Part shown: positions 1-64,000 of the stretch, piece by piece
How positions within the stretch are numbered: the first letter of the stretch is position 1
Layout: each line of letters begins with the position of its first letter
Assembly: GCA_951406725.2 (NCBI GenBank)
Contig: OX597815.1
Span: 45,012,001-45,076,000 of the forward strand
Direction of reading: 5' to 3'
DNA: 64,000 nt
Origin: Octopus vulgaris
Taxonomy: Eukaryota
The notes under the pieces: generated by a model
What the model was told of the DNA's origin: nothing
What the model saw: the letters and a program-made list of their open reading frames with translations, nothing else
Databases searched by the model: none
Made by a program: the position numbers and the translations under genes

Positions 1-705
1 AAAACATTAAAAGTAAAACCGTCTTAGCTTTAAGAAATGTAAAGCATGTAAACCCACAAACTACCAATGACCATTGTAGTTTATAAACCTTTCTGACTTG
101 CAAAATTCTGAGCTTCACGATTTGCTCATGTATTGGCCTCAGTCATGAGGCTTAGGCACTCAGAGCAAGTACTCAAGGGCTCCTCGGATCAAGAGACTCA
201 ATTCCGATATATATGTGTTGTGGCTTGCTGTCGATAAGTACTATACGGCCCAATGCATTTATTTGCCCGGAGGCTTACAATGCTACTAAGATAGCTCTGT
301 TAGCTATATACATATGGCACTCATCTGCCGGTTCGCCCTTACAATGCACTTACGACTATATAACGCACGTTAAATTTAGATAGGAAAACAATGAACAAAT
401 ACTCTAGATTTCACCACGGAAAGAGGGGAGTAATGACGGAAAATGTATTCATATGTAACACAGTCAGAGACAAAATATTAACTGACGAAGTGTATTTCTA
501 ACTGTGCTGATATCTACACCGTTTACTTGGATGAGCCCTATCTGTTGTAAAAAGGTAAGCTTGATGATGGTTTAGAGAACTTTACTGTTCTAAATATATT
601 GCAAAGAACTCAAACAAAATTAGGAAAAACCACCATAAAAAGTTGTATTTCAATAGATGGAAAAAAAGTCAACGTAGAAAATGCTAAAATAATTTTATAA
701 AAGAC

Positions 706-750
706 ACTTCAGTACCGGTTTCAGTCATTGAGACTTTTACAACTGTAAGT
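706..750 (-). ncRNA. Minimal type I hammerhead-like motif (PLE-type, U3-A8 variant, degenerate at A6)
   Basis: Minus strand reads ACTT(A)CAG-TTGTAAA-AGTC tcaat GACT-GAAA-CCGG-TA-CTGAAGT. Stems I and II pair and loop III is the palindrome CCGG. Confidence 0.55.
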
Positions 751-1007
751 ATGGAAAACAATTAAATTTTGGAAAAATTAAATGTAAAGTTTTTTAAAAG
801 AATATTTGCACAGTATTCAAATACAAGGGGCATTTTCCTTGTTCCTGCCTATCTCTGTCTCTCATGTTTACTCTTGTGGGTTCGAGGTCGTTGTGAATTC
901 TTGGCGGAGAAGATATGTGTGTGTGTGTGTGTATGTTGTATGTATGTATGTATGTATGCATGTATGTATGTATGCATGTATGTGCGTGAGTATGTGCATG
1001 TATATAT

Positions 1008-1080
1008 TCTTTTATTCTTTTGCACTTTTCAGTCATTTCACTGTGGCCATGCTGAAGCACCCCCTTAGTCGAAATTGACC

Positions 1081-1146
<66 letters not shown>

Positions 1147-1297
1147 ACGGGCTTCTTTCAGTTTCCGTCTACCAAATCCACTCACAAGGCTTTCGTCGGC
1201 CCGAGGATACAGTGGAAGATATCCCCCAAGGTGCCACGCTGTAGAACAGAGCCCGGAACTATGTGGTTGGGAAGCAAGCTTCTTACCACACAGTCGC
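1008..1297 (-). mobile_element. tRNA-derived SINE family 1, partial, split by microsatellite
   Basis: Reverse complement matches the head (tgtgtggtaagaagcttgcttcccaaccac) and tail (cagcatggccacagt..tgactgaa) of the full copy at 37624. Confidence 0.75.
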
Positions 1298-1889
1298 GTA
1301 TGTATTATTTTTTAAAATTCCCACTTGTAATTCTAAAAGAACAATTTTACATTAATCTGAAGGATGACGCCATACTTTTGCAGAATACAAATTTATTACT
1401 CTTTAACAAGAATATTGACTGCGACTTCACACACACACACACACACACACACAAATAAATGAAAGAGGGGTGTTATTGGAACAAGTGGAGTCGATATAGA
1501 AAGAGTCATATTAGTTGTAGAGATTATAAATGATAACAACCCGTCTACAAAAAACAAAATACTATGCGAAAGATAGAGGAGATAGTGGAAAGAAGATATG
1601 GAGATAAAATATAGTCGAAAGGAAAGAGAGAAAGTGTATAGAAGAGGGAGACAGTGGGAGGAAAAGAGAAAAGGAGGGAGAAGAAATATATGCTGTTTTG
1701 TTTTTCTTTATTATCAGTGACAGTGTAAATATGTATATGAAAGAGAATGAGAGAGAGAGAGAGAGACTAAGAGAGAAGGGAAGAAGGATAAAAAGAATAA
1801 AAGCGGTGAATGTTTTTGTCAGCGATAGAGTAGGAGAGAATGAGAAAGGGTTAAAGAGAATTATTTATATAGTGTGAGTGTGATGTCTA

Positions 1890-1944
<55 letters not shown>

Positions 1945-2315
1945 ATATACACACACATATATATATATATACACATATATATTAAATATATATATATATA
2001 TGCGTGTGTATGTGTATGCATACATATAGATATGGCTAGAGATATATAGATACACGCATGTACAACTGTGCATATTTACAAATACATGTGATTTTATGTG
2101 TGTGTATTGTGCACATATACATCTGTATATATATATGCACACACACGCGAACACTCATGCACCCACAAACACTTACATACACGTACACATTCACGCACGT
2201 GTTTGCATGCATGCATATGCATATCTCTCGTTTTCTCTAGCCCTCTCTCGATCTCTTTCTCTCTCTGTCTGTCTGTCTGTCTCTCTACCTCTCTCTACCT
2301 CTCTCTCCCCCTCTC

Positions 2316-2348
<33 letters not shown>

Positions 2349-2399
2349 AAACAAGAAAAGCAAACAGGCTAGCTAACTGTCGCCCCGCCAAATCCTTCA

Positions 2400-3323
2400 C
2401 CACTTCGACGACACCCGCGTCACCCCCCCCCCCACCGCCAGCCTAACCCCCACCCCCACCTCTCCCACACTTCAACTTCCATTACCACCACCACCACCAC
2501 CACAACCACCACCACAACCACCACAACCACCAGCACCACCTCCATCACCACCAACAACACTACCGACATCGACATCTACCAGTCCCCTGCCCTAATAGTG
2601 TATGCACTGACGAGTGTTATAAGCAGGTTCTCTCTCCATGGCGCACAACCTCGCCGTTCCCCGCCTCGCCCCGTTCTTTCCTCAACGATCTCCTCACCAG
2701 CGCACATACATACATACATACATGCATACATACATACATACATGCATACATACATACATACACAGGTTGGCTCAATTGCCGCATTTCCTCATCACGCCAC
2801 CGGACACTCCACCAATCCTGACGCGCCTTATCACAGATTTATTTATTTATTTATTTATTTATTCGTTTATTTTATTTTCTTGTTGTTTTTTTTTAATTTA
2901 TTTTTATGGCTTTGCTGCTCCCACCGTTCTTCCCCCCACCCCCACCCAACTATCACTACCAGCTCCACCACCGTCACCACTTTCACCACCTTCACCATCA
3001 CCATCACCACTGCCACCAGCACTACCATCACCACCATCCCCACCATCACCACCAACACCGCCGCCACTACCACCACCACCGTAACTACCCCGCCGTCGCC
3101 GCTGCTGCTGTTACTAGTACTACAACTATCTCTGTAACTACAACTACTACTACTACTATGACTACAACTACTACTACTACTATGACTACAACTACTACTA
3201 CTACTACAACTACTACTACTATAACTACTACTACTATAACTACTACTACTATGACTACTACTATAACTACTACTACTACGACAACTACTACTACTACTAC
3301 TACTATAACTACTACTACCACTA

Positions 3324-3354
<31 letters not shown>

Positions 3355-3357
3355 CAA

Positions 3358-3390
<33 letters not shown>

Positions 3391-3420
3391 CACTGATGCT
3401 GCTGCTGCCGTTCTTTTGAT
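2400..3420. repeat. Low-complexity block with (CCA)n, (CATA)n and a long (ACT)n microsatellite at ~3120-3392
   Basis: Direct reading. It generates the spurious poly-His, poly-Thr and poly-Val ORFs. Confidence 0.9.
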
Positions 3421-4083
3421 ATTGATTTTGTTGTTGGTGTTAACTGTTGCTGTTAGCGTATGTATGAGGGGGGGGCAAAGCTGAAGTCGTTGAAGTTTTC
3501 CAATTTCTCATTTTTTTATTGTGTGTGTGTGTGTGTATGTTGGTTTATTCTGCCTTTCTTAAAACTTCTTAACCCCCACCCACAAACCCTCCACACAGTA
3601 CCCACCCCCACCCTCATCATTCTCCTTTTTTGCTTATCACCCTTTTCTCTTTTTTCTTTTGTATCAATTTCTTTCTCTCTTGCCCCCCCCCTCTCTCTCT
3701 CTATCTCTCTATCTCTATATCTCTCTCTCTTTCGCTCCTCTGTCAAGTTTATTCTTCTTCATCTCTTCTATTCTAATTTATACCCCTTACCCACAAATCC
3801 TCCACGTATGCGCGACTACCACCATCAGTCGCCAACCTTAACCGTCAAAACCACTTCCATCATCATCATCACCACCATCATTCTTGTCATCATTATCAGC
3901 ATCGTCATCATCACTACTACTATCACCATTATACCATCACTACTACTTTCGACGTCACAGCATATGACCTTCCTACCCCAACTACCTCCATCCAGATTTG
4001 TCAACGGCATCGTAACCTGTAGCTTTAAACGCCATATAAATACATATACCAATGTGTGAGTGATGTATACTATATATGTATAT

Positions 4084-4136
<53 letters not shown>

Positions 4137-4340
4137 GACGCACACATACACGCGTGCGCACAAACTCACAGATATTCACACACATACATATACAGCTTTA
4201 CAGTTGCGTGTTTCTGTAGTTGCCCATGTCTGAACTTGTGTAACTGTACGAAATTTGCTGCCAGACTGCAAATGATTGGTTAATATGTATGATGCATGTG
4301 TATATTCACGTGCACGCACTGTCTCTCTCACACGCATACG

Positions 4341-4376
<36 letters not shown>

Positions 4377-4807
4377 CCATAGACAGGATGGAGGGACATA
4401 TATAGTTGTATTATCCGTGTATGGTGACAGAAACAAATGCAAGCACATACACATATGATACAATATATTTGCAGCATGCAGCCATATATCTACACAACTA
4501 ATTGCTACATCTGAGCATGCATGCACATATACATATATATATATATACATGCTCGCACACAAACACACTTACATATGCAAGTATCATACATCGGCACTTA
4601 GTTCAATATATCCTAACTGTGCTACCCAAAAATATTGCACATGCACACACATATGCGTGTCCACTTACAACCCACACATAAGTGTATATACAGGCATACC
4701 TCAGCTTAAGTCGTTTCGATTTAAGTTGTTCTCGATTATACGGCGATTTTCAAAAATAGTATATGGAAAAATAAAAATCAAGTCATTTTACTCGACTTTT
4801 ACGTCTG

Positions 4808-5593
4808 GGATCTTTTCAGTTTGAACGGCAGTTTTTTAAAATAATTTCTATGTAATTAAACACTTTTAAACTTCGTATACTGGTAGAATGTGTTTATAAA
4901 ACATCTTTTTCTCTTGGCTTTCTTGAGAAAATTCTGTAGCTTGTAAGATATTTGTAAGATATTTTCTTCAATTTTGGTAATTTCAACCAGTCAATGACGT
5001 CTATTGAGGTGAAAATATTATCTGCCGTTAAATTTTCTGGCGGTGAAATATGAAAATGCCCCTCGTTTAAGAAACAGATTGGGTTTATTTACATTTCTGA
5101 AAAAAAAAAAGATACCCTTCCCCCCACCCTAACCTAAACCCTAACCCTAACCTTAACCCTAATCCTAACTCAACCCCTAACCCTAACTCTAATCCTAACC
5201 CTAAAACAGATTGAAATGATCGATACTAGGGTCATAATTATGGGTGGACACGAAAGAGGGAACGGTTTTGTTATCCAGCTCTATCTACGAGTGACCCCTC
5301 AGTTTATGGCCACAGGGTATCTTTTTTCTCATAAAAAACAGGGACATTTTCATATGACGCCGCCATAAAATGTTACGGCAGAAATCGTTTTCACCTCAAT
5401 AGACGTCATTGATTGGTTGAAATTGCCGAAATGCAAGAAATTAAAGACCAAATATCTTACAAACTATAGAATTTTCTCAAGAAAGCCAAGAGAAAAAGAT
5501 GTTTTATAAACACATTCTATCAGTATACGAAGTTTAAAATTTTTTAGTTACATAGAAATTATTTTTAAAAATTGCCGTTCAAACCGAAAAGAT
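4808..5593. mobile_element. Long-TIR MITE containing (CCCTAA)n-like repeats, copy 1, nested in the Tigger element
   Basis: Imperfect TIRs of ~230 bp (GGATCTTTTC.GTTTGAACGGCAG...) and CCCTAA-type repeats at ~5125-5203. A highly similar copy lies at 56995-57758. Confidence 0.85.
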
Positions 5594-5939
5594 GTCCGCT
5601 ACAAATATTGGAATCGTAAAATCACTACAAAACCGTTAAGTCACATACCATCATATTACTGTACAATAAATAAGAATAAAAGAATAAAATCATATTAAAA
5701 TACGTACAGTAAATGATACACATACCATAAAGCTGTGTAGCTTAGTGAACGAAATCATGAAATCAGATGTAGTTATCGGTCTTTCGGAGCTCATATTGCA
5801 CTGTAGTTCCAGTATCTACCGTTATGCGTCGTTGTCACTCGTGATTCCCGTGATTATTTTGAATTCAGATTTGTTTAGTCTGTTTATCGGCTACTTTCTC
5901 ATAATCATTCATTTGTGACTCTACCCCTCGCCCCCTGGC

Positions 5940-6600
5940 TCCTATGAAAATTTATAGTGAAATAATTGCTATCTTCAAGCGTTAATATATGAAGCGTACG
6001 CTGCGGCAAGCAATAGCTACAACTGCACTTGATGAATCAATCCATCACACTTCGTTACTTCTGGAAGAGATACGATATCTACAAGACTGTACAGAACACA
6101 GCAGCGGCATGGAATAATGTACAGAACACGGTTATGAACGGTGTATGGAAGAAGCTATGCCCGCAATTCGTGAATGATTTTAAGGAGTTTGATAATGTTG
6201 CTATCAACAAAACGTTGGTGACTACGAGCAAAGAAATGGAAATGGATTTGGAGGAGGATTTATTTGAAAAAGGCAACAATCCCTGATGAACGAGGATTTG
6301 ATAGAGCTTCACAAGCAACAAAATAAAGAAGAAGAGGAAGTCGAACCTGATCCACGTCACTTTACCATAAAGAAAATGCAGCAAGTATTTGCAAATATTG
6401 AAAAAGGTATTTCTATGTTCGAGGATATGGACCCAAATGCACAACGCTTTTCCAAGATTATGGGGGCTTGTCACGAAGCTTTTGCTCCTTATAATGTTAG
6501 CCTTGAGGAAAAAGAGACAGTTCAAGTAACTCTCAATCGGTTTTTTTTAAGCGCATCGAACAACAAGAACAGCCAGAGTTGGATGTTCATGCTGACGACC
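5940..6600 (+). pseudogene. Tigger-type DDE transposase C-terminal remnant
   Basis: TLRYFWKRYDI..AAAWNNV..MNGVWKKLCPQFVNDF resembles the Tigger/CENP-B DDE_1 C-terminus. Stops and frameshifts are present. Confidence 0.8.
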
Positions 6601-7030
6601 TATAGCCTTCTACATCCGCAACGTAAACCACCAAATTGTATGTAGGTATTGGTAAATTTTAAATAATTTAAAATTTTTTTTTACTATTGCAAGATAATAA
6701 TAATTATTGAATTTGTCTTTTAAGCTTTAAAAAGACATTTATTTTACCATATCTTACTGCAAACCGCATTCATAAATAAAACGTCCGCTACGTACGGTAG
6801 ACCGCCAAATTGTATTCGTAAATTTAGATTACATTTTTTTTTTACTTTACTGTATTAACAAATAAAAATTATTTGTTTGTAAGCTTAAAATAGGTTTTTA
6901 TTAAACATGTATTATTGAAAATGCATTCATAAAGTACAAAACTGGCAATGGTTATTATCGGTTTTGCTTCGAAACAAGAAAATGAACCAATTAACGACGT
7001 AGGGTGAGGTATGTCTGTATGTATATATGC

Positions 7031-7094
<64 letters not shown>

Positions 7095-7107
7095 TTACAT
7101 ATATATA

Positions 7108-7375
7108 TAAAATACAAAATGGGACAAGAACGCAAAACATCCGGACAACTAGGTGATACAAAAAGGGACAACAAAGCATCCAGATAGACGATACAAAAAA
7201 CAAGGACGGGTCATTCGAAGTCTTTTATCCTCAGTCAAGAACCAGATCATCCTCGCAATTTCGGCTGATTAATCTTGAGATTGCTCCAATCTGGCCAACC
7301 CCGAGGAAAAACCAAACCAAGAGCATTAGATTCCTTGGGAAAAAAAGCATCGAATGTATACGAAAACAAGGACAG
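7108..7375 (-). mobile_element. Non-autonomous repeat family A inserted at (TA)n (PLE-like tail suspected)
   Basis: Reverse complement of 14970-15243. Related fragments at 14388-14463 and 27525-27648 all abut (TA)n. Confidence 0.65.
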
Positions 7376-7763
7376 AGGCGGTGCTCTAGCATAGCCTCAG
7401 TGAAATATATATATATATTCTTTCATTCTTTTACTTGCTCAGTATCAGGTCGTGTATAAGTCTTGAAAAAATTACAAAAATCGATTCCAGGTGAGAATGC
7501 GATCGATAAAGCCGTGGGAACGTGCATTTGTAAAATCGTTTTTCTTGGAAGAGAAAAAAGTCTATCTTTATTTCTTCTTTTTCTGGTGTCTCAAATTTAG
7601 ATTAAATCAGTGTTTCTCAAAGGGAGGCCTATGGGACGGGCGGACAAGTTTCGAGAAAATTTCGTTTAAATGTTTGACAACTCAGTACCGTCTATTGGAC
7701 GGGGGTGGTTTGCTCGTATATATATATGGGTGTGTATATATATGATATATATATGTATGTATG

Positions 7764-7864
<101 letters not shown>

Positions 7865-7923
7865 TTAGAGACAAAACCACTATCATGCAATGGATTTATT
7901 CCCTAATATTTATTATTATTATA

Positions 7924-7959
<36 letters not shown>

Positions 7960-7974
7960 TGTATGTATGTATGT

Positions 7975-9105
7975 ATAATTAAATCATTTCATGATGGGAT
8001 GGAGGCTTGGGTCAATGTTGGTGGTGGCATGGCGGGACCCATTGCTGTAGAAAATGGTGTCGAGCAGGGTGACGCTGCTTTTACTCATATTTTTGCTAAG
8101 GTTAGCTCTCTGGGAATATGTGTGAGGTATCGATCTTCTGGCTGCCTCTTTAACCTGCGCCGATCTGCTGCCAATTCAAAAGTTTTCCAGGCTCTTATTC
8201 GTGACCTTCTATATGCAGATGACATGCAAATACTTATGAACTGTATTTCTGATTCTTGCAAGGCATTTGAACTCAGCATTAAACTCGACAAGACCACTGT
8301 AATGTTCCAGCCTGCACCAGGAAATCCATACGTGGAACCAGCTATCTTGGTTGAAGGAACAATACTGAAAGTAGTAAAGTTTGTCAACCTGGGCAGCACA
8401 CTCAGCCGTTCATACTCCCTGGATGATGAAATATCTTTCAGGCTGCAGCAGGCAACTGATTCCATCCGGTCACTTGAGTCTCGTGTCTGGTCCCAGCATG
8501 GCATCAAAGGCAAACACAAATTGCTGTGCGCTGTGCATTTGTTCTGACATCGCTACTTTACACACGTTAGACATGGACCCTTTACAAACGTCGTGTAAAG
8601 GTCCTGGAACGCTTTCATCAACGATGTCTGAGATACATTATGAATGTTGGCTGGACCTTTAAAACTCCAGACACAGAGGTCCTGAAGAAGGCTGATATTT
8701 TGAGCATTGAGATGATGGTGCACAAGCACCGGTTACGTAGTACTGGACACCTCAGTGATAGCAGGGTCCCTAAAACAGATGTTATAGAAGGAACTTGTTA
8801 GTGGAAAAAGATCCTGGCAGAAACCAAGGCTGCGATTTAAGGAATGAGTCAAGTCCTCCTTAAAGGCCTTTGATATGCAGGAGACCGACTGGGAGAGCAA
8901 TGCCTGTTATCACCACAGATGAAGGAAGTAAGTTAAGGAGTAGGTCGACACCTTTGAAAGAGTACGTATTCTGCATGAAGAATTTAATCGTGCTACTCGA
9001 AAGTGCACTGCTAGCATAGTGAATGGGGAAAGCTTGATTTGCAATGTTTGCAGTCGTGTATGCTTGTCAAGAGCATGGCTCATTAGACACCAACAGAGCC
9101 GTAAT
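7975..9105 (+). pseudogene. RTE-clade LINE reverse transcriptase remnant, 5'-truncated and degenerate
   Basis: GVEQGD, LLYADD, KFVNLGSTLS and a downstream C-terminal CxxC..H motif, with frameshifts and stops. Confidence 0.9.
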
Positions 9106-9179
9106 TGCAAGATATAAGTTAGTTCTAGAGCGCTCACTAATCCTAAAGGTCAGCAATGATCTTCCTCGGTCATATTTTG

Positions 9180-9226
<47 letters not shown>

Positions 9227-9394
9227 ATAATAGTTCACAAATTTCCCCATTTGTCTATGATGACCTAACATCCCATATTCTGAGATATCCCAGAAACAGC
9301 TGTTAGATTTTGAATCTTTTTTTCCAGAAATACTAATGTAAATGACTTCAGAGGTTTGCATTGCTTTAACATTTGGTGTCCTCTTTAACAATTA

Positions 9395-10303
9395 TCTACT
9401 ACATATACGGGAAATTCTGTCAGTGGGTGTGTTTGTGGAGTTGTTAGCAAACTCCTCTTACATAGTTTTACCGATTTTGATGAAACTTGACACGTGAGTA
9501 AAACTCATGTATGGAAACCTCATGGCATACTCAGATTGTTGAAAAAAATCGATAATAGGGATCCTGGAAGAAATCCCTATATAATATGTCTAATACATTT
9601 TATTTTAAAAGCCAAGGGAAATAACCCATTCGCCCTTGGAAGGGATCCTTATATACAGCCAGAGGAAACAACCCATTCATTTTCCTAAATTATTTGGTAA
9701 AAATGAAATTGAGTATGCTTATTTCCTAGTATTTAAACTGTTAGAGTTATTTTCGCAATTTATCCAGTACAATCCTTAAACAAGTAAATAGTTTTTTCCT
9801 AAACGACAGATCCACTTATTTCGGTTAGTGACTTATTTACGAATACACTAACACTAGCGCCGCTAAGGGTAAAATTCTCAGGGAACGCACAAAAGCCCTT
9901 TTTAGAGTTATGTATTTTGAATTGTTATTATTTCATATTACATAACATGCTTCACGATTTTAGTATACATACCTAATTAGTATTTCCTGTTGTGTTCTAT
10001 ATACTCTGGGAATGCATTAAAGCCCTTTTCGGGGCTACTTTATTTGAATTCTTACAATCGAGTAACTAATTTCATATTATTACATAACTGACTTCACAAT
10101 TCGGGTATTCATAACTTATTGGAAATTCCTAAAAACAAGATCTTGTGTAAGACAGTTCGGTATTCTCTGTAAATGCTCAAAAACCATTTTAAGGCCTACA
10201 TACTTTTTATTGTTGTTTTTGGATTAGCGAAACAATTATGAGAACGGAACCAAGGGATAAGCCCCCCCCCCCTTTCCCGGGAATTACCGGGTACGTCAGT
10301 TAG
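9395..10303 (+). mobile_element. Non-autonomous Helitron-like element
   Basis: 5' A|TCTACTACATATA, 3' hairpin cccgg..ccggg followed by TTAG|T, and degenerate internal repeats. Confidence 0.55.
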
Positions 10304-10387
10304 TATGTGTGGGGAGGGGGGGTGAGCGCATGTGTGTACAAACACACACATATATACATGCATACATACACACATATATATATATAT

Positions 10388-10559
10388 ACGCAGGAGCGGC
10401 TGCGTGGTAAGTAGCTTGCTAACTAACCCATGGTTCTGAGTTCTGTCCCGCTGCGTGGTACCTTGGGCAAGTGTCTTCTACTATAGCCTTAGACCGACCA
10501 AAGCCTTGCGAGTGGATTTGGTAGACGGAAACTGAAAGAAGCACGTCATATGTATATAT

Positions 10560-10617
<58 letters not shown>

Positions 10618-10660
10618 ACGTGTGCGTGTGTTTATGTCTGTGTTTGTCACCCCACCATCG
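10388..10660 (+). mobile_element. SINE family 1, partial
   Basis: Head gcaggagcggctgcgtggtaagtagcttgc and core accttgggcaagtgtcttctac match 37624. Confidence 0.8.
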
Positions 10661-11282
10661 GTAAAAGTCATAAAAATCCCACTAATTAATACTAATTATA
10701 GTAGAGATATATATTTGCATGAATAGTAATATATATGATGATCCTCTTAAGACAACAATATATAGTGTTCTCGTCTTAAGAGGATCCTTATAACACAACT
10801 TCACTTCGTAAAACTGTCCCCCTCCAGAACATACACTATAGGAATATATTTACAAAAATAGTTTAGATATATATTTGCATGAATATAGATATATATATGT
10901 GTGTTTGAACGTAAAAATTTACGCATGAATTTCACAAACGTGTTTTTTTTTTTAATATAGATATTCGTACAGGCATATAAATCCATATACCTCTTACAAC
11001 ACAAACACAGAGAGAGAGCGAGAGAGAGAGAGAGACAAACAGAAGGAGAAAGAGGGGAATACAGATAGAGAGTGATGCAGATGGAAAAAGAAGGAGAGAG
11101 AGATACTGAGAGACACGGAACAAGCCTGATATAAATACATACGGATGTACGAATACTTCATATAACGTTTGTAGGAGAAACAGGAAGAGGAAGGAATGAG
11201 TATCCTTGTCCTTAAAGTGGTTAAGCCGTTAAGGGAGGAAATAGAGGAAAATGTTGAGTCTGGAACACATATAGCGTGGCAG

Positions 11283-11342
<60 letters not shown>

Positions 11343-12346
11343 CGTGCGTATGTGTGTGTATGTGTTCGCGCGCAGATCTGTGTGTGTGAAACATACATAC
11401 ACTGTAATATTGATATGTTTACATATATATGCATATATATATATAAATATGTATATGTATAGCCACCATAATTTAGGGTATCTACGACATACCGCCACGC
11501 TGGAAATAGCAGCCAAAATCTGACTCTAAAACCACATTAAATGTTCATACAGCACAAGGAGAGAAGACAAAAAAACAAAATAAACTAGCAAAAAATTATT
11601 GGATAATTCCAGATCCCGGATTTCCGACTTTGCATAAGAAATGCTTTGACTCTTCAGTATACATATATATAATATACATATAAACGCACATACATACGTG
11701 TGTACAAATGTGATTGTGCTTACTTCTTACGCACATGCACTATTGTATAGACACACGTAGTTACAGACATACATAAATATAAAATAAGCGACCTTAAGTG
11801 CGTGCGCGCGTGTCTGTGTATATGTGTGTGTGTGCATGCGCCGTGCGCGGAGCTGAGTCTCTACGTGGGTATGCATGCATGGACATGTAAATATGTAGAG
11901 AGCGGGAGGGGGAAAGAAGGGAGAAAGGTTTTGAGAGCGAAAAAATGTGGAACGAGGGGAGTGTTGTGTTTCGCTGATAGCAAAAACCCTCTGTCAGCCG
12001 TGTGCTTGTTTCAAATACAAATTCTATCGGTCTCTGTATTCGTTCATAAGGCGGAAAAGAGTGGTTGTATCTGAGGTGTCATCTTACTATCCAAGGTCTT
12101 GTAGACAGGAGGCGAGGAGAGCCAAGTAGTCTGAGGTATGATGATCGTTATAGAAACAATATGAAGATAGTACACAGCCACCCTATTTTTTACTCTCTCT
12201 CTTTTTCTCTCTTTCTCTTCCCCTTCACATACCGGCAAGATAGACGCACAGACACACACATACCCATGCACATACACAAAAGAGATAAAAACAATAGTAC
12301 TCGCACGTATACGCTGACATGTTATGATTTAGATAGAGATATAGAC

Positions 12347-12481
<135 letters not shown>

Positions 12482-12499
12482 TATGGTTCCTTATATCAT

Positions 12500-13232
12500 T
12501 GTTGTTGTTGTAATTCAATGGCTAAGTCCTGGTACTTTGCTATTTTTACTATACTTCTCATATTGATTTTTTTCATCATTTGAGACTGTAAAGTCATTTA
12601 TCTGGCACTTTCTATTCTCTTTATCTACTACTACTAAATCAGGCTTTCTATCTTCTATCACTCTGTCAATCTAAAATCCCACATCTTGTATTTCTTACTT
12701 TCTGGTACTTTACTAGGTTCATGTTCATACCATTTATTAGTATGTTCAAATCCTAGTTTTCTACATAACTCCGAAGGTTGTCATGTCTTTTCTTGTATTT
12801 TTTTTTGTGCCAGCATGTTACATTCACTTACAATATCAGTAACGCTTTCCTCTTCTGATTTGCATAACCTACTTTGGGAATCTACTTGGTTTTCGTCTAT
12901 TTTGGCTTTTATATAATTAGTCCTTAATGCTTGATCTTGTTCCGTTACTAACAAGCTTTCTATTTCCGTTTTCAGCTTTCCTTTCTGCAACCATAGCCAT
13001 GTCTCACTACTACTATTTGCTTCAACTATCTTTGGGAATCTACCTTCTGCCAGTCAGATGATTTCTGCTCTTTTTTCTGGTTTTTAACTTCTTTTGAGAT
13101 TTGGTTTTTCCTATGTCTTGCTGTGACTGTAGCAGCTTTTAATAAGCTTTTGCCACTATTACCTACATAGGAGTCTATATCTACTCTAGCTAACTCCACG
13201 CAGTCTTCTACTGATATCAGCCCTCTTCCGCA
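12500..13232 (-). pseudogene. R4/Dong-like (RLE-type) non-LTR retrotransposon 3' remnant
   Basis: GRGLISVEDCV, TEIESLLVTEQDQALRTNYIKAKID..SRLCK..IVSECNMLAQK and KYQDLAIEL motifs. Confidence 0.75.
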
Positions 13233-14044
13233 CGAGTCAGCGTTCAATGTCATAAATTCGTGTACATTCGTATTCAATATGTTCGAATATACTAGGACGT
13301 GAGAACACCCTCCACTGCAGAATTAGTCCCTGGAGAAATTCTCTTGTTTGAAACACAATATTGGCGGTGAATTATGTTATTAGATTGTGGGATGTATGCA
13401 TTTCAGTATCGTTTCTCTACGTCAACTGCGAAAACTAAATCTGTCACTCTGCCTCTAGATGATGTACCCTAATTACCAAATGGCAGTTTTGACCAGGTCC
13501 ACTTGAGAAGGGAGCGGTTCAAGATTTTTTCCAAAACTGACATGGCATTAAGTAAAAGAACAAACATGTTGATGAAGGATATTGAACTAGAAACATATGT
13601 CCATGACTCTTCATCAGCAGACAATTAGCTTGGCATTTATGAGGATTCTTGGATCCTCAGATTATCTCTCTTTCTCAAGTGAAGCTGGTCCTAATCTCCA
13701 TTTGGCAACTATGTAGGCTATATTAGGCAAAGATGGAGATAATTCTAATAAATTGTGTAGTATTTAACGAAACAGTATTTGTCTATGTTATTCAAATACA
13801 TGCCACAGTTATCTCTCTTAGCTCATTATTGTTTAAATTAACTAGGGCACAAATGTTTCCTCCTCTGTTTTGTATAAGTCTAAATCTTCTAACTACTGAA
13901 AATGAAGTCGGAAATGGCATGTCATTTATGGAGATTTATTGAATCTTGAGATCAACCCCCATTCTCAAATGGCGGCGCTCAAAATTGCCATTTGGTACTT
14001 GGGATGCGTCCTCTAGAGGCGGAGATAATTTTAATTACTCAAGA

Positions 14045-14164
<120 letters not shown>

Positions 14165-14300
14165 ATTTTCTCTTATTCCTTTCTGTTGAAGAGCGTAGAG
14201 TCCAAACGTAAAAGACTTTTTCATTTTCCCAAGCGTCAATCTAATACACTTGCTAGCTATTCATACACTTGTCTTCGTCTTTCGTTTCTCTATAAATTTC

Positions 14301-14385
<85 letters not shown>

Positions 14386-14387
14386 TA

Positions 14388-14460
14388 TGGATGTTTTGTT
14401 GTCCCCTTTTGTATCACCTAGTTGTCCGGGTGTTTTGCGTTCTTGTCCCATTTTGTATTT

Positions 14461-14494
<34 letters not shown>

Positions 14495-15239
14495 CGGCGT
14501 ACGTACACTTTGTTCTCTTATATGTAAGTACACATTTCACTAAATTTTGTACGACTTTTTCAAATCTTTCTCCCCACTCTCTCTCACATTCCTTTGCCTT
14601 TCTTACTCACTTTGCACTTCAGTGTCCCTGTCCCTCTTTTTTCTCGCCACTCCTTGATTCTTCCGTCTATCTACTGCTACACACTCTCTCTCACTCTATC
14701 TCTCTTCTCCCCTCCTTAATTACTTTGTTCCTCTTTTTCTCTGTCTCCTCTTCTCACGTGACCGTTGGCCGACTGCTAGCCCTTTTGTGTTTAACCGTGG
14801 TCATTGCCACATCGATATTCTTCCCTCTGCGTAAGACTTCATTTCCATACACGCCAGCTGAATTCAATTCGTCCCTAGTCGAAAGATGCCTGTTGTTATG
14901 CCCTGTTATTATTATTATTATTATTGTTTTTTATTGTATTTTTGTATTTATATTTGTGTAACATCGTCTGTTTTTCCATCCTTGTTTCGTATACATTCGA
15001 TGCTTTTTATCCAAGGAATCTAATGCTCTTAGCTTAGTTTTTCCTTGAGGCTGGCCAAATTGGAGCAATCTCAAGATTAATCAGCCGAAATTGCGAGGAT
15101 GATCCGGTTCTTGACGGAAGATAAAAGGCTTCGAATGACCCGTCCGTGTTTTTTGCATCGTCTATCTGGATGTTTTGTTGTCCCCTTTTGTATCACCTAG
15201 TTGTCCGGATGTTTTGCGTTCTTGTCCCATTTTGTATTT

Positions 15240-15243
<4 letters not shown>
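14388..15243 (+). mobile_element. Repeat family A, long copy with a duplicated 3' segment
   Basis: A ~75-bp segment (ggatgttttgttgtcccc...ttttgtatttt) occurs at 14389-14463 and 15168-15243, each followed by (TA)n. Confidence 0.65.
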
Positions 15244-15323
<80 letters not shown>

Positions 15324-15494
15324 CCAAGGTGTATATATATATATATATATATATTTATTTATTTATACCTTTGATGTGTATTCTATTTACATTAACTAGT
15401 ATATGATTGTGTGATATAGTTAACCAAATTCTTTTTAAAATGAGTAATTTATTGATATCTACTTGAACTTTTAATCCCTTTGTTCTTTCTAAGC

Positions 15495-15605
<111 letters not shown>

Positions 15606-16134
15606 AGAAAAAAAGCAACGAGAATGGATTAGTTGTTTAGTACAATTGTTTCATACGAAGAACAGCTTTATTAAAAGCTGCAAATATTGCAGCAAATACA
15701 AGTGTCCCGTATTCATCAGCCAAAACACATATGAGTTTTCCAAACATCCTAGGGGGTGAGGCTACACTCATAAGTATCGAAGAGAGTTCTATGAAAAGCA
15801 AAGTTAGATTGTAAGCAGACTTCAAATGTTCTCTTATGATGCACAGTTTTATAAAAGGTTTTTAAAAAAGTTTGTTAGCTCCACAGAAAAGGTAAATCCA
15901 TCCATAATAATGCAGGTGTAATTTCCGGAGATATGAGGAGATATTTTATACTCAGAGAAGATGAAAGTATCCATAATAATGTAGGTGTAATTTCCTGATA
16001 TATGAGATGTTGATCACACTTCTATTCGTTTCACAAAATTACTATGTTGGAAGAAGAGATTGGCTATATTGGCTAAAGGAATCGCAAAAGAAGTCAGTAA
16101 AGCAGAAACCGCCCAAATAAGGACATTATGGGAC

Positions 16135-16183
<49 letters not shown>

Positions 16184-16488
16184 CAAAAACATCCTCAGAA
16201 TGACCAGTGCTATGAATACGGAAAATAAACTGAGTTAATGAGTATCAAATGTCATATAACATAAATTCTTGATATATTGAAATGTTCTTCCAATAGAGAG
16301 AAATTTAAACAAATACTTTGTGGCAAATGCAACCGACTCCGATTGAAGAGACAAGTGTTCTCCAAAATCCACAAACCACTGAGGAAAAGGCAATCAGATT
16401 GACTGGGAACAAGAAAAAAGCTGTATACACGTGATTCAGTACGGGATTTATCCTACCTTGACTCAAACAGTCAAGATACCTGCACATA

Positions 16489-16951
16489 CGAGGGTCGGCC
16501 GGAAACTTCATAGGCTGACCAAGATAATCTCATGGAATGTGACCGAATGGGGCTTACTTTTCAACACCCCCCCCCTTGCAGTCCATACACTTCCATCGGT
16601 ATTGCAGTGCTTCGATCCTATTGTTGGAGAAACTTTCATCCTGTTGGTCAAAAAAAGTCAGCAACAGCAGATATAACGTCATCATCACTGCGATACTGGT
16701 CCCCAGCCGTTTTTCATGTTGGGAACAGATCATAGTCAGATGAGGCCAAATCAGGAGAATAGGGAGGGTGATCAACCATTTCAAAGTATAGCAGCCATTG
16801 AAACCAAGGACTTGTGTGCTGGAGCATTGTCCTTATCAAACAAGACCCCTTTCGTCAGTTTTCCAGGGCGTTTGGTCTTGATAGCCTTTCGTAACTGTCT
16901 TAGCGAGCTGACTTCTTTACAATCAGCCTATGAAATTTTCAGCCCACCATG
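16489..16951. mobile_element. Mariner-derived MITE
   Basis: TA|CGAGGGTCGGCCGGAAACTTCATAGGCTGA ... TCAGCCTATGAAATTTTCAGCCCACCATG|TA imperfect TIRs. Confidence 0.65.
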
Positions 16952-19162
16952 TACGCAAGAAGAACAGAATACATTTATGGCCTATGGTTCTTAAAAGCTT
17001 GGCTTTAACTTGTCAATGAGTTTGGTCTGGTAGCTTGTACCACTTTTTCGTTAATTGATTTAAGTATGTAAGCGAGCAAATATAGGTATACATTTTCTCG
17101 TCCTTCCAACCTTTGATGCAGCGGATTTGACCACTCGAAGATGAGAGAAATGCACCAGCATTCCGCCGGTGCTAATTTACACTCGAGCGGTTTAAAGCAA
17201 CGTGAAGCTATCTGTCTCGTTCAAGGACACAGTATATGCGCCACCCAGTAAGGGAATCAAACTAATCCCTCTCCTAGACTCTGTTGATCTTTTACCAAAC
17301 TTTATTCGCTTTCGCTTTGCTTTCTTTCCAACGGAAGTTTGACATGATTATTATGTCACTAAAACAAGATTGTGCGCTGGCAGTACCGTAAACACGCCGG
17401 AAAAAATGATTTGCAGAATTGTTCAAATTTCACCAAGGTCGACTTGGCCTTTTGGGGTCGGTAGAATTAGTACCAGTTGAGCATGGAGGTGCACAAAAAA
17501 TTTCAGGCTTTGTGCTTATGATAAAAAGGATTCATTAAATCTAATATCGCTATCGTTGTCGTCGATGTCATTGGAGTGTCAGAATCGGTAGCGATCTGGC
17601 AGTATATTATAACTATTTATACTGATGTCCCTTTGCCTTTACGACTCAAGTTCGAATTCAACCTAAGTTATCTATTGTTTTACCGCATTCCCGCATTGGA
17701 TATCGTAAGGACCAATCAAGTACTGAACTCTATTATATTAAATACACACTTCTCCAGAAAATGTATGACTTTGTTATTTGCTCTTTCTTTCTTTCAGGAA
17801 TGAGATTTAGAAAGCATGTGTGTTTGCGAGTGTGTCTGTGTGTGTGCGCGTGCGTGTGTGTATATATAATGTATGTATACATGTATATACATATGCACAC
17901 GTATATATATATATATACATATAACATATATGAAATATATTTATATTTATATAAAATGCATGCATAGACACACACATATATGGTAGTATATATGTGTATA
18001 TGTAGAAACAAGCATATATGCACATACATATACTCGTACACATTCCCTCTTCTCCACACACACACACTGTGGTGCTATTTTCTTAGACGAAGTTCAACAC
18101 CTTAGAACATAAAAGCTGGGACGGTATTTATCCTTAAGGCATGCTTTGAATATAAAGCGTATCAATTATAAATATACAAAACAACGTTAAATAAACAGCA
18201 ACTATAAATATAACAAAGAAGAAAAGGCAATTTAAGAGGAGAAATTTTGATTGGGCAGCATACTAATTTTGATAATTATTCATGCCAACCTGTTACTGTT
18301 CGAGATATATCTTGGCTATACAATAGGCATATCAACCATATCTAAGATTTGCTGATTAAATTCTGTTGCCTTTACGAATGGGTTTTACCACCTACAAGCA
18401 TTGATATCTGCATATTTGTGCAGTTACTCACAAATTTGATAGCAATCTTATATATATATATTAAGACCTATATGACTAACGGTGACTAATTTCGTTATAA
18501 AAGCTAAGAAAATAAAAAGGATTATACTTATCAGAGCAAAGTAATTAATATATAGTGCAGTAGCAAAAATGGTGGACTAATTACCTATTTTTTATCTATA
18601 ATTTGCTTCACTCATTAGTCAGCAGCCATGGTGGGGCATCGTCTTGAAGTTTTTTAGGTTTTTTTTTTTTAAGCGAACGAATCAACTTCAGTGCTTATTT
18701 TAAAACTTGGTGCTTATTCTATCCGCTTTCTTTAGCTACGTGTACGTAAACAAATCAACTCCAATTGTCAAGCGCTGGTGAAGAACAAACAGGTACATAC
18801 CTACACAAATACATCCGTATATACATGCATACGCACATACGTACATACATACATACATACATACATACATACATACATACATACGTCCATACATATGTAC
18901 GTATATACATACATACGTACATATATACGTACATACATACGTAGTACATACATATGTACGTACATACATACGTACGTACATACATACATACATACATACA
19001 TACATAATACATACATACATAATACATACAGACATACATACATACAGACATACATACATACATACATACATACAAACATACATACATATATGTCTTGTAC
19101 AGTAGGCCCGGGCCGACCAAAGCCTTGAGAGTGGATCTGGTAGACGGAAACTGAAAGAAGTC

Positions 19163-19248
<86 letters not shown>

Positions 19249-20357
19249 ATATATATATGTACAAATGCAGTTGCCCAAGATGCCACTCTGGGACTGAACG
19301 CGGGACTATGTGGTTCAGAAGCAAACTTTTTATCACAGAGCCACTTCTGCACCTATATGCTTTGCCATATTTTAATTTCCTCTTTATATTCTGAGTTCCA
19401 TTTATGACAAGATGGATTTTATATTTCATCTGTCAATGCAATAAGTACGATAAATTGATGCCAATTCATCTAAATCTAACATTCGCCTAGACGTTTCTGT
19501 CTTTGTGTCAATATAAAATCAAATTCTGACCTTGATAAGAAATGTTCTGAAAACAGATATAACAGATGAGACATTTGTCGCTCTGCTTGTAAGCGCTATC
19601 CACTGGTCTGGACTGTTATGGACTTGATTCTCCAGGTACCCATTTAAAAACATATTGACTAACTTTCATTAATGCCTTCTAGAAACACTTCATATTTCTC
19701 CAGTATAATACCGACTACCAACATTTCCGAAGCATTCGAGAGCGTCATAATAATGCCTCCCACGTTTAAAAACACATTTGTCTTGTAGTGAAGAGTACTT
19801 CAATGCATTTACTTTTTATAATAGGTGCTCACGAACTCAAGCCATCCAGTCTCTGAAAACAAGGCTTAATAAGCCAAAATAAATTTCTCTGAGAACAGAC
19901 ACACACGGTGTGATTCCGGTTCGAATGCCGTGCGTGCAACTTTAGACAAGTATCATCAGGTGCGGCCTCGGCTCAAGTTGAAGGATGTGAGTAGGATTTA
20001 ATTGACAAGACTTCAAGATCCTATTGCGTGTGAGTGTATGTGTATGTGTGTGTGTGCGTGTGTGTGTGTGTGAATTTGCAGATCCCATAAAAATCTACTG
20101 ATAATATGTGTGTTTCTGAGTGTGTGTGTGTATAGATCGATCCTATAAAAAATTACTGATCTTGTGTGTGTGTGTCTGTGTGTGTGTGAATCGATTCAAT
20201 AAAAATCTACTAGTCATGGCTCACTGAAGCCACTTTCATTACCGAATCTCCTAAGATAACCTGTAGGGACACCGTATTTTGTAATATAACCATAATATAC
20301 CACAAAGTATATTAAACGTTTATTATACGTCTATTAGTTGTAAAGTATATTAAACGT

Positions 20358-20778
20358 AAAGGTAGCGAGCTGGCAGAAACGTTAGCACGCCGGGCGAAAC
20401 GCTTTGTGGCATTTCGTCCATTGCTGCGTTCTGAGTTCAAATTCCGCCGAGTTCAACTTTACCTTTCATCCTTTCGGGGTCGATAAATTAAGCACCAGTT
20501 ACGCACTGGGGTCGATATAATCGACTTAATCTGTTCGTCTGTTCTTGTTTGTCCCCTCGGTGTTTAGCCCCTTGTGGGTAGTAAAGAAATAGGTATTTCA
20601 TCTGCCGTTACGTTCTGAGTTCAAATTCCGCCGAGGTCTACTTTGCCTTTCATTCTTTCGGGGTCGATTAAATAAGTACCAGTTACGCACTTGGGATCGA
20701 TGTAATCGACTTAATCCCTTTGTTTGTTCCCGTTTGTCCCCTCTATGTTTAGCCCATTGTGGGCAATGAAGAAATAAA
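20358..20778 (+). mobile_element. SINE family 3, dimeric copy with 12-bp TSD
   Basis: Body (ttctgagttcaaattccgccgag...ggggtcgat) is duplicated. TATATTAAACGT flanks both sides (20346-20357, 20779-20790). Minus-strand relatives at ~53740-53930, 54040-54240 and 60110-60480. Confidence 0.8.
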
Positions 20779-20940
20779 TATATTAAACGTCTTTTATAAG
20801 TCAATAATGTGTTCTACTGTGTTACTAGTGCTATTACATCACTTGTTAAGGTTATCTCTAAAGATTTTTAATAGAAACTATAACCAGCATAGATTTTGGT
20901 ACGACGTTTTGTATCCGAGACCGTTGGATGATTAATGGGT

Positions 20941-20997
20941 TGGTTGGGTGCTGATGAAGGAGAACAATCTCCTGAGATGTGTCATATACGCCAATTA
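20941..20997 (+). ncRNA. Type I hammerhead-like motif (A14G substituted) inside a long hairpin
   Basis: tggttgggtg-CTGATGA-AGGAGA acaa TCTCCT-GAGA-TG tgt CA-TA-tacgccaatta, enclosed by the IR 20892-20921/21035-21064. Confidence 0.5.
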
Positions 20998-21604
20998 CTT
21001 ATTTTCTTCGATCTCATTGTTGCTTACATCAGGCGTCTCAGGCACGAAACGTCGTAGCAAAATCAGGACTGGCTTTAACTTCTATAGAATATCTGTAGAG
21101 ATAATTTTAATACCCTTAAGATGAATCGTATAAGGAGGGGTTTGTCTAAGATAGATTTGCCGTGAATTGAACAGTACTGCGACAGCAAATGTCTTCTTTC
21201 CTAACACAGTGGCCAAAATCTTAAACGCAACATTTAGACAAATTATTATCCTGAAATTCAAGTTCATTAATGATGCACACCATAGAAATTCGATGAATTT
21301 CTTCAAAGACTTGGCAACAAATCGTCAACAGATAGCAGTTTGTTCAGGCTGCTAGATACAAAATCCGATTTGGTGTACGACACCAGACTCTCTTGAAAAT
21401 AGGAAAACAACAGTATGGTGGTGTGGTGATGAAATTCGTTGTACAGCAAAGTAATTCCGGTTCAATTGCTGCACATACCACTTTAGACAAGTGTCATCAG
21501 GCACGGTCTCAGTTTGAGTTGTAAGATGTGAGTAGGATTTCATAGATAGGACTATAAAATCTTATTGTGTGTATGTGTGCATTTGTATGGGTGTACATTT
21601 GTGT

Positions 21605-21642
<38 letters not shown>

Positions 21643-21950
21643 ATTTAAATCAGACACTTATGTACGAGAGGGCACTGAAAGGTTCCTGGCTTTAAGAGTA
21701 TCGCGAAAGACCTGGTTGGAGGCCCAACCTTCCAAGTTCTTTTACGGGGCTTAGAAAACTGAAGGACCACTTCAATAAGTGTGTGAATTTAAGAGGGGAA
21801 TATGTGGAATAAAATCATAACCAAGATGTCCTGCTTGCCTCCTCTTACTCCTTGCACTCCACAATGGGTTGAACTGTTAAAGGTTTCTTCGAACTGTCTG
21901 CCAGATCTACTCTTTACATGTATAGACAGGCAAGCTCTAATATGCTAATT

Positions 21951-22198
21951 TAGTGGTTCTCAACTGAGGTCTATATGACCCGTGGGAGTCCATGTAAGAT
22001 TTTGTTGTTAAAATTTATGTGCAATGAATTGGTTATACTACTACACTACACAATATAATTTGATAATGACTTTTATACAATTCCTAATATATAATTATAA
22101 AAAAAATTATGGAATTTTTTAAATATCGAATGTCTATAAGGGCCAAGTAAAATAGGAACCAAATGGATCCACAGTTAAATGATGGTTGGGAACTACTA
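21951..22198. mobile_element. hAT/Charlie-like MITE
   Basis: TAGTGGTTCTCAAC ... GTTGGGAACTACTA terminal inverted repeats. Confidence 0.5.
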
Positions 22199-23239
22199 CA
22201 CTGGATCTGAGTAGACCTAGGAACAATAGTGGTTAAGAGGTAGTTCCACACTCCTCAAAATTCTGGAACTCCCGAACCAAACCAGGATCCTGCGACTGAT
22301 AACTATGGGCTTGCAGACTGCAGGCTGATGCTTTCGCACACGCAGTTCTTTGTTGGAAATGTGATGGTACCATATGAAGGTCTCGATGGTTCACAGGGTT
22401 CTGCTATCGAAGCCGTCGATCCTCTTTGCAAGGGTCTTCCAGAGGCGGAGAATGGAGAGGACTGATGGGTTATTTTTCTGAAAGGCAGATAAATAGTGAT
22501 TGAGAACCACTGTGTTAATTCAACCATATCTGGGACATTGACAGGTGCTACTACTCTGGATCAGAATAGACATAGGAACAACAGTGGTTAAGAGGTGGTT
22601 CCACACTCCTCAAAACCCTGGGACTCCCGAACCAAACAAGGACACCACTACCGGATGCAGTTTAAAGACATACCCAGGAATTGATAGTACAGAACAGACA
22701 TCATCCAGTTTGTTGAATTTGAAGTTCCATTTCCGCGGGTGGGGTGCGTTGTGACTGTGTGCCCAGTAGTCATGTGGCGTATGTGGCACCTGATAGACTG
22801 AAACAATTATGGTCTGCTAGATGTATTGCAGTACATCATATATATGCACACACATACACACACACACATACATAGACATCACACAGACATAGACATAACA
22901 TATACATGCAGATGTACACATGCGCGCGCACATTCACACATATTTCAGCTCAGTATTCACACAGTACATTTTCCGTACAAATAACGTACACACATTCACA
23001 CACACGTGCGCACATACATACCGTACTTTCATGTATACAAGCCGAGGTAGCACACAGTATGAAGATGAATGTGGTAAAAAGCTTGCTTCACAACCACATG
23101 GTTCTATATTCAGTCTTACGATGTGGCACATTGGGCAAGTGTATTCTATTATAGCTGCGGACCGACCAAAGCCTTGTAAGTGGTTTTGGTAGACGGAAAC
23201 TGAAAGAAGCTTCTCGTGTGTGTGTGTGTACATACCTGA

Positions 23240-23470
23240 ACCCAACAACCGCAGAAGGAAATGCCACAGGGTTTGCTCCCTTCTCTCTTAACACAAAATC
23301 ACCCATAGGTAGAATATTCCTTAAATTAATAGATAAGCATTTCACTAGCTCCCATAGGTACGGACCCATTTTCAACAGGCACAGCGTTAGAGTCTCTTTT
23401 AGTTGCGCCCCCAATATCAAGAACATTCTAGTTAGCACTTCTAGGCCACGGGAGGAGGCAGGACCGTAAC
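23240..23470 (+). pseudogene. Penelope-like element ORF fragment (RT-to-endonuclease linker)
   Basis: APFSLNTKSPIGRIFLKLIDKHF..IFNRHSVRVSFSCAPNIKNI resembles the PLE linker motif (PPFS..TNIG+.FL.LIDKHF..IFNR.TVKVSYSC). Confidence 0.8.
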
Positions 23471-23670
23471 AGATGCCCGGTGAGAGACCTAGGGTTTTGA
23501 GGAGTGTGGAACCACCTCTTAACCACTGTTGTTCCTATGTCTATTCTGATCCAGAGTAGTAGCACCTGTCAATGTCCCAGATATGGGTGAATTAACATAG
23601 TGGTTCTCAATCACCATATATATGAGAGAGAGAGAGAGAAAGGGAGAAATAGATAGACAGATAGACAGAC

Positions 23671-23739
<69 letters not shown>

Positions 23740-24049
23740 TGTCTTTATGTCTGTGTTTTCCAACAACCAGTGCTTGACAACCGGTGTCGGTGTGTTTATG
23801 TCCTTGTAAATTAGCGGTTCGGCAAGACAGACCGATAGAAAAAGTACCAAGCTTAATAAAAGATTAATTCGACTAAAAAACCTTCAAGACGGTGCCCCAG
23901 CATGGCCGTAGTCTAATGACAGAAAAAAAAAAAGCCATTCAAATATCGTCACTATCTTTGCCAGCATTTCACATGGTATATAAATCGACCTGCCTTTTTT
24001 TTGGCTGTAAATACGGTACATACGGTACATACGTGTTTGTATGTATACG

Positions 24050-24097
<48 letters not shown>

Positions 24098-25206
24098 TGT
24101 GTGTGTGTGCGAGTGCATATGTGGGTGTGTGCTCGTGTGAGATTGTGTGTGTAGATGTGTGTGTGTGTACGCGTGCGTATGTGTAAACGTATTCATAATT
24201 TTACTGAACATACAGACGCCTGCGCGTAAGCGTCTTAAATCCAATTATTATAGCATTGGCTTCCGCTCACCTACTCGCATAGAGATGTATATATACATGC
24301 TAGTGTATAGGCACGTATATAGTTGTAGACGACACATGTTTTAAATGGAGATTACACGTAGTCTCGTGTATTCTTTACACTGACATCATCAGTCTACAAG
24401 CTTTGAGTATTGCTTCTCCTTTCCTTGAACTGTCTGTGTCCCCTTCGCCATCATCCACTAAAATCCTCGCCAGAGAAGATGAGCCGCTATTATAAGCAAT
24501 CAACAAAGGTTCGTTGTTCTATTATGACTGCTGTCATATTAAATCATTTGTGTGCCAGCCACCTGGGCCCCACTTCTTTTTATCCCCTATTTCCACTCAT
24601 ATTTACTTGAACAGACACTAATCTCCATTGCTTTTCGGGGTCAATCATTTTTGACGCCGATCCGTAAGGTAAAACTATTTTCTCCCTGTCTCCTGGAATG
24701 GAACAAGTAAGTCGGGGTGTGTAGGTCGGGCGAATCTCCTAAGAGTTAATGGTTAATGACAGCGCTGATGTCGCTGTAGAAGACAATGATAACGACGCTG
24801 CTGATGATGATGTTGACGGTGTTTATGGTTTGATTGTGGGTAGGGATATCAGAGAGAATAAGACTGTAGTTGTGAGTGGTAACAGTAAGTAGTTAAGCAA
24901 CACAGCAGACATTTCATGTTACTTCTTTCTGAACCGAAAAAAACTTGGTTACATAGACTTTATATATAAACGCGGAAGCTGTTTGTTCTCTTCCTTATCA
25001 GCTTGTATTTACATTTATTTCGTTTGTTATATTACAATACACAGATTCATATACCGCGATGCAACTAGTCAGATGAAAGGTAGTCATTTCAGACTTGTAT
25101 GTACATCCATACCTATGCATTAATAACTATGCACATTTATGCAATCAGATACACGCAAATTATCCTTATTTTAAAAATCACATACATATGATATTTTAAA
25201 TTTCTA

Positions 25207-26405
25207 TCAGGTCATCCCATAAGTAATGTCCGGACTACTATATTTTCAAACTGTGAACGCTTTAACAGTATTTTAGAATGCATAATGGCATCAAGTAATA
25301 TCTATATGTATTTGGACATACTTAACTAATTAAATTTCATTTTGCAGGATAATCTAATTGAAAGTTTACTAATAATAAACTCTTCAAACATGGAAGTGTT
25401 TAAGGAGCATTTGAAGCAAATGATGTTTTATGCGTTTAAAATTCTGCAGCTGAAGCGACTCGAAATATTCACTCAGCTTATGGAGAAGAGTGCCTAAATG
25501 AAAAAAAATTTGCTGAAGATGGTTTGTAAACTTCAGAAGTGGAGATTTCAGACTTGCGGATGAGACCCGAACAGGACGTCCAATTGAGTTTGATGACATG
25601 CTCCTTTTGGCAGAACTTGAAAAAGATCATGCAATTTCAGTTGAAGAATTGGCAAGCAAGCTTCGTTCAAGCCATACAACTGTTCAGCATCTTCAACAGC
25701 TTGGAAAGATCCCAAAACTAAGAAAATAGGTGTCTCATGATTTGTCTGAAGCCAACCGCAAATCACGAGTGGACATCTGCTCTTTTCTACGTTCTCGTGA
25801 ACTCGTCTCGTCCTGGACAGACTGGTGATCGGTGATAAAAAAAATGAGCCCTTTATCAAACTATTAAGCCTCGTAGACATTGGCTCGATGAACGGGGAAA
25901 AGCTCAACCACAACCGAAAATGGAACTCCATGCGAAGAAGGTTCTTCTCTCTGTTTGGTGGGATTGTAAAGGATTCATTTTCTTTGAGCTGTTATCAACT
26001 AATGCAAAAATCAATGCTCACATCTACTGCCAGCAATTAGAGCGTTGGAATGCTGCTTTCAAGAAAAAAAATGGCCTGCTTTAGTGAATCCAAAGGGAGT
26101 GGTGTTTCTTCAGGACAGTACAAGACCCCACACTGCAAACACCTATCACGTCACAAAATATTGAGGAACTTGGCTGGGAGAAAATTACTCATATACTTTA
26201 TTCCTCAGACCTTGCTCCTTCAGATTATCATTTGTTCCGTAGTTTACAGAGTCATTTCAAAGAGTTTTTCTCTAACACGAGTAGATGGAAAGATGTCATA
26301 AATAATGATGGAAACTACAGTGACGATTAAGTTTTATTAAAACGTAATATTTGATCACTTGATTTCCTTATTCAAAATCCGGACATTACTTATGGGATGA
26401 TTTGA
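25207..26405 (+). mobile_element. Near full-length mariner transposon with a dead transposase
   Basis: 28-bp TIRs TCAGGTCATCCCATAAGTAATGTCCGGA / TCCGGACATTACTTATGGGATGATTTGA, TA TSD, and IGD(E)K and DLAPSDYHLFRSL motifs with frameshifts. Confidence 0.92.
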
Positions 26406-27462
26406 TATAATATATTTATATGGACGCAGGCATGGCTGTGCGGTAAGAAACTTGCTTCGCAACCACATAATACTTGATCCAATCTCACTGCATGACACCT
26501 TGAGCAAGCGTCTTCTTCTATAGCCTCAGCCGACCGAAGCCTACTTCATTCATACTTACCGTAATTCAGCCCTAAGACAACTCACCCCAAGACAAATCAC
26601 GCGTGCGCGCACACACACACACACACACACATACACACACACACACACACACACGCACGCACACAAGTACTTCTTAAAACATATACTCCCAGAACTATAA
26701 TCCTCTGGAGCTCTGATTATGTGACTAAAGGCATCCATAGGTAGAAATCTCACAAAGCGGCAAACTTATATCAGGGGAAGCCTGCAAAGATTATCTTGGA
26801 CAACTGCTTAACTCTGCTCGAACTAGGAACTGTGAGGGAAATTTCATCAGATGAAACAAGACTGGTTTCAGTCCTGCAAGGTGAAAGAGGGCGCCCTTTC
26901 AAAATTTAAATGGGTTGTATGGATTTCTTTTTAGAGAAGGGCTAAGTAGATTACCAAGAGAAACTCCTTTACCCCCGAGAGATATATCGACTAACCTCTT
27001 TCCTTCAGTATAAGACCTATCACGAGCTATAATGTAATATGAAAATAACTTAGTCTTTGGAGATGAAAATGGAATAAGGCGTGTTAAAAAAGAACAAAAC
27101 TGAGATAGGGGCACGGATCTGATGGTCTAGACTGTTCAAAGTAATGAATTTTTTTACAACCACGCACATTAAAAAATAAAATTCAATCCTCTTTTCTCTC
27201 AGTCACTCTTTAACACTCTCTTAATTTCCTCTATACCCCTGTTTGTCAACATTTCCCACTCACTCACTCTCTCACTCACTCTCTCTCTCTCTCTCTCTTT
27301 CTGCTACTCTTTCTTTCTCTCTCTCTGTTTAATGAAATTTGATTCAATGCCTCTTGGTAAATGTTTACTTCGAACCAATGTGGAAAGACGTCTGTAAATA
27401 GTCACTCGATCTGCAAGACATTGCAGCCAAGTCTTTAACAAATATCATTACACTCTACAGCC

Positions 27463-27525
<63 letters not shown>

Positions 27526-28061
27526 GAAAAATACAAACTGAGACAAGAACGCATAAAAACTAAGAAGACGATACAACAAACACAGACAGGACATTCGAAG
27601 CCCTCAGTCTTCAGTCAAGAACCGGATCATCGTAGTAATTTCGGCTGATATATATATATAACATATTAAATGACAAAGCACCAGATGGTCATGCCACTAA
27701 CGCGTTTTACTATTCATTTGTTTGGTCGAGGTTGAGATCAAAAACGACAACAGGAACAACAAACTAATCTTTGCTTATCTCTGTCGTTTAAAACAACTGC
27801 CCAAAGCTTGCATCTATAGACATATATAATTTCAGCATTATTTTATTTATTGGCGAAATCCAAAATAACCTAGGACTTTACACAATAACAAACTATAACT
27901 CTTGGCTCTGAAAAATTTAACCGATAAGTATTCCGTCTTCTAGTTATAATTTATTATCACAATCCTAAAGACTAACTATACTTTGGAGGTTTGAATCATC
28001 TGACATCACAACATTTAACACACCCAGAATGCGAATGCCTGAACAAGATCAACAGTGACAG

Positions 28062-28111
<50 letters not shown>

Positions 28112-28386
28112 CTGTCACGGTATATATATATAACTGTCACTATATATATATATATACATATATACGCACACATACATGCATACATACATACTTACATACA
28201 TACGTACATGCATACATAAACACACACACATATAACAACATATTTATATTATGTATGCATCTCTCTCTCCTCTCCTCTCTCTCTCTATCTCTCCCCTCTC
28301 TCTCTCTTATATACACATACATATACAGATATATACATACATATATATATATGTGTGTGCGTGCATATATATATATATGGATATAT

Positions 28387-28420
<34 letters not shown>

Positions 28421-28429
28421 ATATATAAA

Positions 28430-28950
28430 CGTAAGGTACAAAGTATGGTGGGTGATTACACGTGATTGCATATATACGGATCGACAGGAATGTCGATCAG
28501 ACAGAGATGTACGGCTCACAGACAACAGTTGTCCTCCCCACAATATCGCCAGATATATCTCAGTGAACATATTGACAGATGTGCAGAACAACTGCAACCA
28601 CAATTCCTAATCTTCCCAATATATCAATTTGCTATTTGGATCTCAACTAAATAAAGTACGACTAAATAAAGAGGCCTTATTTATCGAAAAATATAAGCCG
28701 GAATTAAATATAAACCCATATTGAAAATTAAAGATTTACCCCAACTATTGTAAGAATAAAATGTAGACCAATATATAAATTACAGATTTACACCCCACTA
28801 TACTGTAGATACCTTGGATACCAATTATTCCCCCGGACAAACAAAACGTCTAATTCAGAAATTCATCCAAAATTCATAATTTGAAAAGCGATAACGAAAC
28901 CGGTTATGTTGGAATAAAAAAAAATTCACAATATTGTATAGTACTTTTCT
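28430..28950 (+). pseudogene. Penelope-like 3' end with GIY-YIG endonuclease remnant (stop at 28724) and 3' tail
   Basis: YGSTGMSIRQRCTAHRQQ..LSEHIDRC..F.IFPIYQ..RLNKEALFIEKYKPELN, followed by the HHR-like relic TTGAAAA..GAAACCGGTT at ~28881-28906. Confidence 0.75.
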
Positions 28951-29022
28951 ATTATGAGTAGTCTAATATATTCTTTAGTCTTTTAAAACAAATCTTTTGT
29001 TTTTCATCATAATTCTTTCCGG

Positions 29023-29130
<108 letters not shown>

Positions 29131-29189
29131 ATACATACATACATACATACATACATACATACATACATAGACATATATATATGTGTATA

Positions 29190-29394
29190 TATACAATTAA
29201 GGGCTCCTAAATAAAGATGCCGAGTGCTGGGAACACAAAAGGGGATGAATTTATCGAGAGTGAAAATCAAAAACGTTTACCGAAGTTAAAGTTAAAGTTA
29301 TCGGTAAACGTTTTTGATTTTCACTCTCGATAAATTCATCCCCTTTTGTGTTCCCAGCACTCGGCATCTTTATTTAGGAGCCCTTAATTGTATA
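29190..29394. repeat. Perfect 94-bp inverted repeat with 17-nt spacer
   Basis: 29190-29283 is the exact reverse complement of 29301-29394. The spacer is agttaaagttaaagtta. Confidence 0.95.
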
Positions 29395-29525
29395 ACTACA
29401 TGAATAATATTTTTCTATATGAATAATATTTTTGTCTTATGACTAATTCGTCTTTTGTGCTGGGCACCTGGTAGTAAATAATATTACTACCCTTCTTGTT
29501 TATATGTGTATATATATATATATAC

Positions 29526-29716
29526 TTCCGCCGTAACTGCTAACGGTCTTTCTCCCCCGCCTTTTAAGGCTACTGGACGGCTTTTCCTGCTCTCTCGTCG
29601 TTCACAAAAAATTCAGCGTTTGCAATACTTTTTTCGTTCGGCGTCAACAGCCCTTCTTATCTTGTTCTCCCTGTCCTGTCTTTTACTGTTATATATATTT
29701 TTTTTTACTGTTTATA

Positions 29717-29747
<31 letters not shown>

Positions 29748-30122
29748 TTACTGTCTATATTTTTGTACTGTCGTTACTGTCTCGTTTTTTTACCATTTTT
29801 TACCCCTCTGCGAAAAGATCTCAGAATTTTAATTGATTTGCTTTTCGCAGGAAGGAAAGTTTCTTGTCGAAGATACGTCTCGCTTTTATCCTTCGAAACG
29901 TAGAGTAGATGAAACCTTAGCGACTGAAGAAGGGGTTTTTTCGTTGTTTTGTTGTTTTTAAAAAAATGTCCTGTTCCTTTGGTTTGTGTCTATGTTTTCG
30001 TTTCTCTATGTGTTCGACGTCCCTTTGGTGTCCTGTACTCATATATGCGTGTATATGTACATGTAGAGGTAGGTACGTACATATATGTTTATATATACGC
30101 ATATGTTTTATTTCTTTTATTA
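29526..30122 (+). mobile_element. Repeat family B inserted in (TA)n; second partial copy at 35047-35270
   Basis: Shared 3' part gtagatgaaac.ttagcgactgaagaagggg...gaggtaggtacgtac, and hairpin ctgcgaaaag/cttttcgcag. Confidence 0.7.
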
Positions 30123-30265
30123 ATATATATATATATATATATATCACAATCAAGGAACGGCCATAATAGGCCATTCACCCACTAGAAATAACAGCCAAAG
30201 CTTTAACCGCAAAATAACATTAATTCCGTAAACCAGGAGAAAATTAAAAAAACATTTACCCTGTA

Positions 30266-30372
30266 ATTTCTTATACGATGCACCGTTTCATCTACTGTTT
30301 AATGGTAAACTAACCTGATTAAATTAAATCAAGCCAATCTTCCATAGGCCCTTAGATTCCTCAGTAAGAAAT
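30266..30372 (-). ncRNA. Type I hammerhead ribozyme (array, minus copy 1)
   Basis: Reverse complement of 31308-31414. Confidence 0.88.
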
Positions 30373-30755
30373 AGCCAGAACGGAACAGATATTTTCACGA
30401 GGCATTTCCGTCCCTGCCTCGGCAATATCTGACCTAAAATTTTCAAATCATCGCACTCGCGCCAAATTTATCGGCAGCAAATAAATATAAGCCGCCGATT
30501 CCATTACGGAATCAACCATAAAATTCATAATTAATCAATATAGGGTGGCAAAAACAATTTTGTATAATTTTTTTGTCACCAGCGGCCTAGTGGGAAAAAA
30601 TTAAATAGTCATAGACCATTTATAAGTTCAACATCACAATCAAGGAACGGCCATAATAGGCCATTCACCCACTAGAAATAACAGCCAAAGCTTTAACCGC
30701 AAAATAACATTAATTCCGTAAACCAGGAGAAAATTAAAAAAACATTTACCCTGTA

Positions 30756-30862
30756 ATTTCTTATACGATGCACCGTTTCATCTACTGTTTAATGGTAAAC
30801 TAACCTGATTAAATTAAATCAAGCCAATCTTCCATAGGCCCTTAGATTCCTCAGTAAGAAAT
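30756..30862 (-). ncRNA. Type I hammerhead ribozyme (array, minus copy 2)
   Basis: Reverse complement of 31308-31414. Confidence 0.88.
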
Positions 30863-31307
30863 AGCCAGAACGGAACAGAGTTTACCATTAAACAGTAGAT
30901 GAAACGGTGCATCGTATAAGAAATTACAGGGTAAATGTTTTTTTAATTTTCTCCTGGTTTACGGAATTAATGTTATTTTGCGGTTAAAGCTTTGGCTGTT
31001 ATTTCTAGTGGGTGAATGGCCTATTATGGCCGTTCCTTGATTGTGATGTTGAACTTATAAATGGTCTATGACTATTTAATTCTTTCCCACTAGGCCGCTG
31101 GTGACAAAAAAATTATACAAAATTTTTTTTGCCACCCTATATTGATTAATTATGAATTTTCTGGTTGATTCCGTAATGGAATCGGCGGCTTATATTTATT
31201 TGCTGCCGATAAATTTGGCGCGAGTGCGATGATTTGAAAATTTTAGGTCAGATATTGCCGAGGCAGGGACGGAAATGCCTCGTGAAAATATCTGTTCCGT
31301 TCTGGCT

Positions 31308-31414
31308 ATTTCTTACTGAGGAATCTAAGGGCCTATGGAAGATTGGCTTGATTTAATTTAATCAGGTTAGTTTACCATTAAACAGTAGATGAAACGGTGC
31401 ATCGTATAAGAAAT
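31308..31414 (+). ncRNA. Type I hammerhead ribozyme, predicted cleavage after GUA (A31406)
   Basis: Stem I ATTTCTTA/TAAGAAAT, core CTGAGGA, stem II ATCTA/TAGAT with a long extension, GAAA, stem III ACGG-tgca-TCGT, H17=A. Confidence 0.9.
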
Positions 31415-31798
31415 TACAGGGTAAATGTTCTTTTAATTTTCTCCTGGTTTACGGAATTAATGTTATTTTGCGGTTAAAGCTTTGGCTGTTATTTCTAGTG
31501 GGTGAATGGCCTATTATGGCCGTTCCTTGATTGTTGATGTTGAACTTATAAATGGTCTATGACTATTTAATTTTTTCCCACTAGGCCGCTGGTGACAAAA
31601 AAAATTATACAAAATTTTTTTGCCACCCTATATTGATTAATTATGAATTTTCTGGTTGATTCCGTAATGGAATCGGCGGCTTATATTTATTTGCTGCTGA
31701 TAAATTTGGCGCGAGTGCGATGATTTGAAAATTTTAGGTCAGATATTGCCGAGGCAGGGACGGAAATGCCTCGTGAAAATATCTGTTCCGTTCTGGCT

Positions 31799-31905
31799 AT
31801 TTCTTACTGAGGAATCTAAGGGCCTATGGAAGATTGGCTTGATTTAATTTAATCAGGTTAGTTTACCATTAAACAGTAGATGAAACGGTGCATCGTATAA
31901 GAAAT
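31799..31905 (+). ncRNA. Type I hammerhead ribozyme, cleavage after 31897
   Basis: Same motif as 31308-31414. Confidence 0.9.
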
Positions 31906-32288
31906 TACAGGGTAAATGTTTTTTTAATTTTCTCCTGGTTTACGGAATTAATGTTATTTTGCGGTTAAAGCTTTGGCTGTTATTTCTAGTGGGTGAATGG
32001 CCTATTATGGCCGTTCCTTGATTGTGATGTTGAACTTATAAATGGTCTATGACTATTTAATTTTTTCCCACTAGGCCGCTGGTGACAAAAAAAATTATAC
32101 AAAATTTTTTTGCCACCCTATATTGATTAATTATGAATTTTCTGGTTGATTCCGTAATGGAATCGGCGGCTTATATTTATTTGCTGCCGATAAATTTGGC
32201 GCGAGTGCGATGATTTGAAAATTTTAGGTCAGATATTGCCGAGGCAGGGACGGAAATGCCTCGTGAAAATATCTGTTCCGTTCTGGCT

Positions 32289-32395
32289 ATTTCTTACTGA
32301 GGAATCTAAGGGCCTATGGAAGATTGGCTTGATTTAATTTAATCAGGTTAGTTTACCATTAAACAGTAGATGAAACGGTGCATCGTATAAGAAAT
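32289..32395 (+). ncRNA. Type I hammerhead ribozyme, cleavage after 32387
   Basis: Same motif as 31308-31414. Confidence 0.9.
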
Positions 32396-32778
32396 TACAG
32401 GGTAAATGTTTTTTTAATTTTCTCCTGGTTTACGGAATTAATGTTATTTTGCGGTTAAAGCTTTGGCTGTTATTTCTAGTGGGTGAATGGCCTATTATGG
32501 CCGTTCCTTGATTGTGATGTTGAACTTATAAATGGTCTATGACTATTTAATTTTTTCCCACTAGGCCGCTGGTGACAAAAAAAATTATACAAAATTTTTT
32601 TGCCACCCTATATTGATTAATTATGAATTTTATGGTTGATTCCGTAATGGAATCGGCGGCTTATATTTATTTGCTGCCGATAAATTTGGCGCGAGTGCGA
32701 TGATTTGAAAATTTTAGGTCAGATATTGCCGAGGCAGGGACGGAAATGCCTCGTGAAAATATCTGTTCCGTTCTGGCT

Positions 32779-32885
32779 ATTTCTTACTGAGGAATCTAAG
32801 GGCCTATGGAAGATTGGCTTGATTTAATTTAATCAGGTTAGTTTACCATTAAACAGTAGATGAAACGGTGCATCGTATAAGAAAT
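32779..32885 (+). ncRNA. Type I hammerhead ribozyme, cleavage after 32877
   Basis: Same motif as 31308-31414. Confidence 0.9.
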
Positions 32886-33129
32886 TACAGGGTAAATGTT
32901 TTTTTAATTTTCTCCTGGTTTACGGAATTAATGTTATTTTGCGGTTAAAGCTTTGGCTGTTATTTCTAGTGGGTGAATGGCCTATTATGGCCGTTCCTTG
33001 ATTGTGATGTTGAACTTATAAATGGTCTATGACTATTTAATTTTTTCCCACTAGGCCGCTGGTGACAAAAAAATTATACAAAATTTTTTTTGCCACCCTA
33101 TATTGATTAATTATATATATATATATATA

Positions 33130-33750
33130 TAACAATTAAGGATAAAATCTTAATAAGGAATCTTAACAAGAAATTATCAGGTAGTTAGCGTGAAAACCTC
33201 ATAAGAGAAAAAATCCGAAAATAATTTTTTCACTTGAAAATATTTATTTATATTCTATAGAGGGCATTATTATACATAAATGCCACACGCTAAGAGGGAC
33301 ATAAGTCATTACTACCAAAATTTAACTAATCATACCGAATGCAGCTCTCGAAGCAAGACATTTAAAAAACTGAATTTAGTTCTATATCACCTGTGATTTC
33401 GCAATTAACGTATTAAATACGTCTTTTGTTCATCAGTAGAACAGATTCTGAACACATCATAAATAAACATAACCAACATACCTAGCGAAGCCAAACAGAC
33501 ATCTGCTCCCCTCGGCGAAGCACATGGAAATGTTTATTCATCATATATTCGGTAAATGGTGGGCTTTTTCGAACTGCATGTCGGTAGAAAAAGTTTTTCT
33601 TCGGAATAAATTTAACAATTAAGGATAAAATATTAATAAGGAATCTTAACAAGAAATTATCAGGTATGATTAGTTAAATTTTGGTAGTAATGACTTATGT
33701 CCCGCTTAGCGTGTGGCATTTATGTATAATAATGCCCTCTATACAATCTA
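33130..33750 (-). mobile_element. Second retrozyme-like family, 483-bp period, 1.1 units on - plus an inverted ~85-bp arm
   Basis: 33130-33183 repeats at 33613-33666, and 33663-33750 is the inverse of ~33250-33336. Flanked by (TA)n. Confidence 0.8.
33379..33442 (-). ncRNA. Type I hammerhead ribozyme (family 2; A10.1-C11.1 mismatch)
   Basis: GTTCTA-CTGATGA-ACAA aa GACGTAT tta ATACGTT aa TTGC-GAAA-TCAC ag GTGA-TA-TAGAAC. Confidence 0.85.
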
Positions 33751-33904
33751 TCTATATATATATATATATATATATATATAACTTACTTGGAGGAATGTAT
33801 GTATGTATATATATGTATATGTATCTGCATGTATGTATGTATGTATATGTGTGTGTGTGTGTCTGTTTGTCTGTCTGTCTGTGTGTGATTATATTCCCTG
33901 GTAC

Positions 33905-34100
33905 CCATCATCGTTTAACGTCCGCCCTCCATCCTGGCATGAGTGGGACGGTTTGGGAGGAGCCGTCCAGGCAGAAGTCTGTACTAGACTTCTGTAACAG
34001 TTTTGGCAGGATTTTTACAGTTGCATGCCCTTCCGAACACCAACCACTTTACAGTGTGGACTGGGTGCTTTTAAGTGGTACCTGCATTGACAGAGTCCCC
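33905..34100 (-). mobile_element. SINE or LINE-tail repeat ending ggacgttaaacgatgatg
   Basis: The minus-strand 3' end resembles RTE-type tails with a (GAT)n terminus. Confidence 0.45.
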
Positions 34101-34237
34101 AAGTACTTACAAGACAAAAGAAATTTCGAGAGGAGAGGCAGCATTGGAGAAGGTGATCTTGTGTCGGAGAAGGTTATTGTGAGAGAGACAGAAACAGGTG
34201 TCTTGCTGTAGAAGAGGTACAAGGTTATCCGGCCGGG

Positions 34238-34272
<35 letters not shown>

Positions 34273-34834
34273 AAGACAGAAACGGGTGCGCTGCCACAAA
34301 GGAAATACCTGAGGGAAATGCAGAAGGAGAGCGAGAGTGGACGACAGCAGGATAGAGATGGTGGCAAAATGCTGGGCAAACTCAGAAGAGACGGTGATCA
34401 GAATGTAAATGGGATGGTTGAGTAAAGGAAGAAAGAAATGTAGATGATGGCAAGTGCCAGAGCATACCCTTGAGGTTCGAATGCAATAATATAAGTGGCA
34501 GGATATTGCGAAGGAAGCGTAACTGAAGAGTGCGGAGAGGGATAGTGAGTGGCGAAAACCTGGGTATATATAGAGTCGGGTCGGGGTTACCGGATAGCAA
34601 TGATACAGAGGAACAGGGCTGAGAGGACAGGATCGGGGAGCTAGGCATAGTGTATGAAAGATGAAATGTGAGGAAGAGAAGAGACGTAGATTGGTTTGTT
34701 GGATGTGTGTGTATGTGTATAGTTAATTTTTAAAAAACAACGAAGAAAAAAGACAGCAAAAAAAAAACAACAACACGAGGACGTTGTACATGCAAAGTTT
34801 TAATGAGACGCTCCGAGAAGGAAAGAAAGGGTAG

Positions 34835-34873
34835 GTGTTTTACGTTTCAAGCAGTACTCTTCTTCAGAAACAC
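34835..34873 (-). ncRNA. Minimal PLE-type hammerhead within repeat family C (~34725-34960)
   Basis: GTGTTT-CTGAAGA-a-GAGT act GCTT-GAAA-CG-TA-AAACAC. Homologues at 42076-42102, 45062-45096 and 46421-46455. Confidence 0.65.
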
Positions 34874-34998
34874 GAGACATAGGAAAGTTCAAAAGAAAAG
34901 AAAGGAGGTAAAGAATCACCAATAGTCTATGTGAAGTTACATTTATGAAATGACTGGAATTAGATAGACAAAGAGAAAGTACTTTCTGGAACAGAAGA

Positions 34999-35050
<52 letters not shown>

Positions 35051-35267
35051 GTTTAGTAGATGAAACTTTAGCGACTGAAGAAGGGGATTTTTCGTTGTGC
35101 TTATTGTCCTGTATCTCTCCTTTTTTTTTTGCCTGTCTTGTTCCTTGGTTTTTCGTCTCTCTATGTGTTCGACGTCTTTTTGGTGTCCTGTACACATATA
35201 TGCGTGTATATGTACATGTAGAGGTAGGTACGTACATATATGTTTATATATATGCATATATTTTATT

Positions 35268-35336
<69 letters not shown>

Positions 35337-35361
35337 ATATGTATGTATGTATGTATGTATA

Positions 35362-35664
35362 TCTATACATATAAAGCTGAAGTTGTCTCTGTTAAGACCA
35401 AAAATTATTTACATCAAAAAGGTGCTTTTTTTCGATAAAAATCCCTACTTTTTACGATTTTTTGACTGCTGTATCGCCATTTTTCGGTGTATTTCAACCA
35501 GAAAAATGTTCGCTTAAAGAGAATAACAAGCTACATAATGCCAAAGTTTTGCTTTTCAAAAAAGATTGAAACTATGTCAAAACTTTGTTAATGCGACATC
35601 AAAGTCTGCCGTTTTAAACGCAACTAAAAATCAAAACCCGAGCAACGCCGGGCTATACTGCTAG
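35362..35664 (+). mobile_element. Non-autonomous Helitron
   Basis: A|TCTATACATATAAAG start, 3' hairpin cccgagcaacgccggg and CTAG|T end. Confidence 0.75.
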
Positions 35665-36449
35665 TATTTATATATAGTTCACTGTTCCATTATGGTAGGA
35701 TCAACAAAATTGTACTGCATCCAGTGAGAGATAAATATCATTTAATGTACGCAGTATTTAAAATACGAGCTGCTAATAGTTTCTTGCCATAGAGACTCTG
35801 AGATTAGGTAGATTTATATTATATGCCTTGAGTCTTTAGTTGTATTTGAAAACTAGGATTCTAGTACATGAGAAAACACAAGAACAAATGAGAAGATTGA
35901 TGTAAACAATGGAATGAGAAGACAAAGGGTGAAGAAAAATGGGGAAAACAAGGAAAGAAAAGAAGGGAAGTTTAGTGTTGCGTCCCCTTTGACCACAAAA
36001 CTCATAAGCAATCTAGCTAGTGTAGAATAATTCAACGGTGAGGAGTTCAAGAATCTGTCAAACAGCTGCTCAATCTGGAGAGGTGATTACCTCCAGTTCG
36101 ACAAAAGGGATTTGTCCTTGTACTTGCATTTGCTGAAAAATTCGGATCTGGAATTAAGTAGTGTGGTGGAATTCTTGGACTTAAAGGAGAATGTGCAATA
36201 TTTCAGCTACGCATAGCTTACTTATGATTTCTACGGTCAAAGGGGACGTAACTCTTAACTTTCTTTCTTTCCTTTCTTTTTTCGTTTTTACTCGCCCTCT
36301 GTCTCCCCATTCCACTTTTTGCATCAACCTTCTAGTTGTTTCTCGTAGTTTCTTATGAGTCAGCGTCCTGGTTTTCAAATAGAGTTAATCATGTGCATTG
36401 AGCCAGGAGATTGCTTAGAGACACAAGATACGTTATATAATTCTGCTTT

Positions 36450-36745
36450 ATAACATTGTCAATGCGGAAAGACATTATTATCAGCTCTTATTTTAAATAC
36501 AAAAGAGCGAAAATTATAAATGCACACAGGTATTTAATATCTTGCCAAAATTCGTGATAGATCTATATGGAGTAGTGGTAGATGTTTTCAAGAAACAAAT
36601 TGACGCGCTGCTGTCCAGAGTTGAAGTTGAATCTACATCATGCCAAGAAATTCAAAAGAGGGCAGCAATATCGAACTCCTTCCTTCACCAAAAGTCAATC
36701 AGAAAAGCATGGCCATTCAAAAGGTGATAATACTGGCGGTGCCCT
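36450..36745 (+). pseudogene. LINE (CR1/L2/Jockey-like) 3' ORF remnant
   Basis: VFKKQIDALLSRV...RAAISNSFLHQ resembles LINE ORF2 C-termini. Short and degenerate. Confidence 0.45.
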
Positions 36746-37623
36746 GGGCTGTCATGCATAAAAGAATAAACATATGTGTTAAGCGCGCGCGTGTGTGCAT
36801 GAATTGTATGCACGTTTGTATATGTATATATATGAATGTATGTAAATACGTGTGTATATATATGTGTGTTTGTGTGTGTGTGTGTATACATATATCTTTA
36901 TAAACTCATATATACGTGTATACATATTTGTATGCGGTGCGTCTGCCTGCGCAGGCACTCACAGGCACTCCCGCCCGTACACACATGCATAAATAATGAA
37001 TACATATATACGAGTATATACGTGCACAGACACACACACATACACATACACACATACATACATACATACATACATACATACATACATACACACACATACA
37101 TACATACATACACACACATACATACATACATACATACATACATACATACATACATACATACATACATACATACATACATACATACATGCAAAGTCTGAAT
37201 ATAGACAAAAGTTAAGAGAAGAAAGACATTGAAAGACAAGGAATACACAAAAATAAAAAATAAAAGGTTTATGTGCATTGACATTTCATCAAAACACAAC
37301 ATTGATTGCAAGACAAAGATCTGAAGGTTTATTGCTTGGAGCCATTCATCATACAAAGTGATATGAAGAAGGCATCAAAAGCCCTTTGATATCTTTTTCT
37401 CAAAACTTTTCAAAGACTTCCGTTATAAACGGTTGAATCACTGTTGTTGTTACTTGGCCTTTTTCTTTCTTACCTTTTTCGATCAAAGACCATAATAGTC
37501 CATTAGGCTGTTGAGAGAGCATAACGAGGTCATAACTTCATAGTTTAGATTTAGTTTCGCATTGAATGAGGAATGACTATTCATATTCACATATGTGTGT
37601 GTGTGTATGTGTGTGTGTGTATA

Positions 37624-38031
37624 GGCGCAGGAGTGGCTGTGTGGTAAGTAGCTTGCTTACCAACCACATGGGTCCGGGTTCAGTCCCACTGCGTGGCACC
37701 TTGGGCAAGTGTCTTTTACTATAGCCTCGGGCTGACCAAAGTCTTGTGAGTGGATTTGCTAGACGGAAACTGAAAGAAGCTTGTCGTATATATGTATATG
37801 TATATATGTGTGTGTGTATGCTTGTATGTCTTTGTTTATGTCCCCAACATCGCTTGACAACGGATTCTGGTGTGTTTACGTCCCCGTAACCTAGCGGCTC
37901 GGCAAAAGACCCCGATAGAATAAGTACTAGGCTTACAAAGAATAAGACCTGGGCTCGATTTGCTCGGCTAAAGGCGGTGTTCCAGCATGGCCGCAGTCAA
38001 ATGACTGAAACAAGTAAAAGAGTAAAAGAGA
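37624..38031 (+). mobile_element. tRNA-derived SINE family 1, full-length reference copy
   Basis: A-box/B-box-like head (gtggctgtgtggtaag; gggttcagtccc), central (TG)n and tail gtaaaagagtaaaagag. Many partial copies, e.g. 18596-18782, 19100-19352, 23062-23215, 23740-23930, 26424-26545, 40260-40565, 42960-43180, 44886-45480, 51520-51700. Confidence 0.9.
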
Positions 38032-38154
38032 GTGTGTATGTATGTATGTATGTATGTATGTATGTATGTATGTATGTATGTATGTATGTATGTACGTACG
38101 TACGTACGTACGTATGTATGTATGTATGTATGTATGTATGTATGTATGTATACA

Positions 38155-39080
38155 TTAGCTATCAGCCTTAAGAAGACCAACATCATGGGTCAGGCTACAT
38201 CGGACATCCCAAACATACATATTGGAGACCACAGATTACAAGAGGTGGAGAAGTTTACCTATCTGGGCTCTACTGTCACCTACAACCTATCCCTTGACGC
38301 TGAGCTCAATATACGCATTGGCAAGGCAGCTGCTGCGATGGCCCAAATCTCCAAACGGGCTTGGGACAACTATAAGCTGACCAAGACCACGAAAATGAAG
38401 ATCTACCAAGCATGTGTACTTAGCACTCTACTGTATGGAAGTGAGACTTGGACGCTATACACACGCCAAGAACGTCGCCTAAACATCTTTCACCTGCGCT
38501 GCTTCCGGAAAATCCTCCGCATCAAATGGCAGAATCATATCCCCAACAAAGATGTCCTCAAGCAAGCAGGAATACCAAGCATGTTTGCACTCCTCACACA
38601 AAGACGTATGAGATGGCTTGAGCATGTTAGCCGTATGAAAGATGGCAGAATCCCCAAGGACATACTCTACGGAGAGCTTGCTAGGGGTACTAGGTCTGTG
38701 GGTAGACCGTTCTTACGTTACAAAGATGTTTGCAAAAGGGACATGAAGGCCTGCAACATCAATATTAGCGGTTGGGAGGCAGTTGCCGGCAACCGTAGAG
38801 ATTTGCGACGTACCGTAAAAGAGGGAATACAAAGGAGTGACAGAGAGAGAGAGGAGAAATGGAAAGACAAGAAAAGACGTCAACAAGAAACTATGGCCTT
38901 ACAACCAGCCAAGAACAGTCTTCGCTACATTTGCGGTACCTGCCAGAGGGAGTGTTTGTCCAGGATAGGACTACACAGCCACAGCAGGAAATGTATCAGG
39001 ACATGAAATGTAAAAGCCGGACTAGACTACTTTACGCGCAACTCCATTGTCTCCCGAGACAAAAAGGATGCCAACAACAA
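38155..39080 (+). mobile_element. RTE-clade LINE 3' portion, 5'-truncated, ORF open to the stop at 39006
   Basis: ISLKKTNIM, FTYLGS, LLYGSETW, RMRWLEHVSRMKDGRIPKDILYGEL, CGTCQRECLSRIGLHSHSRKC and a (CAA)n tail. A second degenerate RTE tail follows at 39080-39320. Confidence 0.92.
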
Positions 39081-39586
39081 TGTATGTATAAATTGGTTGA
39101 AAACCGCGCAAAGTGGAGAAATATTGTTAGAAAAATAAACGTCACGTCTGTGAGCCAAAGTGAGTGGAGTACGCTGCTCTGAGGTGATCACTCTGTGAGC
39201 AAGATTCAAGTGCAATGCCTGCAGAAATCCAAACGGAATTGAAGCGTAATGTAAGCGAAAGATTTCTTATCTCGAGGGCTGGATTAGTCAACCACCTTAA
39301 TGCACACGAACCAAGGAGAAATGAAGCAGCACTTAAGGCATGGGCACACCGGAGCCCTATTCTGAACTACGTACGCTGTGGATTACTGGGGATTACTGGG
39401 GATTACTGTCAATAAATTGATATTATAGAGCCCAGTGCAATGATTTGCCCGCGAGCCTATAATACTGCTAAAAGGGCCCTGTCTACCGTCACGTTCTCTG
39501 CGGCATATTCTGCTTGCAGAATAGAAGGTGGGTTGAAGAACAACTTCTGCGCACATAGCTGAGTTCAATTAAAAGATGGTACTATA

Positions 39587-39682
39587 CGAGGGGTGTATGA
39601 AAAGTTTTGAGCTTGTACATTCATCAGAAGTCTTGTACCATGTTTTGTTTTTTGAGGCTCAAGACTTTTCATACACCCCTCG
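39587..39682. mobile_element. 96-bp mariner-type MITE
   Basis: TA|CGAGGGGTGTATGAAAAGTTTTGAGC ... GCTCAAGACTTTTCATACACCCCTCG|TA. Confidence 0.88.
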
Positions 39683-41110
39683 TATATCGTTGGTTTGATT
39701 ACTCTACAGCTGGGTAATCCTTGTGATTCTTATGCATTCGCTACAACTTACTATCGTTCAGGCGTTTAATTCGGTCTTCCAGTTTAACTCTATGGATAAA
39801 TTTTCTGTCTCGTCTTTTACTATGTGTTCGGGTTACATTCTTAGTTATCTTGTTTAATATCAATATTTTGTAAACATTGCTATCGAGCTGAAACACATTT
39901 CTAGTCTTAAGTGTATGCACTTAAAATTGCTAGAATTTTTGGAGAGCATCAGTTGCTCTTTTAATTCATTTTGAAAACATGAGGTGCGGTTATCCGCTTT
40001 CAATTTTATATTACTATATGATGCCCTCTTGAAATACTTCTAAATGTTTGATTTATTTTAGCACTCTATCCGTTTTCTCAATTAGTTGTGTAGTATAGAC
40101 ATGTCATCATCTTGTCTTCCCACTTGCGAAAGTCGGATCTGGTGAAGAAGTGTCTAAGCTGCAAGGAGTGTAAGATAAAATGCATTGCCGTATTTATTTC
40201 GGTTCTCTATGCCCTGATTTTAAATTCTATCGCAGTCATATTTACTTTTCATCTCTAGGGAGTGTTTTCTACTATAGCCTAGGGCCGACCAAAGCCTTGT
40301 GAGTGGATTTGGTAGACAGAAACTGAAAGAAGCCCATCGTATATATGTATATGTATATATGTGTGTGTTTGTGTGTCTGTTTTTGCCCCCCCCCCCCAAC
40401 ATCGCTTGACAACCAATGCTGGTGTCTTTACGTCTCCTTAACTTAGCGGTTCGGCAAAAGAGACCGATAGAATAAGTACTAGGCTTACAAAGTCGATTTG
40501 CTCGACTAAAGGTGGTGCCCCAGCATGGCTGCAGTAAAATGACTGAATCAAGTAAAACGAGTTAAAAAAAAGCTGTTCAAGGTCTAACAGAATTATGGTG
40601 CCAAAGGTTAGTAATTCGAACGTACTTATCGTTTTTATGTTTCTACACATTTCTTGAAGTAAATGTTTTCCCTTTTGTAAGAATTCATACAATATGTACA
40701 TTGAGTAGTAAAGAGTCTTGTGTTCTGTTATTCTATTCTACTTATTTATTTTCGATTGATTATAATTTGTTTACTTAAAAACAGGAATTTTGGAAAATAA
40801 AAGTTTTTTTTACAACTGCGATTTCTGTTTTTGCTTACGTGAAATTTAAAAAATAATTGAAGATTTGGTTGTTATTTCCAGCATGTGGAGAGACCTTCTA
40901 GGCTTAACTTCATGTGCTGGTTGAAAATCACCTAAAAAAGATTCTGGGGTCGACACATTCGACTAAAAATTCCTCAAAGTGGTGCCCTAGCATGGTCACG
41001 GTCTAATAACAAGTAAAAAGAAAAAAATAACCGAAAAACGTAGCCGTGAGGCTTTTGTCCGCAACCCGTGTGGATTCATATGTACATCTTTCGCGTCAAA
41101 TATATATATA

Positions 41111-41564
41111 CTAGCAGCATAGCCCGGCGTTGCCCGGGTATGTAAGAGCCCCTAGTAGGCAATGACTAATCCCAATCTAGTCCTTTCCCTCTAGGGAACG
41201 AAGGCACATGTGTGGGTTGCAATGTCTTCTCTTCACTCGAATACTTCTGTGTATACGATGTTCCTAGCTGTCCCTTTGGGCGAAAATATGAAAACATAAT
41301 TGTGCCTCCCAACGCGTGAACAGCCCAGAAAATGTGTTGCATATAAAAAGCTTAGATTCTCGACCCCATGTCGAATTTATCGACTTTTTCAGAACTGGGG
41401 GAACTTTTCAAAATTTTCGCTGCGTTAGTTTTGAATTATGACATTGGGCTATGTGTGTGTCAAGTTTCATCAGAATCGGTTGAAAGCCGTGGTCAGGGTG
41501 AGGGTACAAACTGACAGACACACAGACACACAGACAGACAAACTGCCGTTTATATAGAGAGAGA
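41111..41564 (-). mobile_element. Non-autonomous Helitron
   Basis: A|CTAG with the hairpin gcccggcgttgcccggg at the left end and tttatatagagagaGA|T at the right end. Confidence 0.75.
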
Positions 41565-42223
41565 TAGTACATGTATATGAATTAGAGAACCACCATATAG
41601 CAATTCAACAATGATATACTTAAATCATACCATATAGAAAAAAAAATAAAGATACGATAAAGCATTTACATAGAACTAAATAAAGTATGAAATAATAAAT
41701 TAATTCGTCCACAACACTTTCACTTCTCTCTTCTTCCTTCCTTACCCTGTTCCATCTCTTACCTCCTCTCCATCACTCCTCGCTACACCTCCGCACCGCA
41801 TCCCCATGCTTGACCTTCATTCCTTCACTCTTTCCTCCAGCAACTCCTCTAACTTCTCTCCTATTTCCTTTCCAGCTTTCCTTCTCAGTGCTTGCAATCC
41901 TCTATACACTTCTCTCATTTGCTCTTCAAAAATACTCGTTACTTTAGCGGAGGCGTTCGCCTTCAAAAACCACTTATTATATCTCTCTCCACTTCAAAGT
42001 AACTTCAGCTATGTAACCACATTGTGCTTTTCTCGGACTTTTTTTTCTGCCCAGAACCTTTCCTCTTTCCTCTTTTTGACGAAGAGCCATGCTCGAAACG
42101 TCACATCATCTCTTTTTTTTTTTTTTCATCTTAAATAGAGCTTGAACCTAATACATTCATTGTGTACGTCATTTTGACTTTTGCTGCTTTTGCTTTTATT
42201 TTCATTTTTGATTAGCATATATA

Positions 42224-42254
<31 letters not shown>

Positions 42255-45200
42255 AGACAGCATTGTGGCAACAGATTGGAAACGGCCGTAAGATATGTTA
42301 CGACACCTATTTGTTATGTCATGCTTTGTATAAAAACTAAGCTATAAATGTGGTCCGCTCGATGTGTTTGTTAATCTGAGGTTTTCTCCATTTTCTGATT
42401 ATATATGTGTGTGTGTGTGTATTACGTGTTTTAATTAAAGTTACTTTGCTCACTATATTAAATATGGTAGTAAAAAATTAACTAGTTTACATTCATGTGC
42501 AGTTTGACCGAATGGTTAAGCACTTTCGCTTCGCCCACACAAGTCCTCGGGTTCGATCTGATTGTATGACATCTTGGGCAAATGCAATTTGCTGAAACTT
42601 CGATCGAACCACACCTTATCAGTGAAATCGAAATGACGGAAACTTTATAGAAGCCCGTCGAGTGGTTTACAGCCGTAATTCAAAACATGCAAACTTGTCA
42701 CACTGTTACACCAAGTCAACCGGAGAATTACATTAAGGTCTCACGTATCGGTGGAATACCCGGCCACGTTCAGGTTAATTTAGAAGCAGGTTATTCAGTC
42801 GATGAAACAGCTGAATTCTTCTTGTCGAACGAAAGAGATCCACCACCATATAGTTGACGGAAACTATATGGAAACCTGTCGCATGCATACATACATTGTA
42901 TAAGTGTTTTTGTATGTACATACATACACATATATACATAGTATGTATCTGTACCTGTGATTGTCACTGCCCCACACTACTTACTTGACAACCGGTGTTA
43001 GTTTGTTTATATCCCTTTCACTTAATGGTTTTTTGGCAAAAAAAGCCATCTTATAAGGACCTGACTACCGAAGAAACACAACAAAAATATTGGGGCTGAT
43101 TTGTTCGACTAAAACCCTTCAAGGCTATGCCCCAGCATGGCCGCAGTTTGATGACTAAAACATGTGAAAGATAAAAGATATAAAACACTTCAGAGAATAT
43201 CCACTCACGCATACACTCACGCACGCACGCACGCATACACACGCACACACACCTTTTAACTCTCTCCTCTCTTTCGTTATTCATACACAGCCTCATTGAC
43301 ATACGCATGCCATGAGTCAACGAGAAGCCTATATGTGGTCTCTCGACCTGCTGAAAATAGCTGTCAAACTCTCCCTTAAATAGACACCCTACCATCACAA
43401 ATGAGTTAATATGTATAGTCTGAATTAAAGACAATGATCATTGCTGGTATTCCTCTGGTCATAAGTCAAACTCCATTAGGACTGACCTGTAGGCAAATAA
43501 ACGCACATGCTCTATCTCCACTCTCTGGCCTTCTCTATCTGTCTATCTCTCTCACTTTCTATCTATCTCTCTGTCTCTGCCGCCCCATACAGACACACAA
43601 ATCCATGTACAAATGCGTGTACCCACACATACACACACACGTATAAATGTACATAATCCTAATGCGTCAAGTTGAAAAGTTGACGTCTTCAAGAGGGCAA
43701 GGGGTGTTGTAGATGTATGATAGATAATTAAGAAAATAAATTACAAGCAATAAAAATGACAAAGCATGAAGAATACAAATATAAAATAAAATAGACAGTA
43801 CGGAGGAAGGTTTGTGTAGACGCCGAACAGCTTGTGTAAGTGAGAGTTGAGTATAATAAGATAACGACATTAAAAGTGATAGCTATTAAATACAGGGCGA
43901 ACGAATCTTGCGCGCCAAAACGATGGCAAGTGTTGGGAGTAAGATGGAAGTAAAGACTTGCTTCAACAAGTTTTCATAATGACACAGAATAAACACGGAG
44001 ACAATAGAATGGATATATATTGAAGAGAGAAAATATAGAAAGAGCCAACCCCATTGAGACAATATGGTTTGGTTTTTATAACCCTTTTATGGTTAATTAA
44101 TTTGTACGGTAAAAACAAACAAAGAAGTTGATAGCTTTTTTTTCTTCCTTTTTACAAGGTGACTTTTTGACTTTTTGATAGCCATTTTGAAGATATGAAG
44201 ATAAAAGGGAGGAAGAATAGATAAATAATTAAGCTAATGAACATTGGGAAGAGATAGATGGATGAGAAGAATAATGATGATAATGATGATGATGATGACG
44301 ACGACGACGACGATGATGATGATGGGCAAGCGTCAGTGGGGATGGGGCGGAGGTGGCGGCAGTGGTGCTTGAAACATAGCTGCTGCTGCTGATGATGATT
44401 TGCAGATAAGTAATTTCAATACTTTAAGAGTATTGCTGCTATTCAGTATTTTCATTTTTTAGTTCCAAATGTTTGTACAGACAGATGATCAACTGAAATC
44501 TTTAGCATTTGGTTTTAGAAATTTAGTAATCTATATTCGTATTATCAGTTATTCCATGTAGTGCTAGAACCTTGGTTTATTTTCAGAATTAGTTGACGAA
44601 AAAGCATAGTTAACAATGAAAACTAATTGTCATAAGCTTATAAGAATAAACTTATAGAGAAAAGTACTTCAGCTGTAGTTACGATCCCCTGTCGTTTTAG
44701 CGATCAGTCCTTCCTCTTTTTTATTTAAAAGATGTGTAGAGATTGGCTGCTATTCATGCAGAGCACTTCTCAAACTGGGCAGTACTGTAAAAATTTTAAA
44801 TGGTAATTGAAGGCAAAGGCTGTAGTAGGAAGCAATAGATGTATCTGTAAGCTATCCATCTAAATACAAATACAAAATTTACATATGCGCAGGCGTGGTT
44901 GTGTGGTAAGAAACTGGCTTCCCAACTACATGGCTCTGGGATCAGTCCCACTGCATGGCACCTTGAGTAAATATCTTCAATTATAGCTCGGCCCGTCGTA
45001 ACCACATGTGAATCGTCTGCGATTTTCTTCCTCCGTCTTCCTTTCTATTGGACTTTCTTCTGTTTCTGAAGATAAGCGTTGCTCGAAACATTAAACCATC
45101 TTTTTTACCTTTCCTGAGCGTCTGTTAATACTTTATATGTACCTCGTCTTCGTGTTGTTGAGTTTTTTGTGTTTGTTCTTCTTTTTGGGGATTTACTATA

Positions 45201-46317
45201 TATATATACACGCACACACACACACACTCATATATATGTGCGTGTGAGTGTGTGTCTTTGCATCTATGTTTGTCCCCCTACCATCGCTTGACAACCGATG
45301 CTGGCTTGTTTACGACCCCGTAACTTAGCGGTTTGACAAAAGAGACCAATACAATAAGTACTAGGCTTACAAAGAATAAGTCCTGGGGTCGAATTCTTCC
45401 ACTAGAAAACCCTTTAAGGCGGTGCTCCAACATGGTCGCAGTCAAATAACCGAAACAAGTAAAAATAAAGAATAAAAGAATAGATGCAGATATGATTGGT
45501 TTCGGATTTGGACAACTGCGCAGCGCCTTGGCACTGATGTGGCAATATGGCCTGTGGATGGCCGTAGTAGATGGTTTTTGTTTGTCAACGATATAAAGCT
45601 TAAGATGACCTCTCATATGGACTTGTGGTGTATTAGAATACTTGTATTTATATCGTTGACAGAGGAGAACCGTCTGCAAAAGCCACCATTTTAATGCACC
45701 ACGGCTCCATAATAAGTCTGTTCAAGGTAAATAACACAATAATTTTGTTCTAACACCACATCTAAGTTGGTGTTAAAGATTGCATTTTGGTATTATTACC
45801 GGTTCTGTTACTATGAATCATTTTTAATTATCCCACAGGCTATTTGCAATATCAGTGCCTGACTAGACATTGATATTCTGTATACAATTCACGGGAGATT
45901 CAGTTGTGATGTTACTGCTGGACGTCTTCTGCTGAAGAGCTCAAAACAAGACGAAATTAGTTGATATGGCCATTCCGTAGTAGACGGTGCTCGTCTGCCA
46001 ACGATATAAATACGAGTGCTTTGATGTACCACGAGTGTATATGAGAGGTCTTCTTAAGGCAAATAACGCAATAGTGTGTATTCTAACACAACATACTCAA
46101 ATGGTCGGTTTCCGGATTCTGTGCCGCAGTTATATTCCACTTCCTCCCTGAACGGAACGCCGGTCCATCGCATGGTTACTCATTTTTGTTAGCTGAGTGG
46201 ACTAGAACGCGTGGAATGAAGTGTTTTACTTAAAAACGCAATGAATCGCCCGGTCCTGGAATCGAAGCCACAGTCTTGTGATAAGTGCAACATCCTAAGC
46301 ACTAAGCCCCGTACATC

Positions 46318-46348
<31 letters not shown>

Positions 46349-46374
46349 GTATATATACATATATATATATTTTT

Positions 46375-46555
46375 TTTTTTTTCTTCCGTCTTCCCTTCTC
46401 AGGATCTTTCCCTTTCCTATGTTTTTGACGAAGAGCTCTGCTCGAAACGTTAAACCCTCCTTCTTCCTTTCCTTCCTGTGCGTCCAATAATACTATATTT
46501 GTTCCACGTCCTCGCGTTGTGTTTTCTCTTTGTGTTTTCATGTTTGAATTAACTA
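46375..46555 (+). mobile_element. Repeat family C (PLE-tail-like) with minimal HHR at 46421-46455
   Basis: GTTT-TTGACGA-a-GAGC tct GCTC-GAAA-CG-TT-AAAC. Similar to 45010-45200, 42050-42215 and 34725-34960. Confidence 0.65.
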
Positions 46556-46578
46556 TGTATATATATATATATATATAT

Positions 46579-46673
<95 letters not shown>

Positions 46674-46809
46674 TGTGCGCGCGTGTATGCGGTTGTGGGT
46701 ATGTGAGTATATATATATATATATCCATATATGTAGATATATACGCTATATATATGCATAGACAAACACGCACGCATACATACACACACTAACACACATC
46801 TCTCTCACT

Positions 46810-46895
<86 letters not shown>

Positions 46896-47478
46896 CTGAA
46901 CATGCGAGTGTCTAGCTGGTATCGAGGGAAAGGATGTAGGAATGATGGAGATGGCTATCACATTAATTTAGGTAATGGAGTGTCATTATTAGTAAAGTGA
47001 GTGCACGTGTTCTATTGGAATCAGACACATATCGCTCAAACGACTTACACATATCATACGATCATAGATAGTAACACACACATATATGCTAGTGAGTATT
47101 AGTTTGTATGCGTATGTCTGTGTGTGTGTGGGGTATGCGTGCCTGTGTATGTGTGTGTGGTGTGTGTGTGTGCGCGCACGCGTGTGTCTAAATATACGGC
47201 AATATTAAAAGTCTACCCAACCGCGTTTTCGCCTCTCTACCTCGCACGGCCCTTCTATTTACCACATCCCGTTACCTTCTTATCCAAACCATTTTCTTTC
47301 CCATTACGCCTGAGGCAGGCAACAAGACTTGTTAGAACTCTTAGAAGTCATATACGCTTATCCTCGGCTTTTTTTTTTTATTTGTGATCAAAACAAAGAA
47401 CCGAGCATTAGCGCAAATTATTTTGTGGCAGAAAAAGAAACCGTAGTAGTAGTAGCAGCAGCGGCGGCGGCGGTGGTG

Positions 47479-47529
<51 letters not shown>

Positions 47530-47670
47530 TGTATGTATAGAAGTTAATGTATTGGTACCAAAGTAAAATGGTTCTTATTCATTAAACAAAATCGAACAGG
47601 ATTATTTTTGTAGGCGTCTACCGGACTCCATTACGTCTCATGTGTGTATGTATGTATGTATGTATGTATG

Positions 47671-47720
<50 letters not shown>

Positions 47721-47751
47721 CACAAGACATATATGTTGTGTGTGTATGTGT

Positions 47752-48127
47752 GGAGGCGCACTGGCCCAGTGGTTAGGGCAGTGGACTCGCGGTCGTAGGA
47801 TCGCGGTTTCTATTCCAAAACCGGGCGTTGTGAGTGTTTATTGAGCGAAAATACCTAAAGTTCCGGCAAATGGTGGTAGCGAACACTGCTGTACACTTTC
47901 ATCACAACTTTCTCTCGCCCTTTCTTTCTGCTTCTGTTGTACCTATATTTCAAAGGGCCAGCCTTGGCCCTGTCACCCTCTGTGTCACGCTGAATCCACC
48001 CCGAGAACTACGTTAAGGGTACATGTGTCTGTGGAGTGCTTAGGTACTTACACGTTAATTCACGAGCAGGATGTTTCGTTGATCGGATCAACTGGAACCC
48101 TCGTTGTTGTAACCGACGGAATGCCAC
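47752..48127 (+). mobile_element. tRNA-derived SINE family 2
   Basis: Head ggaggcgcactggcccagtggttagggcag...ggtttctattcc, shared with 55645. Confidence 0.8.
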
Positions 48128-48206
48128 GATATATATATATATATTACAATTGTTCGTTTGTTTTCCACCTGCCTTCGTCTTTTGTTTATTTTCATAAAGC
48201 TTCCCG

Positions 48207-48268
<62 letters not shown>

Positions 48269-48270
48269 AT

Positions 48271-48880
48271 AAGTAAATATATGGCAGAACGAAGTACCGA
48301 TATTTACTGGAAATAGCGAACGTAATAATACGACGCTAATGTATAGCTTCACCGCGTATGTACTAGCAAAAATGCGTGAGTGCAACAAACTTGAAAAAAA
48401 TTGTCTTACCTCCAGGGAGAACATCTGAAAGATGAAATACCTGGAAAAGGATAATGTGGGACAGGAGCCGGTTTCAAATTTTTCAAGATATCGCTGCACA
48501 CATATACTTGATCTATCTTCATCAGCCAAACATATACCACGACAACATTTCAGATGTTACCACATTAATGCCAATACACTCGACTGAAACGCCAAAACGC
48601 TAACAGAACGAGAACGGTGAAGAAGTTTCAATAAAATTAGTAATGCAATACGAGAGTATTGCCTTTCCAGTAAAGAATAGCCCGTGAGGGAAAATTATAC
48701 ATAGAAGTAAATATATGGCAGAACGAAGTACCGATATTTACTGGAAATAGCGAACGTAATAATACGACGCTAATGTATAGCTTCACCGCGTATGTACTAG
48801 CAAAAATGCGTGAGTGCAACAAACTTGAAAAAAATTGTCTTACCTCCAGGGAGAACATCTGAAAGATGAAATACCTAGAA
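48271..48880 (-). mobile_element. Third retrozyme-like family, 434-bp period, ~1.4 units
   Basis: 48271-48447 repeats almost exactly at 48705-48881. Flanked by TA-rich microsatellites and contains an HHR. Confidence 0.8.
48454..48533 (-). ncRNA. Type I hammerhead ribozyme (family 3), GUC triplet
   Basis: ATG(tt)TGG-CTGATGA-AGAT aga TCAAG...CTTGA aaa ATTT-GAAA-C(c)GG ct CC(t)G-TC-CCACAT. Confidence 0.7.
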
Positions 48881-48890
48881 AATATGTATG

Positions 48891-49026
<136 letters not shown>

Positions 49027-49167
49027 AAAGGAACTCTAATCTCTCTTTTATATTTTGATAAGCATAACAAATGCGCAACCGGTAAAAAGAACTTTCACCT
49101 AATTAAATTACTTAAATTACTTCAATTATTTGTCAGCATTTTCTTCATTTCCTTTTATATATATATA

Positions 49168-49805
49168 CTAGCAGTATCGCCCGGCGTTGCTCGGGTTTGT
49201 AAGGGAAATAACTATATAAGCATTTTTAGAGAGTTATAGCCAAAAAATAGCAAAAAATGCATTAAAAATGGAAAAAATATGATGGTAAATTTTTTTGAAA
49301 AATCGTTGACTCATCGTAGACATTTTTAGAGAGTTACTTCCCTTATATAATAGCGAAAAAATGCATTAAAATGGGAAAAAAACGATGGTAAATTTTTTTT
49401 TAAATCGTAGACTCATGTAGACGCTTTCTTAGCCATTTCTGTTTTGGTGTCTTCAAGCCATGAAGTCGTTGTTCTAAAAGAACACTGGTCTCCTTGACAA
49501 CGCATTACGACGTTGATTTCCTTACACTCCCTTCCCCACAGGTGCAGGTGTGAGCGTGGACGCCAACTCCGCCGCCATCGACACACGAAAAATTATGCAT
49601 TAAAATGGAATATAAAATGATGTTAAATTATTTTTTAAATCGTAGACTCATCGTAGACGCGCGCTAATATTCAGACGGGCTCGATATGAATCACGACTAT
49701 AAGCTACCCGAATTTGGTTAAACTGTACCGCAAAATGTGGGAGTAGTTAGGAATCTAAATCGAAGGGGACAGACACTCTCACAACTACAGTTTTATATAT
49801 ATAGA
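49168..49805 (-). mobile_element. Non-autonomous Helitron (family shared with 52229 and 58448)
   Basis: CTAG plus hairpin at the left, ttttatatatataGA|T at the right, and internal duplicated blocks. Confidence 0.85.
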
Positions 49806-49879
49806 TATACATAGCGCAGTAGTGGTGAGATATGACAGCAAAGAAAAGCATACATTCACTCTCTGCATGCAATTAGACT

Positions 49880-50185
49880 CGGAAAGTTCGTGAGGAACCC
49901 ATTGACCCAATTTGCTGACTTTTCCGATAGCACACAGGTGTCAATGAATGGTTGAATGACCAAATCCAAGCTTCTCTGCTAGTTCCTCAACAGTTACGAT
50001 GATATTTTGTTCCACCAGGGTTTTCAGGATGTCCTTGTCGAGTTCTACAGATCTTTCAGGATGAGGCTCGTCTTCTAGGCTGTAGTTTATGGCTCGGGAT
50101 TTCTGGAACCACCATTGACACTGCCTTACGCTTATTGTCCAATCCCCATATACTGCATTAATATTTCTTGTACTTTGCACACATT
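49880..50185 (-). pseudogene. Mariner transposase N-terminal fragment
   Basis: RNINAVYGDWTISVRQCQWWFQK..SLEDEPH..TVEELAEKLGFGHSTIH (HTH region). Confidence 0.85.
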
Positions 50186-50240
50186 TATATTCTGTTATTC
50201 TTTTATATGTTTCAGCCTTGAGGTTGTGGCCATGCTGGAT

Positions 50241-50274
<34 letters not shown>

Positions 50275-50493
50275 TATCTGTCTGTCTGTCTGTATGTATA
50301 TATGTATATGTATGTGTGTGAACAATAATATTTTCAACAGATGTGTTGCAAATGTATCTGATTGTTCTCAAGCTTCAATACTGTGTGTGTGTGTATGTGT
50401 GTGTGTGTATGTATGTATGTATATGTATGTATGTATGTATGTATATGTATGTGTGTATGTATGTATGTGTGTGTGTATGTATGTGTGTGTGTA

Positions 50494-50528
<35 letters not shown>

Positions 50529-50714
50529 ATGTATGTATGTATGTATGTATGTATGTGTGTATGTTTACTTTATTACTAATTACTCTCTTCCAAGAACATT
50601 TTCACTCACTCTTAGCTCTTAGCTTCCCATACATTTTACTCATGTGTCTATCAGCGTCATAGACAGAATACTTTCACTTTAGTCTTCCTCAAATCATTCT
50701 GTCGCTATTTACTT

Positions 50715-51252
50715 TCATTTTATTCGTTGCCCACTGTGTGTGTGCGTTTGCGTGTGGTGTAAACCAGACTAAGAAAAGCATTTGACACACACACCAGAAT
50801 GTGAGTTTTCTGTAAATTTTGCTTAATTGGAGTTTAAATTTTAAAAACTGGACCTGGCATGACGCGATGCATTGTACTCTGAAAAATGCTAGGTAAATTG
50901 TAATTGAAGAAATCCTATATTGTAGATTTGTATAACTCCCAAAGGGAGGCAGATAAAATCTGCCTTTTATAATAAGAGATATATATATCTCTTATTATAA
51001 AAGGCAGATTTTATCTGCCTCCCTTTGGGAGTTATACAAATCTACAATATAGGATTTCTTCAATTACAATTTACCTAGCAATTTTAAGAGTACAATGCAT
51101 CGCGTCATGCCAGGTCCAGTTTTTAAAATTTAAACTCCAATTAAGCAAAATTTACAGAAAACTCACATTCTGGTGTGTGTGTCAAATGCTTTTCTTAGTC
51201 TGGTTTACACCACACGCAAACGCACACACACAGTGGGCAACGAATAAAATGA
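50715..51252. repeat. Spacer-less palindrome, 269-bp arms, centred on (AT)5
   Basis: Centre at 50983/50984 with about 2 mismatches between arms. Each arm starts with Helitron-like A|TCTCTTATTATAAAA. Confidence 0.93.
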
Positions 51253-51803
51253 TAGTAATTCACTTACTGTAGTGAGTGATTCTTTCACTCTGCCTCCCAC
51301 TTCCTCTTTCAACACATAGACACGCAAATATATAAATAAAATTGTAAGCTAACGTGCGTGTGTGTGAGTGTGTGTGTGTGCGTGTGTGTGCGCGCGTGTG
51401 TGTGTGAGGGTGCGTGTGTGTGTGTGTGCGTGTGCGTGAGTGTGTGACAGGAAAGTTTTTACGACGAATACATAAGACCAAAGCAGAGAATGTATTCTTT
51501 TATTCGTTCTTTATTCTTCTGCTTTTTCCAGCCATTGGTCTGTGGCCATGCTGGGGCAATGCCTTGAAGAATTGTAGTTTAATGAATCAACTCCAGTTTT
51601 ATTTTTGTAAGCATTGTACTTATTCTATCTGTTTCCTTTGTCAAACCACTAGGTGACAGGGATGTAAACAAACCAACATTCGTTGTCAAGCAGTGGTGGA
51701 GGACAATCACAAGCACAGACACGCACACACACACACATACATGCAGACACATATACACACATACATACATACATACATATATATATGTGTGTGTATATAT
51801 ATA

Positions 51804-52062
51804 TTGCAGCGTGGAAGGTGTTTGTAAGCCATTTAAGAAACACACAAAAACCGTTACATTCACTTCAACATTTAAATTTAATTTGCCAAAATATTTTCCT
51901 CGCTTTCAGACCGCGACCTGTTCACTGACAAAAATATCGTGCTAACAGGTCGCGGTCTCAAAGCGACGAAAATATTTTGGCAAATTAAATTTAAATGTTG
52001 AAGTGAATGTAACGGTTTTTGTGTGTTTCTTAAATGGCTTACAAACACCTTCCACGCTGCAA
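51804..52062. repeat. Inverted repeat, 119-bp arms, 21-nt spacer, next to (TA)n
   Basis: 51804-51922 versus 51944-52062, about 2 mismatches. Confidence 0.92.
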
Positions 52063-52228
52063 CTGTTTTCGTTCCAGCACACGATCTCAGATCAAGTCAC
52101 TTGCTATGCAAGTACATCTCTGTAACTATATATATATTTATATATATATATATATATATGTATATTGGTAAAAACAGTAAGATAACAAAAGAAAGAAAGA
52201 GACCTCAATATTATGTAAATAGAGGAAA

Positions 52229-52623
52229 TCTTTATATATAAAAGTGAGGTTGTGTGTCTGTCTCCTACGATTTAGATTCCTAACTACTCCCACATTTTGC
52301 GGTGCAGTTTAACCAAAACCGGGTATCTTATAGTCGTGATTCATATCGAGACCGTCTGGGTATTAGCGCGCGTCTACGATGAGTCTACGATTTAAAAAAA
52401 AATTTACCATCAATTTTTCCCATTTTAAATCCATTTTTGACATATATAAGGGAAGTAACTCTCTAAAATTTATTATTAAATCTCAGAACGTAAAAAGCTA
52501 CAGTAACACCCCTCCCCTTTTGTGGTTAGCCATATTGAGATGGCTATTATACTTTACATCTCTAAAAATGCTTATATAATTATTTCCCTTACAAACCCGA
52601 GCAACGCCGGGCGATACTGCTAG
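52229..52623 (+). mobile_element. Non-autonomous Helitron
   Basis: A|TCTTTATATATAAAAG ... cccgagcaacgccggg..CTAG|T. Confidence 0.85.
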
Positions 52624-52638
52624 TATATATATATATAT

Positions 52639-53613
<975 letters not shown>

Positions 53614-55644
53614 TCAGAGTTGCAGGTGAATCCGAGGTTTAGTGGTTAACCAAACAGAGACTCTGCTTTCGCTGATTATTCGGAGCTGTGTGGTATAACC
53701 ACTTACCGTAATTAACGATAATAAAATATTGGTTCTAAATTTTGGCATAAGGCCAATAGTTTAGTCGATTAAACTGACCCCAGTGTTCAATTGGAACTTA
53801 TTTCATCAACCCTGATAAGATGAAAGGAAAAGCCGGCCTTGGTGGAATTTGAACTCTGAACGTAAAGACTGACGAAATGCTGCCAAGTATTTTTCCCGGC
53901 ATGCTAACGATTCTCCCAGCTCGCCACTTTTAAAACAGAAATGCACGTGCTGCGTCATTGCAAAGTGAACTCATGATGATAACACAAGAGTTCTAATATT
54001 TTCGCCAAATTAACATGCTAAACAGTAATAGCATATCGATTTCAAATGTTGGCACAGGGCCAGCTATTTTGGAGTAAGTCGATTCCATCGATCCCAGTAC
54101 TCAACTGGTACTTGTTTTATCGCCCTCGAAAAGACGAAAGGAAAAGTCCACCTCAGTAGAATTTGAACTCAGAACACGAAGACGGACGAACTGCGCTAAG
54201 CATTTCGCCCGGCGTGTTAACGATTCTGCCTTCTCGTTCCTTAAACGGTAATAAAATATTGAGCGGATATATAACCTTTTTGCATTCAAAGGGTTAAAAG
54301 GTTATATTTTCAGTGATTTTCCAGTAACCCAATGAGCTAATATTAGAGGCATGATTAATGATTCTTATTTTTTATCCTTAGAATTCGTTTATCTCATTAA
54401 TTTGGATAATTGATAAGCTAATAATTATTATAGACCACTAGATGTGTGCTGACTGTAGAAGTCAGTCGCAAAGGAAAACAAGTATCATGCCAAAAGACCA
54501 TGCCTGGTAGTTCAATGTTGTCACTTGGGAGATTGATGTGCTTTTACACACTAGATCTATAGGGAGAAAATCCCTGCAGCGGGTACCTTTCACGTTCTAG
54601 TGTGTTGGTGTATGTTAAAACTAAATGTAAAAATCATCTAATAAGAAGTATTAAGACATTTATTGTGTATATACTTATATGAAATATGTATTTTTGGTGT
54701 ATGACTATATATCTTTATTCATGTACTGATTCATTCATATCATATCACCTTCTAGAACATAACGATTACTACGACACTCAGTACTTATAAGAAGGAGCGA
54801 TAAAGTTTACCGATGGGATTTTGGTCAACTAAATTTTGATAGTAAAATAGATAGAGATTATGGTGAGTGGTATATAGTTAAAACTTATTCAACGACTTTT
54901 TTTCCGATATAACTTTATAATCTGACTACTATTACTAATAGTAATAAATACTATTAAATCAAGTTAGTACAAAACTAAAGGATGGAATAAATTATTAAAA
55001 GAGAAAAATAATTTAAACACTTATCTGGTACATACGTCGAATTGTATTATTTCAACATACATAGATACAGAAACACTCACCCACGCATACAGAGCGATGA
55101 AATGCATGCGCATGTTATTTAGTTATATTTATAGATTTATTGGAGAAAGAGCCGGTTTCCAACAACATTAGGGTGTCACTTGAGCATTCTTGTAGGCTTG
55201 TCTGTAGTGGTGACTGTTTGAGCTGATGAATGAAAATATGTTTCTTGAGCTGCATGTAGATATGACTAAAGAACACCCACGAATATTTAGCAGAAGATTT
55301 TATTATCGTACTTAAATACAAACTGCGTTGGCATTTTACAGGTAAGAACAGCAATAACTACATACCAGGAGTGAGATACTACTTGGAGTTTGAAGGCAAA
55401 CTATTGATACAGCAACATGCGATTTATCCAGCATAGCTAGAATCAATTGTGTCATATTCGTGGTGAAGGCGGTTCTTGGTCATCTACTCGAGCCGTTTGC
55501 GTGGGGGCTGTCTAGTGTGACAAGAATTGAAATATATGTCATTCGGCTGCCTTAGCTTTCTGCTATTAATTACTACTTGAAGGCGGCCTTCTATATAGCA
55601 TAAGAAGATTCTAGAAGATTGACTCTGGTTGGTTGCTTGACTAT

Positions 55645-55964
55645 GGAGGCGCAATGGCCCAGTGGCTAGGGCAGCGGACTCGCGGTCGGAAAATCGCGGT
55701 TTCGATTCCCAGACTGGGCGTTGTGTGTGTTTATTGAGCAAAAACACATAAAGTTCCACGAGGCTCCGGCAAGGGGAGGTGGTGGCGACCCCTGTTGCAC
55801 TTTTTTGCCCCAGCTTTCTCTCAGTCTCTCTTCCTGTTTCTTGAGTAACGCTGCGATGGACTGGCGTCCTGTCCATCTGGGGGGAATACATACGCCACAG
55901 AAACCGGGAAATCAGGCCCATGAGCCTGGCTAGGCTTGAAAAGGGCGCATAAATAAAATAATAA
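55645..55964 (+). mobile_element. tRNA-derived SINE family 2 with TSD
   Basis: tRNA-like head, A-rich tail, and GGTTGCTTGACT duplicated on both sides. Confidence 0.85.
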
Positions 55965-56187
55965 GGTTGCTTGACTCTGGTAGGTTGCTTGATAGACGGA
56001 TCATATGAAATTATGGTGGTTGGGTCGAGATGACTGACTGGTTATCCAGAGATTCGATTTCGAATCACCGCTACAAGGGTTTTTGTGCATGTTTGTAGCA
56101 TGTATGCAAGTAATTGGAGTTAGTGCATGTACAGAGCTATATTTTTTGTTTTATTTATATATACTAATACATAAAGTTGCATATCTA

Positions 56188-56223
<36 letters not shown>

Positions 56224-56591
56224 CCTCTATTGCTAAACTTTAGGAAGGCTTTACATATTTTGACAAATCCAATGATAGCTTGTATCTGTAATCTTCTTAT
56301 TAACCTTGCTCTCTGAGAAACCTAATCTCTCACGATTAGTGCTGAGGCAGTTGTTACATTTACTAGTGCCCTAATAATTACGGGTATAAATCTAAACTCG
56401 TAATCCGAGTAGAGTACCTTTAAATTTCTTAACAGTTTCACGTAGGTGTTTCTTTTATGCTGATCTTTAGCTATGTAGACATCCGCTGTGCATAGTTTCT
56501 CTTCTTTGTCTTAAATCAATATGTCTGGGTCTATTGCATTTTATTGAAGTTTTCACAGGGATATTCCTCTAGTACTCCTTCATATTATGAG

Positions 56592-56994
56592 TGTAGGAGT
56601 GGCTGTGTGGTAAGTAGCTTGTTTATCAACCACATGGCTCCGCGTTCAGTCCCACTACGTGGCACCTTGGGCAATTGTCTTCTACTATAATCTCGGGCCG
56701 ATCAGATCCTTGTGAGTAGATTTGTAACGGAAACTGACAGAAGCCCGTCGTATATATATGTTTGTGTGTTTGTGTGTGTGTGTGCGTGTATGCGTGTGTG
56801 TATGTTTGTGTGTCTGCGTTCCCCCACCCACCCACCATCGCTTGACAACCGATGCTGGTGTGTTCACATCCTCGTAACATAGCGGTTCGGCAAGATAGGT
56901 CGATAGAATAAGTACTAGGCTTACAAAGAATAAGTTCTGGGGTCGATTTGTTCGACTAAAGGCGGTGCATCCAAATGACTGAAGCAAATAAAAG
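56592..56994 (+). mobile_element. SINE family 1, tail interrupted by a MITE
   Basis: Colinear with 37624-38031. Confidence 0.88.
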
Positions 56995-57758
56995 GGATCT
57001 TTTCGGTTTGAACGGCAGTTTTTTAAAAATAATTTCTATGTAACTAAACACTTTTAAACTTCGTATACTGGTAGAATCTGTTTATAAAACATCTTTTTCT
57101 CTTGGCTTTCTTGAGAAAATTCTGTAGCTTGTAAGATATTTGTAAGATATTTTCTTCAATTTTGGAAATTTCAACCAATCAATGACGTCTATTGAGGTGA
57201 AAACATTATCTGCCGTAAAATTTTCTGGCGGTGAAATATGAAAATGTTCCTTGTTTAAGAAACAGATTGGGTTTATTTACATTTCTGAAGAAAAAAAGAT
57301 ACCCTTCTCCCTACCTCTAATCCTAACCCAACCCCTAACCCTAACTCTAACCTTAACCCTAAAACAGATTGAAATGCAATAGATCGATACTAGGGTATAA
57401 TTATGGGTGGACACTAAAGAGGGAACGGTTTTGTTATCTAGCTCTGTTTACGAGTGACCTCTCAGTTTATGGCCACAGGGTATCTTTTTTCTCATGAAAA
57501 ACAAGGACATTTTTGTATGACGCCGCCATAAAATGTTTCGGCAGAAATCGTTTTCACCTTAATAGACGTCATTGATTGGTTGAAATTGCCGAAAAGCAAG
57601 AAATTAAAGACCAAATATCTTAGAAACTATAGAATTTTCTCAAGAAAGCCAAGAGAAAAATATGTATTATAAACACATTCTACTAGTATACGAAGTTAAA
57701 AATTTTTTAGTTACATAGAATTTATTTTAAAAAACTGCCGTTCAAACCGAAAAGATCC
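56995..57758. mobile_element. Long-TIR MITE containing (CCCTAA)n-like repeats, copy 2
   Basis: GGATCTTTTCGG...CCGAAAAGATCC termini. AATAAAAG on both sides is a putative 8-bp TSD. Confidence 0.9.
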
Positions 57759-57850
57759 AATAAAAGAATAAAAGAATGTATATAAATACACACAGACAGA
57801 CACGCATACATACATACATACATACATACATACATACATACATACATACA

Positions 57851-57931
<81 letters not shown>

Positions 57932-57973
57932 CAAAGTGGAGTTGTGGGGTACCGCACGAGTGGAATTATATAT

Positions 57974-58384
57974 GAAAGAAGGTTTGAAAATGCAATTTAA
58001 AAGATGTTTATTTACTTTACCGGTTTCACTCTTTGGAAAAAGATTGTCAAAAGTAACATGTAGAAGTTTGGTTGCGTTAATTATTGGTTGTTGCAAATTG
58101 CTACATTACATATATACAGTCTTTGGTAACAGGGACATGTTAAGGACATAAAAAAGTTCAACAAGTTCCTTAAAATAATGGGCACAAAGGAACTTATTGA
58201 ACTTTTTTATGTCCTTAACATGTCCCTGTTACCAAAGACTGTATATATGTAATGTAGCAATTTGTAACAACCAATAATTAACGCAACCAAACTTCTACAA
58301 GTTTCTTTTGACAATCTTTTTCCAAAGAGTGAAACCGGTAAAGTAAATAAACATCTTTTAAATTGCATTTTCAAACCTTCTTTC
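57974..58384. mobile_element. Head-to-head inverted PLE-like termini (198-bp arms), each with a minimal HHR (58012-58056 -, 58302-58346 +)
   Basis: Arms 57974-58171 and 58187-58384. Motif TTACTT-TTGACAA-TCTTT ttcc AAAGA gt-GAAA-CCGG-TA-AAGTAA. Confidence 0.75.
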
Positions 58385-58447
<63 letters not shown>

Positions 58448-58449
<2 letters not shown>

Positions 58450-58955
58450 TATATATATAAAACTGTAGTTGTGTGAGTGTCTGTCTCCTACGATTTAGAT
58501 TCCTAACTCCTCCCATATTTTGTGGTGCAGTTTAACCAAAACCGGGTATCTTATAGTCGTGATTCATATCGAGCCCGTCTGAGTATCAGCGCGCGTCTAC
58601 GATGAGTCTACGATTTTAAAAATAATTTACCATCATTTTTTATTCCATTTTAATGCATAATTTTTCGTGTGTCGATGGCGGCGGAGTTGGCGTCCACGCT
58701 CAAACACCTGCACCTGTGTTTGCTTCTCCCCCTTCTTCCCTCCCTCGTGAAGCTGTGGGGAAGGGAGTTTAAGGAAATCAACGTCGTAATGCGTTGTCAA
58801 GGAGACCAGCGTTCTTTTAGAACAACGACTTGAAGACACCAAAACAGAAATGGCTAAGAAAGCCCGAATTGGCATCTATAAAGGAAGTAACTCTCTAAAA
58901 ATGCTTATATAGTTATTTCCCTTACAAACCCGAGCAACGCCGAGCGATACTGCTA

Positions 58956-58956
<1 letters not shown>
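58448..58956 (+). mobile_element. Non-autonomous Helitron
   Basis: A|TCTATATATATAAAAC ... cccgagcaacgccgagcg..CTAG|T. Homologous to 49168-49805. Confidence 0.87.
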
Positions 58957-59010
<54 letters not shown>

Positions 59011-59013
59011 CAC

Positions 59014-59061
<48 letters not shown>

Positions 59062-61962
59062 ACGCATACACACACATACACGCAAAATGTTTAAAAGCAT
59101 ATGTGTGTGTGTATGAATGTGTATTGTGGGGCGGGGTGTAATTTATCCACCTACACACATACATTCATATGCTCACAGAGGAAACAGTCTAAGAAACTGG
59201 CAGAGTGACATAAAGGGGTTACACTGTAAAGAAACAGAGTTGAGGAGGAAAAGACTCTAAAAAAAGTTATTCACATGTGTGCGGTAACCAATTCGTGACT
59301 AAATTCCTAGCGAGAAGGCTGTTCTTGTATTTCAATTAATTTCCAACATAATCCATAGTTGGGATGTGTTAGTAAGATATCTGTAACTTTATATAACTGG
59401 TATATATAATTTATATGTTGACGAACTAAATTCACATATTATTCCTCTGGTAAGGAACTTTGATCAAGATTTTCATTTAAATAAGACTACTTTCAATGCA
59501 GGCGGTCTGAGGCAGGTAATGTTACTCTATTTCAAGGGTCGATTATTTTTACCTACATATGCATCCCCTTATATACATATATAGTTTACATTCATTTAAG
59601 CTTTTTTACTAGCTATAAGTATATACGGATGTGTTAATGTGTGTGGCTGTGTGTGTGTTTTCTTGTGTGGGCTTGTAATGTTTGTAATATTAATTTGGCA
59701 CAGTCGTAAGAGCATCGGACTGGCTGCCGAGTAATGTTTGATCCGGCTCTCTGCAACCGGGTTCAAATTTCGCCTAGTTATATTTTCCTTTTGGGGTCGA
59801 TAAATAAAATGCCAGTCTATTTTATCGTCGGGCGACATGTGTTGCAACCACTGTCTTTCTTTTTTTCCCCATCTGTGCGTTTTAAGACCAAATTCTGCAT
59901 CTTATCTCGCAAGGAAAAAGAAAATAATTTTAAACTAAATATTGCTGTTTGAAAAACAGAGAAAAGTGATATTGGAAGGGCGGAGAAGCGTGCCGCGGAA
60001 TTTGCATAAAGTTTGAGCTAGAGGAGAAAAACATATACTGCATAGTTGATCAAGCTTCGCTAGATTGAAGTATGTAGTTTTATATTTAAACTGATAATTA
60101 ACATAGTATCTAATTTGGCACTATGCCAGAAAACCTGAGGAAAGGGATCTAGCCAATTGCATCGATCTCAGTACTGTGTCGATACTTTATTTAATCAAAT
60201 CCAAAAGGATGAAAGGTAAAGCTGACTTCGGCGGTATTTGAACTCTGAATATGAATAGCCGAATGATAATTGTTTTTACTTTAGAGACAAAAGCCCAAAT
60301 TTTAAAGGGTGAGAGTTTGTCGTTACTGTTGACTCCAGTACTTGACTGGTATTTCATCTTATCGACCTCGGAGGCATGAAGGCAAAGTTGACCTCAGCGG
60401 AGTTTGAACTTTGACGAAATTCCGCAAATCATCCCTGTCTGGTTCGCTATCATTCTGCGTATCCATCACCCTTATCTTGGTATTTATAATAATAATCAGA
60501 GAAGTATGGATTAGAATTGATAGGGTGCCTCACAAAATGACTTCCATTATCTCTTCAGGCTGTTTACGTTCTGCGTTCAAATCCCGCCGAGATTAAATTT
60601 GCATAATTTAACCTGGGTGGCCAGTAAAATAATGTACCTGTGATGTAATTGGACAGATGGTATCAACTAAGTACGTTCCCGCAAAATTGCTAGTTTTGTG
60701 CCTAAATTGGAAAGGTTATAAATAGCAAAATACAACGAAAAGTAAAATGAAAAAGAAATAACATTGGACGGGAACTCGGTTGCGCAGTTATAAATTATAT
60801 TCCAAGCCACCATTAGCTTTAGTCATTAATCCAGTTTAGGTTCGTGATATATGACTTAATACATACGCCAGGACAAAGTTATGAACGTCATCCAGTTTGC
60901 TTCTGTTCTATGCATCCTCTAAAAGAAAAGACAAAAAATGAACTGTGTATTATTATACAAATATAGTTTAATAAAGCAAAGGAGGAAGTGAGGTATCATA
61001 TCTTATAAAACCAACGTAGTTGTCTGTCTGCGTTTTGCTGACAGCTACAATTGTTCAGGCGGTGTCTTTTCATAGACATGGCGCCTTAACGCAAAGCCAC
61101 TCGTTTTCCACAATCCTTAAATATAACAATCATTCAATTATTTAATAAGTGGTCAATGAATTATTTCTGCATTCAGGAGAGATTATTCAAAGTAGATACT
61201 TCTATGTTTAATCCAAGTTTGGACATAAGAGAAAATACGAGAAAGTCCCAAGAGAAGTACGTCGGACGAAAACTGCATTTTTTGGTAAATATTTGATAGA
61301 AGTAGTGTAATTTATGGAGTGGTATTTAAGGCAAGACTAAATACATTAGGGATAAGAATTTGATAATTAATTTCTGTATGAAAGTGTTTACTAGAATATA
61401 TTGGTTCTAGGTTTTATTTCTCTCACTAAATCAGTCGGTTTTTAAACTAAATTTCAATATACAAATTTATTTTTAAAAACACATAAGTTAGCATTTATTT
61501 AATGTAAAAATAAAATAAAAATAGAAAAGAAACTTTAAACGGATATTTTTCTTTTAGAGCGAATTAAAATTGAGGTAGAGAAAGCAATGTTGGTGATGTA
61601 TTCACTATGCAGCTTTGTAATAATTTTATATCACATGATTAAATCTGAAGTACATTTCCAATGGTGGTTTTGTTCATATACGGAATTTGAAAGGACTTTT
61701 TTTCTATATGTCGGCTCAGGTTTGTGAAATCAAATCGTTTCAGTTACCGAACGTTTTTATACAAGTCTTCAATTAGAGTGCATCTGTACATTAGTATCAA
61801 CCTTTGTTGGTAACGAGTAAGTCATACATACATACATACATACATACATACATACATACATACATACATACATACATGTATACATACATACATCATACAT
61901 ACATACATACATACATACATACATACATACATACATACATACATACATACGTACTCACTGAC

Positions 61963-62011
<49 letters not shown>

Positions 62012-64000
62012 TGCAAGTGTATTTTGATTTCGAATTTTCTAGAAAAGGTGGAAGTAGAAATAGATAACGCTTATGAATAATAAATAGCGTGTAAATATTT
62101 GGTTTAGAAAAAAAAACCCTTCGGTGGAAAAAGTAGCAGACTGTACGTAGAATACCCATCCTCTGTAAACATGATAAACGTTCTACCATTATACCAAAGG
62201 TATCCTTTGAATTTCTCCGTCCATTTCAGGTGTTTTGTTCTTACCAACGAGAATTGCATGTTGTTTACATCATAAGAATTTAGAAAACTTCAGAGACGTG
62301 AAACAAATCGATTTTAACGGTAGAACTCAAAATACACAAAGCTATAATAAATAAAAGATAGAAAAATTGAAGATTGGCCACCCCACTTTTTTTTGTAAAG
62401 TTATTTTCAAAGTTTTTGGACTTTATCATTCTGTTTAATCTTCTTTCCCCTGAAATTTTAAAAGGGTTGTAGTATCTTTTTGTTTCGCTGCCTATCCTTT
62501 CTTATATTATACTTATAACAACCAAGCAATCAAATTTCTTTTTTGGTTCCTCGAAAATGCTGTTCTTGGTGTACCTGCTTTGTTTTGACACGCAAGTCTG
62601 TGATGATAAGTGTGTATGATAATATATCAGAACTTAGGGCTAGCGATACTTCAAACACTAGTGTAAAATTATATATAACGCTCCCAACCCATTAATTATC
62701 ATAGATACCCTCAGCGTTGTTTAATCACCAGCATAACAGACGGTAGTTTTTTTAGTATGTCGTTCACAATGCTACTTTTCATCTTGTTTGAGAAAGATAT
62801 AACAAATCTTTTGTGGGACTTGGCTGAATCTAGTCAAATTGGAACGGACTGGATAATATTCAAGTGAGGTTGCTGTAGACAACGGATTCAGACATTCAAA
62901 TATAATAATAAAAAAAGGAAAGGTTGTACATACATCCATACATACTGAAACATACTTATATGCTTGATGGAGTAGCTGTATTGTCCCATTCTAACATTTT
63001 AACAAAGTGAGGTGAACTTGGAGTAGATAAAGACCTCGTGATTTTATATTTAAGGTTAAAATGAATGCTTGGAAAAATATCTTTTTGGCCTTTATGTGGA
63101 ATGCAAAACTACATAGGCCGTCTCTTTTATTTAGCAGAGGATAAAATAATACATTATAAATGTGTACTGTATTATTATATTCCTCTCTTTCTCCCTTCCT
63201 TCTTTCTCTTCTTTCTTTTCTCACGTCCAGTTCTCTTTCTACTTTTTCTCTCTCTTTCACTGTACATAAATCTTCATACTCTCTAATAGCTTTTGTTTTT
63301 CATTGCCCCATTCTTTTCCCGTTATCATTTTTTGTTGTCTTTCTTCTTTCAGGTGACAGAGCAAAACTGGAGCTAGATTTTTTGTATTATTTATACACTT
63401 TAGATTTAGTTTGATGACATATAAAAACAAAGCAAAACAAATAGCGGTGACAAAGTGCATACTGGTGTATGTGCATATGTATTTAACTGAATGCATTTGT
63501 ATCCATGTATATTCATGCGGCAGTATGAGATTTTGTTACAAGATTTAATATATCTTCAATATCTTCTTTCCACACCCTACTTCATTTGCAACACCTTGCC
63601 TGTAAGTATAAATAAACCTATCACTCGCTAACACTCAGTCATTTATTCAAATAATTTTGACTAAATGACCAACGTAACAGTCTTATAAGCGAGTAACACA
63701 GTAAACACTTCTCCAACTAGCCTTGTGGCTTATAGTAAATAGCAAAATACAAGAAGATGCTTAAAACTACATTCAGCAAAAACATAAGGTGGGGGAATGT
63801 TTTAATAGCTAAGACATTTAGTTTCGTCCCTTAACATTCTGGGTTGAAATCCTATTCAACTAGACTTTACCTCGTATTTTTATAAATCGACTATACATCA
63901 GAAACAGATCATGAGAACGCCAGACGCATTTCAGCTTCATGAGCCTTGTCAATGGCGTGTACTCACATCAGACGAGACTCGTCGCTTACGATTTGTAGAA

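Follow-up and report, generated by a model that had tools for sequence, protein, structure and literature searches.

The inserts of the window

The window analysed here, a stretch of 64,000 nucleotides from the Octopus vulgaris assembly (2.8 Gb in 227 contigs), contains several inserts whose two arms diverge head to head from an internal junction and run outward into (TA)n. How are such inverted arms written, and by which enzyme? An earlier note on this DNA had proposed one geometry for all of them, produced by priming of cDNA synthesis from both target ends by a Penelope-like reverse transcriptase (RT)/GIY-YIG enzyme. The elements are listed in Table 1; the genome is rich in TA and TACA microsatellites.

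Table 1. Features of the window in positions counted from its first letter
Feature	Positions	Strand	Remarks
Coding relic of a second, old Penelope-like family	23269..23442	+	asparagine-rich linker
Coding Penelope-like element, 3' end (broken GIY-YIG relic and 3' UTR)	28430..29025	+	by sequence comparison
Degenerate hammerhead in 3' UTR of the 28430 element	~28875-28909	+	read by eye
(TA)n abutting the end of the 28430 element	29026-29128
445-family putative retrozyme, short-end arm	29190..29283	-
Inserted bases at 445-family arm junction	29284-29290		7 bases
445-family putative retrozyme, long-end arm	29291..29503	+	end at ~29503
One-sided tail of 445-family long-end arm	29395-~29503	+
(TA)n flank, left of 490 array	30123..30144	.
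490-family array, short-end arm	30143/6-30879	-	737 nt; stops at unit position 169
Hammerheads of 490 short-end arm	30862-30756, 30372-30266	-
490-family array, long-end arm	30879-33114	+	2236 nt, 4.6 units; stops at unit position 275
Hammerheads of 490 long-end arm	31308-31414, 31799-31905, 32289-32395, 32779-32885	+
Tail of 490 long-end arm	33009-33114	+
(TA)n separating 490 and 483 inserts	33112..33131	.
483-family putative retrozyme, long-end arm	33132..33666	-	1.1 units
Hammerhead core of 483 long-end arm	33436	-	predicted cut after 33385
483-family putative retrozyme, short-end arm	33663..~33747	+	then TA-like run to 33780
Inverted repeat (51804-52062) with one-sided 63-nt extension	51804..52125	.	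passenger of larger repeat
F3 (non-tandem family), long-end arm	57931..58189	-	~38-nt tail at 57931-57973
F3, short-end arm	58190..58386	+	degenerate hammerhead near 58310-58345

The arms of the 490 array overlapped by 1 nt at 30879, where the earlier note had set the junction, and both outer ends lay on (TA)n. A motif scan detected six type I hammerhead motifs in this array, two on the minus and four on the plus strand. The microhomology claimed at 33663-33666 of the 483 element was likewise present, with an overlap of 4 nt by BLAST or 5 nt by exact extension. The inversion was common to the elements as had been proposed, but their ends were not mirror images: each element stopped at two different fixed sites. 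For the element previously placed at 57974-58384 the geometry was retained and the start was moved to 57931, because the left arm carries a tail of ~38 nt. Its hammerhead is degenerate as judged by eye and was missed by the motif scan.

Two further inverted repeats had been noted with no sense strand assigned. Both arms of the repeat at 29190-29394 belong to a hammerhead family with tandem units of 445 nt, which settles the sense strand of the repeat; the geometry was right and the bounds were not, as the right arm runs to ~29503. A reading of this repeat as a MITE was rejected because its junctions vary, its ends are unequal and tandem relatives exist. At 51804-52062 both flanks were common to 20/20 copies. 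Thus this repeat is a single old event carried as a passenger within a larger repeat, and it was dropped as an independent case. A MITE reading did not fit here either, since the extension is asymmetric and the flanks are shared between copies.

Two fixed ends and their pairing

Each family had two stop sites, at 169 and 275 in the 490 family, ~96 and ~209 in the 445 family, ~415 and ~538 in the 483 family and ~800 and ~838 in F3. The distance from the short to the long end, i.e. the tail, was ~106-120 nt in the 490, 483 and 445 families and ~38 in F3. Inverted arms were found in 78 of 141 loci sampled as top-scoring matches of the four families (40, 40, 32 and 29 loci). An end was off-site in 17 of the 78; the 61 inverted loci with both ends on-site comprised 60 short+long pairs, one long+long and no short+short pair (P 3e-17 for the short+long excess at even odds). 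Orientation tabulated across loci was far from random. (TA)n followed 140/156 inverted-arm ends, as the earlier note had claimed for the outer ends in the window.

Because the first sample was made up of top-scoring matches, a second one of 60 loci was drawn by the short end alone (7 repeat earlier loci). The partner arm ended at the long site in 37 loci, at the short site in none and elsewhere in 4, while 6 ran off, 9 were without a partner and 4 were unscorable; an inverted partner was therefore present in 47/56 scorable loci. Searches with patterns of an end plus TA yielded 199, 67 and 404 matches versus 2, 0 and 0 for reversed controls. The motif CCTT(A/G)ATTGT precedes one end in three otherwise unrelated families.

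These counts confirmed that the head-to-head geometry is real and genome-wide. The loci had the marks of a Penelope-like insertion unit, namely an inverted 5'-truncated copy, a tail at one end only and a (TA)n or AT-rich target, which supports the Penelope-type footprint and the (TA)n target preference put forward before. The suggestion that the consecutive inserts of the window form a hotspot found no such support: only 3/109 other loci had another studied family within 250 nt, and the cluster in the window is unusually dense but was picked after the fact.

Retrozyme features of the units

The 490, 483 and 445 units retain the core and stems of a type I hammerhead, and the stems still pair despite changed bases in a 72%-identical relative. 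The 490 unit carries one such motif with a predicted cut after unit position 38. The lowest-energy fold does not form a complete hammerhead. An Rfam scan showed no hammerhead family among the best 150 of 210 rows; those at the head of the list were matches to miRNAs, driven by microsatellites and scoring under the respective thresholds. There was no stop-to-stop frame of 50 aa within the 490 array and a single one of 63 aa in the 483 element. As in non-LTR retrozymes, the units have neither coding sequence nor LTRs and are dispersed in multiple copies; a first look gave 1782, 3180 and 768 candidates spread over many contigs. The 490 family, with 404 exact short-end matches genome-wide and 96-99% identity, is young. 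The 483 family seldom exceeds 1.5 units.

Judged by these sequence features the units are members of the metazoan non-LTR retrozyme class. Like the retrozymes described in PMC7229834 and 10.64898/2026.07.22.740005, they are non-coding, rich in AT and arranged in tandem, each unit carries a single type I hammerhead, and the copies are dispersed. The units of 445-490 nt lie at or above the range of 150-450 given in PMC7229834, and they form inverted arms, whereas the main text of that paper does not contain the word 'inverted'. No sequence link to a pLTR was found here in the 90 coding loci of two families that were compared. The same two sources propose Penelope-like elements as movers of retrozymes, and the hammerheads are the subject of PMC4209133. 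No ORF combining RT and GIY-YIG was present in the units or, for F3, in the ~1.2 kb upstream. The units behave like Penelope insertions yet are not autonomous elements.

Coding Penelope-like families

The relics at 23240 and 28430 had been proposed as a candidate helper lineage. This role found no support: the relics come from separate coding families, and no sequence is shared between either family and the units. Another locus (L231) contains an open RT frame of 814 aa, whose endonuclease part the segment 28475-28651 matches with 65% identity (37/57). Besides its RT domain (Pfam RVT_1, E 3e-7) the frame has a CxxC linker and gives a weak match to GIY-YIG (E 0.05); the linker points to the Neptune type as described in PMC8557442. 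The family of the 23240 relic looks old, and the relic itself is Hydra-like by resemblance only. A Pfam search of the two short relics gave no match.

The coding family of the 28430 relic was informative in another respect. Among 20 of its loci there were 11 head-to-head pairs and all 11 were short+long, which shows that the pairing rule belongs to coding Penelope-like elements too. Five of the 11 pairs were not nested. The tail measured 43 nt and hence differed from the ~110 nt of the retrozymes. A helper search by sequence, in which the units were compared with 90 coding loci of the two families, produced no match of useful length (best 23 nt), and among 30 loci ending in the common end motif none had coding sequence upstream, so that neither route gave a candidate. 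At L248 a relative of the 490 family lies next to a coding element; it was discarded as a separate insert, with TA lying between the two.

Source, template and junctions of the arms

At shared variant sites the two arms of a locus mismatched in 0/181, 8/335 and 2/209 cases in three families, compared to between-locus mismatch rates of 0.37, 0.33 and 0.31. Rare alleles common to both arms numbered 44 vs ~1 expected. In these three families both arms stem from one source haplotype; F3 was without the signal (4/16 vs 0.375). The arms of the same locus differed at 79 private sites in the three families. With regard to haplotype sharing, two transcripts of one source locus are indistinguishable from a single molecule, and gene conversion between arms could also yield shared haplotypes.

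In 17/37 end-selected pairs neither arm was contained in the other, and 7 were without any common sequence. Later deletion at the centre of the palindrome or loss of units could mimic non-nested arms. The starts of the arms were at most 10 nt apart in 10/47 pairs vs 2.1 expected. This excess of tight hairpins agrees equally well with a cDNA folding back on itself and with two cDNAs that run to the same end of an RNA. A negative correlation of arm lengths was set aside, as it likely reflects selection for full units.

Inserted bases were found at 39/78 junctions. The remaining 39 insertion-free junctions had an overlap of at least 2 nt in 29 cases, a few of which are overcalled by automatic extension, and this supports the junction microhomology noticed in the window. 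We take this anatomy to resemble polymerase-theta end joining.

Arm ends were located 108-256 nt downstream of the predicted hammerhead cut, and arms of the 490 family cross up to 10 predicted cut sites. In end-selected loci 5' starts coincided with the cut in 4/51 cases vs 4.6 expected for the 445 family and in 8/52 vs 4.4 expected for the 490 family (P 0.07). Because the ends lie downstream of the cut, the arms cross cuts and 5' starts are not clearly enriched there, the template was likely an uncut multimer or circle. In the 445 family 5' starts had at first seemed to cluster at the ribozyme cut (18/54), but this proved to be query bias, since the cluster was lost in the end-selected sample. 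Some arrays (L043, L053, L056 and L068) contain repeating unit variants, which speaks against rolling on a monomer circle alone, unless exchange took place afterwards. The register of the two sites was legible in three weak cases, with the same unit once and different units twice.

Mechanism of insertion

The observations are two stop sites that pair, TA at the flanks, a haplotype common to both arms, the make-up of the junctions and a coding family with an identical footprint. Given these, we favor the view that non-LTR retrozymes are probably inserted by a Penelope-like enzyme through dual priming, in which each DNA end uses a fixed site of its own. An RT/GIY-YIG enzyme of this kind would act in trans on the non-coding hammerhead RNA and nick both strands of (TA)n. 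Synthesis would then start from one DNA end at the long site and from the other at the short site, which lies 106-120 nt upstream in the unit; both would use RNA from one source, with a few AT bases of match assisting the priming. Each cDNA may extend an independent distance, past several predicted cut sites on multimeric or circular RNA, before microhomology-mediated end joining would unite the two cDNA ends, in many cases adding small inserts.

The closest competitor is fold-back, put forward as a self-priming model in PMC3846280, in which a single cDNA made from RNA primes itself, is copied into the inverted arm and is resolved at the other site. This would account for the haplotype shared between arms and for the excess of tight hairpins, and in 49/61 loci of the tandem families the shorter arm can indeed nest in the longer one. 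It is at odds with the non-nested end-selected pairs, including those that have no sequence in common. Furthermore, in 14/26 loci of the 490 family the short-end arm extends more in the 5' direction than the long-end arm would permit, so that fold-back copying would need to work both ways and nonetheless halt at the other site. Altogether we consider fold-back unlikely. The inversions might also be fold-back artefacts of library or assembly, as the 445 and 490 arms of the window are free of substitutions over the stretches compared. Such an artefact mirrors ends and flanks, while here the fixed tail makes the ends unequal and the flanks differ; together with the non-overlapping arms this excludes a mirror artefact as a general cause, and the 79 private differences between arms point the same way. 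Contigs of three other runs carried minus-to-plus joints of the 490 family for 5/15 listed joints of 178, with sides of only 22-31 letters. One of these runs might be the source of the assembly. For junction 33663 no bridging contig was among the matches listed (32 of 655 pieces from four runs), where contigs show presence only. An artefact is thus scarcely credible as the explanation.

Capture of RNAs at fragile (TA)n by a LINE or other reverse transcriptase, or by break repair, would agree with the failure to tie a Penelope-like helper to the units by sequence, and microhomology and inserts fit generic end joining. We nevertheless hold it to be improbable, because the two ends are fixed and internal, a poly(A) tail is absent and a coding Penelope-like family has the same paired ends. 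Alternatively, single units may have been inserted and the arrays and inversions formed later by local duplication and recombination, in line with the local amplification suggested in 10.64898/2026.07.22.740005. The repeating unit variants described above could indeed mark later or inherited duplication, but two fixed and different ends on multi-unit arms are left unexplained, as is the same rule in non-tandem coding elements, which makes this origin highly improbable.

Dual priming at fixed sites is to be distinguished from L1 twin priming, where both target ends prime as well and head-to-head arms with junction microhomology are formed. L1 uses the poly(A) end as one site and meets the other by chance, whereas in the octopus inserts both sites are fixed and internal and the arms often overlap. 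Since the two sites are fixed and paired, the twin priming of the earlier note survives as priming by both target ends, our best model, and not as an L1-style event with a single chance site.

Comparison with Penelope-like systems

According to PMC8557442 and PMC3846280, Penelope-like elements carry a truncated copy in inverted orientation and a tail of 30-40 bp that is often confined to one end, and PMC2377424 describes an equivalent layout in Drosophila. The octopus inserts resemble these endonuclease-bearing insertion units in the adjacent inverted 5'-truncated copy, the tail at one end, the hammerhead upstream of the ends, the (TA)n bias and the partial tandems. They differ in that the octopus units are without an ORF, that the retrozyme tail is ~106-120 nt instead of 30-40 and that the pairing is near-strict, while in the units of those sources the tail is optional or often one-sided. 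In the literature searched (few subscription papers, no supplements) no report was found of strict short+long pairing, of 106-120-base tails or of such a footprint on retrozyme arrays; inverted copies, one-sided tails and the TA bias were known.

Poseidon of Anolis, studied in vitro in PMC11167929, offers a biochemical parallel. Both strands are nicked and extended, two internal start sites bound the tail and a dimer is predicted. Like the octopus units, Poseidon has two start sites downstream of the hammerhead and an AT-rich target, and hammerhead cleavage is not needed. Yet in vitro no difference in start site between the strands was seen, which speaks against the model, whereas the octopus insertions use one site per end, and the Poseidon starts are not homologous to the target, whereas the octopus ends overlap TA by a few bases.

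A further reading is one which we offer tentatively and which may well prove wrong: a Penelope-like RT dimer on one circular or multimeric RNA might assign one fixed site to each DNA end, with the subunits copying past each other, the tail corresponding to the spacing of the active sites and CCTT(A/G)ATTGT acting as a helper signal. If true, tandem arrays, inversion and one-sided tail would be written in one event. In PMC8557442 the origin of tandem and inverted Penelope-like structures is called undefined.

So far the enzyme that moves animal retrozymes has been proposed only on grounds of co-occurrence and similarity of sequence. Through their footprint, the paired ends connect retrozyme arrays to the mechanism of Penelope-like elements. 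They also make a sharp prediction for the existing in vitro system, in which each DNA end of a single insertion should use just one start site. Because the 490 family is young and its sites are mapped, it provides a ready substrate.

Hammerhead-like repeats and coding Penelope-like families

The short-end site was kept in a relative (~474 nt) of the 490 family of tandem hammerhead retrozymes, and compensatory changes were present in the stems of this relative. Further repeats of the window that end on (TA)n and contain hammerhead-like cores were seen at 7060-7372, 14979-15286, 27466-27649, 34867 and 45066. In the long copies of F3, the non-tandem family with a degenerate hammerhead, the 5' part was CA-rich and apparently non-coding in place of an ORF (loci L128, L130 and L131; 300-1100).

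Copies of the young Penelope-like family represented by L231 were 92-98% alike. In an old Penelope-like family (L192-L200, L251-L280), the RT and the endonuclease were separated by long inserts rich in asparagine and serine, which resemble those reported in PMC3846280.

Features of the window and of loci elsewhere in the genome
Feature	Location	Strand	Remarks
~474-nt relative of 490 family	L248 3880-4413; L281-L310		72% identity
Open frame of young Penelope-like family	L231 3442-5883	(-)	814 aa; RT plus GIY-YIG
Stretch separating 445 and 490 inserts	window 29525-30122		
Element with ~260-bp terminal inverted repeats	window 4807-5593 and 56994-57758		internal CCCTAA-like repeats

Other repeats of the window

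Between the 445 and 490 retrozyme inserts, the sequence at 29896-30144 was similar to 35047-35300 (83%) and showed a very high abundance in other runs. The two copies of the terminal-inverted-repeat element shared 90% likeness.

A near-perfect palindrome of 550 bp (50709-51258, 98.9%) was centred on a short (TA)n, a geometry opposite to that of the retrozyme inserts. Runs of (TA)n also occupied the centre of a 975-bp palindrome (52639-53613), inside which an inverted piece was nested at 53091-53153. This palindrome may have arisen when DNA folded back at (TA)n, or it may be an artefact of the assembly.

Follow-up and report, generated by a model that had tools for sequence, protein, structure and literature searches.

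Metazoan non-LTR retrozymes have been described as non-coding units of low GC content that carry a type I hammerhead ribozyme, have a self-paired predicted fold, lack LTR features and co-exist with Penelope-like elements (PLEs); in the accessible text of that description they occur in arrays, their stem II usually has 4 bp, and RNA circles of ~170-400 nt are reported (PMC7229834). The axolotl retrozyme has a dimer-type minimal stem III, and the pairing of two copies through such a stem has been described for amphibian ribozymes (PMC7229834); short palindromic stems III are usual in animal type I hammerheads (PMC4209133). A link between retrozymes and PLEs has already been proposed (PMC7229834; 10.64898/2026.07.22.740005). 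In the available part of their study, Li, Clavereau and Pollet suggested both an origin from PLEs and mobilisation by them for families of 51-972 bp, mainly of vertebrates, on the basis of co-occurrence and pLTR similarity (10.64898/2026.07.22.740005). EN+ PLEs, for their part, produce 5'-truncated insertions in microsatellites with an inverted arm and a one-sided tail of 30-40 bp, and have two internal start sites (PMC8557442, PMC3846280, PMC11167929); in vitro, both DNA strands are nicked and extended, with no strand difference between the start sites in the portion of the study available (PMC11167929). A literature search that had most subscription journals outside its coverage returned no cephalopod retrozyme and no retrozymes with PLE tails.

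The 64,000-nt stretch of the Octopus vulgaris genome analysed here (the window; contig OX597815.1, positions 45,012,001 to 45,076,000) contains a 434-nt element that resembles the metazoan non-LTR retrozymes in all the features listed first above, has in many copies the dimer-type minimal stem III of the axolotl retrozyme, and falls within the size range of the families of Li, Clavereau and Pollet. However, it is larger than the reported circles, has a stem II of 43 nt, occurs mostly as dispersed insertions of 1-2 units instead of arrays, and exhibits fixed PLE-type ends and inversions, which the accessible text of PMC7229834 does not describe for these retrozymes; in addition, they are reported as circles, whereas expression and cleavage of the 434-nt unit are putative. 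It shares with EN+ PLE insertions the 5' truncation, inverted arm, one-sided tail, microsatellite target and two internal start sites, but has no ORF and its tail is 60-65 nt long. We consider it probable that the element is a non-coding non-LTR retrozyme copied into (TA)n by a Penelope-type RT-endonuclease, its template probably being circular RNA. The preliminary description of the window had read it as a ribozyme retro-RNA of a diversified class: the non-coding, dispersed, retro-mobilised unit stands, whereas its novelty is tempered by the fact that the class has already been published (PMC7229834). Retrozymes of this kind are thus known, and the family adds mechanistic detail.

The window copy (Table 1) is ~620 nt long and runs from m12 round to m198, m1 being the base after the predicted cut and m434 the last of the monomer, with microsatellites on both sides, in a region with a GC content of 0.36 of a 2.8-Gb genome rich in microsatellites. 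A direct repeat of ~175 bp with period 434 had been claimed for it; the period was borne out and the repeat measures 187 nt. One private variant (1/107 calls at that position) is common to both repeat copies. Site A, the family 3' end used by this insertion, has an internal copy at 48696, and the second family end, site B, lies at 48631-48638, immediately preceded by a 7-bp hairpin within the tail segment. We also observed that 3' stubs of two different PLE families, at 48142-48209 and 49020-49156, flank the element in one microsatellite cluster; the family of the former has 6036 exact ends genome-wide.

Table 1 Features of the 434-nt element and of other hammerhead-bearing inserts in the window
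Feature	Position	Strand	Remarks
Candidate retrozyme insertion	48262..48882	-	single arm, 1.43 units of the 434-nt monomer
Ends of the insertion			site A of the family (3'); 11 nt downstream of the predicted cut (5')
Terminal redundancy, 3' copy	48262..48448	-	183/187 identical to 48696-48882
Terminal redundancy, 5' copy	48696..48882	-	repeat comparison
Tail segment between the two family 3' ends	48631..48695	-	
(TA)n tract adjoining the 3' end	48208..48261	unstranded	target site
5'-flank microsatellites	48883..49024	unstranded	TA, TG, TC, TA
Predicted type I hammerhead ribozyme	48454..48533	-	long internally looped stem II; cut predicted after 48460
Stem I, 5' strand	48533-48526	-	
CUGAUGA core	48525-48519	-	
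Stem II	48518-48476	-	43 nt: 4 bp, 3x3 purine loop, 5 bp, distal hairpin
GAAA	48475-48472	-	
Stem III	48472-48461	-	
GUC triplet	C17 at 48460	-	
Stem I, 3' strand	48459-48454	-	
490-nt hammerhead family	30143-33114		4.6 plus-strand units, ~99% identity, and 1.5-unit inverted arm
483-nt-period element	33123-33759		hammerhead 33436-33385, minus, read by eye
Fourth hammerhead insert, between TA tracts	15604-16137		hammerhead 15719-15641, minus, core at 15719

All parts of the minus-strand type I hammerhead proposed at 48454-48533, including its stems and GUC triplet, were found as claimed. A core-anchored search retrieved 112 ribozymes out of 147 loci, all of them, as selected by that search, with the type I core and three stems, stem I being open. 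The core is CUGAUGA in 111 and CUGAGGA in the remaining one, and the cleavage triplet is GUC in 75, GUA in 35 and AUC in 2. The three core-proximal pairs of stem I are intact in 111-112 of the 112, and the C.U mismatch in stem III of the window copy occurs in 1/112, so the family restores both stems. Compensatory switches were observed in stem I (G-C/A-U, 100/10; U-A/C-G, 99/10) and in stem II (U-A/C-G, 104/4; U-A/A-U, 103/7), the 3x3 loop of which remains almost entirely purine across the family. In 72 rows of the younger subfamilies, 95.4% of the cells pair, versus 30-48% in slid controls, and the fourth pair of stem III is G-C in 25 and U-A in 24. The aligned rows are related and the covariation cells therefore count few independent events; we count the compensatory changes in all three stems as support for a putative selection on the RNA.

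Taken alone, the motif is inconspicuous. The isolated window motif folds no better than shuffles (z -0.01), and in all four copies tested the isolated motif reaches its energy minimum in a fold other than the ideal hammerhead, which we count against our explanation. No hammerhead model appeared among the 150 listed of the 210 Rfam matches of the window, and no Rfam hammerhead was found at gathering score in 4 family loci, a miss for which the long stem II is the likely cause. Nevertheless, the near-invariant core and the pairing covariation confirmed, at the level of the alignment, that the predicted hammerhead is more than a chance motif. The window ribozyme itself is likely impaired, as judged from rare stem-breaking changes and a weak predicted fold: changes at 48463 (stem III mismatch), 48477 (G-C to G-U) and 48492-48493 (distal stem II), all rare in the family, abolish one pair in stem III and two in distal stem II, with one further pair weakened, and its hammerhead fold energy is -3.3 kcal/mol, versus -12.8 to -17.4 for three relatives. 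At 48463 and 48477, the letter typical of the family is present in other sequencing runs.

Of the 112 ribozymes, 51 have a stem III of 6 nt, 8 one of 10 nt and 53 one of 12 nt; in 77 the stem is an exact palindrome. For the 6-nt form, the computed energies make a hairpin impossible (+6.0 kcal/mol) and favour pairing with a second copy (-8.3). In a tree of 82 rows, built with stem III excluded and rooted at the midpoint only, successive subfamilies are visible, all 41 long-stem rows fall on a single branch (100/99) and the 10-nt form is nested inside it; the direction of stem III change as read from this tree is likely.

The 434-nt element is present in hundreds of dispersed copies. The ribozyme 5' part had 258 exact genome matches, m6-26 had 291, the tail hairpin 642 and the minimal-stem-III ribozyme 378, counts that are lower bounds from overlapping patterns, with 0 matches in reversed-pattern controls. 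We studied the 85 insertions on C1-C7 behind the first 100 of the 258 ribozyme-5'-part matches, 24 further loci from m6-26 matches, 40 selected by the tail hairpin, plus BLAST-selected loci. Assembled contigs of runs under five organism labels also carry the unit (24-30 of 30 bins in eight runs); they were not used as evidence of expression because they come without a silent-stretch control and the RNA nature of the runs is guessed. An RNA-level quasi-species was considered and found unsupported, the repeated parts within one insertion differing by 2.4-2.5%; only 11 private variants were common to the repeated parts of one insertion over ~18,800 positions compared.

The longest ATG frame on the circularized monomer has 73 codons. 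Fold z-scores on the ribozyme strand were -4.9 (linear) and -5.5 (circular, from 40 shuffles), against -3.4 on the opposite strand. In the consensus of 24 full units, the ribozyme is predicted at the tip of a long rod in which its two flanks pair together; 98.6% of the cells are paired versus 37-46% in slid controls, with 5 of 118 pairs changing on both sides, for a structure predicted from the same alignment that scored it. The two 3' end sites each fall within an unpaired stretch of this predicted fold or border on one. The family thus combines a non-coding unit of a few hundred nt, a GC content under 50%, tandem ribozymes and a highly self-paired monomer, as non-LTR retrozymes do.

The insertions have a very regular anatomy. 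Among 138 arms in the 85 insertions on C1-C7, 69 end at site A (m193-203), 54 at site B (m253-267), 60-65 nt apart, and 15 elsewhere; (TA)n follows nearly all of the A and B ends. At 107 loci we found 40 single A arms, 10 single B arms and 41 classed head-to-head pairs, besides 6 complex cases, 1 unclassed single arm and 9 pairs in which an end was unclassed. Every one of the 41 classed pairs joins an A arm to a B arm, no adjacent A+A or B+B pair being found in the 107 loci, and the same holds for all 15 adjacent pairs, read by eye, of the 40-locus tail-selected set. At one locus (L250), two B arms separated by ~1 kb share their flank and look like the product of a later duplication. The junctions of head-to-head pairs overlap by a median of 2 nt (BLAST-based). 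Accordingly, 5' truncation, an inverted head-to-head arm, a one-sided tail and a microsatellite target are all present, as in published PLE insertions with their inverted arm and one-sided tail (PMC8557442, PMC3846280) and in the in vitro reaction that starts at two internal sites (PMC11167929). Two fixed ends together with A+B pairing are the PLE 'tail' signature, and from these and the (TA)n targets we infer a PLE enzyme as the copier.

Every arm of more than 454 nt (55 in all) wraps round the monomer, the longest covering 912 model nt, or 2.1 units. Two tandem ribozymes occur in 4 of the 85 insertions (L011, L018, L019, L041), and the window copy holds one. On C1-C7, no array longer than ~2 units was seen behind the first 100 of the 258 matches, and at most two tandem ribozymes were found among the first 100 matches of each of the ribozyme-5'-part and minimal-stem-III patterns. 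The predicted cut is read through in 95 of 100 m6-26 matches (90 loci); the other five are one mutated read-through, one start ~6 nt upstream and three starts at m1-3, close to background. Stops within m1-30 affect 1 of 25 arms at the first crossing and 6 of 12 at the second, the latter a weak excess over the 15-29% per 30 nt just before. A pile-up of 5' ends at the cut, hinted at by the first 30 length-selected loci, was absent in the motif-selected samples. Since the arms read through the cut, the template was usually continuous, either a ligated circle or an uncut multimer; the read-through and the absent pile-up count against our explanation.

The same PLE-mobilised repeat might instead be copied from linear RNA, either an uncut multimer or a cut monomer with a jump from the 5' to the 3' end, the ribozyme cutting rarely or late. 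We hold this to be rather unlikely, although the read-through is what it predicts, the 51 ribozymes with a 6-nt stem III could not form alone, and, the only PLE tested in vitro used uncut RNA as its main template and could dispense with the ribozyme (PMC11167929), a preference that also counts against our explanation, as does the cleavage in vitro of only 1 of 9 Xenopus retrozyme dimers (10.64898/2026.07.22.740005). Nonetheless, the limit of two tandem ribozymes in the matches inspected does not fit long uncut multimers, the rod pairing both ribozyme flanks is conserved, and ribozyme pairing was kept through several subfamily steps, which suggests that the ribozyme is used. In fact, a linear read-through template would become shorter with each generation, given that the copies end at A or B, whereas the subfamilies succeeded one another with the ribozyme intact and, on C1-C7, without long arrays. 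These observations favour a circle, and the template was probably circular RNA.

Alternatively, an autonomous PLE with several tandem 434-nt units in its 3' region might have left the copies as dead terminal stubs (pseudo-LTRs). Their ends, tail and inversions are exactly those of PLE insertions, and retrozymes have been derived from pLTRs in the published work available (10.64898/2026.07.22.740005). However, an RT plus GIY-YIG ORF within the element, as in autonomous PLEs, was not found, all 55 long arms wrap round, and PLE protein matches occurred in 12 of 176 loci (8/136 and 4/40), none continuing an arm upstream. Two loci are suggestive at first sight. In L131 (1020-2810), an A arm meets, head to head and without TA, the 3' part of a PLE that has a CX5CXXC linker and would be Neptune-like by the description accessible in PMC8557442, and in L035 (1323-2750) an arm is fused in tandem, without TA, to the 3' end of a relative of this PLE. 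Yet the joined PLE is unrelated in sequence to the unit, and its family has 6036 ends genome-wide which, with the shared (TA)n targets, makes chance adjacency plausible; 4 retrozyme-PLE adjacencies were seen in 136 loci, with ~1.2 expected from bases. All this makes the pseudo-LTR origin improbable. If the element were a satellite-like repeat or a local duplication that spread at the DNA level, its hammerhead being a relic or due to chance, a window motif that folds like its shuffles and escapes Rfam would be explained, but this hardly tenable idea is already largely refuted by the 5' truncation and fixed 3' ends of hundreds of dispersed copies and by compensatory changes in all three stems.

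As candidate partners of the retrozyme we considered several PLEs. The L131/L035 family was rejected, being too abundant for adjacency to identify it and unrelated in sequence, and so was a PLE fragment in L251, which other repeats separate from the arm. Coding PLEs with intact 781-aa RT and GIY-YIG frames are present in the genome and have two alternative ends ~40 nt apart, each before (TA)n. The 434-nt unit showed no sequence similarity to the 3' regions of 30 GIY-YIG PLE loci (30 of the 148 matches listed, a small part of 6136 candidates), a dissimilarity that we count against our explanation and that sets our evidence, insertion anatomy, apart from the pLTR similarity of Li, Clavereau and Pollet. 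We made some further observations on these PLEs. The one joined in L131 and L035 carries a minimal hammerhead-like motif with CUGUUGA or CUGUCGA replacing the usual core, and many short copies of its family (L227-L239, L246-L247) begin within ~20 nt of one position; these clustered 5' starts upstream of the motif suggest a fixed RNA start. L216 (1745-4090) and similar loci represent a young PLE family with many open 781-aa RT and GIY-YIG frames; in the loci scanned, its sense strand showed no canonical hammerhead near the 3' end.

Other hammerheads occur in the window. Those of the 490-nt array lie at 31316, 31807, 32297 and 32787 (plus) and at 30854 and 30364 (minus); its stem II has 68 nt and its outer ends both lie in (TA)n, 106 nt apart in unit coordinates, a multi-unit insertion that would fit several rounds on a circle. 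The 483-nt-period element, which adjoins this array across a TA tract, has a short inverted arm and a hammerhead with a broken first stem II pair and an AUA triplet. A further insert at 15.7 kb has a 60-nt stem II and an 8-nt palindromic stem III, with no 430-490 period within the window copy. BLAST among the 434, 490 and 15.7-kb families detected no real similarity, the best hit being a 13-nt core match. Hence, the three unrelated hammerhead families of 430-490 nt of the preliminary description are all present, and the unrelatedness holds for 434 versus 490, the 483-nt element having stood outside the BLAST comparison. The flanks of L141, L145, L146, L159 and L255 contain more unrelated hammerheads in which stem II is long and stem III palindromic, so this design appears widespread in the genome. 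The window also contains a repeat with 103-nt internal duplications that begins after TA (49156-49813; further copies at 52228-52641 and 58440-58974), which we take to resemble a Helitron-type non-autonomous element, and long palindromes, several of them centred on TA tracts (50709-51258, 52639-53613, 57863-58459, 29167-29418, 51804-52062).

For the retrozyme, copying from a ribozyme-made circle could proceed as follows. A copy with two tandem ribozymes would be transcribed; by analogy with published retrozymes, the hammerheads, acting in pairs if their stem III is minimal, would then excise the monomer for closure by a host ligase. A PLE enzyme would nick (TA)n and start reverse transcription at A or B, the two ends observed, and copying would proceed upstream across the ligation junction and at times complete more than one round, as the wrap-round arms indicate. 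Priming of both DNA strands, one start being at A and the other at B, would account for the observed pairing, the two cDNAs presumably being joined head to head by short microhomology. Going further, we tentatively propose, as a possibility somewhat short of even, that the ribozyme-made circle recruits the Penelope enzyme through its own pair of start sites, one per DNA strand, without kinship to the pLTR of its helper, and that the ribozyme passed from cutting only in pairs to cutting alone through a single 6-nt lengthening of stem III and later changes that preserved its palindrome.

The stem III series of 6, 12 and 10 nt provides natural monomer-versus-dimer variants of one ribozyme, and the two exact start sites on a 434-nt RNA suit the existing in vitro PLE assay. 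In that assay the start sites showed no strand difference, whereas the classed genomic pairs are always A+B; this strict pairing constrains how the PLE enzyme uses the two DNA strands, a point left unsettled by the in vitro study as far as its accessible text goes (PMC11167929). The enzyme that moves retrozymes has hitherto been argued from co-occurrence and pLTR similarity; in this family, the insertions themselves carry the PLE signature.
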